Shown in pieces: positions 1 through 58,315 of a DNA stretch of 58,315 nt. Below the pieces are notes generated by a model, which worked only from the letters and a program-made list of their open reading frames with translations, was not told the DNA's origin and ran no database searches. The stretch lies in the NCBI GenBank assembly GCA_022813865.1, contig JALDZX010000010.1:496001-554315 (forward strand), given 5' to 3'. The position numbers and the translations under genes are program-made. The stretch's first letter is position 1; each line of letters begins with the position of its first letter. The DNA comes from Xylographa opegraphella (Eukaryota).

Positions 1-999
1 GAAGCTGGCCAGGTTATAAGGGGGAGCAGCCGCCTGCCGTCAGCACTGATGCATTCAACAGTAGTCACCATTGTCCGCTTAACACCCGCGCCTCTGTAGT
101 CTCGCAGGTCATCCTTACCTATAAGGACTTTAATAGAACCGAGCATGCTTAGCAAGACTCCCGTCTCATCCATATTATAGGTGTTTTCTGGCAGAATAGC
201 CAAATCCTGATCCTGTAGCACCTTTCCGATCAGTTTAAACCACTCTACAATCTTATCATATATGTTATTCCCATGTCGTTTCCAGTCAATCGCTCTAATG
301 GTTTTAGCTTAAAGCCCCGAGCCCAGTTCTTACCCGGAGGCTTGATTGGTTTATTCTTTAATCGGTTGCGGGCGACATAAAAGGCTAGCGAAGGTATAAA
401 CTTTATGCGCACTGGCTGCCCGAGATTAGACAGTAGTAACAAGAATTGAACGACAGCTTTCTCTTCGTCTGGAGTCAGGTATTGCTGGCTTTGAGCCTTT
501 TCCTCTATTGAGCGTCGTCCCTTGTCACGATGATGGAGCGTTGAGAGAGGAACATCGCCCCGTTCTGCAAGAGTAGCGTATGTCCTAGGCACGTCTAGAG
601 AGGCTTGCGCGAGCACCTGGCTGGCTCGGTCCATGTTAGCGATTGTGGTAACGAGTGGCGGATGGCAAGAGGCCATGACACCAATAATGGGCGCGGACGC
701 TAAAACTAGTGGACACATGACTGTCGAAGTTTCTAGAAGAACGCTGCACTTCATTTTAATTCAAATAGTACAGAGTATAATACAAGTGGCTAAATGAATA
801 ATACTCGCCTATGTAAGCGCGCTAAATCTATATGCCAAGACACCGAGCGTTCCCTTGCACGGAGAAACTTTAAAGTGCATGCTCTTTTAAGTGTTACGCA
901 TCTTTAATGCTTGCAAATATATTTTTCTTTAATAGGATTATTATCCTAATCCTCCGAAATTTGAAAATATATTAATAGTCGCGGTAGAGCAGGGGGGTA
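1..999 (-). mobile_element. pogo/Fot1-like (Tc1/mariner superfamily) DNA transposon relic, runs off the window start; transposase disrupted
   Basis: Minus strand from ATG 634: MDRASQVLAQ...VPLSTLHHR...QYLTPDEEKAVV...PPGKNWARGF (HTH plus CENP-B-like HTH). After a frameshift/deletion near 300-312 the frame resumes as AIDWKRH...YNMDETGVLLSMLG...KRTMVTTVECISADGR..LPLITWPA (start of DDE domain). Candidate terminus AGTCGCGGTAGAGCAGGGGGG-TA at about 977-999; flank is AT/TpA-rich. Confidence 0.85.
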
Positions 1000-1235
1000 A
1001 AGCTAATTTAGTCCTAGACGTCGTGAACGGAACGATTGACAGCATGACCAAGATCGTCGTATTCTTCTTATTGCAAACTGGTTTCCTGAGGAGAAATGCG
1101 TAAAGGACATTATTATACTGGCTATAACTTTATAGGCTTACAAGGAAAAGGCTTAAGATGTCTGAACAAAAAAAAAATTCTCGGCACGGGGGGTTTCTCG
1201 CTCACAGGGACGCACCTTACTGTACTTCACTCACC

Positions 1236-2829
1236 ATGTCTACAAAGCACTTTCTTCTCTCTTTTGCTCGACTTGTACATAATGCATTTCCTCTTCAGTC
1301 TGACGTCCGGCTACGCATTTTTCTGGGGATTTCAATAGTATCTGCCATCAGGCTAAACATCAGCGATGCTGGTAAGTGTTCTGTGAAAGTTTTCAGGAAA
1401 GCTGGATTTAACTCTTTGCCCATAGGCTCTATCAAGAATGCTGCAGCCGCTATCGCATATGATATGATGAGCTACTACACTGGGAATCAGACAAATGAAT
1501 CTGCCAATGTCGGTCTTCTTCCAAAACCATATTATTGGTGGGAGGCTGGAGCTATGTGGGGTGCGAGTATGTGTAATCCTGCATTTCCTTCCAATCGTCA
1601 GCTTCAACTTCAAACCATACGACTTGGATTTGGAGAAACACGGTGCTTGAGACATGGTGTAAGGAACGGGCGTGGTCACAAGACCTTTCGCTTGACCGCG
1701 TAGAATACTATTGAGGAAAAGCTGGTTCCGAGATCTATCACTAGTGGTTGACTATTGGTACTATACCGGAGATACAAGTTATAACGACGTGGTGGCGCAA
1801 GCTCTATTATCTCAAGTATCATCTACAAATGACTTCATGATGCCCGCGCAGCATTTCGATCTGGTATACAATTCCTACGACCAAGATTCTCTGCTTTTGG
1901 CTAACGATACTTCGTAGGGCAACGACGGCCAGGTATTCTGGGCTCTTTCAGCCATGGCTGCTGCGGAACACAATTTCCCAAATCCATCCGCTCTCCCCTG
2001 GATCGAAGTTGCTACGAACGTCTTTAATGATGTGGTCAGTCGATGGAATGTTACTACCTGTAACGGTGGGTTGAAATGGCAAATATATTCCAGCAACGCT
2101 GGGTATGACTACAAATCTACCATCACGAATGCCGGCTTCTTCCAGCTCTCAGCACGTCTCGCAAGATACACGGGTAACGCTACCTACCTCGCAATGAATG
2201 AGAAGGTGTGGGACTGGATGACGGGCGTAGGATTGATAAGTGACGGATACAACGTCTACGATGGCACAGATGACACCATCAACTGTAGCTCCGTGAACCG
2301 CGATCAGTGGACATACAATAACGCGGCCATGATATACGGTACTGCAATATTGGCAGACCTGTCAGATGACACAGCTCCTTGGCTAAACCGGACACTCGGC
2401 TTCCTCCAGGCCGCCAAATCTCTGTTCTTCTCGCCTTATGCGGATGCTACAAACGTCATGTTCGAAGCAGAATGCGAACAGCCAAATACTTGCAATGTTG
2501 ATCAATTTAGCTTTAAAGCTTACCTGAGTCGCTGGCTGTATAGCACTGCTAAGCTTCTCCCGCAGCTGGAGAACACAATCATTGGTATTATGGTTCCCAC
2601 CGCGCTGGCAGGCGCTCAGTCATGCTCTGGTGGCAGTAATGGCCGGGCCTGTGGTACGAGGTGGTGGTACGGCGGATGGGATGGTGCTGTGGGCTTGGGA
2701 CAGCAGATGTCTGCTTTGGAGGCTATCCATGGACTTCTTCTTAACACGGTAGATGCACCTTCTGTGGCACCTGTCAGCATATCAGCTATCGCACCACCGT
2801 ACCGCCCTCGACGGAGGCGCCTTCAATGA
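1236..2829 (+). CDS. Glycoside hydrolase family 76 (Dfg5/Dcw1-like alpha-1,6-mannanase/transglycosidase), 4 exons
   Basis: Motifs [72 protein letters not shown]. Introns approx. 1372-1424, 1568-1744, 1864-1917. Confidence 0.9.
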
Positions 2830-3351
2830 GGACAAGCTGTGGACTTCTAGAGTTTTATGAAATATCCTGTTCAACCAAAGAAGATTGTACATAGCGCTTG
2901 CCATAGAGACAGTCATAGATCGAGAATATAATATCAAGATATTGTCTACTAGGGGTCTCTTTCTTGATAAGGCGTTTCGTCCTCTGTGCTGTATACTTAT
3001 ATAATTAATTACTGGGTTGGCTACTTTTTTATACTAGTAAATACCTAGGTATGGTCGAGTACCTATTTCGCTACGAGTGGGTTTTCAACCAATAGAAATG
3101 TCTTAAAATATACACTTTTAATGCCTGCAGAGTACCGGAAGTTCAGGGCAAGCATTCATAAATTTATGCTTAATTAATTCGGCAGCTACTTGCACCTCCC
3201 ACGGATTATGGGTCCCGAGGTCGTCGGCCAGGCACCCGTATGAGGTCCGCCAAAATCCGAGTTAATAAGTACTCCGTGATGCCGTTCTCCTCTCACATCA
3301 CCTCGGTAGCACACGCCTCAGTCCCAGAATCCGCTTTCACCGACTGTCACC

Positions 3352-4486
3352 ATGGGTCAGATGTACAGCACCATATTCCCGCCTCCGGCCAAACTGACGG
3401 AGAAGAACCTGGACGACCAGACTGGCAAAGTAAACAACAGTCGCTGCGTGTCGCCCCGACAGACTGACAGAAATAGGTTTTTGTCGTTACTGGTGCCTCA
3501 ACGGGTGTCGGTGAACAGCTTGCCACCATCCTCTATGGGCACAATGCGAGAGTCTACATCGCCGCGAGATCGGAGGAGAATGGCTCGAAAGCCATCAAGC
3601 GTATCGAAGCACGACACCCTACCTCGAAAGGCAAACTCACCTTCATCCATCTCGATCTCGGCGACCTTACTACCATTCGCAAATCCGCAGAAACATTTCT
3701 GTCGAAGGAAGAACGCCTCGATGTGTTATGGCTGAATGCAGGAGTGATGGTTCCCCCAAAAGGTTCCAAGACCGCGCAGGGCTACGAACTCCAACTCGGG
3801 ACGAACTGCATCGGGCACTTCATGTTTGCGAATCTGCTACGTCCGATCTTGGCAAAGACGGCGGCTTCCAGCCCCCCGAATAGTGTACGCGTGGTCTGGG
3901 TGTCATCTTCCGCCGTCAACTTTGCGCCGAAAAATGCCATCGACTTCTCGAATATGGATTATAAAAAGGACGAGATGGCGTGGACGAAATATGGAAGAAG
4001 CAAAGCGGGAAATGTTATTCACAGTACGGAGTTCGCCAGAAGGGCGAAAGACGAGGGAATCATTAGTCTAGTATGGGCCCGTTGTGTCGTTGTGATAATA
4101 TATGCTGACCACTGCAGAGCCTAAATCCTGGCAACCTTGCTTCTGATTTGCAGAGACACGTACCATGGTGGCAAATGGCCTTGATTGTAGGTTGTGACCA
4201 TGGAATGCATTGGCCACGATGCTAAAAATGTTTAGAAAGCAACGTTGTATCCTGCCATCCAAGGGGCTTATACCGAGCTTTACGCAGGGCTCTCTCCGGA
4301 CATCACAATGGACCATACTGGTGGATGGGGTAAGCTAAAGCATCACTTCCACAAGAGACTTTTCGACTAACTTTGGTAGTTGCTCCCTGGGGACGTCTGG
4401 TGCCAGGAAGGAAGGATCTTCACGAACCGGAGCTCGGACGTAAGTACTGGGAATGGACGGAGGAGCAGGTCAAGCCGTATTTGTGA
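3352..4486 (+). CDS. Short-chain dehydrogenase/reductase (retinol dehydrogenase/WWOX-like), 5 exons
   Basis: VVTGASTGVG Rossmann motif, LDVLWLNAGVM, GTNCIGHF, YGRSK catalytic YxxxK, LNPG. Spliced end PWGR...YWEWTEEQVKPYL* at 4486. Confidence 0.9.
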
Positions 4487-5211
4487 TCCTGGACGAATGT
4501 CTTTTTGAGGTGCAACTATACCGTAACTAATGGAATCGTACTAAGAGGATCCGCACTCCGTGTATATGGCTTTCTTTGGCACTACTTCTTACAAACATGG
4601 ATTATTTCCGGGTTTACGATTGTTATCATGTGACTCGTCATGAAGACCTTGCATACGCGATGTTGTGGGTTGAGGTTCACTCTAGGTGTGCAGCAACTTC
4701 TCAGGTGCTCTGATCACTCTCCCTCTCGTATTGCACATATGTCGATCACTGAGCCGGGAGGAATCCCTTTTGAAGCCTATGTTGCGCTAGTCTTACACTG
4801 TTGGATTCGATATAGCAAGCTTTCAGCCACAGCAACGACAATCTGATAGCACCGTCAAGTTGCGGTTGAGTTCGAGACGTCACAAGGGGGGAGGCTTGAA
4901 GGCAGAAAGGGGGGGAGGAAGCTGACACTCAGCAACGGGAAGCTTATTTAAGGCGTGAAGGGAGCACAGTCTGCAAAATGTTGGTTTGGTAAGGAGTAAA
5001 CCGCAACAGGATTCTATAGCTTTGGGTTTTGGAGACTCTCCACTTGGGTAAAGACTATGGTGCGGTCTGTGGCAATTTGGAGGGGTGAAGTTGATTCGAT
5101 TAAGGTGATCATGATATGTTTGGGCGAAGCCTTAGATATAACTTGAGGTAACTATAAAGAGAGTAGTGAGTGCGATGAAGCGGAATAAAGCAGCCCCAAG
5201 CATAAGATATC

Positions 5212-5271
5212 CACCCCAAGCATATCAAGGGCGCTGTTGCTGTAGGCTGGGCAAGTTACCTGACCAGCCTC
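5212..5271. repeat. 60-bp inverted copy of 5829-5888
   Basis: 5212-5271 matches the reverse complement of 5829-5888 at 57/60 nt by manual alignment. Confidence 0.9.
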
Positions 5272-5402
5272 TATAGTAAGGCTAGCTTCCATTTCGTGTA
5301 GTCGGATCACAGCACGGGTGGGCCTGTTCCGTCGCGTAATCTCTCGTTACGAGTTGTAGCAGACTTCCGCCCCAACAGCGCCCTTGATTGCAGCGTAGCT
5401 GC

Positions 5403-5449
5403 TACCAGGTGATCCAGCGTGAGGGGACATCTCGCTGGATCACCTGGTA
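5403..5449. repeat. Perfect 17-bp inverted repeat (hairpin, 13-nt loop)
   Basis: TACCAGGTGATCCAGCG (5403-5419) ... CGCTGGATCACCTGGTA (5433-5449). Confidence 0.9.
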
Positions 5450-5639
5450 CTACTAGAAGAAGGCCCAAGTTGCTACAAGCTCAACCACCTCTCTGCCCCG
5501 GCTGCATACCTTATCCAAATTCATGTTAACTCCAAATCGATATTTGCCCTTCAATACCGTTGTATATATTATATACGTCGTTAGCTAAGTGTATCCCCTG
5601 CAAGCACGAGATGACTACGTACCAGCTTCAACATCAAAT

Positions 5640-7723
5640 CTAAATCCTAGGTTGTAAAATAGCCAACATCGAGACCGGATGATAGTATAATTTATTACCT
5701 AGGTCTTGCTGCTCCTTCTCCATACTTCTTAGGGTCTCCCTTTTGTGGTTTTCCGCGAAGCGAGATGTCATTTCTTCTGCATTGCGGGAACGTCCTGACA
5801 TAATCCATGCTAACTGGGCCTTCTCTCTGAGGCTGGTCAGGTAACTTGACCAGCCTGCACCAACAGCGCCCTTGATATGCTTGGGGTGAAAAAGAAGGCC
5901 CTTCGGGCCTTCGGCTATCCTCCAAATTTGTCTCATCACCAGGTGCCGAGCTCCCCTCGGGGTTCCTTCGGGGCTCGAGGTCGCAGGCTTCCATATTTCA
6001 ACACACTTCATTGTACTTGAATCGATAATTCGGACCAGCGAGTGAATTGCCTCATCGTGAAGAGGGTCCTTGAATAGCCTGTCCCTTATCCTTAAGTGCG
6101 TCATGAGGTCGTCCAGACAAAAGTCATCCTAACAGGAACCGTGCAAACAGAAATCGTTTGGAAAGAAAAACCGTGTAGAGAGAAATCACTGCAACAAAGA
6201 TCGTCCGAGAAGAATTCGTATGGACAAGGGTCGTCCATGTAGACTTTTTGATACCTTTAGATGCCGATAACAGAGGTTTGTAAAGGTCCTGAGCTGGGGA
6301 TGGCGTTAGGTAAGAATGGGCCCCAAGCTCACTGGACGGCTCAATTTACCGATGATTTGACCGACTGCGAGAGCAAGATATCAACTGCAATTCCGATGAG
6401 TCCCATCGGGACCATAATACTTTCGCAGAGGAAATAAGGTGCTGCCTAACCTTTTCAATGCCAGGACCGGACCCCAAAACCGTATGTCGCGAATTGACAT
6501 ATCAGAATTCTTTTCGGGGCTGAAATGTATTGAGCAGACTACGAAGTCAAGGTGTTTTTCCAGGTCTATCAGATCCTCATACGTACTTCTAAAAATCTTC
6601 ATACATTTCTCGTCATCGTTGAAGAATTTCGGTTTCCAAGGGACAGGGCTTGGACAGTCCGACACACGGTCCTTCGGAAGAATAGCGACATTTCGTTCTT
6701 CTATCTTGTCCTTGCTGAGAACGTCGTCCCGGTCGAGTACCACAGGGAAATCTCTCTTCTTGGAGCCGATCTCAGGAGATTTACCACATCTAAAGGCATG
6801 AAGAGCTACAGCCTTTTCGAACCTAGGCAATCCTTGCTACGCAGGGATCCAGCTTGATCCGAAAATCTTTTTAGCCCAAACCTCATCTGGTCGCTCGTGT
6901 ACCGCTGATGCACTCAGATACCTTCGTGGATCGAAAGATAATGCGGTCTCAACATTGTCATCCGATAGAGGATCAGTGTTTTCTTTCAAGCTATTTTGAT
7001 CCGCTTGAGAGATAGGCGAGAAGTCTGTCTCAAATATCCCGTCCTTGCTAGTTTGTATGATCCATCTAGCAATATGGTCGGCGCGTTCAGTCAGTGATTC
7101 CTTAGAGACGCCAGCATCCTGCAGTTGATCAGTTGTTCGATTCCACACTTCGCGCAACTTGACTGTGGATTCTGTGGTCTCGCTGGAGAATATCGACCTA
7201 TCATCGGCAACACGATGTTCTTGGGTAATCTTCTTAAGCGCTTTTTCCACTCGGACGAGGAAGAAACTTTGGCGAACTGATCTCCAATTAGCAGCGCTGC
7301 GAGTCGTGAGAGATAGTACATTTCAGATACTTACTTCGTCAAGCCAACATTATATGCAGTCAGGCAGGCGATGTTCGTATCCAGTGTCTTCTGGAGCTTG
7401 GTAACATTTTCCCGACCAAGCTTGAAGTGATTCCACACACTCTGCTCCTTCGTACTGAACGCTTCATACTTCTCCAGCAGCTTTGCAAGGTCGTTCAGCA
7501 CTTCGTCACAGGCTTTGATCAGCATGGCGAGGTCAGCACTTTTCTCGGGAGTCAATTTCGTCTTCTCGACGTTCTCTTTATTTTGCTTCAGCACGATGTG
7601 CAGCAGCCCGGCTTGGCTGCTGATTGCCATGAAGTGTTCCGAGGACTGACTGCAGAGCTGATATAGCATGAAAGCTTTGCCAGCTACTGCGATGATGTCG
7701 CCGATGCCGAATCCAAAGCTCAT
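5640..7723 (-). pseudogene. Multi-exon gene with fungal STAND-associated/HeLo-like helical N-terminal domain and unrecognised C-terminus; probable pseudogene
   Basis: Starts MSFGFGIGDIIAVAGKAFMLYQLC...C.EVL.DL..LLEKY, typical of this N-terminal domain family. Intron GTAAGT at about 7336. ORFs 6837-7250 and 6381-6830 are in the same frame, separated by one TAG (6837-6839). The 3' exon structure is uncertain. Confidence 0.55.
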
Positions 7724-7753
7724 GATGGGATCGATGAATTGGTCTCTCCGATG

Positions 7754-7813
7754 GATAGAAGCAAAGAGAGAGATCGAAGCAAAGAGAGAGATAGAAGCAA
7801 AGAGAGAGATAGA
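7754..7813. repeat. 18-bp tandem repeat, about 3.3 copies
   Basis: GAT(A/C)GAAGCAAAGAGAGA x3 plus GATAGA, just upstream of the ATG at 7723. Confidence 0.9.
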
Positions 7814-8039
7814 TAATCCGTCAGAGATGGTGCCGCAAGGGCGGGGTCTGGACATTCACATTGCCTGATTTGTCTTGTGCGACCAGAATGTTACATGAGC
7901 CTCCTCTTGGTCATATATAAACGAGTATTGAACGGTTGAATACTCTGTATTGTGCCTATGGTAAAGATGCTACATCAGCTAGAAAGTCTTGCGCGATTAT
8001 TTTCGAAAGTAGACCATGGCAGCCCTGATCTCTGCGTTC

Positions 8040-9119
8040 TCAATCCTCTGCAGCCTCCCGCATTAGCTGTTCTTGTGCTTGCATAGCCTTCTTTGCCACC
8101 TCTCCCATATCTCCCTTCTCCTTTCCATCAAAGACTTCCATACTGAACCAGCTCCTGTACCCAGTCTTCAGAACTGCCCTTGCGACCTCGACTACTGGTA
8201 GATATCCTCCCTGGAACGGTAACGGCCGCCAATCATGACTCCACCTCCCCCTCGCCCTTAAGCCTTGCTCATCCGTTCCCTTGTCCATGGGAGGATCCAT
8301 CTTGTACGCATCTGATATCTGCAGGAAGTAGATCATCGCTGGCGGAATGGTCTTGCTCATCTCCTCTAAGCTCTTTTTGAAATCGTGTTCCATTTGCGAA
8401 GTGCTGACGCCAGGTGACTCGAGGAGACCTGATGAGGTCGTGGGGTCCGCCCATTCACTTCCAGCGGTTTGGAAGGTGTCGAGGCAAAGACCAATGTTCG
8501 GGCGATTCGCCAGGCGAACGATGTCGTAAACGGTACGCCATGTCGGGGTGTGGGTCGCCCAGCACCAGTTCTCGTAGGCGAGGCGGAATGAGTGAGGGGC
8601 GAGAAGGTCGGCGAGGGCAGCGAGGTCGGAAGCCAGACTTTGAAACGAAGATGTTATGCTTGGAGAGTCCGACGACCCGACCTAGAGACAATGAGCGGAG
8701 CCCATTGAAGCAAGGGGTGATGATTCGGAGGTCACCTGCAGCATATCCGTCCCTACAGCCTGCATGATCCTGATCCATCCCGCCGCGCGCTCAAATGCAT
8801 CCTTCCGCTCTGGAGACCCCTCCGGCCATCCCTCGAAATTGGAGAATGGCTGGAGAACCAATATCTTCAAGTGCTGATCCGCACATAGCTTCTTGACTTC
8901 CTTGCCAGCGGTGCAGAGACTATCGAAGTCGTTTTCCGCGATCTCCTTCTTGAAGTGGGTGTTCGCGAAGTTCCGCAAGTCTGGGAAGGAGAGCTCGATG
9001 GCATCGAAGCCGGCGGCGGAGATGCTGTCGAGCTTGGCAGGGAGGGGGTCGGTGGGGCTACCAATGCTGCAGCTAGCGTAGCAGGTAGGGACACGGAGAG
9101 GGCCGTTGATTGCGCTCAT
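8040..9119 (-). CDS. Xylose-isomerase-like TIM-barrel protein (AP_endonuc_2 fold), 3-dehydroshikimate dehydratase QutC/Qa-4-like, 2 exons
   Basis: KLDSISAAGFDAIELSFPD, LQPFSNFEGW, LAYENWCW, NIGLCLDTFQ, LQISDA, WSHDWRPLP, FSMEVF. One intron at about 8680-8732. Confidence 0.8.
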
Positions 9120-9378
9120 GATTGTTTTGCTTGGGCTGCTCAAGCACATTACAGAGTCTCTACAGCTATCTCCCAGGAAATAGACAAGCTTGGTTATGCC
9201 ATGATGTCGGGGCTGCGTCACTGTTTGCGTCTGGGTGAGCCGTCGCTGGCACCAAGCGATCCGAAGGCCATTGCCTGGCTCAGCGTCCCTGGAACTTCAG
9301 TTCGAAGGTGCTGCGTCTTGCCCATGAACATTTTGAACAGATTGTTGTCTACATTTGTCAAGCAACGGCTCTACTAAG

Positions 9379-11085
9379 ATGGATATCAAGAAGGTTTGGC
9401 TTGCTCGAGATCGAAAGCTACCATTCATATGCTAACCGCTTGACCATTCATATGCTAACCGCTTGACCATCCAGATAGCAATGGTAGGGGCGGGGAGTAT
9501 GGGAGGCATGATGTCTCTTCTACTCGCGGAGCTGGGCACGGAAGTCGTCGTGTACGACCCATCCGAGGAAAACGTCCAAGCTTTAATGAAGAAGGCCAAG
9601 GACACTGGATTGGAACATCAATTATCATCCGAGAAAGATCACGAATCCTTATGTAAAGCCCTTCCCTCGCCCAAGATCTTCTTCTTCAGCCTGCCTCATG
9701 GAAGCGTTGGTGACAAGACCGTGGAGAGCTTAAAACCATTTCTGAAGTCCGGCGACTTCATCTTCGATGCCTCTAACGAGCATTATGCAAGTACGGAGCG
9801 CCGACAGAAGATGTGCGAGCCCCTTGGAGTGAACTTCATTGGGTCTGGTGTTTCTGGTGGCTATCAATCTGCTCGCCATGGTCCTTCAATGTCTCCAGGT
9901 GGTAGCAAGGAAGCTGTGGAAAAGATGCTACCTTTCTTGAGGAAAGCGGCTGCAAAAGATGCTCAAGGGCGTCCTTGCGTTGCCTGGATGGGCGAAGGAG
10001 GAGCCGGACATTATGTGAAAATGGTCCACAACGGCATTGAGCAGGGAATGATGTCCGCTTTGTGTGAGACATGGGGGATTATGACTCAATGCCTGGGCAT
10101 GAAGTATGAGGAGATTGCAGAAACTTTTGAGGAATGGGATACTAAGGGTGAGCTTGTAAGTAGAAAGCCAGTTTCGTTCCTACATGCCCTCATGCTGAAC
10201 TCCTATGTGCTCACGTCAATTCCAAGTTCAAAAACTTCCTGGTCTCCATTGGTTCAGACATTTGCAGAACGAAGGATCCAAAAGACAACTCCTATGTCCT
10301 CGACAAAGTCAAAGACAAGGTCGTGCAAGACGTCGACGAAACGGAAGGCACGGGTACATGGACAATCGAGGAAGGCAGCCGGCTGCACGTCGCCATACCC
10401 ACCATCACTGCCGCGCACATGTTCCGCCTCTCGTCCGCCGATGCGGCGCAACGAATTCACGTCCACAAAAGCCTCGAGGGCCAGATCAAAGTCGGCAGAA
10501 TAGAGGTACCGGATAAGAAGGCATTTATTGAAGATCTACGCAAAGCCACGTACGCCGCCTTCCTGATGTCCTTCGTCCAAGGTCTAGATCTGCTCGAACA
10601 CATCAATCAGGAAAAGAAATGGAACCTCGACTTCAGCTCCATCATCTCGATATGGCGTGGCGGCTGCATCATCCAATCGGACCACATCTCCGACCTGCTC
10701 GGCAAGGTCTTCGAGCACCACAAGCACATCCACGGCAACCTCCTGACCGTGCACGAAGTCGGACACGAGCTCCTGAGATGCTACCCCGCGCTGAAGAACG
10801 TCGTCCTCAAAGCGGTCGAGGCGGACGCACATATCCCGAGCCTGAGCGCGTCGTGGTCGTACTTCCGCTACTCCGGCGACGTGAACCTGCCGACCCAGTT
10901 CATGGAGGCCGAGCTCGACTACTTCGGCAATCATATGTTCGACCTCAAGGGCGCGGGGCCGGGGAAGCCCGTCACAGGTGAGTTTTTGGGCATATGTCGC
11001 TTCTGAATCGTGCTGAGTGCAATGGTCAGGTACGCATCATTTCGAATGGCATCCGGCCAGGGGGATCAGCGAGGGACATCGCTGA
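9379..11085 (+). CDS. 6-phosphogluconate dehydrogenase-family protein (divergent paralogue, not canonical GND1), 4 exons
   Basis: MDIKK/IAMVGAGSMG, DASNE, GSGVSGG..SARHGPS, GAGHYVKMVHNGIEQG, IWRGGCII, DYFGNH, HHFEW. Introns about 9394-9474, 10156-10226, 10978-11029. Confidence 0.9.
9420..9465 (+). repeat. 23-bp tandem duplication containing the intron branch site
   Basis: ACCATTCATATGCTAACCGCTTG x2 inside intron 1 of the 6PGD-like gene. Confidence 0.9.
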
Positions 11086-11557
11086 TGGTGTCGCCTCGGG
11101 GATTCAATCTTGCATCGAGTCGTACATCAATGAACATAACCCGCACATCACGAACATCGGCGGAGAAGGCATGTACAAATATACTAGCTATGTCCGACGA
11201 ATCAGAAAACCGTCATCAAGTATCGCCCGTAGCTCGCTCTACGCATCCGTGATCTTCATCTCCAGCCGCCCGAACCCCCATCGCCTGACGTGAGTAAAAC
11301 CACCTTTAAGAGAAAAGAACAAAACCGCCGCCCTGTCTGTGCCAGACACTCCACCATGCCCGTTGGGGGGGGGTGGGGGGTGGGTATACCATCATACACA
11401 TATCCCCTGCCCAAACTCCACGCTTGCAAAGTCCCAAACCCCGATCCGTTTCCCCCCCTCGCACCTCTCACAACCCCGAATGACATGACTTTTTTCTCTC
11501 CCGCCAGCAACCTCCGCCCTTCCCCATCCCCACCTACCCACCGCACGCAAAAGGCCT

Positions 11558-13331
11558 CTACATCAACTCCGCCCTCCCCGGCCCAAAACTGCCCAACTGC
11601 CCTGGCATGAGCGGCCGCTCGACCGCCACCGGCGGACTGTTCTCCTTCCCACGACTCGCGACCGCGTCGCGGATGAGCTGCTCGCGCTTCGCGTCGTCGA
11701 TCTCGCACAGGCCGAGCCCCGTGCGCTCGCCGCTGCCGCCGCGCGAATGGTAGCCCCTCGTCTCGCTGGCCGCGCGCCCGAGCGCGGACGACGCCGACTT
11801 CATCTTCTTCAGCGAGCGCTTCTTGTGCAGCGCGCCGCCCTTGTTGCCCGCGGCGGCAGCGGTGGCGGTCGGGGGGGAGTGGTTGTCGGGGTTTTGCTTG
11901 CTTCGGTTCTCGGCGCTGCGTGTCTTGATGCGTCGGATCTCGCGCGCGATGCGCTCCAGCGTGCTGCCGCGCGTCTTGCTCGGTGTGGGCGGGCACGCTT
12001 GCTGCAGGCGCGGGGAAGCGGGGAGCGGTTTGTCGGTGTTGAGGCCCCCTCCGCCGCCGCTACCGCTGGTGTGGCCCGTGCTGGTGGAGGGGCGGTCGGA
12101 GCTGGCGAAGCTGACGCCGGAGTCGGCGCGGCGGCCGGGCTTACCGGCGGGGAGGTCGAGGTCGGCGGCGGAGGCGACGGCGACGCAGTCGTCGATGACG
12201 GCGTTGGCGGTGCGCAGGTACTTGTCGACGATGTCGCGGACGACGGGCCAGCCGTTGGGCTCGTGCGGCCGGCGCGACTGCTGCTCGAGGTTGACGAGCA
12301 CGCCTTTGCCGGCGCGCTCGACGGCTTGGATGTAGCGGAAGAAGGCGTTGCGCTGGCTGCTGAGGATGGTGGGGGTGAGTTGCGGGGTTGGGGGAAAGGT
12401 TGGGGTCGGGGGGTAGAGGGTGTTGAGCATGGCGATGCAGTTGGGTTTGGAGAAGGGGGCGAGGCGCATTTCGTTGATGAGGGTCTGCGGGGGAGGGGGG
12501 GTTAGTAGAGTAAAGGTTGTGGAATGGCGAAGGGGTGGTATTTGAGTTAGGTGTGGGGGGGCGGGAAGTTTGCACAATGATGAGGGCTTGGGTACGGAGA
12601 GATTTGTGTGTTTGGAGGTTGAGCAAGAATAATAACAAGCTTGGGGGGACATTTTTGTGGTGGGGTATAGGTGAGACATATAGAATGATCATGTGATGAC
12701 AGCCAAAGGAGGTACTGACCCAGCGACGAAGTCCGATGTAGACCTGTGTGTACAGCGCTTCTACCCTCCTCTCCTTGTCCTCCATGCTGGACATCCACTC
12801 CGCAACTGCCGAAGATCGCTTGGCCAGCTCATCCCGGTTCACGTCAATGGCATCGACGTTGATATCGAGCCGTCGAAGGGCAGCCGACAGCTCGCGCTTC
12901 CTCCTGGTCTCGAGGTCCTTGAGGTAGTCCAAAGCGGTCAAGGCTTGCGTGAAGTCGACGAGACACAGGTCTTCGGTGAAACAGCGTCGGACAAAAGAAG
13001 TGATGAAGGACGGTGGCAGCGAGAACGGCTGCGAGGGTAGGAAGGCGATCTGCTCCATCAGCGACGACTTGAAATGCTGCGTCGCTGCTTGCGTGGCCGT
13101 CGACTGTCGATTGTGGCCGTTGCTTCCAGGAAATGGAGGAGGAAAGGGATTATTGGGCGAGTTGTTCGAACTTGAGCCCGGGGTGGACGGTCGATTTGTT
13201 TGGGCCAAAACATTGTTTGTGTACATGGTCCGCAGGGGAATCTCGTAAGTGCCTGGGTAGGCCAGAAGATGCTCTAGAATCCATGGGAACGCGGACCCCT
13301 CAGCAGGAGCAATGTCGGGACCGATGTCCAT
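11558..13331 (-). CDS. Conserved-looking fungal hypothetical protein, 2 exons
   Basis: PWILEHLLAYPGTYEIPLRTMY, QPFSLPPSFITSFVRRCF, LYTQVYIGLRRW | TLINEM...NCIAMLNTLYPP; intron about 12486-12719 (GTCAGT...GCAG). The start codon is uncertain. Confidence 0.75.
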
Positions 13332-16300
13332 TTTTTCTTCCTTTCAGCGAGTTGGCTGTTGCTGATGTTGGTGGGACGGTGCTTTCTTACGAACCCTGTC
13401 CAGCCTCGTGGCTTCGGGGGCGTTGGTGTCGAGGCTATCGAGCGACTTATCGAGCCGGACGCTGATATTGCGGTCAATCGCTTCTGCTTTAGGGCGTGGC
13501 GGCCGTTGGAAAAGCCCCCGGGGAACGTGGGACGGGGGGAGCTAGATCGCCATGAGCCAACCAGAAGGATCGTTTCAAGCTTAAGGTATGGTTAAAGGAG
13601 GGAACCAAGGTCGAGACTGCTGACAGCACGCGGTCGCGCACGTTGGTGAGATCCACTCCAAAGGTCCGAAGGTCCAAATGTCCAAAGCTTGGGGAATATG
13701 TTGTGTACAGGTAACTAACGGTAGTATTGTAATGCAACAGCTGGTGGAGATCGGAGCATTATGTTTATTTTGACGCTTCAAGCGTTGTTTGCTTTGCAGT
13801 CACTCCCGCCCGCCTAGCCACCTCGCAAGCCTCGCAACGGATTTGTCTCGAGCTGCTGGACTCGGGGCTTTTGGATTCAGATTGATTGCGCAATACGTGC
13901 TGGTCGCTGCCGGTGGGCCGGAGTGTGTGGGATTGGGATTGCGATTGCGATTGCGATGACTGATATGCCTCGTGTTGCGGTGCAGTGGCTGGACCTCGGT
14001 CGATTCCGTGCGACGCCGCAGGTAGTTGATCACCGTTGGGAGGCCAAACACCGCTCAGGTGCGAATCGTAAGAGGCAGGACTGTTTGATCACGCGAAACG
14101 GCTTCCGAGGAGGGTGGTGTCGAGCAGCCCACAGTTGGGGACCGTCCAACAGATACAGATCGAGTGGTTGACCGGTCTCGACTCACGGTAGAGTATCTAG
14201 GCTCAATGGTGGTCCCGTCAATGTCCCGTCAATGTCCCGTCCATGCCATAGACAAGGGGTTCATGAATAATAGTGATTTGTGGCGATAACGGGATCACAC
14301 GGCACGATTACAACAATAAATATCAATCGATCAAGCTTGGAGGCAAACTGCTCGATGTCTGGAGACTGCAACAAAAGGCGAACTCCTCTTCCGTTCAGGA
14401 GGAGCGGGTCGGGGGATTCAAGTAGGGCCTGGGAATTCGTGGAGGATACGCGCAACACTGGATCTACACGGGGGGCACGAGCAGTTCTGACGCCGCGGGC
14501 CGCATCTGGACGCACTGATACAAGGACACGGCTTTGCTTGGTCGCTCGCTGCCTCCAGCATCTCCCGGCCTCCAGGATTGCCTTCTGGGGTGCGAGAGTC
14601 GGTTCCAGGCACGACATCGCGGCAAGGCGTTCTCCCCTGAATCCCTCTCTCTCCCTTTGCCCTCCTCCCCCTCCCCAGCAACGCGTAATTGGATGGGCTA
14701 AAAGAAGATTCGGTCGTGGCTTCCGTACCACGCTTTCTTCGCATGCAGGAGAATGCTTGCGGGCTCATTACTACGGGCTGCTATACAATTGTGGGGCTCA
14801 ATTGTTCATATTCGACATGCATCGTGAATGCCGCGTCTGTCCTACACCCGTTCAACGCGTTTGGGATCCCCGTAAAGGGTTGCAATACATCATCGCAAAG
14901 GCCGGAGAAAAATCAAACAGGGTGCTGTTCATGCGTGTGCTGGATTGAGCTCTGCTTCGGGCCCTTTCGTCGTCTCACAATGCTGAATGTGGAAATTGTG
15001 CTACCCTTTTCGTCGTCATTCTCGACAAGCCGTGCGTCAGGCAAAATTGCTCATTTGGGACCTGCTAGGTCAGGGAGCGTTCAAAAGGACGGCTTCGTTC
15101 CTGGTGCACAGCTTTCGCCGTTTGGCGGTCTTGGAGCCTCCACTGGACGTTCACTTTCCGATTGGTCCGTTGCGTCAAAATGGATGAGATGTCTCACCAT
15201 AGCCGACCGAATGGCGACGGTCGCTACGAACGACCTCGAGCATCGACGGCATCTCAATTACGTTTATCCTTTGGCCACAAACAACGTTCTCCAGCAACAA
15301 GTCTGCCGAGCGTGGGATTTCGAGATGTCGTGCGGAACGAACCTGTGATGTTGCACAGGCGTCCCTTACTTGTGGGACCTGGACTACTATATACGGAAAT
15401 GGTGTCGCCATACGTCGAGCAGTCGTATAACTCGACGGCCATTCCGGTATCCTGGGAGTCTTACAGCGGTCTACTCGTATGGTAATCAATTTCCCTCATT
15501 TCGCGCTCATCATTTGTCACCGACAGCCAAAATGGGAGACCTAGGGAAGTTCTGCAGTCTCTACATCCTGTGTGCGTGCGCGAAAATGCGGCTGAGTACA
15601 CCGAATCGCTGTTCTTTTCTTGGTCATGAACAGATCGCATCTGCAGGCATCAGAATATGAACACGGCACATCAGGAGTCTGGGGAAGCTCGCAGCGAACA
15701 TCGGTTCGTGGCCACTCTCTGGTTCATCATGACGTTTCTTCCGCGCATGTAATGCCTTCTGGAAACCACCGAACCGATGAACCGATGAACCGATGAACCG
15801 CTGGAGTTTCATGAATGCGGCCGGAACCGCACTGCATGATCTGGATGCAGTTCAGGAAAATTCACCCGCAACATTCCATCCGCAGCTGCAGCCTCGAGTA
15901 TGCATAAATATCTCGCAACTTTTGCACGGGATGCTGGAGATGTATCCAGGTTCCCCACATTGTCATATACGCGCCGTCGGCAAGTCCAGGAAACGTGCTT
16001 CTATGCGACCGTTCCCGGCCTCCTCGTTGTTTCAAACGTGGCATTCCCAGCTCGGTTTGAGTGGCGAAGAAATTTGTTGGAAGATTCCGAATGTAGGTCG
16101 TCTCAATGAGGCTGTGATGCTGCCTTTCTATCATGTAATGGACCGTTCTTCGTGTTCATTAGCACGTCCATCTTCGCGCTCTGTCTGCGTAGAGGAGAAA
16201 GCGCCAAACTCTACGCACTCATGAACAGTCTATACCTATTGGTATCGTTTCAAGCTATCGTTGACCTGCATAACAGAACAGCTGATCACCTTCCGTTTAC

Positions 16301-16518
16301 TCCACGCGACGTCAACTGGGGGTACCCACCCCCATACTGACACCAAGATGTGTTGAACAGATAGCGCCATGGAGTGCGATGTCAACTGGGAGTTAATCCC
16401 CCATACAGACTCATATGCTGAACAAACAGCGCCGTTGAGTGCGAGAATCGAATCCAGTGATCATGTATTGTTTTCATTCTGACATTGTGGAAGCGAAACC
16501 CAGTTTCCAAACTACTTA

Positions 16519-17531
16519 CTATACCGTCATGGTCCCCTGGCTTACAACCACCGCTGTCCCGGACAGAACTACCTTCTCAATCACACCCCCAGTGGCGTCA
16601 ATCGTCACTTCTACGCCTATATGACTCTCACGCCCCATATCCGCTCCTTGTTTTATGTCATACGTGAATTTCTTTCCTGGGAGTTTGTGCTGTAGCGCGA
16701 GATAGCACGTCAATGCACACGCTGCACTGCCCGTTGCCGGATCCTCGCCGATCTCTGGCTCGACCATCCTTGATTCGATCCGAGTCCAACCCGGCTTCGT
16801 CTCATGATCGTACATAACATAGAAGTAAGGAGCCACAAAGCCGGCTCCGGCCTCCATCTGATGGACAGGTACATGGCTCAGCTGAATACGAGGTAGGCTC
16901 CTTTTGAGATCCTTCAACCGGATCAACACAAACTGCATACCTTTGACTGGAGATACAATCGGATAACCTGAAAATTCATTTTCGACGTAAAGATTGTCTT
17001 CCAGCCTGGGTTGGGACTTGAGGACTGCCTCCAGAGAAACTCCAGTGTTGTGAATATGGACATCGTGCGGTATCTTCGCCATTGCTATATTTGTATCATG
17101 GTCATATTTGGCATCAATGAGTCCGGCTTTACATAGTAGCTTAATGTTTTGTATATTCTGGCCTTGAACGTTGGACTGGGACCCAATCCAGTATAATGTT
17201 CCAATTGTAGGGTGACCTTGAGAGGTCAGCCACATCTTCCTCCGAGCACGTTCTAGCCGAGTCATTGAGGCAGCAGAGATCCCAAAATTGCCATACCTGC
17301 AAAAGGCAGCTCTTCGTTGATCGTGAAAATATCGAATCTCCTCCCCTTGCCGGAGCCGTCATCTTCGTGCAAGAAGACCGTCTCGGACAAGTTGAACTCG
17401 CGTGCGATCTTTTGCTTCGTCTGCTGGGACAAGGGAATTTCCTTCCGGATGTTTACAATTGCCAAAGGATTACCCGTGAACCGAGTAGGTGTGAAGACAT
17501 CGACGGTTGCAAACGAGAGGGTTGTAGTCAT
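16519..17531 (-). CDS. PhzF/PhzC family (diaminopimelate epimerase-like) isomerase, 2 exons
   Basis: TVDVFT..RFTGNPLAIV, IAREFNLSETVF, ELPFA|GHPTIG, EDPATGSAACAL, QGADMGRES.I. Confidence 0.92.
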
Positions 17532-17852
17532 CTTGAAAATTTAATGCAGCTATTCCGAAGACTAGACTACAATACTGGAGTCGAATGTCTACTTTGTGAA
17601 TCTGCTTGTTACGTCGTGGACAAGGAAAGGGCTCTTTAAGTGATTTGAAATGCGGACCCCCTAAACTAACGCATCTTTCAGGGCTGCTTAACCCCCACGC
17701 AGTACCCGCCAGACTGTCCTCCCCCCCGGGGGCAACCGGGGCCTAGCGATCTTAGTCAGGAACAGTACGTCCAGAACACGTAGCTCGTCCATTTTATACA
17801 GACTTCAGCACTTTCACGATGGTATAACCCATGTTCTTACCTTTCAACCGGC

Positions 17853-20800
17853 ATGAAGTTCTTTAATTTACCATGGGAGGTGCTCGGAGTATTGTTTGCA
17901 ACGACGTCCTTTAATGCGCGCTTGACAGCTGCTTCTTCCGTGAATGTCGTCCTCGAGGCTTCTTTTACTTCCCCCCCTTATCTTTTAGAGCTTCTGTAGG
18001 TGAGCTGCATAACCAAACTTCGCAGTGACTGAACGCTAACATACGTAGGGAGACCGCTGCCCTTGAAAATGCGACTTCATACTTTCCAATCCTGGACAGA
18101 ATAGCTGAAGGCTACTTCGTGGACTTTTCGACCGAGAGAGACCTTTACACTGCTTTCGTACAACTCCTACAGGATGATGGACATCTGCCCAGCGCAGAGG
18201 CTCTGTCATCTTTTCAGCTCGCTTTATCTATCCACGCAGCCGCCCCTCGCATCGGGGCTCACTACCAGTACTACACCACTTCCGTGGAGTCGTCATTGAT
18301 GGTTGCACAAGATGCTGCCTGTCCAGTATGGGTACATTTCGATGGCAAGCAATATTGCTCACCAACCTTGGAGAGGGCACAGCAGGATTTCAAAGGGCAA
18401 GAGTAGATCCTACGTTGTGATTCTGTGGTCGGAAAGCTGATAATTTGCCAGCACCCAGCAAGATCTGCCCTTCGATCATGTCTTGAGTTTGAGTCCAGAG
18501 CTTCCGGTGTCGACGCTATATGTAGACATCAACTCTCCCTTATTCGGACACTTCCACCAGACGTTGAGCCAAACTGCTAGGGCAGGCCAGACATCATACC
18601 GTATACGCTATCGTCCATCGTTTTCTACGACTACTCAGCCATTGATCTTGAGCGGTTATGGGGTTGAGCTTGCGTTGAAGCGCACAGACTACATCGTTAT
18701 TGACGATAGGGGAAAGGCTAGTGACCACGAAATAGGAGGAGCTGCAGACGCAGACGCAGCGGCTCTCAATGATGTGTCATCTCAGGTACAGGACTTGGCA
18801 GACCTCAGGCCCCTTTCTGCGTCGGAGTTACTAGGACTTGGCTTGAAAGCCTCAAGCTTTGTCATGGCTAGCGATGATCCTTTCGATACTCTATTGAAGG
18901 TCTCCCAAGACTTCCCGAAGCATTCCTCCACAATCGCCAAGCTTAACATTTCTGATGATTTCATGCTCGAACATGCTAAAAACCGAGAAATGTTTCTTCC
19001 CGCCGGCTTCAACATGATTTGGATGAACGGAATGCAAGTCGAAGCGCGCCAGATGGACGCCTTCTCCCTAGTGGAGCAGCTACGTCGGGAGCGACGGCTG
19101 ATAGAGAGCTTAAAGGAATCGGGTCTGTCCGCAGCAGAATCCATCTCACTGATTTCGCATTCCGCTATTGCAGAGTCCAAGGCAACAAGCGAGTCACAAC
19201 GCTATGATTACCGAGACGAACTTGAAGGCGGCCAGGTCATTATCTGGCTCAATGATATCGAGAAAGACAAGAGATACCAGGACTGGCCAGCCCATTCATC
19301 TGCGGTGAGTTTTAATCTGGCAGTCTTTGCTTCGCGCCTCTAATTTCGGACCTTAGTTACTGCAACGAACATTTCCCGGCCAGCTGCCAAGTGTCAGACG
19401 TGATGTCCACAACATGGTCATGCCCCTTGATTTTACCGATCTACAGGATATGGAGTTACTGGTAGATACCCTTCAGAATTTTGTCAAACGGACAGTACCG
19501 GTTAGATTTGGCATTGTACCATTGTTGTCATCTCCACCTGCCATCAAACAAACGCAAGCTATTTACTATCTGCTTGATACATACGGCCTCGGGGCTGTTA
19601 TCGACTACATTTCGGTGGTAAGCCATAATAACTACACGACCATCATAGTTATCCCTCATCTAATACATCCTAGGCAATCAAAGGCAGAAGAAGACCTTAT
19701 TTTCACAATCTAGTTTTTTGGGAAATCATCAAAGATCGGAAACTTCGGAAGAACAAAGTGGTCAAGGATCTTCCCGAAGTTTTCGAAGGAGAAGAATACA
19801 GAGATCGCATCCGCGCCACACAAAGCTACCTACGACGACTTGGAATACAGAGCACGTCACCAGTTCTGTTTGCTAACGGAGCTGCACTTGCTCGTACTGA
19901 CGCTTGGTTGCAAGCGATGAGCAACCGGCTAGAACTAGACACCCGGACTATTCAGCGACAGATATTCGAGGAGACCATACCGGATGACACATGGCTTGCG
20001 GGGATCTTCCTCCAAGGTGCATCGACTCATCGAAATGCCTTGATCATCCCGGAAGATGAAAGCAGTATCAAAATTCATGACATCGGAAAGCTCGTCAGTG
20101 AACACGCTGGTATCTATTCGAAACTGCCACGGATCGAAGCAAGCGGCGATGCACTCAAACAGTTCTGGTCACACGTGATTGTTGTAGCAGATTTAGACAC
20201 CAATGAAGGTGCGAGAGTGTTGGCTGGTGCTCTAGAGTTCAGGAGGCAACAACCAGAAGCTGAAGTAGTTATTTTGCACAATCCTTCTCTGGTAGATACT
20301 TTGAACTTCAGATCGGCGAAGCTCTTTGAATTGCTGGTCAGCGGTGGCGAAGTCAATCCGGATAGCGTGGCAACTGCCATCACATACTCCAACCAAACCC
20401 CTGGCGGCGTCAATCCTAATGAGACACATCAAATGGCGGAGGAATTCTGGAATACTGTGCAACCTCTTGCATTATCCCTTGGGTTGCAGCCGGGTCAGCA
20501 AGGTGTCGTACTCAATGGCCGACTCGTAGGACCAATCCCAGGCTCCGCATCATTCGTATCTGAGGACTTCACACAGCTCCTTCAGTACGAACGATCCAAA
20601 CGTATATCGCCAGCAAACAAAGCTTTAGCGGCCCTTGGATTGGAGGATCGGTTCGACAGTCCTCTTGCAGCTGCAAAGGGGTCTTCACTCGTTGCATTAT
20701 CAACAATTTCTGATGTACCCGAGGGAATTTATGATTCTGGTTCGTCATTGAGGATCAGTACTTTCGAGAGATGGAAGGCAGCGCATACTGCGATTATTTC

Positions 20801-22577
20801 CGGAGATTCTGCGACTGCTTCGATTCATATTGTGGCTGCCATAGATCCAACCAGCGAAGTGACTCAACGATGGATTCCAATTCTCAAGGTCCTATCCGAA
20901 TTGAGTGGGGTCTCCATGAAGGTCTATCTCAACCCGCGCGAGAGGATGGAAGAGCTTCCGATCAAACGGTTTTATCGACATGTTCTTGAATCAAAGCCGT
21001 CATTCGCCGAGAATGGTAGCATCAGCCATCCTCAGGCTACTTTTACGGGTCTACCAAGAGAAGCGTTGCTGAACTTAGCGATGGATGTACCTTCAGCCTG
21101 GCTAGTGGCTCCGAAGGAGTCTATCCACGACCTCGACAATATCAAACTGAGCGCACTTAAGGATCATTCCAACATTGACGCGATCTATGAGCTGGAGCAC
21201 ATTCTGATCGAAGGCCATTCCCGTGATGTGACTCTTGGATCCGCTCCTCGTGGAGTGCAACTGGTCCTCGGAACCGAGAGAGATCCTCACTTCGCCGACA
21301 CGTTGATCATGGCGAACCTGGGCTACTTCCAATTCAAAGCCAACCCTGGATACTGGAACATCCAACTCCAATCAGGCCGGAGCAAGCAGATCTACCAGAT
21401 TGACAGCGTAGGAGCTGAAGGCTACACTCCAAAGCTAGGGGACGAGGTAACGGAGATTGCTTTGATGAGTTTCCAGGGCAAAACCCTATTCCCGAGGTTG
21501 TCCCGCAAGCCCGGCCAGGAGACCGAGGACGTCTTGGAAGGTGGGCCGAAGGCTGGTTCCGCTATGGACTACGTCTCTAAGGCTACAAAATTCGCGTCTT
21601 CCATCCTCTCCAATGTCGGCATGAAACCCAAACCCCGACATGCCGACATCAACATCTTCTCCGTCGCATCTGGCCATCTCTACGAGCGTATGCTCAATAT
21701 CATGATGGTCAGCGTAATGCGCCACACGAAGCATTCGGTCAAGTTTTGGTTTATCGAGCAGTTCTTGTCGCCCTCCTTCAAGACCTTGCTGCCCTACGTC
21801 GCCGCCGCATACAACTTCGAGTACGAGATGGTGACGTACAAGTGGCCGCACTGGCTCCGCGGCCAGAAGGAGAAGCAGCGCGAGATCTGGGGCTACAAGA
21901 TCCTCTTCCTCGACGTGCTCTTCCCCCTCTCGCTCGATAAGGTCATCTTCGTCGACGCCGACCAGATCGTGCGCACGGACATGTACGAGCTCGTGAGGCA
22001 CGACCTCAAAGGCGCCCCCTACGGCTTCACGCCCATGTGCGACTCGCGCACGGAAATGGAAGGCTTCCGCTTCTGGAAGCAGGGCTACTGGAAGACCTTC
22101 CTGCGCGGCCTCCCCTACCACATCTCCGCCCTGTACGTCGTCGACCTGCAGCAGTTCCGGCAGATGGCGGCCGGCGACCGGCTGCGGCAGCAGTACCACC
22201 AGCTCAGCGCGGACCCGCACAGCCTCAGCAACCTGGACCAGGACTTGCCGAACCACATGCAGATGGTGCTCCCCATCCACAGCCTGCCGCAGGACTGGCT
22301 CTGGTGCGAGACGTGGTGCAGCGACGAGAGCCTCGGGCGCGCGCGCACGATCGACCTGTGCAATAACCCGCAGACCAAGGAGCCGAAGCTGGAGCGGGCG
22401 CGGCGCCAGGTGCCGGAGTGGACGGTGTACGACGACGAGATCGCGGCGGTGCTGCGGGAGGCGAGGGAGCGGGAGAGGGTGGGGGGCGGGGGCCAGGAGC
22501 GGTATGCCGGCGTGCAGGAGGAGTTGGACGAGGCGGCTTGGAAGGGTGGCGGGAAGGGGGTCAAGGATGAGTTGTGA
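17853..22577 (+). CDS. UDP-glucose:glycoprotein glucosyltransferase (UGGT; Kre5/Gpt1 family), 5 exons
   Basis: Signal-peptide-like start, SGYGVELALKRTDYIVIDDR, GT24 domain INIFSVASGHLYERM...IFVDADQ...NLDQDLPN...WLWCETWC, C-terminal ER-retention signal KDEL. Confidence 0.97.
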
Positions 22578-24984
22578 GTAGGCCGGTCGTGATAAGAGGA
22601 GTGAGTTTAGAGCGGACAATCTTGTTCTCAGACGCGATCTTTACCGCTTCTATCTCGACTTGGGGGGTTTCTATCAAACGTGATCTTATCCCGGTGTCGC
22701 GGCTCGTCTCGCTACTGTACGGCAATCGCCGTTTCGATGGGCCTTGGCGATATTGTGTGTGTGTATGTGTTTGTGCATGGTGCCGCAAGTGTAAAATAGA
22801 AGAGCGGATTACCTGCCTACTACCTTAGTCTGACATGGCGTCTCGGAGCATCTCGGGTCTCGGACCGCCCGCCTTGGTTGGTGGGTTGGAGAACTGCTTC
22901 TCCACTCCGCGTCCAGGCTTCTTGTTCCTTAAGCCGTGGGCGCCGGTTCGTGTTGCCCTCCCTGCTGTCTGTCCTGGCAGCCGACGGAGGGTTCGGGTAC
23001 CTTACTTATCTACTATGTGGGTTTGTGAAAAGGTCGCTGCAGCCAGGGGAGAGGCGAGCCTTGTTATCGCTGCGGCGGGGGCGGCCTTTATCTGCGGATG
23101 CGGGTTGTTGCACTTGCTTACCGTTGGTGCGGGCTTTTCGTCTCGTTGAGGTAGGGCTGGGATAGCTTAGCTTGCGGCCACGACAGACGGTCTGAGAGTT
23201 GGAGATGAGGCGACGCCGAGAATTGGTGCTGTGTACGGTGTGGTATGGTAGGTGGCTGCAAAGCGTGCCGTATGCCTCGATTGTCTTCTGTGGTGTGTGC
23301 GACTAAGTGTACATTGGCTGTGTGAAGGGGCAATGGGAGTGCTACACCGGATCGCGCGTCCTTGGTGGGCAAGACAACGCCTAGAGAGCATGCTATCCAC
23401 TCGTCATGATGATATTGCGAAGGAGATGGCCGCCGGTTGGTATCATGATTTGTTCGCCGAGGGGCCGATGTACGTGCCTGTCTTCAAAAGCTGCTGTCCC
23501 TCGTGGTCGGCATCGTAGCAGAGTCGGCGCTGAGATTCAGATGGGATGAAGATGAAACGTAGTTCCGCACGAGTAGGTGCGGTTCTTCCACTCTCGCCGA
23601 GACGGACGGTGTAGCGCACGGCCAGGGGGTGCGAGCGATTGCATGACGGCGCCAACGGTACCTAGGTAGGCAGGTCTTGGGAAGGGGGAGGGGCGTTCGG
23701 TATGTTGCATTATGTTGGAGGGAGGCGCAGAGCAGGCTGGATGGGGAAAGGTGGTGGAAGAATGGTCCCCTGAGGTTCCATTATTGTTCCAGCAGGCTTC
23801 CCCGGTCGGACGATGGAAGGAAAAGATGCAATGGTGTCTGGTTCGAAGATGCGGAGATGCCTGTATGTCTTGTGCGTGGAGGTGCAGGAAGCAGCATGGT
23901 GGTCGGGGAGGCTTCCGATCATTGTCTTTGAGATGGCACCGGATGTTTGGGCTGCACAAGCTGCTTTGGCACTCGAGGCCAATTGCACTTCCCAGACGGA
24001 GGACCACCTACGATGAGCTTGTGGTCGAGATTGCTAAGCCTCACGGACCAAAGACCCAAGCGCATCATTCCATCTCAGTTCCACGGCCCTCGTCCTACGT
24101 GCAGGCATGTCCGGCACTAGATCTGTGGCTAAATTAGCGCCCCTGCTTCCCACGTTTTTGTCTCACTCCAACTCGTCGCTTGTAGCAGCTTTAACTGCTT
24201 AGGGTCAAGAGGGCAGCTCCAGCTCGACTCTCAATTGGCTATTCGATGTTCTGGCGTACCGCTAAGGACTCCGTGCCCTCTTGGCGGCCGTACGTGGATG
24301 CAGGCTATCAACGCATCGACTGCACCGACTGCACCCCTTTCGTCGTCGGTCGTCCATCGTCTGTTGCATCTGAGCAGTGAGCATCATGCCATCAGCTTAC
24401 CCATTCAGACTCTCGTGGCGGCCGTCTTCATGACCAGGCACCAGCTAGTCTTTGTGCCCTTTTCAAAGTCAGGTCATCATGCGTCCTGCGCCCAATCAAT
24501 ACCCTGCCCTGAACAGAATACCAACTCACCCGGCCTGTTATAGGCGTGAAGGATGCCATTCACAGGCCCCGCATTCGTTATTGTGCCGCGTGCTATCGTC
24601 GTGCTATTCTTCTTCTTTCCCTATTCATATATGTGAATAAGCTGCCCATTCATTCCTTCGGACCGGTGAGAGACTGCGTCAGACTATGTATATATGGAGT
24701 ATGAAACATCATCTATGTGCTGAACCTTCGTTGTACCGTTCATATATCTCAGGTATCGGGTTTTCTGCGTAAGGTTGGATGAGAACGTTCTGCGCCTCCA
24801 GCTTTTCCGGTTGAACGGCCCGCCACGGCTTGTCAAATTCTGCGTCTTCATCTCCTTCTCTTCACTTCATTACAGATTCACACCCGAACCTGACTAAGCG
24901 TCCCTCAGAGTACTGTCCCAGGGTCGCATTCCTCACCTGCTATGCGCCGGAATCTTCATATACAACACCACAGTCCTGGCAAAG

Positions 24985-26491
24985 ATGTCCGTCCTTTTCT
25001 ACAAGCGGCCTGATTATATAGAGAAGCTGGGAGGGCCGCTGAACTCCTCGAGCTGTCAGAAATATTCGGAACGTGCGGCGTGCTCGCGAGCTGCGATCCC
25101 AGAGAGTCTGTCGTTCGACAATGTGATAAATGGCAAGACGTTGCCGGTATGAGACTCCCGTTCGATTCCGTGGTCTTGACTGATCCTAGTCGATCTACTA
25201 GCCCATGTCTTTGAAAGACTTTATGGATTACCTCGTGTACGTAGCCTACGATGCGGAGAACCTTCAGTTCTACCTTTGGCACGAAGAATATACCAAGAAA
25301 TTCAACGCTCTTCCCGAAGCCGTGAAGTGTCTGTCGCCAAAATGGGAAGCCAGTATGCTATCTCCATCATTCGGCCGTGCAGTGGCTGGCAGAATACCGG
25401 AGAGTGCAGCCATCTCGTCGGACAGCAAAGAGATGGGTACATTCTACAACGACGGTAGTAGCGACTCCCCCACTTCCGCCACCAGCCCCGCTCATTCTCC
25501 ACATCCATTCACCAAAGAACAAGAGTTGGTCGTATCGGGCATGAGCACCAAGGATGAACCCGACTGGGAGGCCTGTAGGTTCCACTCCCTCGTGATCTTC
25601 AATCACTCTCGCGTTTCGCCCACCCCACATGAGAACCTTGCTAATTGTCTGGAAGTCTCGATTCAGCCTTTGCGTGAGGACATACGAAAGATCATGGCGT
25701 ACTACCTCGAACCCGGCTCTGCGCGGGAGCTCAACCTCTCCCACCGCGATCGGCAAAACCTCAAGCAACGGCTCCAGCACACCACCCACCCATCCGCGTT
25801 CACCCCCATCATCGAAATCATCTCGCTGACACTGCGGAACCAGTCCCACCCGAACTTCATCCGTTGGTCGATGTGCAACGGCAACCGACCCAGAGTCATC
25901 GCGCTCCGCGGCATTGCCATCTCCGTGATCCTCATCACCACCGCCGTAGGCGTCATTCTGGCGCTGTCGCACGCGTCCCGGTGGTACCGCATCCTCTGCC
26001 TCCCGACCCTCTGGTTCGGCATCGCCAACATCGTCGCCTCCTACAAGGGCCTCTGCATCCTCCTCTACCGGCGCAAGACGCGCGAAAGCCGGCCCTGGGA
26101 ACTCGACGGCCCGACCGCAACGCTGCTGCTCGAGGAAGGCAGGCTCCCGCCCTCGCTGCCACCCACGCCGCCCTACAGCCGCACCCCCACGCCTTCGCTG
26201 CCGTCCGTCAAGACGTGGGACGCCGACTTCGCCGGCCCGCCGCCCGCCTTCGACGACCACCTGTCCGCCTTCGGCCCGGCGAACGGCCGCTTCCGCGACG
26301 AGCAGTGGTACGCGCGCTGGGCGCACCGGCCCTGGTGGCGCAAACTCCGGCTCAGGAAGCTGAGGGTGCAGGAGGACGGCCTGCGCCTCATGCAGGAGCG
26401 CGTCGTCAAGCAGGCCGACTGGTGGGCCACCATCGTCGCCGTCCCGCTCGTCGTCGTCCTCGTCGCCTTGCCTGCCGGTGGCTTCTTCTGA
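24985..26491 (+). CDS. Fungal RGS-domain protein with C-terminal transmembrane helices, 3 exons
   Basis: IPESLSFDNVINGKTLP|PMSLKDFMDYLVYV..AENLQFYLW, YLEPGSARELNLS, TTHPSAF, HPNFIRW..CNGN, then hydrophobic helices. Introns about 25147-25201 and an in-frame one at about 25575-25655. Confidence 0.85.
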
Positions 26492-27124
26492 AGAGCGGGT
26501 CACGACTTGGGAGATGGGGGGGGGCTTTTCTGCAACTCCAAAAGCAAAAGGGGTTTGGGCGTTTTTTTACGATTTTTTACGATTTTTTACGATTCTTGGC
26601 TTCGGTGGCTTTGGGTGAGGCTGGGCTGTTGGGGAGCGTCTTTGCACATAGGGTTGGGTTGACAGACATATGAGTCTGGGGGGTAAGCGTGCGAGAGATA
26701 GGCTACCGATGGCCGGTAAGCATGTAGCATACACATTCGGACCCCTGCACTCCGCTCGTAGTACGCAGGCTGTCTTAATAGGGAAAATACCATAATCTGA
26801 TCTGTGATAGTTGTTCGTTCAGATCAGCAGCGATATGGTAACTTACTCCTACGATGTTCCTGGCATTTTAAACTGCATGAGGCTTCGCTGGAGAGTCATG
26901 TGGACTATCCAGAACCATATGCATGTGTGTAGTCCATCAGACCCTATTTTCGAGCCCACAGTTAGTCGGTTTAGATGTTGGAGAGGGTAAGGGAACAGTA
27001 AGCTGTGAAAAATAATCCGTTCGAGATCACGCCTTGGCAGTAAAGAAGGGCATAAATTTACCCTGTACTCAATCGTAGCTCCAGACTACCATAAACGATT
27101 AATGGGCCTACTGTAGAGCTATCA

Positions 27125-28830
27125 CTATCTGGGGTGTGGCCGCTTTAGCCGCTTTAGCGGGTGAGCCACTTGTAGCCCAGATTCCATCATGGGCTTCGAG
27201 TCCGCTGCCCAAAGCGCTAGGTACATACGCTGCTGTAAAACACGAACGTTTACCGAAGCATTAGGTAAACCTGTATATAGTTGTGCAGCACTTGAAATTG
27301 CTCTCAGCGATTTGTAGAAAGGATCGCTTTCTGTGGTAGTGACTTGGAAGTGTCGGAGTAAAGAGCTGATCAATCGAGTTGAATCAATCTTTTTATCATG
27401 AGTATATGAGTAAAGCAGGGTCGACTTAGGGCCAAGACCATGGAACAGATCTGTCATGTTCTCTGCTCCATCAATTTGAAACAAGGCTGCGGAGCCTGTG
27501 TTACCGTAAATAAAGCGAAACTTCGTGCTATTATAACCTATTCCGTGCGTTGATCTCTGGTTATACGAAATTCGATAATTCAGAAGCCAGGATATTGAAA
27601 CCTGAGGTACCAAGTCTTCTATCCGTTCATCCTCACGTTTTGAGATAGTCTCGTCTTGCGAGAGGTAAACAAGTTTGCGAGCTTCGTACTCATTTAGTAA
27701 GACAGCACTTTGCTCGTGCGTCAATTGTCTCCGCTGATATAATGGGGCATTTAATGTGTTCTGGAATTGACTTGTGTGTCTTTGAAGCTCGACGTTTGTT
27801 AGTATTGGTCCGCTAGCGTATAGCCAACGATGATGGCGAGCTCGCGGTTCCTGTTGATCAAATTCTCTTTTGAGCCCATTTACATATGGTAGCGCTGTCG
27901 CATACTCATACGTGCCACTGCTCTCATGGTAGTACCGAATGAATGTCGTATGAGGTTTCAGTCTGAGACCTGTAGTCAGGAATCCTGCGACTTTGCGTAG
28001 AGATGAAATTTGATCATCTTCCATTTTCAGAAGCGTCAAGAACCTCCCTCTGTAAGTTAAATCGAATAGAGGTTTCGATGGAATACCCATAAAAGCGCCA
28101 CCATGTTTTCGGCCAAGCAATGCAAGCTTTGAAGCTATTACGCGCTCAGTGCCAGTCGAGGTCTCATATGCTTTTGCAGCTGCTAAGATCAGGTAAAACC
28201 ACGACGGTTGGGTCTTGCTGCCCAAGAGTAGACGAGCTTCACTTGAGTCGTCGTCGGATTGACTTCGCAGCATATCCAGCAAGCTCGAGAGCCATTGAAT
28301 CGCCACGATAGTATCGCGACCCGCATCTCCCCATCCAGATAAAAAGCTCCCGAGAACTGCGTGCATCAACTCGTGCAGTGATATGCGAGATCTTTCACTC
28401 ATATCAGTCGAGCTTCGTGAACCAACAGCTCTACCATAGCTTCGGAGATAGCTAAGTGGTAGCGACCAGTATACGCCATTACATTGCTGTTCTCAAGGCT
28501 CCATGCCAATTGTGAGGACTCCGCCAGCGGCGATCAACGAATCATTTTGTCGGACTTCTGCCCTTGAGGGCTCAACCACCATTATATCAGGGTAAAGGTG
28601 ACAAGCGGAAAGAGCAAGGAGTATTTCGCCTCGCTGTGCCTTTTGAGTTATGCCCTTGACTAATCCCTCTATCTGTATCAGAAAATTCTTCCATGCCTCC
28701 ATAACACTGCTATAGGTATCATTCTTTTTGTTCACGGGCTTTTCAATATTGTCAATAATCAGCATGAGCTGCTTTTGCTGAAAATTCTTGGCAGAATCGG
28801 CGACTCGAAGCCAGCGTAGCTAATATAGCC
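27125..28830 (-). pseudogene. Fragment/relic of a large uncharacterised fungal protein
   Basis: WLRVAD...QLMLII.N...ILLALSACHLYPD...GGVLTIG, then an in-frame TGA (28493-28495), then GVYWSLPLSYLRSYG running in frame into ORF 27125-28402. No convincing start is visible. Confidence 0.55.
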
Positions 28831-29833
28831 ACCATACAGACGACCCGAAAATCTTCCAGACATTTGGCTTAGTCTGCGACACAACTAGATACACCAGACT
28901 TGTTAGCCAATATATCCAACCTAGAGCAGCACGACCAACTTACTTCTTTATGCCTTGGGATTTGAAGCCGTGACCTTATCCAAGTAGACTAATTATATAG
29001 TTATACTAAGTGGTTCCCTCGTCTCCCAGTCTCGTCGCTCTGGTCGTGGTAGCGCCGGCACTCAACCATCTCGTAGGACTAAGCGAGCGAATACATTGGA
29101 GAACGCTCAAGGCTTTAATGCTCCTTCGTCAACAATGCGTCGGCGTCACACACCTGTACATGAGTACTGCAGAAGGAGGAGAAACAGGAGGACGACGAAG
29201 AAGACGAAGAAAAGTAGAAGAGAAAGAAAGCAGAAGAAGAAAATAACTTTATAAATAAAAGGATTGACGACGATGCTGAAGAGATGCACTGGCGCGGTTT
29301 TCGGAAGGCTTCAATCAATAGAAGCTCGATCTCTCTCGTAGTCAACTTCATATATAAACTGCGAACAGATTCTCCAAGAATAAACTCATAGATTGGCTCT
29401 CAGCAAGCAGATACGCAAAAATTAGGCCTCTGCAATTTACGTACAGCTGGCTCAAAACCATCGTTACCCACGAAGAAGCTCGCGCGAAAGCTAATACTGC
29501 CTTCATATATCTTATGAACGGTGAGTTAACGTCGGACCCGCTATCGCGTAGATCTAAACACATAAAAGCTACTCACCCATACACTGGGGGACAGGTGCCT
29601 TGAGACATCTTTTTGCGTGAGACGCTCACCCTTTAGTCGCACGACACTCTCACCCGCGTCGCACGATGGTAGGTCGGCGCTCACACTAACCTGTATGCGG
29701 GGTAGTTTCGTGTCTTGGCATGATCAAGCGTTTTCGGCTAGCTCCAGTGCTAGCTCAACACTTTTTGATGTGCATTCCGCGGATTTTCTGAACGACCGAC
29801 CAGCGCGCTTCAAGCTTACCCGGTGATACGGTC

Positions 29834-32712
29834 ATGTCGAAACCCAGAAACACGCGCCAGAAGCCCACGCACAGGATGGGTAATACCTCTTCACAAGCTA
29901 CAGGCGTCGGGACTGTGGAGCACCAGGAGGCGGCGCTGGAGGGAGTGGCAGAAGAGGTCGACGGGAAGGCATACGGCAAGAGAAAGAAAAGAAGAAGTGT
30001 TGAAAGCACCGCGAATGGGGGGGACGGTCATGCAGAAGCAGACAAGGCGGGCGAAGGGGGGCCTAAGAAGCGGCGGAAGAAGGCGAAAGGAAAGAGTGTA
30101 GAGGTGGTAGAAGAGCACGAAAGAGCAGATGAATCTGGCCTCACGCCGCAGGTGGATGATGATGCTGGACCAGACAAGCAGACCTCTGTGGAATTGGGAG
30201 ACGAACCTATCAACCATGAAGCTGAGAGTGCGTTGGTACTGCTATCGCTGCGGAACGGTGATGCAGCTGCCAGTCGAGACGACGATCGTGCAGCCTCTCA
30301 ACAACTCCTTGCCGAAAGCTCTTCAGCAAAAGTGTCGAAGAAGCGAAAGAAGTCAGCAAAATCTGGGCAAGGTCCTCAAGCATCGAAGGCTGAAGACAAG
30401 AGACGGAAAAGGAAAGCTACTACGGTGGAGCCCACCGTGGACGAGCCCTCGCAATTGGATGACACATTTGTCACAAGTTCACCTCCTCTTCCGACGAAAG
30501 GCAGTACAAATGGCCAATCTAGATACGTGACGCCCCCTACAGTGGAATCACATAATCTGCCACATTCCATGCAGAGTTTGGACGATATTCCGAGCGACGA
30601 CGAAAACATAGCACCATTACTTGATAGCTATGAAAATGGAGAATTGGCCTTGAATTTTGGGTTCGATGTGCTGGGAGATAATCCTGAAATTGAGAGTCCT
30701 TACAGGAAACTGGCTACGGATGGGTGGGAACAAGAGACGGCTGCGGCTGCATTGCGAGTGGATAATGACATGACGAGACGTCTTCGAGCGGTGGATAGGA
30801 CTTCAAAGAAGGGGAGGAAGCGGAACAAGAAGCTTCCCAATCATCTCTTTGGAAGTGACGACGAGGAGACCAACGAGGATGGTGTTACTGCACGACCCGC
30901 TGAGCCGATGCTCGCCTCTACGGTGGAAGGTCGGTGTCCAGTTGCGATTGGCAACGATGATTGGTGGCAATGCTAACCTAGGCTACAGATGAGCAAATAC
31001 CTATCGACCCCAAGCTTTCTGCGCAAGGTTTCTCTGTTTTGCAAGTACAAAACTATCAGCATCCTGAAACAGAAGCGGACGAACCAAAGCATCATGTAAA
31101 GACAGGAAAAGTAAAGCGAGTGTCAAAGATGCAGAACAGAGCCGGAGAGGTCAATGGCACACTAGACAACTTCGTTATCCGAGATCATGATACTCCCCGA
31201 GAACTTCCCGTGCCCGACGACTTCGCCGAAACGATGCAAGCACCGGCCGAGTCGGATCCTAACGGTACCTCTTCTCAAACCACGAAGCGTAAGAAAAGAC
31301 GCATGCCCGACCATCAGCAAGACGCTAGTCGGCCTCTATTCTCAACCAGAGAACCACGTGTCTCGCATATTCCTGCAAATTACAATCCTTCCCTTGTCGA
31401 ACTTGCAGATAATGGTGGCCAATTTACCGATGAAGAATACGGCAAGCTGCTGGAATTCCGCGACAGCTATTGCGCTCAGCATGACTGGTCACATCGTCGA
31501 TTCGCCGATCAAATCCACGCCAACGCGCGTAACAATCCGGGCCTGAGTGCATTCTGGAGCGAGGTACAAGACATCTTGCCCTACCGTAAGCGTCAGCCTC
31601 TGCAGAAATTCTGCCGACGCAAGTTTCATAACTTCGAGAAGCGTGGGGCTTGGACGACGGAAGACGATGAGATGCTGAAACAATCCGTTGCGGTGAAGGG
31701 CAAGAGCTGGAAAGCCGTTGGGGAGATGTGCGATCGCATGGCGGAGGATGTCCGCGATCGGTGGCGGAACTACCACCACAACGCCGAGAACCGCAACACG
31801 GAGGCCTGGACGGACGAAGAAGTCAAGAGCCTAGTCAGGGCCGTCGGCGAGTGCATCTGGCGCATGCAAGAGGACCAACGCCACCGCTTCTGGCTCGAGC
31901 ACGGCTACCCGATGAACCCGCAGGTGGAGCCCAGCGAGGACGAGCTGGAGAAGATGATCGTGTGGCAAGTGGTCAGCGACCGGATGGGCGGCCTCCGCAG
32001 CCGGCTGCAGTGCAGCTACAAGTGGAAAGCGCTAAAGAACGTAGGCCGGACGGACTTCGCGCGCGCGCTGCGCCGGGCGCAGAAGAGCATGGCCAAGCTG
32101 CAGGAGGGCGTCGTCGACGTGCCGGTCGGCCCGCGCAAGGACTGGCGCATCGAGCACGCCCGCCGCAAGGTCGGCGCGCACATGCTGGCCGGCGACCGGC
32201 TCGACTTCCTCGACGCCATGCGCCGCTGCGGCGCCGCCGACGAGGCGCGCATCCCCTGGCTCACCCTCGGCAAGGACGAGGCGTGGCGGCAGAAGTGGAA
32301 GCTCGTCGACGTGCGCGTCGCGTGGGACGTCCTCAAGGAAGAGGCCGGCGAGGCGCCCGACCTCGGCCATCGCTTCCCCGCCGTGGTCGCCGCCCTCCTC
32401 GACGCCCTGGTGCGCGACCACGCCGACCGCCTGCACGAGCGCTGGCAGCCCCTGCCCGAGGACGTGCCTCCCGCCGAGGACGCCCTCGAGCCCAGACCGC
32501 CCGGCGCGAAGCGTAAGCCGCGAGCTAAGAAGCCCCGCCGCGCGAGGAAGACCGCGCTCAGCACCTCGAACGACTTCGCCGCCGACACCGAACTCGCTGC
32601 TCCGGTGGCGCATATGCACGCCGCGGAAGAGCAGGCGGAGGAGCCGCTCTTCGAGGACGAGGATGCCCGGCTGGCGAGGCTGCTGCAGCAGGAGAACGCG
32701 GGCATTGCCTAG
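29834..32712 (+). CDS. Myb/SANT DNA-binding protein, Reb1/TTF1/DMTF1-like, 2 exons
   Basis: Long K/E-rich disordered N-terminus; FW.EV..ILPYR, RRKFHNFEKRGAWTTEDDEML, W..VGEMCDRM.EDVRDRWRNY, W..VSDRMGG.RSRLQCSYKW. Intron about 30931-30989. Confidence 0.85.
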
Positions 32713-33212
32713 GGTGGGGGGTGGGGGGGGGGTGTGCTGGGTGGGCTTTGGTACTCCTTCTTGCAGGGCGGTATCGGTGGGTGTTGGACCGAAGGTTTGT
32801 GGATGGTGCGAAGGTGTGGTTCCGGGCTTTGCGCTTTACTGGAGGGGAGGGTTTCAGCGCGACATTCGCTGGCATTCTGGGTGTGCGATAAACGGGAAGG
32901 GGATGCGGGGGACAGCGGGATTGGAGGATCTGGGGCCAGAGTGGGCTGTGGGTTAGGATCTGGCTGCGATTGTACTGTAACCATCGGACATGTCGGCTTG
33001 GTACAGCGTTTCATGTAGAGCACAAGGGTATGTACAACGGTGGTGCACCTCAGAACAGCAGCCGAGCTTAATTGAGAATAATGGTTTGAACTACAGCGTG
33101 AAGATAAGGCAAAGCAACAACAATGCATGATTTTCTATTTCCCCCACTAGGCATAGTACCGTACAAAAGATCTCGCCTCACTACGAGATAGCACTCGACG
33201 AGAGTAAAATAC

Positions 33213-34819
33213 TCAAAAGGTCCGAGGCTCAAGCAGCAGCTCCCCGACGGGGCCCTGCTTGGCGTCAAAGCCAGCCTCTCTCGAGTGGATGCGACGTCCT
33301 CGGAGCCACGTCTCCCTGACCACGCCTCTCAGCATCTTGCCCTGGTACGGTGAGCACTTGTTCCGGAATAGCATCGTGCTCGGCTCGACCTCGAACACGG
33401 CCTCGTCGTCGAAGACGGCCACGTCGCCGTCGTAGCCCACCCGGAGGTCTCCTTTGCGGTGTCCAAGACCGATCTGGCGCGCGGTGTTCCTGCAGCACCA
33501 GCGCACGATGTCTTTGGCGGTGACGCCCCTTTTCTGGCCTTCGGTCCAGAGGATGCTGATTCCCAGCCCTACCGAGCTGACTCCTCCCCAGGCGGCAAAG
33601 AAATCACCTGTCGCCCCGGTGGCGTCGGCAGTAACGGCGCCTGCAATGTAGTCGGGAAGGAGCTTGAGGTCCGGCGTGCATGGCGAATGATCAGACACGA
33701 GGGTCTTGATCACGCTGTCATCTTCGCGGAGTAGTTCGGACCATAGACTGTCTTGGTTTGCCTGCTTCCGAATAGGCGGGCAGCATTTGTGTCTGGTATC
33801 ACCGTTTTTTATCGTCTCGGCTGCAAGCGAGAGGTAGTGGAAGCATGTTTCTGCAGTTATCTTGATGCCTGCGGCTCTGGCGTCCCGTAGTAAAGGAATT
33901 GCTTCAAGCGCGGATAGATGAACAATGTGTAGTGGTAGTCGTGGAGCCAGATGAGCAAGCGAGAGAATTTCGGCAATAGCATAGGTCTCAAATGCTGGCG
34001 GCCGTGATGCTAAGAATGTGTTATATTCGTTCAAGGCACCAGTAGGGGCAAGCGGAGGCGAGGAATGCTGAACATCGTCACCGACGGAATCCGATATGGG
34101 CGGGATCATCTCTGCATGGAACATAAGAGTTGTCGGTTCATCGGCCAGCTCTCCCATGGCCTTGGCAATATCGTTCGAGGACACGGCTGGAAATTCTTCC
34201 ACCTTGTGAACAGAGGTCAGTAATGATTCCGCAGTCGCGCTAACAGTATACATACTCCGCTGTCGATCAAGAAGCCCTTGAACCCTCTGACACCACATTT
34301 GACCAATGGTTTCAGCTCCTTATCATTCCCGGGCACTATCCCGCCATAAAATCCGACATCAACCCAACATTGTCCCTGTGCAGCTCTGATTTTCTCCTCG
34401 AAACCGGCCACTGTTGTGGTGGGGGGAATAGCATTCAGGGGCATGTCGACCACCGTTGTAACTCCTCCGAATGCTGCAGCTCGGGTTCCAGTCCAGAAAC
34501 CCTCCCATTCTGTCCTCCCAGGTTCATTGAGGTGAACATGTGCATCAACGAGTCCGGGTAGCAGTATATGAGGAGAGTGGTCGACGTATACCGTCCCAGG
34601 AGGAAAATCGGATGCAGGTATAATAGAGTGGTGTACGGAGGTTATTTTGCCGGAAGAAAGGGAGATGACTATGGTCGCAGGTGTCAAACGATCGTTGAGG
34701 ATTGCCCTTGACGATGCAAGCACAGTGATTGAGGGTTCATTGGTGATGGAGGAGATGCTGGTTCTCGAGGATGTTCGTGAGACGGTACCGGACTCGTCAC
34801 TAGAGTGGTTAGTTGACAT
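33213..34819 (-). CDS. DAL1: Allantoinase (amidohydrolase superfamily), 2 exons
   Basis: PGLVDAHVHLNEPGRTEWEGF, GGVTTVVDMPLN, GFKGFLIDSGV|EEFP, FHAE, HIVHLS, ETCFHYL, KCCPPIR, SDHSPC, AWGG.SS. Confidence 0.95.
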
Positions 34820-35096
34820 AACTGAGCGCTGTGTATAATAAGCTTCTATCATCTGTTAGATCAATCCGTTGACAAGATTTATTTCTATAATAGCGTCGTG
34901 CTTCATACAACTCCGGGAAACGGGCAGAGCGACATGGGACATAAGCTGTTAAGAAGACTTGAATGACTTTAAACCTGAGTGCCACATCAGGGTCACAGAG
35001 GGAATGAAAGGAAGGAAATACAAACAAGGATCACTACCCCATAGTCTGCTGGTAGTGCTCTGTGGGGTACATGGGGTACATGAAGAGAAATCCGGT

Positions 35097-35369
35097 CTTA
35101 TCGGCGGCGTCAGTCCCTAGCGGTCTTACACCGGGGCAGTGAAAGTCGATGGAGGGGACCGCCGGGACGGCAAGATCATGACATAGCGTGGCCTTGCGTT
35201 CATTCATTACTCGATCAAGCCCGTCGTGGCTTATCTGCGCACGGGGAAGTTGGTTATCAGCCATCTTTCTCTTTGTGCGGGTCCGGACAAAGGTTGGCCT
35301 GCCTGGACCCTAACCACACACTTGACGTTGAACGACGGAACAGCCCTAGCGGCGCCAAGCTCCGATAAG
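35097..35369. promoter_or_regulatory. Cluster of GATA sites upstream of allantoinase (candidate AreA/NIT2 nitrogen regulation)
   Basis: CTTATC 35097 and 35230, GTTATC 35253, GATAAG 35364, all within about 550 bp of the ATG. Purine catabolic genes are established GATA-factor targets. Confidence 0.45.
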
Positions 35370-36206
35370 GAGCCGGAAGCTTACAAACCTTGCAAACTGG
35401 CACGGAATAGACGGAGCATGAGCAACAAGGACGGAGGAACGATTGAACAAGCCAGCAGAATGAGCTATAAGATGTTCACAACTCGCACGAGACCGTGCAC
35501 CTTGAGTCCAGGGACTGAACAACGAAGATACTCAATCACCGGAGTAAAAGCCGGTGACTTAACAATACATCGTGTATATGATGGTCAGTTGTACCCCTGA
35601 AAAACTAGAAGCGTCATAGTGTAGGCTACTGGCACTTTGAGTATTTCATTACTCGATAATAATCATTGGACCATCGAATTACTCGACCATTACTCGATAC
35701 AAACCCATCCGCAGCTGACCATGACACGCCGGCCGCAAATGTCCGGTCCTTGAATCCGTATACCCGGGTTTCACAGGCCGTCTGACCGCGTGCGTCACAT
35801 CGCTCCTATCTCTTCTTCTGTAAGCCTTGGGCAATTCCAAAGACAGAGCCTCCGATCCGTCGTAACTTGATCAAATCCTTCCTCCCTGTGTTGAGTATGT
35901 CGTATGCATGCAACTCCAATCCTGTAATCGAAGGATAGAGCAGTACGGAAGACTCTATGTGCCTCCAGGACTGACTGTTTCTTTTTCCACTCCTTGGAAT
36001 TTCTGATAGCCGGAATTGGTGGACTGTCATGGTCTTCGGGCTCTCACTCTTCACATGTCCTCAATACTCTGCAATGTCAGAGCCCGGTCAAGAGCTTTGC
36101 AATCTTCCATGATTTGACGCGAGTTATTCAAGCCATATGATATATGCTTGCACATCACAGCATTTAACCGGCACTATGCTTGGGTCCTGCGAAACAAGCG
36201 ACTGAT

Positions 36207-37102
36207 TCAGCGTTTCGCGACAACCTTTCTCTGTCTCAAATGTCCGTTACTCTGCTTGTCCGATGGAGCAGATTCCAGAGTATTCGGCTCAGTTTTGAAA
36301 TCTTGGCCTCCAATTACCCAAGTCTTCATAATTTCCTTGACCTCAACCACCTTCTTGCTTTTTTCCTTTGCTTCTTTGAGCCTCCGTATGTACCCTGCGT
36401 ATACTACGATCTCCGCGATTCCTACCATCCCGCTTCCTCCCATACTGAGGGCTAATCGCTTCGGCGTACTCCAGTGGCTTGCAACCATCCAGATTGCTGC
36501 ACTACAGGCAATGATGGATATCAGAATGTTGATTATCAGAGTCATCTGTCTGTTGATATCCGCGTAGGTCATCTCCTCATCTTCAGCAGATGAAGTTTGG
36601 ACGCCGCCTGCAAACAGCTTTGTGCTGGGAGCGTGTGGGAACCGTTGTGAGAATGTCTCCACTTGTGGCGGTGGATTGATCATTCGTTCATATTGCCTGG
36701 CTTCTTCCTCTTTTCGTAGTCGGGACATCAAAGCTTTGTATTCAGACGTCTAGGAAAACTATTTGTTAACTTCACGATGCAGTAGAGACTGTAACGACTT
36801 ACGGGTTCCAGCTTGGGCTTCGGAGGCTCAACATAAATCATTGAGCCCCTTAACAGCTGATCCAGATGATATTCTGTTGAATCGTTCACAGATTTGTTAT
36901 AATCTTCTTTTCCCTTCCCTGCTTCAGTATTCGTCAACCATTTCGAGATTGCAATGACCTGAGTATGGGAAATGGGCTTGCCGACAGCAGGGTCCTCGAG
37001 CGAAGGAGAATCGTCATTTTCATGCGCATCTAGTTTGGCCTCGAGTCTGTCGCAGTGTTTAATAGCAGCCACCAACGCAGCTGTCATGGTAAGAAGCACC
37101 AT
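36207..37102 (-). CDS. VMA12: V-ATPase assembly factor Vma12/Vph2 (TMEM199 family), 2 exons
   Basis: MVLLTMT..., L..LLRGS.IY.EPPKPK.EP|TSEYKALMSRLR.EEE.R.YERM, RQ.TLIINILISI, two TM helices, AE.VVY.GY. Confidence 0.88.
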
Positions 37103-37395
37103 CTTCGTTGGGTTACTCAACGTGCCATATGGAGCTCCACGGGTGAATTTGTTTCGGAGTCCGCTCCGCAGACCAACGCCAAGACTCGGCTAGTGATCCT
37201 TGCAGTCATGAACCCGACAAATTTTCGAGCCGGAATGATGATTACTGTACGGCCCTCTATTTACCAATGGATGAAGCGGACTCATCGGGACCGCAGCAGC
37301 GGTATTTTGCCCAGGTGGTCTGAAGACCGAAGTCAGGAGGTTTTGCAAAGGGACTGCAACATCGTTTTCTCCATTCATAGTACCGAAAGTCAATA

Positions 37396-38836
37396 ATGAA
37401 AAGTCGCCTGTTCGGTAGCCAGGCACTGATCACCAAATCAAGCTTATACAACCACAAACCAAGCTATATCTGCCCACAATGCTGCCAGCTAAGGTTGAGA
37501 TCGACGTTTCGCGATACCAGGCTCAATGTACGGAATCAATCCCGGTCCTTGCGCCCTCAATCCACTTGGGCCCAAGCCGTATCGGTGGCTCAGACTTTGC
37601 TCAACAATGGCAATAGAGCCGAGGGGATCCTGGCCGGGGTCTCGGTAGACCCCTTACGAGTCGTGGGAAAAGAGATGAAGTTCTTGACCAGGAATATACA
37701 GCAGCTCTTAGGGTCCGGTCATCCGGTGCTGGATACTGTTGCCAAGTACTACACTCACTCGGAAGGGAAACATATACGGCCACTCCTCGTTCTTTTAATG
37801 TCACAAGCTACGTCCACATGCCCAAAGCTACCTCGAGATCAACTAGTATCGACCGCCACTTCCATTGACGACTCCATCACTCCTACGAATATCCTGGGAG
37901 ACGTCAATCCTTCTTCCCCGTTGGTCAATCCCTTATCTGCATCAGCTCTCGACTCTGCATACAGCGCTGAGGAATCGGATATACTACCGTCTCAGCGCAG
38001 ACTTGCAGAGATCACCGAACTCATACACACGGCCTCTCTTTTACACGATGACGTTATTGACGATTCTGACGCCCGGCGAGGCTCGCCATCCGCAAACATT
38101 GCCTTCGGTAATAAGATGGCAGTTTTAGCAGGGGATTTCCTGTTAGGAAGAGCATCGGTTGCTCTTGCAAGGCTTCGAGACGCGGAGGTCATAGAATTAC
38201 TGGCAACCGTCATAGCGAATCTTGTCGAGGGCGAGTTTATGCAGTTGCAAAACACAGCCTTGGACGAGCGAAACCCAATCTGGACGGAAGAAACCATCTC
38301 TTACTACCTCCAGAAAACCTACCTCAAGTCCGCTAGCTTAATAAGCAAGTCATGCCGAGCAGCAGCTCTGCTTGGCCAAAGCTCACCGGCTGTGGTGGAA
38401 GCAGCTTACACATACGGCAAGAACTTAGGGCTCGCGTTCCAGCTTGTTGACGATATGCTCGATTACACTATCAGCGGCCAAGAGCTGGGCAAGCCTGCAG
38501 GAGCTGACCTGGAACTCGGACTGGCCACCGCGCCCTTGCTGTTTGCTTGGAAAGACAACAGCGAGTTCGGCGCTCTAGTCGGGCGTAAGTTCGCTGAGGA
38601 GGGGGATGTCCAAAGGGTAAGATGACTTCTGCTCCTGCTCCCTTACCCTTGCATAGCACTGACTATTGATACAGGCACGCGAGCTAGTAACTCGCAGCAG
38701 CGGCCTGGAGCAAACACGAGCTCTTGCGCAGGAATACGCCGACAAGGCCTCGAATGCACTTAGCAGCTTTCCGGCTTCGGACGCAAAAGACGGTCTGATA
38801 GAGATGTGTACCAAAACAATGAAGAGGAGGAAATAA
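37396..38836 (+). CDS. COQ1: Mitochondrial polyprenyl (hexaprenyl/decaprenyl) diphosphate synthase, 2 exons
   Basis: GKHIRP, ELIHTASLLHDDVID....RRG (first aspartate-rich motif), GLAFQLVDDMLD (second), GKPAGADL.LGLATAP. Intron 38617-38673; stop after MKRRK at 38836. Confidence 0.95.
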
Positions 38837-39030
38837 GGGACGTGTAATGACCGGGATTGTAAATAGCATCGCATAGGCACGGGTCGGCCTATAGACGGGG
38901 CGGAGACTCCGGGATAGACCGCGGCAGAGCGCATTGTATATCTATACTCATTCAAGACCACACCTACTTCAAGCAGCATCCCATTCCCTTGTGCCTAAGA
39001 AGTTTAACAAGAACATCTATCCCCCCCTCC

Positions 39031-39991
39031 TCACTCCCTCATCCACCCCGCATCCTCCTCCCCACCCACCATCCTCACGCCCCCCTCCCTCCTCCTCCCC
39101 ATCTCCCTCTCCCTCTCCCTCTCCCCCTCCCTCCGCCGCTCAATCTCCCCGACCAAGTTCCGGAAATACACCTCCGCCGCCACCGTACTGCTATAACTAA
39201 CCGGCGTCCAGCTAAAGCCATTTCGCGCCACCGGACTCGCCCCCGCCTGTAGCAGCAGGCGGATACACTTCAGCTGCCCGTACGCAGACGCGTAATGCAG
39301 CGCCGTGTTGCCGTCGATGTCCGCTTCCGCGAGGAAGGCAACCGCGGACGGCGCCAGCGCCAGGAGCGTGGGGATCAGGCCCGCGCTCCCGGAGCGGGAC
39401 GCGAGCATAAGCTGTTCCAGAGGTGTCAGTTGTGGCCGGTTTGGGGAACCACTTTTTGAGCGATATGGACGCGGGGCGCTGGGAGGAAAAGGGGGGCACC
39501 CACCGCGTCCGCGCCCGTCTTGTTCTTCCACGCCACGCAGCGCGCGAAGCGCTCCGCGAGCAGCTCCGCTACTGCTTCGCTCGTCTCCGCTGCTAGCATC
39601 AGCGGGGTGTCGCCATCGGCGTTGCGGGAGATGCCGCCGTCCTCGTGGCCGGCGTCGATGAGGAATTCCTACGCGCCGAAGGTGGGTGTTAGTGTTTTTT
39701 AGCTCTGGTATCGAGGGTTTTGTTGAGCAAGGGGGAGAGGTAGGTGGGGTGGGGGGGAAAGAAGAGACGGACGGCTATTTGCAGGAAACCGAGCTTTGCG
39801 ACCAGGTGGAGAGATGTGTTGGCCTTGTCGGCGAAGTCTGGGTTTTGCAGCGACGCGGGGTTGTTCTTGACAATGCGCTGGACGAGGACGAGGTCGTCGA
39901 GGTGGATGGCGCGCCGGAGGCGGATAGATACGTCTATCCTGCAGGTTGGGGGGTTGGCTTCGTGATATTTTCGAGCTTGGATAGCTTACAT
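39031..39991 (-). CDS. Ankyrin-repeat protein, Avo2-like (TORC2 subunit), 4 exons
   Basis: RLRRAIHLDDLVLVQRIVKNNP, NTSLHL, GHEDGGISRNADGDTPLMLAA, GNTALHYASAYG.LK, WTPVSYSST..AEVYFRNL. Confidence 0.8.
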
Positions 39992-40334
39992 GGTTTCTCA
40001 CATCGCTGAAGATTGAATGTTAACACGGACGCGAGAGCGGGTACGTAGAAGAGCCTCGGTCAAAGCGGCAATATATTTATGATGTCAGGGCAATAGTTAC
40101 GGAAGGAGATATGTGAACACGGTAACGATGTTGGTGTAGAGGTGAAGTATACTATTAGTAAGGCAACCCACGGAGGGCACAAGCTCCAGTACGAGCCACA
40201 TGCCAACTAACAGTGCCTCCAGAGTAGCAGAGACCATCTAAGAACACAGGTGTTGAACTCGCTCAACTCCTTCGGATTGCCCATGATGTTGTACAGGTGT
40301 AAGACCAGAAGCTCCGCTCGACAGTCCACCTGTT

Positions 40335-42404
40335 TTACATGCCTTCAAAATCACCCCCTGCATCATCGTCATCCAGCTCGCCCTCGACAATCTCCTTAGC
40401 CAGTTCTCTCTCCCGTTCACGAGCCTCTTGAGCGTTCTTCAGCTCTAATCGATGTTGGTTCATGGGGAATCTCATAGCCTGGTGAAATTATCAGTCACAA
40501 TAGCACAAGAAATGACGCTGATGTTATTACCTTCACGCTTTCATCATGAAGATCAAGACACGCACGAATACGCTCATGAAACGCTTCTCCAGGCTCGCGA
40601 GTTGCATAAATGTCTCCCACGTCCTTGCTCTTCATATAGCCCTGCTCATGGTCTAGAGTAGCTTCAATAACGCCGTCTCTTATGGCTTTAGCCACGATGT
40701 ACTCTGCAGTTTCCTCGCTGGGCAGTCCAAGTCTCAAACATATGTCCCTGAGTGATATGCGGGCATACGACAACGACATCATGCGAATACCGGTCTTGAT
40801 GACATTCTGTCGCAAGCGCAAAATCAAAGTATATGTGCCGTCTTTTCGGAAAGTGTCGTTGTTCGCCTGCACGATCTTGAGGAAACTATCGAGGTCACCC
40901 ACACGTACCGCCTGGACAAGTTGTAGGTATGGACCCAGAGCCCGCTCTAAGCTTGGTTGACGGAAAGTTGCTCGGTCTGGAATATCGCCCATCAGCAATT
41001 CCACCACTATCAGGAGTTTCGTAGATGCTTGGTAAAACCCTCCAGCGCTATGACTGGACGGGGACTTTCGTGTCGCGCTGATAAGGTGTTCGTGAGCTTC
41101 AGTATACGAAAGCTGTATTGCACGGATTCTTCCCAAATAGTAAAGGTAACGAGCTATCTGATTGTTAGAAGCAGCTGGGGGGAATTGGGAATGAGATATT
41201 AGTAGATCGGCTTGAGTAATGTGAGATGTAGATAGGTAGTTCCGTAAAAGTAATGTGGTAATAGTAGCCTGAGTATCCTGGTCTTTCCGAAGCACAGATG
41301 TCCGTAGAGCGGCGAGTAAGTTCTGTCTAATAAGAATGACGGGAGCCATTGGTGATGGCGGTAGCGGCGAGAGTTGTTCGTAGAAGAGAGAGTAGTAAAA
41401 GTATACACGTGCAGAGAGAGCGTCAAGTGTCCTCCGATTTAAGGCACGTAGTCTTTCCACAAGATCTGTGGAAAATTTTGCGCCTCGATCAACAGCCTTT
41501 TGGTCATAAAGGTATATCTGTACCAATATTGAAAGATATGTGTCGACCTCGGGAAGCACATCTTTCGACTGACTCGTCGGTTTTGTGGAGCCTGACTTGT
41601 CTTTGATCTGGCTGTCGATTTCCATTTCCGAAGTGGCCTCATATTTCTCAAATGATGCACCCTCTTCACCTATTGCCATGAGGAGTGACTTGGCAATATG
41701 GCTTGACGACGAGTAAGAGCTTGTTATTACTTGGGCGAGGACATCTGACGAAAGGTGTTTCCGAATTGACGAGATAGACCGGAGGACGCGGAGGGTAAAC
41801 CGGGCATCAAACTGGGCAACCGCTCGATCAAGCAGCTCAAAATTTGCTTGAATGTCTAGATAGTATTTTATTAGCAAGGCTATTCGGAAGCTCGTCATTT
41901 TTTCAACGCGAACAGAAAGACACTTGACACACCTGAGACCGCTTTTGCCTTTGGATCAACCGGAGCTGCGACTTGACCTTCCGTAGCCGTGACTGGAATC
42001 TCATCCATAACCGTATCTCCTTCCAAATCCTTTGGAGGCTCGCCCGCCAATTTTGAGCTATTTGGTGGAGGTACGACCACAGTCATCTCGTCTTCTCCCT
42101 CTTTAATGCCATTGGACCGGGATTTATCGGCTCCATCATCCGCCATCTCAACATCTTCAGTACCATTCACTCCGTTCTCAACCGGCTCAGTTCCGTTTGC
42201 TTTTGACTTATCACCGCTCATATCCTTTGCTAAGTTGTTGGTAATGCCTTTCTTTGTAGGGAGTGCTTTGCCCTTGGATGACGTTGATCGTGCAGGCAAT
42301 GCCTTGTCTTTGTTGGATGTGGAGTTTTGCGAATCGGATCTCGGTTTCTCGCCGTTTGTCGTAGAATCCTTGTTGGACCTCAGACTCCTACGCTCAGCTG
42401 GCAT
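40335..42404 (-). CDS. RPN3: 26S proteasome lid subunit Rpn3 (PSMD3), 3 exons
   Basis: NRRTLD.L, LLLRNYL, NQ.ARYLYYLGRIRAIQL.Y, LRLRQNVIKTGIR, AEYIVAKAIRDGVI, FHERI..CL.LHDESVK|AMRFP. Confidence 0.97.
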
Positions 42405-42934
42405 CTTGATTGTGAATGAGAGCTTAGCTCGCGGAAAGGCCAACCGACGACAGAATCACTCAACCACAAAGCCGAACAGCTCGAAGTACTCGCAATCTGT
42501 AGCTTGAGTACAAGAGGTTTGCCAGATACGAAGTGAAAAGAAAAGAAGTCAAGGCGACTGGCTGTTGATATTGTTGACGTGTTGATTGATAAAAGGTTCA
42601 CCTGATGAGAGGTCGGAGAAAGGAGCGCTAGTGCCGAAAGACGACTGTCGTCGCCTTGCACAGTCATCGCGCTTGGCTTGGCGTTTGCAGTCCAGGCCAG
42701 TACGCCGATATTGACAATGCAGCATCCTGAGAATTACGTAGTTTGAGACTTTGTCCATTGAGATGGACGTGTAATGAGACATTTTGAGATCCATATTGCG
42801 ATGTCTTCTCCCTACAATGTTTCGAAGTCACGAGTGCTCTCCTATACGTGCCCAGACGAGGAATATTGAATGCTTAGTTTCATAGTTCTGAACCTGAACA
42901 GCACTGTAGATATTCTCAGGACGCGTCGTTCGCC

Positions 42935-43786
42935 ATGGACGTGCTCGAGAATCATCTCCAGCAAATTGCGCTTTCAGCAGAGGCTATCGCAGAGCTTCCG
43001 TTTGTCTCGAACCTATACCAGCGTCATTTCACAGCTGATTTTGTTCTAGTTTTCCCCCACCCAGGAAATTTACAAATGCCCTTGTCCATTCTCACGACAT
43101 TACGGTTCTAATAAGAGATACAGAGGCGCATGAGCGCGCTCTATTCACCGTTGCGCCTCCTGACTCAAGCTCAAGCGGAGTCAAGCCATCTGGTCTCGGT
43201 AACAGCACGATCTTCGGTGCTGGCGCGAATGGACCCAGATCTAGGAGCACTGTAGGAGCATACAGAGGCCCGAGGCCCATGACCGCGGCTGGCCGGATAT
43301 TAGGAGGTGATTTCATGAATCAGATTCGGAGTGGAGATACAAATACCGGCCGCGATAAGACAGAAGTGGACGTGGAACTCTTATTGACGGGAGCCGAGAG
43401 ACTTTGCGCTGTCTAGTATGATACACTCGATGTTTCGGGCACGACATGTTGCTGATTTGTGCAGTCCTGTGGAAGGGGCTGTGGACAAGATTGACTCCCT
43501 TCGTACAAGATACAAGCAGCTTACGTCTTCAATTGAGCAGTACGAAGCACGAATCGCAAAGCAAGCTTCCCAACTCGAAAGAATGAACAAATCAAAGAGT
43601 TACGATGACGATACTGGATATAACAACAAAGATCATGAACCGTCTCACGAACAACGACCTACTGAAATAACGGCGGAAGACATTCAACGCGAAGAGGCGG
43701 AAATGAAGGAGCTCGAGAAGAAGAAGCGCGGCTTGGAGGATAGAGTTAGTGGCTACGAGAAAGATATTGGAGGCCTACTACGATAG
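42935..43786 (+). CDS. SPC34: DASH/Dam1 kinetochore complex subunit Spc34, 3 exons
   Basis: LE.HLQQI.LSA.AIA.LP|FPPP..FTNAL...HDIT.LIRDTE.HERALF, DVELLL.GAE.LCAVY|P, C-terminal coiled coil ending EKDIGGLLR. Confidence 0.85.
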
Positions 43787-46594
43787 TCACATGAGCTGAG
43801 AAGTATTGCATATTTATTGATAAGAATCGTGTCCAGGAACGATAACCCCAACAGAAAGCTCATTCCTGGCAGTCAAATAATGGTATGTTAACGTCAACTC
43901 TATTATATATGACCTATGCTTACATGCAACCATAGTTATCACCAAAACATTTGTACCATTAACAGTACTGCGATCCTCGCTCCTGTGCAAAACTGCCGAT
44001 CGCCGAAACCTGATCCGATCTTTCAAGTCATATAGTCAAATATCACGACAACCAGGGTACATTCAAGTAGTTGTGTTCTTGACACTCGCAACCGTTCTGT
44101 TTCCAATGAAGATCATTGATTAATGGCTGTGGTTCGTGTATACATTCCAACGAGATCTTGGTTAATGCGGCTCTCAAGAGTACCTTACCTCCTTACCTTA
44201 TTGAGACTACCTTATGCTATGCAAATCATAGCCGCTTTAAATTGGCATACTAAAAGCTGTCGAACTGAGAGCACTTGATAAATGCCTTGTCCACGAAGTT
44301 GTTTGTGGAACCCACTTGCACTGGCAATAACGTACCCGTCTCAGGATCTCCCAGCAGACGCATTTCCAACCAAAATACCAGATGCTTCGCGCCAGTCTCG
44401 AGCGAGTTGTTTGACCACTTGTTCGCAAGGACCTATTGTCATCAGCATCAGCGAATGGAACAGTATTATTTGCAGCGAATGCATGTCTGTGATTTCATTG
44501 TAGTCGTTTTTGTTAGGTATAGGCTGTGATAGTGCCAGAATTTTTTATGTTTGGCGGTACCAAAGCCTGTATCTGATGCGATTCTGAGTTTGTTGATGCA
44601 TGCGTCCAGCATTTTGTCCATCTAAACACGATAGCAATACGCAGGACTTCGTATAATTTAGTGGCTTTCAATGGTGTCACCCATCAGTTCCCCAATCTCA
44701 TTCCATATGTTCTTATTTTTTATTTACTAGTCTTGCGCCGATGTAGTCTCTTGTAAGGTCTATGTGGGAAATTCCTACTACACGTTCAAATAGGGTAACC
44801 CTCTGGGGCAATCTACTCCTTTTTACGCCTCCTATTCATATGTTCTTATTCTTAGTAGTGTTGCTATTTTCCGTCTCGTCGGTTGTCTTTTCAGTATATG
44901 AAATTCAGAAACCTGTTTGCTCAAAAGAACCACTTTTGAATATTTATGATGATTGAAATATTGAGCCAACTGTAACAGAAGTTTACGTACAATAACAAGT
45001 ACCGAAAACTTGTATTGCAGTATACGTCGGAAACATCCGGCAAGGCACATGAATATACAGGCTCACCGCAAGGCAACCAATAAAGCAAGGTGCTTACAGC
45101 AAAGCCTCTTTTAGTACCTAATAATTACAAATGACACACCTACCAGTACCTATGTCACTCTTGTGGCCTTCGATCTGTTGCGATCCGCCAGCTGAATCAG
45201 TGAACAAGTTTCTGATTCGGGCGGCTATATTCATGGAGTATCTTCACACCTATTGCCGGGATTAGCAATTCCGATCCGATAGTTGCCATCTTCATTAGTA
45301 CTGAAAGGCAAGGCAAAACCGATCTGCAGTCGCATGTTGGCATGGAAGCTCTTCGCTTTCACAAAAAGCTTGATGTTTTGAACAAACGCAAGGTCAAATC
45401 GGAACATACTGCTCACTTTTGAAGTTCGGGCGAATTGCCTCGGTATATGCAGGGAAGCAACAATCGATTAGCCATCAAGCTCTATACTCATTATGAAAGC
45501 TCTCTTAGTGGAAGATCATGATTTACGATGGCGGATAATTATGACCATCCGGAAGTGGTAGGCAATCTTACTGGCCTATACCTCAATGTTGGGAATGGAG
45601 TAGTTCTAGTGATCAGACGTTATATGAATACTACACAAATAGGTCCACCTCTGGCTCTGAGCAAGATGAGAAGTTGATAATGGATTTGAACTTTAACCTT
45701 CTCGGCCGGATTCCGCAACAGGACTCGGGAAGAAGAAACAGTGCATCAAGGTTACCTCCTTGCACGGCCACCTACCTCTTGCTTCGACCAGGCAGGTGCG
45801 TGTAATGCTGCACCAAAGTTGTCACTTCCACCTTCCTCAATCACACAAAAATGAGTAACATGATTTTTCAGACAGTATATAATATCGACAGACTGTTGTA
45901 GAGGCATAGGCAAGTGTCAATTCACCAAATCATCGAGCAAGTCTTCACCGACTCGCTTGCCGCCTGGCACACCAAGCCCTCCGAACTTAGATCCAACAGC
46001 TCTTGAAGCCGTTACTTATAGCTTCGATAAATTTCACCGATGTGACTCACCACCATTGTAGGAATCGCTCATCCGGCTCGCTATTCTGTCCTCGGTCGGA
46101 ACCAATGGCAATGGAACGGAATAACTTGTGACCACACTGGAGAGCTTCTGGCGTTAACTAGATGTCAATAGGATCGCGTCGACATCCTTGTTTTATTGGC
46201 TTATAAGGGATAAGGGCTGAATTCATATAAGTGGAAGTTTTAATTGGACTGGATATGTACTGTGCACGAGGAAACTAGAGCAACACGGTCGATGTCAAGG
46301 CTGCGAGGACGGCAAAATGAGGCTATATAGCCTGCCACTGTAACATTTCATGTCAATGGGAGAGAGTAGCAGATCACGTTTGAAGAGAACACTTAGAGAT
46401 GGGTTGTTAATTGTGGTAGATACCGCACGACATATCCTAGTCGTCCCATCTCATCAAGAACCAAACCGTGATAATTAGTCCAAGCGTCACGACCTAATAT
46501 CTGTTGTTGGACAGGACACCATGCCATCCGTTTCTAGAAGCAGCAGTTATGCCATGACTGTCCTCTCAATCACTCTGGTTGATGGTCTTGGTAT

Positions 46595-47650
46595 TCAAGA
46601 GCTCGAACGGACGCCGTCTTTTCCAGGTTCGGGAACATGATACTGACAGCCTGCTCCCAAGCGCGGATCGTCGTTCTTAGAGTTCCCTAATGATTCCTGT
46701 GTGAGCCTGACAAAGTCTCTCATAAAATGGATGTCCATAGCGGAGGTCCCGAAATACGTGTCCGTCTCTTCTTTCAAGACCATCAAGCGGTAATACACGC
46801 AGGAGACCACCCATGTTCGCAGAGGCGAGTTCAGCGTAGTGTTCTTGTATACGTGGACCACACGCTCCAACTTAGGCCATGTATTCTCCCTCAGATGATG
46901 CTTCCTGATGGTATCAAGCACAGTATTACACAAGTCTCCGCTTTGAAGGTCAGTCGCAAGATAGTAGAGTGGATATAGTATTTTCAGATCATGACCTGAT
47001 AGATTGTTGTTTCCATACATCCACGCGAACCATACTTTGAAGAGCTCCACACTGACCGTGTCAAAGCTTATGCTGATCCCCGCTCGCAGCCACGAGTTTT
47101 CGTGACCCCTCCGGAGTTTCCCTGATTTGAGGCAAGCGAGCTTCAAAGGCAGCAGAAACGCAATCTGCTCTCGGCCTACCAGGACAGTGAACACCGGTGA
47201 TTCGAAGTAGCTACCAGATGAATGTCAGCCTTCGTCATCTACGTTGTTAATGCTCCAAACAAATGCGTACTCTTCAGGTGCTGGAGTTATGGAGCATTGG
47301 CAAGTGATGCTTGCTGGCACTTCATTCTCTGGTGCGTTCTCTTCTGTCAATGTGACGGGAATGTCGGGCATCAGATCCATCGTTCCTTGTCTCGCTAGTC
47401 CGGGGAATTCTTGTTCATGAGACGGCAGCTCGGGACAGGTTGGCGGAGGAGTAACAAATAACGGCGGTGACGATCTCGAAGCATTTCTAAACTTCGCGAA
47501 CGGGGATTCGTCTGATGTTGACGGAGTCTTTCGTTTCTGTGAGGGCTCCTTTTGTGTTTTCCAAAGGCTAGCAGAACTTTCCGCCGTGGGCCTAAGCTTC
47601 TTTTTCTTCAAGTGGATCCTGTGCTCTTCACAAAGAATAGGGAAATCCAT
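46595..47650 (-). CDS. BTB/POZ-domain protein (fungal accessory type), 2 exons
   Basis: YFESPVFTVLVG...F.L...L.C.KS, F..WFAWMY, LYYLA..L...L.N.VLD, VY.NT...SPLR, C.YH. Intron about 47212-47268. Confidence 0.7.
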
Positions 47651-48113
47651 TTGAAGTGACTGATAGGATTTCGCTAACACCGCTAGTGCCAACGTCAACA
47701 AATAGATCGACGGCTTGTGTTTGGTTAGAAACGGCGCTGTAAACGGCAATATTAGCACGCAGTCAGAAATGGAGGTCCTAATCCAATACCATAAGACCCA
47801 TTGCTTCTAGGATCGTGCTGGAATGTTTCACGGAGTATTTTACACACGACTGGGTGTAGAGCGGGTGTTGTGTTGTAAGCGAAGTACTGCAAGCTCTGGG
47901 TACTTTGAGCATGCTCGCACGTCCCCCAACTCATAGCCTGACCTTCCAGTCATTCGCACCTCAATATATCCAACCAATACCAAGGCAAAGATTCACACCA
48001 TGGCAGACACCACGGATACAATATCTGTATCACACATTGCTCTTTCAATGACATTACCCACAGGACTTAGCAGTTCCCACAAGTCGCACCGCAAGAGTCA
48101 AAGCTTGATAACC

Positions 48114-49843
48114 ATGAAGCCAGGATCGGTTGCTGACCTTCCCTATCACAGGATTAAGAAGGTTACGTGCTTGGGCTCTGGGTTCGTCGGTGGTCCTACT
48201 TCAGCTGTCATGGCCTTGAAATCTGATGTTAAGGTCACGGTCGTGGATATTAGCCCTGAGCGAATTGCAGCTTGGAACTCGATGGTTTTGCCAATATACG
48301 AACCTGGCTTGGACTCGATAGTATACGCTGCTCGTGATGGGATCACACCTTCAGCTGGGCACAGACTTGAGCAAGAAAATGGTCTTCATAGTTTGGGACT
48401 GGAAATCATGCAGACGTTCCGGCAGCCAAGTCTCTTCTTCTCGACCGACATCGAGAAAGCAATCGATGAGGCGGATCTAATTCTTGTATGCGTCAATACT
48501 CCAACGAAATCCGATGGTGTCGGTAAGGGTGCCGGCGCAGATCTAAGCTTTGTAGAAGCCGCGACACGTACTATTGCTAGAGTTTCCACAAGAAGCAAGA
48601 TCATAGTCGAGAAGTCAACTGTACCCTGTAGAACAGCAAGGTCCATTAGAGAGATCGTGAGTGATATGTTCATGTTGGCATTGGTATTTATAGCTGATCA
48701 ATACCAAAGCTGTCAGCAAATGCACGACCTGGCGTACAGTTTGACGTGCTTTCAAATCCGGAATTTCTTGCGGAAGGAACAGCAGTCAAAGACCTCCTTT
48801 TCCCAGATCGAATAGTCATTGGGTCTATGCCGACATCATCTGGGCGTCAAGCTGCAACTTTGCTTGCAGCAGTTTACAGTCAGTGGGTCCCAGAGGATAG
48901 AATCATCACGATGAACCTATGGTCTGCAGAATTGTCGAAGCTGGCCGCCAACGCAATGCTTGCACAACGCATCAGTAGCGTCAACGCCTTGAGCGCCATA
49001 TGCGAAGCAACAGGGGCAAATGTCGAAGAAGTCAGCCATGCTTGCGGCCTCGACTCAAGGATCGGTCCAGGGATGCTTAAAGCAGGGCCTGGATTTGGTG
49101 GAAGGCAAGTTTGCTTAACTCATTGAACGTTGTCAAGTTAACATCAGGCCGCAGTTGTTTCCAGAAAGATATTTTCAACATAGTGTATCTCTCAGAAAGC
49201 CTCCATCTGTACGAGGTGGCAGATTACTGGAGATCAATCATAAACATGTAAATTTCGTCTCGAGATAGGGGATCCGGGAGGTTGGCTAATCTGCAACAAA
49301 AGGAATGATTACCAGAAAATACGCTTTACCAAACGTATCATATCATGCCTTTATCACAATCTCGCTGGTAAAAAACTTGCTGTACTAGGATTCGCTTTCA
49401 AGAAAAACACCAGCGACACCCGTGAGTCGCCAGCAATCACCTTTGTGAAGAACTTTGTCTCGGAAAAGGCTCATGTAGCCATCTATGATCCAAAGGTTGA
49501 AGAAGAACAGATCTGGAAAGAGTTGATAAGTGACATGGGTGATCGTAAAAATCTCCAGCGTTATGTCGAGGTCTGCAAGTCAGCATACAATGCCTGCGAT
49601 GGGGCCGATGCGGTTGTCGTTGTGACTGAGTGGGACGAGTTCAGCAACAAATTCAGCCCAGGGAAACTTGCACCAGACATCAGCGGAAGCAAGTTGGACT
49701 GGACTCGCATTGCCGCTCGCATGCGGAAGCCTAGCTTCGTGTTCGATGGACGCAATATGCTGGATGCCTCAAAACTTGAGGCTCTGGGTTTCCAGGTCGA
49801 AGCCATTGGGCGAGCTGGGCGAACACAGTCGGTCTGGGATTAG
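48114..49843 (+). CDS. UDP-glucose 6-dehydrogenase, 4 exons
   Basis: [90 protein letters not shown]. Confidence 0.95.
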
Positions 49844-50328
49844 AAGTTCATGAATCTTATGGAAACCTAATGGCGAACCATGTGGGAGCTGGCACTTGAC
49901 TGCAATTGGATGCTCCGACATACGTACCAGCATGTGGCATCTAGATCACATTCGCAATCTCGAGACTATTATTACTCGATAACTTGCGAAGTTTTTAGTC
50001 AATAGCAGATAGCAAAGATGAAGTACGAACAATTGCAGAGAATTGACATATTGATTAGGAGGTGCTCGTCCTAGAGATATTTAGAGCGAGGACGGCTCAA
50101 CTCCGGGCTGCGGAAGGAGGCTCTGGCCTGCGCACGGACCAGGTCTTATTCGTCCTCACATGCTAGAACTATGCACTGAACCTCCATATGCATAATATAC
50201 CCCACAGTCACCGTCTCCTGAATTGATGAACTAAAAAGCCGCCTCAATAAGTTCGTATCAGGACCATTGGATTCCCCTGTTGTCGTCGTTACGGTATTCG
50301 AGACCGGACGGATCTTGAAGCGGCCAGG

Positions 50329-52146
50329 ATGAATCCTCAGGGGACGCAGGGGGCTCTGCCTTCCTTGGAGAAACTCATTAAGCCGAACCAAGTACACAAT
50401 CTACCATGTCTGTCGGAGGACCTGAAACAGAAATACTATAACGGAATAAGTAGCCAATGGCGTACTATACAAGCACACCAAGACGACACAAACCACCACG
50501 ATTATGTCGTTGCCCATAGGACTCTCGCTGAAGTCTCGAGTAGATTGCAAAAGCAAATGCAAAAATATAAGCAGGACAACGGTCAAGTTGCAGGCGCTAA
50601 TGTACCACAGCCTACTAATCAGCTTCAGCAAAATCCACAAGCGGTACAGAATGCACAAGCTTACCGACCAACAACTCAAGTGGCGACTGGGGAGTCTTTC
50701 AGTGAGCAAGTCAAGGCTGCCGCTCGTGCACTGGATCTCACAATACCCCCGCAGCTATGGCAGGCGTCACAAGAAGATCGTCATACTTGGATGCAGAATG
50801 AGAGAAGGAGATACGCGTCATTTGCATCACAACTTGAGAAAGGAAAGAAGGCAGCTGCAGATCTGAATGCTATGATGAATGCTCGTCATAATCAAGGCAA
50901 GGCCTTCACAGATGAAGAGAAGATGACAATCAACGCTCGACAAAGGCAGTACCAGCAAGCGATGCAGGCCTCACAAAGTGCCTTGAGTAACTTCCTGAAT
51001 CTTCAACAGCAATATAAAGAACAAATGAGGCAGCGTACCGCACAAGGAGGAATCCAGACATTTGGCAGACCAGACGCGGCAATACATAACAATATATCAA
51101 ACCATGGGAATGCTGTATCACAGGTAAATCCTCAGCCACCAGCGCAACCCACGACCGTCAACAATACACCGGAGACAACACTAAATCAGCAGATTAAAGT
51201 AGAAACGTCATCAATTAGTCCTACTGCCGCACCTTCACAAGCTCAAATTGCTGTGAATCAACCTCAAAATTCTCAATCTCAAACTTCACATCAACCGGTA
51301 CCTCCTGCTGCTTACAGTGCTCAGACACCAATGAATATCGGAACTTCCGGCCTTCCGGCTTCACAACAGCAAAACCATCACTCACCACAGCCTACATCGG
51401 CTCAACTACCCACTTCCCAAGGACCTCATCCTCTTTCGCATAGAGCAGCTATGGCTGAAGCAGCACGTTCGTACTCCCAACCCAACATTAATCAATCTAC
51501 TCCGCAGGCAAATCCACATGCACACCCAAGCATACCCCGCGAGCCTGCAACCAACACGGCAAAGTGGCCTATGCCCAAAAGCCTCAATATCACCCCTCTG
51601 GCACCCGTCTCGATGGGTCCTTCAAGGCCAACTTTGTCCGGTGGCACAAGCACAGGTGCCATGGGTCCGATGGGTCAGCCAGGTATCCAGAAACATCCTG
51701 GGTATGTGCTTGAAGGAGAAGGCGAGAGGGTTCTCAGTAAGAAGAAGCTCGAAGAACTCGTGAGGCAGGTGACCGGTGGAGTCGATGGTGAAGGCTATGA
51801 AGCATTGGATCCGGATGTAGAAGAGGTGAGGATCCGTGCTTTATCGAATACTGAAGCTTCTCTTTAGGGTTGCTGACCATGTCTGTAGACCCTTCTCGAT
51901 GTGGCTGACGAATTTGTGGACAACGTAATCGCTGCAGCGTGCAAGCTTGCCAAATTGCGGCAATCCGCCACTCTTGAATTGCGTGACATCCAGCTCATCC
52001 TTGAACGCAACTACAATATCCGTGTTCCAGGGTATGCTTCTGATGAGCTGAGGACTGTGAAGAAGATACAACCTACGCAGGCTTGGTCGCAGAAAATAAG
52101 TGCCATCAACGCCGCTAAGCTTACTGGTGGGAAGGGTGACCTTTAG
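50329..52146 (+). CDS. TAF12: TFIID/SAGA subunit TAF12, 2 exons
   Basis: Q-rich N-terminus; histone-fold [14 protein letters not shown]...[19 protein letters not shown]...[29 protein letters not shown]. Intron 51826-51888. Confidence 0.95.
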
Positions 52147-52614
52147 AGGCTCCATATTCCCTCTCATCCGTTTTCGAAGTTCGCCAGGGTAAGGTCGACG
52201 TCTCTTTCATAACTCGATCCTGCCTGGTAGACTAAGTGGTTGCGTCTAAAAGGCAGTGGGTCTCCAAGGTGTTTAGGGCAATTCAGCGAAGCTTGCACAA
52301 CACAGTCAGTGTTTTGGCCTGCATTTAACGAATTATGGGCGTGAGAGGGTGAATTTAATCACATATGCATGATATGGCAGCATTTACGGGGCTCTACAGA
52401 AGGACAGTCATTTCCCTGGCTTCTCAATTACTCCGGAACCTCGTAATTAAGAGGAGTTACATATGAGAATCCTAGAATCCTAGAATCTAGAAGTCGATAC
52501 TTCAGTACGTGGGTTCACAAAGCATCGTGGAGTTGTTGATAAGCATGATCATTACAAAAAATACTAACACTACAGAACACCTTCTCCGCCACCTGCATGC
52601 TCAAACAATCCGAT

Positions 52615-53512
52615 CTAGTCATACGGCTCCATCAGCTTATTCCCCAACACCCCTTCCGGGAAGTCATCTTCGCCCAACGCCGTTGTATGTGCCCACGGCT
52701 TCAGCCCATTCTCCGTCCTGATCGTCTGCGCAAAGCACTCACTCCACCCCTTCCTCGGCCATTTCGCCACCACGTCCTTGATCGTTTCCGTGTGCACCAG
52801 CTCCGCGTGGCCCCCCATATTGTCGAAGATCGTGGCTAGTTGCAACAGCTGCCCGAGAGTAGTGATGGTACCCACGGTGCCGATATCCTGGTGGCGGATG
52901 ATGGCCTCGACGACAGCGTCGTTCTGGGCCTGCGGTGCGGAAAGAGAGGCGAGGAGAGAGGAGGACACGAAGGCGCCGTGGAACTCGAAGGAGAGCAGCG
53001 TGGAGTGGAGGTTGTGCTTGGTGGTGCCGATGTCGTGCAGGAGGCAGGCGATGGCGTAGGTGCTGGGAGAGACGGTCCAATCCGGGAACTGGGTCTGAAG
53101 TATGACGCGGCCTGGACGGTTGTTGTCAGAGGGGGTTCTGGTAGGGGATGCTGAGGTTCGGAAAGAGAATCTATGCACGACGGGAGGTCACGACTGGGAT
53201 TAGAGGAAAGAAACAGATACAAACCGCGAGCGGATTCACAGGACAAATGGTGGTAATGGAGCTGGACTGTTACGAAGATTTACCATAATAGTACACCCGC
53301 ATACTATGGTTGAAGGTCTGCTCGTTGAGGCGGCCCTTGGCATATTCTTGGACCTGGTGCACGAGAGGTTCGGAAGGGAAATCAATGTCTTCTGTTACCA
53401 GTGGAATCGGATCCTTCACGTTCTTGATTCCTTTGAGGATCTTCTCGTCAACGTCTCGCGGCACGGCCGTGAAGCCGTGCTCGAGTATTGCGGCTTCTCT
53501 ATCTGAAGGCAT
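52615..53512 (-). CDS. Cyanamide hydratase family HD-domain protein (Ddi2/Ddi3/Cah-like), 2 exons
   Basis: GFTAVPRD, QTFNHSMRVYYYG, CLLHDIGTT, SFEFHG, EAIIRHQD, QLATIFDN.G, GWS.CFA, KPWAHTT.L, GNKLMEPY. Confidence 0.9.
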
Positions 53513-55434
53513 CGTTGCAGAAGTTCGCGAGTCAGGTGTGTAGTCAGGGAGAATGGCGAGGTATCCAAGACGGCTGGCGGAAGAGCGTCCGACAGCGTTT
53601 TGATAAATTATGGTAAATTTAGAATGGCTATGTCATAGAGATTCTTATCCAATGATTATGATTAGAAATCCTCACGCCAGCATGCTGACAACGTGCAAGC
53701 ATGATCATGAGAGCCCGTCAGCACTGTTTCTGTGTCTCCTCGGAGACACGAAGCATCAGAAATTCAGGAGGATGTCAATTCCCAACGGGCTTGTTGCTTG
53801 CGATGGAGACTCTGTAGTCTGAGCAGTGACTACGATCCTGCGACTAGCCTACCTATTCTGAAAGAGATGTCCAATCATTTGTTCCTTCGGCGGTTGTGTC
53901 CACGTGCACGACAGTCGCGGAATCCGCCGCTGCGTGGCTTCTTTACATTCTCGCTTGCCCTGGCTTACACCAGTGCTGTGGTGCTGTTTGGCTTGCGAAC
54001 TTGTTCTTTTTGTCTGCCTGCGTAGATGATATAGCCACTTTCGAGGGTCTACTAGGGCCTTGTGTAAAGGCTTCAAGAGATGCTGCCCTGTACTTCCTCC
54101 TGAACAGAAGATTTGCCCGCATACGGAGCACGATTTCACCACTTATCCTTTGAAGAGGCACCAGAATCAAGGATGAATTGAGCGCTGTGCGTAGGGTTCC
54201 ATAGCGCGCTGGTCGGGATGTCCTCTCCGAAGGAAATAGCTGGAGTACTTCAGACATGGTAAAAGTAAAGCTGTATTCAAATACCCATATATTTTAGTAG
54301 GCGATGTTTGGCACTATTGTATGCTTGATGGGTCCTGACGTCTTGTCCATCGGCGTGCTTCACGCAAGGGCCATTGGCATATAGTAATTCGGGTATCGCA
54401 TTTCTGCTCCTCTCGTGGTTAGAGTCTCAGTAGGGGCCGTGGTGAAGGATCTGTGAATGTCTGATTTTATGTGCTATGGAGAGGGTTGCAGACTGTGTGA
54501 CCCAAGGTAATTAGGTAAACGACACAGTGCCACTCATACGGGGCTCTGCGAGGATCCTACCTGCTTCTGTTTGCAGCTGTTCTGAATGGTATTCACTTTG
54601 AATTATATCATAGTCGAGTTCCGTTGATTGGGAACCAGCTACGATTCCTTATGCAGTGCTCATGAATGCTGACATGGACATACGAAGCCGTCTTCATTTG
54701 TCCTTGTCTACCACATTACTAACATCCCTCCATGGGTGGCGGAAAACCCACTGCGCCGGAAAATATAATTGGTACTTTGACTTCAAGCGACTAGAGCTCT
54801 GCGCACATGTCGAGCTTTACTATTATCATCGTATACATCGTGTGCTGTGGCTACTTTAAAACAATGAGAACTTGTCTAACGTGAAAATTACATTCGCATC
54901 GTTGCTATTTCGCCTGGTTCGCTAAGAGTCTTCTTTTACGGCGAAACAATTTTCATTCTCTAAAACACCACTTTGATGTCTATACTGCTTATAATACATA
55001 TACAAGGATGATATCCAAGCCTTAGAGCCTTATTATGATAATAGGAAGTCATCATAAGCTTTATGCCTGCTGTTGCGCGCAATTCTATACAAGGTCGCTA
55101 CCCCGATCGGTACCTCCGATCAAAGCACTTGCCGATTCTGGCTAGCGCATAATGACCCTGAACGCTCCATGTAATGGTTCCGCTGTAATTTACGATCCAT
55201 CTTCTTTTATCGCAGTCTTATGAGGCTGACTGTGATAGGCCGAGTATCGAATTGAAACTGAGGTGATTGCCCTTCCTTCTATGAATCCCTCCTTTGTCTT
55301 GAATGCACATTTCTCGATGCTTATTGAGAGGTAAAGTCCTTATCTAAGTCAGAAGTTATTTCAGGCAGTCGACAGGCCATAAACATGCTTCGGATGCTAG
55401 TGTCAAGAAATGTATCGATCCAGATATCATATGC

Positions 55435-56326
55435 TCACTTCCCTCCAAAATTGATTCCAGTGACTCCACCATTGATGATCCCAGCTTGAAAGCCCAAGTT
55501 CTGATCGCCAAATATCACCATGTTTGCACGGCTCTGGTTCCCTGCAGCTTTTGCAACAGCTTCTTCCTGCGACTTAGACAGCAGCTCGTCCAGCAGCTTC
55601 CGTAACGCATTCACTGCCTTACGTTCTTCTTCCAGCTGCCGCAATGCCTCAGCTTTGCCTTCCTTGGGTGCAGCCACTTCCTCATCATCACTGCTGAGGT
55701 TCAGCTCCTCGAGTTTGGTCTCTAATACTACTAGCTGCTTATCCGTTGTGGTAATAGCACCCTTGACCTCGGCCTGCTTTGTAGATATTGTCTTCTTGAT
55801 CTCTTCCGTGATGTGACTATGGCGGACGGAGCTGTATCTGCAAGGAAAGGTTAGCTCAACTGCCGCACGGAGGCGATCAAACTGGAGTTACTTACAAGGT
55901 TGCTATACTGACAACGGAATTAATCGTAAGCTTGCAGTTTATAAGCTGCTCTGACATCGCCTTAATTTGCCCCTGCTTGAAGAATCCGACATTAGCTCGG
56001 TCCTGCCATGCTAATTTTTCATCTTCTGAATGTCTAGTCCACCGCTGGAGATCGGTCCTGAAGAGATCGCATGCCTGTGTGCAGCTGCTAATTGTCGTCT
56101 TTGACTACTCAGCTACACCTGGGCCAAGTGCCTCCCATTCTCTATCCTTTACACTTTGGAGCAATGTGAGTGCCGTGTCGACAGAGTGCACATCCTTTAC
56201 TAGGCGCTCGACAGTTTTTGGCGCATCTTTCAGCTTCTGCAGGTCATTGAGAAGCAGTCTTGTGCCGCGTAAGGCTGGCACAATGATGCCAACGACACCG
56301 GCAACAACGCTTAGAGGATCAGATAT
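55435..56326 (-). pseudogene. HeLo-like (HELL) domain effector with C-terminal PP-type amyloid motif (HELLP-like), 2 exons; inactivated
   Basis: (ATA)SDPLSVVAGVVGIIVPAL....LLNDLQKLKDAP hydrophobic N-terminal helix typical of HeLo-like domains; intron 55838-55895; ends VIFGDQNLGFQAGIINGGVTGINFGGK*. ATA sits at the start-codon position (56324-56326) and there is an in-frame TAG at 56105-56107. Confidence 0.85.
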
Positions 56327-56540
56327 TTGTGGCTAACAGAGGGAAGCTAATTGAGACAAATAAAGGAACAGTCTCGGGCCTCAGCCAAGTTCTTACCCTC
56401 AAATTCGGGGCTTCGAAAAAACTGAAGAGGAAATTTTGGTGACATTGGCCGCTAGCCTGAACATGCCTGAGATCACAACGCCAGGCTCGACTTCCGTCCG
56501 CACTCCGCCATAAAGACTCCCGATCTCCCACGGCATCGCA

Positions 56541-58315
56541 ATGGCGTCGGCGATATGCTTTGACCATCAGAACTCCGGCTTTCAAGCCGGGATCATCAAC
56601 GGCTCGGTCAATGCTGAGGTCCATCACCATGCCCCTCCCCGTAAGTTGTCAAAGGTCCAAGCCGATCGGCACTAACAGCCCTGGCCCAGAACGACCCGAA
56701 ACACCACCGAATCCATCTGCCATCGTACCCTTTGCCCGCGACACAGACTTCATCGAGCGAGGTGCGATACTAGATCAGATCCACTATAAATGTGCCGTGC
56801 CAGGTTCTCGGATTGCGCTCGTCGGCCTGGGCGGCGTTGGGTGGGTACGAACGCATTCGCAGATACGGACGGCTGACTGTGGAGAAGCAAGTCGCAGCTT
56901 GCCATCGAATACGCGTACCGGATTCAAGAGCGATCGCCTGAGACGTGGGTCTTCTGGGCTCACACGAGCAATGCGGCACGGTTTGAGCAGAGCTACCGGG
57001 TCATTGCAAACTACGTTAAGATCTCGGAGCGACGGAACCCAAAGGCGGACATATTTCAGCTCGTGCACGATTGGCTGCGCAACGAAAGGAAGGGAAAATG
57101 GGTCCTTATACTTGATAATATTGACGATGCGAGCTTTCTTCTCGAGGCTCGAGGTACCGAAGGTGAGAACTCGCAGCCACTCGTGTCGTATCTTCCACAA
57201 TCTCGGAATGGCTCCATTCTTATAACAACCCGAAGCAGAAACGTGGCACAGAAGCTCGTTGAACAGTGTAATATTATCGCAGTCGAGCCAATGAGTAGGG
57301 CGGATGCGCTGGCACTATTTGAGAAAAAGCTCGGAAAGCAGAGGGAGAGCCAGGATATCGCTGAGCTTGCCGTGGCGCTTGAGTTTATGCCGCTTGCTAT
57401 TGTTAAAGCGGCGGCATACATTTCTCAACGAGCACCTCGATGTTCAGTACGACAGTACCTCGAAGATTTGAAAAAAAAGCGATCGCAAGAGAGCCAGTCT
57501 CCTTAACTACGAAGGCGAACAGCTCCGTCGAGATCGGGACGCGAAGAACTCTATTATCATTACATGGCAAATATCGTTCGATCACGTTCGTAAGATTAGA
57601 CCGTCAGCTGCTGATTTGCTGTCGCTCATGAGCTTTTTCGATCGTCAAGGGATTCCAGAGGCTCTACTTCGAGATCGAGCCGAGCAGGGAAATAGCGAGC
57701 AAAATCAGGAAGAACACGATAGCGATAATGAACAGGATTACGATAAGGATAATATATCAGAATGCAGCGATGAGTTTGAAGACGATATAGTGGCACTACG
57801 AAACTTCTCGTTCATCTCTATTAATGCAGATGGGAGCACCTTTGAAATGCACAGCCTAGTGCAGCTAGCCACTCGAAAGTGGCTTGAGGTACACAGCCAG
57901 CTGGAACATTGGAAGCAGCAGTTCGTTAGAAATCTTTGTGCAGAGTTTCCAACCGGGGAGTATGAAAATTGGATAAGATGTCAAGCGCTGTTTCCACATG
58001 CAAAATCAGCAGCAGCGCAGCGGCCGGAAACACAAGATTCGTTACGAGACTGGGCCTCAATACTATACAACGCAGCATGGTACGCGTGGAAGGTAGGAAT
58101 GCAGTAGAGGCGGAGAAGATGTCGGTTCAGGCGTTGAAAGTAAGAAAGAGGATCCTCGGTCGAGAGCATGAAGATACGCTGAATAGTATGGCAATGGTAG
58201 GCCTAGCGTATGAGCTAAGAGGCTTATGGGAGGCAGCTGAAAAGCTGCAATTGCAAGTAATGGAAACGAGCAAGAACAAACTCGGAGCGGACCATCCTTC
58301 CACGCTGAGCAGCAT
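56541..58315 (+). pseudogene. Fungal NLR: N-terminal PP-type amyloid motif + NB-ARC + TPR (PNT1-like); two frameshifts; runs off the window end
   Basis: Exon 1 MASAICFDHQNSGFQAGIINGSV; intron 56641-56689; VPFARDTDF; Walker A GLGGVG|KSQLA (intron 56841-56887); Walker B WVLILDNIDD; ILITTR; PLAI..AAAYI; TWQISF; MHSLVQ; TPRs LG.EH.DTL.SM and LGADHPSTLSS. Frameshifts at about 57471-57478 and about 58098. Confidence 0.9.

Follow-up and report, generated by a model that had tools for sequence, protein, structure and literature searches.

Two divergent genes lie head to head at the end of the window, i.e., the whole 58,315 bp stretch of DNA that was analyzed (Table 1). The minus strand gene encodes a HeLo-like effector and the plus strand gene encodes an NLR. 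Their start positions are 214 bp apart, with the NLR ATG at position 56541 and the first codon of the effector, an ATA, at 56326–56324. Both genes have introns as well as lesions; the effector has one intron (58 nt) and the NLR has introns of 49 nt and 47 nt. This spacing and these interruptions agree with what the earlier note had described. Among annotated proteins, the closest belong to the lichen-forming genus Xylographa.

Table 1. Positions of the features of the gene pair, numbered within the window. X2, X3 and X7 are close relatives; P0084 is an annotated ortholog of the NLR.
Feature	Position	Strand	Basis
Effector exon 2, coiled linker and C-terminal PP-type motif, stop codon 55435–55437	55435–55837	-	homolog alignment
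Effector PP-type amyloid motif, FGDQNLGFQAGIINGGV	55462–55512	-	sequence; weak PF17046 match
Effector intron, 58 nt, GTAAGT..CAG	55838–55895	-	gene model from homolog alignment; RNA contig of X7
Effector exon 1, HeLo-like domain	55896–56326	-	PF17111; AlphaFold2 model
In-frame TAG, effector codon 74	56105–56107	-	homologs mostly Gln; G at 56107 in X2 and X3, giving CAG
ATA at the ATG start position of the homologs	56324–56326	-	homolog comparison
Shared intergenic region between divergent genes, 214 bp	56327–56540	.	sequence
NLR exon 1, Met and N-terminal PP-type motif, MASAICFDHQNSGFQAGIINGSV...	56541–56640	+	matches P0084
NLR PP-type amyloid motif, FDHQNSGFQAGIINGSV	56559–56609	+	sequence; weak PF17046 match
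NLR intron 1, 49 nt, GTAAGT..CAG	56641–56689	+	spliced product agrees with P0084 across the joint
NLR exon 2, ends in first part of P-loop	56690–56840	+	comparison with P0084
NLR intron 2, 47 nt, GTGGGT..AAG	56841–56887	+	splicing restores GLGGVGKSQLA as in P0084
NLR exon 3, NB-ARC, DUF7779 and first TPRs, cut by window end	56888–58315	+	profile matches; P0084
A8 run, +1 frameshift; frame then stops at 57504–57506 (codon 290)	57471–57478	+	one base fewer in X2 and X3
GG in place of GGG in relatives, -1 frameshift	58096–58097	+	extra G behind 58095 in X2 and X3

A profile search shows that the minus strand product is a HeLo-like protein, as had been proposed, with a match to PF17111 (66.6 bits, E 2.6e-18, cut-off 27.2) when the in-frame stop of the gene is read as X. 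Over its full length the protein aligns with 28 homologs of ~277 aa. There are at least 81 full-length homologs of ~277 aa with the same tail, and PF17111 was found in all 18 of the 18 effector homologs tested. Exon 2 is identical to the corresponding part of annotated protein P0204. An RNA contig from the close relative X7 joins position 55837 to 55896 and skips exactly the 58 nt of the intron; this joint is absent from every DNA run. The X7 RNA has no cover over 56007–58127 and hence bears neither way on NLR exon 1. At the 5' end of the gene, an in-frame TAG is present two codons upstream of the ATA at 56324–56326.

The AlphaFold2 model of the effector N-domain is a helical bundle with a mean pLDDT of 83.6. 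Comparisons of the N-domain by VIA-align give Z 10.8 with Rx-CC and Z 9.0 with NRG1.1 CC-R, scores that are equaled by unrelated helical proteins, and Z 9.5 (rmsd 3.0, 114 aligned) with the MLKL N-terminal domain 6ux8_A, a value within the range of unrelated helical bundles. A Foldseek search of the effector model against the PDB gave nothing at E <= 0.001. The fold search cannot confirm the claim that the domain is MLKL-like, because unrelated helical bundles score as high as MLKL and the plant CC domains.

The plus strand gene was likewise correctly recognized as an NB-ARC/DUF7779/TPR NLR that starts with the shared motif. Profile searches show NB-ARC (5.8e-07, 29.5 bits), DUF7779 (1.6e-10, 41.5 bits) and TPR_10 (1e-14, 54.4 bits), and TPR_12 is also matched. 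The annotated ortholog P0084 has NB-ARC, DUF7779 and TPR domains as in the NLR of the window. The window sequence follows P0084 in three successive frames, with 273/280, 207/209 and 53/53 matching positions. P0084 is open across the A8 site, where it has YLEDFKKSDRK, and at the -1 frameshift site (58096–58097) it reads WRVGNAVEAEKM.

The two genes share a 17-residue motif, FDHQNSGFQAGIINGSV at residues 7–23 of the NLR and FGDQNLGFQAGIINGGV at the extreme C-terminus of the effector. A re-reading of the sequence gives the same likeness as first claimed (13/17 aa and 41/51 nt), with a shared codon at 10 of the 13 identical residues. When the 33-aa head of the NLR and the 41-aa tail of the effector were aligned by BLASTP in one single comparison, there were 14/22 identities with E 7e-09. 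As DNA, the motif pair forms a 55-nt inverted repeat that is 80% complementary, with 1046 nt between the arms. When the entire 58,315 bp was scanned in six frames, GFQAG appeared solely at the two motif sites, and NxGxQxG at three places, i.e., both motifs and an unrelated match at 34504–34524.

The definition of the PP motif is drawn from PMC5485727, PMC9815663 and bioRxiv 10.1101/2020.01.06.895854, and the full pseudo-palindrome pattern is given as NxGxQxGxN (PMC9815663). The NxGxQxG core is present in both copies, as N-L-G-F-Q-A-G 15 residues before the stop in the effector and as N-S-G-F-Q-A-G at residues 11–17 of the NLR. Neither copy has the strict pseudo-palindrome NxGxQxGxN; both have G-I-I-N, with the second N one residue further on, and this shifted N is also present in most family members. 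The matches to PF17046 (Ses_B) are weak and below the gathering score of 23.2, at 17.6 bits (E 0.0036) for the NLR motif and 13.2 bits (E 0.088) for the effector motif. PF17046 is the sole Pfam family matched by either motif piece at E <= 10, and similar sub-threshold matches are found in 5/18 effector homologs. At the same limit (E <= 10) neither piece matches the HET-s or NACHT_sigma Pfam models, which we take to be those of the HRAM (HET-s) and sigma amyloid motifs. In bioRxiv 10.1101/2020.01.06.895854, PF17046 is named as the PP motif in the methods and in one figure legend but is given to the sigma motif in the introduction; PF17106 is also named in this preprint among such motif models.

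The arrangement is a property of a family and not of this locus only. Synteny of the pair, a check that was proposed in the earlier note, was found to recur. Of 44 related metagenome loci, 23 have a divergent NLR motif upstream of the effector, head to head, with gaps of 172–381 bp (median 217). The head-to-head arrangement with a gap of ~200 bp is seen in 19 distinct related loci. The motif also stands at the start of every candidate partner NLR (15/15).

Both genes are broken and the module is dead in this genome. The effector has no ATG and has a TAG at codon 74, and the NLR is frameshifted by +1 and by -1; therefore the pair is not a working module here. The original reading of a two-gene module holds for the HeLo-like effector, the NLR, the shared motif and their adjacency, but not for function in this genome, given the missing ATG, the in-frame stop and the two frameshifts. 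The NLR product ends at codon 290, ahead of the winged-helix and TPR sensor part. The close relatives X2 and X3 carry CAG, A7 and GGG at the effector stop and the two NLR frameshift sites, respectively, and a contig from the probable source run of the window (X1) is the same as the window at these sites. A sister organism carries a second, independent frameshift in the NLR. Compared with X3, the effector has eight non-synonymous and two synonymous codon differences, and at four of these codons it is the window that departs from the family consensus. These codon differences look like relaxed constraint. The decay is recent, is specific to this lineage and hit both partners.

RIP was considered as a cause of the lesions and rejected. 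The window has T/A where X2 has C/G at 31 places and the opposite direction is seen at 27; there is no RIP signature, because the differences are unskewed and the GC content is 47–54%. The two effector substitutions are both of the CpA-to-TpA type. The in-frame stops at 8682 and 47225, which fall in other genes of the window, were also considered as lesions and were ruled out, as both are inside ordinary introns.

That the module is intact and working, with the four lesions representing assembly errors, is extremely unlikely. Both frameshifts are in homopolymer runs (A8 and GG), which are typical sites of sequencing error, and the lesion check probably rests on the same reads as the window. 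However, the separately built X1 contig, at a depth of 163, has 0 differences from the window over 55300–58281 and no variant is listed, a control for the assembler alone. Run length is at issue in only two of the four lesions, the other two being base substitutions, and large housekeeping genes in the window are open, e.g., a 967-aa UGGT and a 486-aa Rpn3. The public annotation likewise found only a 154-aa effector remnant, which starts from an internal ATG. Another proposal is that this remnant, which has lost most of the HeLo-like domain but retains the PP motif, is produced and serves as a harmless prion-former or decoy, in the way that HET-s relates to HET-S. The remnant open reading frame from the ATG at 55957 is open, has the entire linker and motif, and gives no PF17111 match, and a passage in the discussion of PMC7885112 asks if such HeLo-altered HELLP prion forms occur in nature. 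Yet there are seven out-of-frame ATGs (56247 to 55992) ahead of the ATG at 55957 within the exon, so few scanning ribosomes would get that far. The partner NLR is also broken, and the excess of non-synonymous differences from X3 (8 to 2) looks like relaxed constraint. A functional remnant is thus very doubtful.

The likeness of the two motifs was attributed in the earlier note to copying or concerted evolution between the partners. As a property of the family this does not hold, as motifs of partners resemble each other no more than those of non-partners do. At the protein level, partner motifs share 10.81 of 17 residues and non-partner motifs 10.58 (permutation p 0.17), and at the codon level the same codons are used at 77/175 positions in partners versus 964/2080 in non-partners. 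Core codons are kept family-wide in both genes, the central Gly as GGC in 57/63 motifs and the central Gln as CAA in 46/63, while the neighboring Gly and Gln codons of the motif vary freely. The likeness appears to come mainly from a single consensus that is strongly conserved throughout the family on both partners, and general copying would not be needed to explain it.

A local conversion event at the window pair is possible, since this pair lies in the upper tail, among the top 1% in nucleotide likeness. The more specific proposal, that a recent gene conversion across the inverted repeat homogenized the motif-coding DNA of both partners, is unlikely, although several observations are consistent with it. 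The 10 shared codons among 13 identical residues compare with 5.1 expected from the codon use of the window (P 0.005). A likeness of at least 41 nt is reached by only 2/192 non-partner comparisons and 10 shared codons by 1/192, whereas 2/16 partner comparisons (the window and locus L021) reach such likeness (Fisher p 0.016). In addition, the fourth position of the NLR motif is Gln (CAG), a residue present in 27/39 effector motifs and in 0/24 NLR motifs. Against this, conversion is not a general process, as the other 15 partner comparisons have a same-codon share of 67/162 versus 964/2080 in non-partners. The P value for the window is only 0.026 against the non-partner rate, and the pair was picked for looking alike. 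The GGC and CAA core codons are conserved throughout the family in effector and NLR motifs alike, the effector motif of L021 is closer to the NLR motif of the window (44 nt) than is the window's own partner, and the effector-versus-NLR codon score of the NLR motif (-1.1) is inside the ordinary NLR range of -25.3 to +6.6. A broader proposal starts from the GGC and CAA core codons, kept in both partner genes across many fungi, and from the nucleotide likeness of the window pair and of L021, which is far above that of non-partners. The amyloid core would be constrained at both the DNA and protein levels, either by recurrent short conversions between effector tail and receptor head that keep cross-seeding, or by selection on translation of the core; a bolder addition has the 154-aa remnant as a HET-s-like prion-only form. 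This is less likely still than the single conversion. Conservation of a family-wide consensus is the preferred explanation.

Comparison with known systems places the pair with HELLP/PNT1 of Podospora anserina, a two-gene cluster with a HeLo-like effector that has a C-terminal PP motif (described in PMC7885112). According to the same source, PNT1 is an NB-ARC/TPR NLR with the motif within the first ~30 residues, and it has variable TPR repeats that resemble one another. The Podospora partners are reported there to be 32–48% identical over the PP regions, while the window partners are identical at 13/17 residues in the core. Unlike the Podospora pair, both genes are disrupted in the Xylographa window. 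The three-gene PP cluster HELLP/SBP/PNT1 of Chaetomium globosum is similar in motif type and in the kinds of receptor and effector domains (PMC5485727 and PMC7885112), but has a third PP-motif gene, a lipase. A six-frame scan gave no third PP-motif gene in the 58-kb window, which does not include the DNA past the NLR. The likeness to the Podospora and Chaetomium systems is one of domains, motif and layout as described for them. In HET-S/NWD2 of Podospora an adjacent NLR likewise imposes an amyloid fold on its pore-forming partner by templating, but the motif family (HRAM), the NLR (NACHT/WD) and the effector domain (HeLo) are different. The Bell/BASS3 NLR pairs differ in being bacterial and in having other effector and NLR families (bioRxiv 10.1101/2020.01.06.895854).

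By analogy with the Podospora and Chaetomium systems, an intact NB-ARC/TPR receptor would sense a ligand via its TPR array and then oligomerize. The clustered N-terminal PP motifs of the receptor would fold into an amyloid nucleus. Templated by this nucleus, the HeLo-like protein, whose gene is 214 bp away on the opposite strand, would take up the same fold in its own C-terminal PP motif. The released HeLo-like helical domain would then attack the membrane and kill the cell.

The locus is very probably a HELLP/PNT1-type amyloid-signaling module of a filamentous ascomycete that is here a recent pseudogene pair, the likeness of its motifs reflecting mainly a family-wide consensus on both partners. 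The pair belongs to the already known HELLP/PNT1 kind and reveals no new mechanism; what is new is this decayed member. With it, a lichen-forming lineage joins the fungi that have PP-motif NLR/HeLo-like death modules, in a sub-family whose head-to-head order, gap of ~200 bp and near-invariant motif persist in several classes of ascomycetes. The pair represents a small, clean example of birth-and-death turnover among fungal immune-type genes.

The effector and the NLR lie head to head, and their gene models are listed in the table below. Profile searches bear out the earlier note in its assignment of a HeLo-like effector and an NB-ARC/TPR receptor. With X in place of its stop, effector exon 1 has a Pfam match to PF17111 (66.6 bits, E 2.6e-18). 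This family is currently named PigL_N in Pfam, and its accession is the one used for HeLo-like proteins in a passage of PMC9815663. Pieces of the NLR match NB-ARC (5.8e-07), DUF7779 (1.6e-10) and TPR_10/TPR_12 (1e-14) in Pfam. The AlphaFold2 model of effector exon 1 is a helical bundle (pLDDT 83.6), for which Foldseek gave no match at E <= 0.001. VIA-align places it near potato Rx-CC (Z 10.8), NRG1.1 CC-R (Z 9.0) and the MLKL N-terminal domain (Z 9.5, rmsd 3.0, 114 aligned); because unrelated helical proteins reach equal scores, the model is rated as consistent with an MLKL-like fold of the effector N-domain.

Features of the effector and NLR genes in the window
Feature	Position	Strand	Basis or remark
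Effector exon 1	56326-55896	-	gene model
Effector intron, 58 nt, GTAAGT..CAG	55895-55838	-	gene model
Effector exon 2	55837-55435	-	gene model
Effector PP-type motif FGDQNLGFQAGIINGGV	55462-55512	-	translation
NLR exon 1	56541-56640	+	gene model
NLR PP-type motif FDHQNSGFQAGIINGSV	56559-56609	+	translation
NLR intron 1, 49 nt	between 56640 and 56690	+	gene model
NLR exon 2	56690-56840	+	gene model
NLR intron 2, 47 nt	between 56840 and 56888	+	removal restores P-loop GLGGVGKSQLA
NLR exon 3	56888 to window end	+	gene model

The window ends within the TPR units of the NLR, which are near-identical and collapsed about eightfold. This follows from a rise in depth from 163 to 1345 in the probable source run at 58226–58315 and from contigs that loop back 90 bases there with 36 letters between, i.e., a 126-nt (42-aa) period. 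The annotated NLR ortholog P0084, likewise partial, breaks off in the same repeat region.

The two pseudo-palindromic (PP) type motifs translate as first reported and are identical at 13/17 residues and 41/51 bases. The 33-residue NLR head and the last 41 effector residues have 14/22 identities (BLASTP, E 7e-09 for a single comparison). In the DNA, the two segments make up an inverted repeat of 55 nt whose arms lie 1046 nt apart and are 80% complementary. Scanned in all six frames over its full length, the window has GFQAG at the two motif sites only and NxGxQxG at three sites, the two motifs and 34504–34524(-). The third site is inside an amidohydrolase-family gene, has flanks unlike PP motifs and is taken as a chance occurrence unrelated to the pair. 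Both motifs contain NxGxQxG, and their only Pfam match at E <= 10 is to PF17046 (Ses_B), but at 17.6 and 13.2 bits both fall below the gathering score of 23.2, and the second N of the core, NxGxQxGxN according to a passage of PMC9815663, is shifted one residue further on. PF17046 denotes the PP motif in the methods and a figure legend of bioRxiv 10.1101/2020.01.06.895854, whose introduction ties the number to sigma.

The distance of 214 bp between the NLR ATG (56541) and the first effector codon (56326–56324) is as previously claimed and is typical of the family. Of the metagenome loci, 44 extend 300 nt or more beyond the effector start on its upstream side; 23 of these (19 distinct) have an opposite-strand NLR-type motif there by a 9/17 criterion, with gaps of 172–381 bp (median 217); in the other 21 none was found by this criterion. 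The divergent layout recurs in related loci, and a putative promoter shared by the pair is plausible. Three loci have an effector amid two NLR-head motifs: L013 (2182–2232(-) and 4682–4732(+)), L020 (2193–2243(-) and 4595–4645(+)) and L046 (347–397(-) and 1807–1857(+)). The two motifs are identical or near-identical, one divergent upstream and one same-strand downstream, which suggests two receptors serving one effector.

The proposal that the motif was copied between partners or evolves concertedly does not apply generally. Sixteen effector/NLR pairs (3 with adjacent locus tags, 12 by the proxy of equal-sized host contigs, and the window) were compared as proteins. Partner motifs have 10.81/17 residues in common versus 10.58 for non-partners (permutation p 0.17), and the window effector motif is closer to a Trapelia coarctata NLR motif (14/17) than to that of its own partner. 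At the DNA level, 80 metagenome loci encoding relatives were scanned for both motifs; with 3 duplicate loci and loci with one motif type set aside, 13 distinct pairs gave 16 comparisons, three loci with two NLRs being counted twice. Identical residues have the same codon in 77/175 cases for partners (67/162 without the window) versus 964/2080 for non-partners, so that partner-specific nucleotide likeness is absent as a rule.

A short local gene conversion between the effector and NLR motifs of the window is a separate matter, and we consider it unlikely. The window pair is extreme, as is that of L021: these are the 2/16 partner comparisons with at least 10 codons in common, versus 1/192 for non-partners (Fisher p 0.016). 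Position 4 of the window NLR motif is also Gln, the effector-typical state (27/39 effector, 0/24 NLR motifs). However, these likeness statistics are inflated, since the pair was flagged for looking alike. Within the window, 10/13 identical residues have the same codon versus 5.1 expected (naive P 0.005), or a binomial P of 0.026 against the non-partner rate. Part of the naive excess arises because codons are conserved family-wide: the central Gly is GGC in 36/39 effector and 21/24 NLR motifs (57/63 together), the central Gln is CAA in 27/39 and 19/24 (46/63 together), and the first Phe is TTT in 25/39 and 20/24. Across the 80 loci and the window, with locus kinship uncorrected, the core synonymous codons (motif codons 7 and 9) are kept by position and flanking Gly and Gln codons vary.

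Both genes carry lesions. The effector start is Ile (ATA), where Met stands at or beside that column in 28/28 aligned homologs, with an in-frame TAG two codons upstream; codon 74 is TAG, mostly Gln in homologs. Along P0084 the NLR changes frame twice, at an A8 run (57471–57478) and at GG (58096–58097), with matches of 273/280, 207/209 and 53/53 in the three frames in turn; translation from its own ATG stops at codon 290. A Logan contig over 55300–58281 from X1, the run that may be the source of the window DNA, has a depth of 163 and shows no difference or gap, so the lesions are independent of the assembler. Other samples yielded two close relatives, X2 with 70 and X3 with 68 differences from the window. 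In each, G at 56107 makes the codon CAG, the A8 run is one A shorter, and a further G follows 58095, which makes the nonsense codon and the two frameshifts private to the lineage of the window. Besides its intact A7 and GGG states, X3 is one base short at 57543, which looks like a separate frameshift in its NLR and brings the broken receptors to 2/3 of the close genomes sampled. X2 is without 19 nt at 56492, in the intergenic stretch that the two genes share, shortly before the NLR start. Among the differences listed between the effector and X3, at least 10 codons are changed, 8 non-synonymously and 2 synonymously, and at K40, Q74, Q129 and S222 the relatives have the family consensus from which the window departs. 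This fits relaxed constraint. Elsewhere in the window, frames are open in GH76, a 6PGD-like gene, UGGT (967 aa), Rpn3, polyprenyl synthetase, UDP-glucose dehydrogenase and others, and all in-frame stops checked are within introns.

A search with effector exon 2 gave 81 proteins of 238–2000 aa (E <= 0.01), nearly all about 277 aa with PF17111, which was found in 18/18 rescanned. They occur in Leotiomycetes, Dothideomycetes, Eurotiomycetes, Sordariomycetes and lichen-forming fungi. Their alignment with the window product runs over the full length, and they have the tail motif in common; the closest is 79% identical. The NB-ARC piece retrieves 1342 proteins (E <= 1e-20). At the top (97%) is P0084, an NCBI entry listed as a partial Xylographa soralifera protein, which has the same exon 1 and motif at its start. 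The 154-aa protein P0204, a Xylographa opegraphella entry that NCBI labels hypothetical, is identical in every residue to what the spliced effector encodes when read from the internal ATG at 55957. This makes that species, or a near-identical genome, the very probable origin of the window; public annotation could call only the effector 3' remnant.

In the wood-decay metatranscriptome X7, contigs span 55305–56003 (some of effector exon 1 and the 3' end of the gene) with the intron removed, at about 97–98% identity. One RNA contig joins 55837 exactly to 55896, a joint present in 0/3 DNA runs. As it bears the relatives' variants, it shows transcription and the modelled splicing in a close relative of this fungus, which expresses the effector on decaying wood, and not in the window's own copy.

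In architecture, the pair agrees with Podospora HELLP/PNT1 and Chaetomium HELLP/SBP/PNT1. In HELLP/PNT1 systems, according to sections of PMC7885112 and PMC5485727, the NLR N-terminal and effector C-terminal PP regions are prion-forming, and killing by the HeLo-like protein is set off by the prion form. By analogy, the NLR would oligomerise, its motif would template the fold on the effector motif, and the effector would attack the membrane. A literature search of limited scope found no paper on such a module in lichen-forming fungi. Fungal NLR pseudogenisation is frequent in the Podospora species complex, as described in part of PMC13449251. With its established domain content, motif, layout and lineage-specific lesions, the window pair is a new, recently decayed representative of a known system type.
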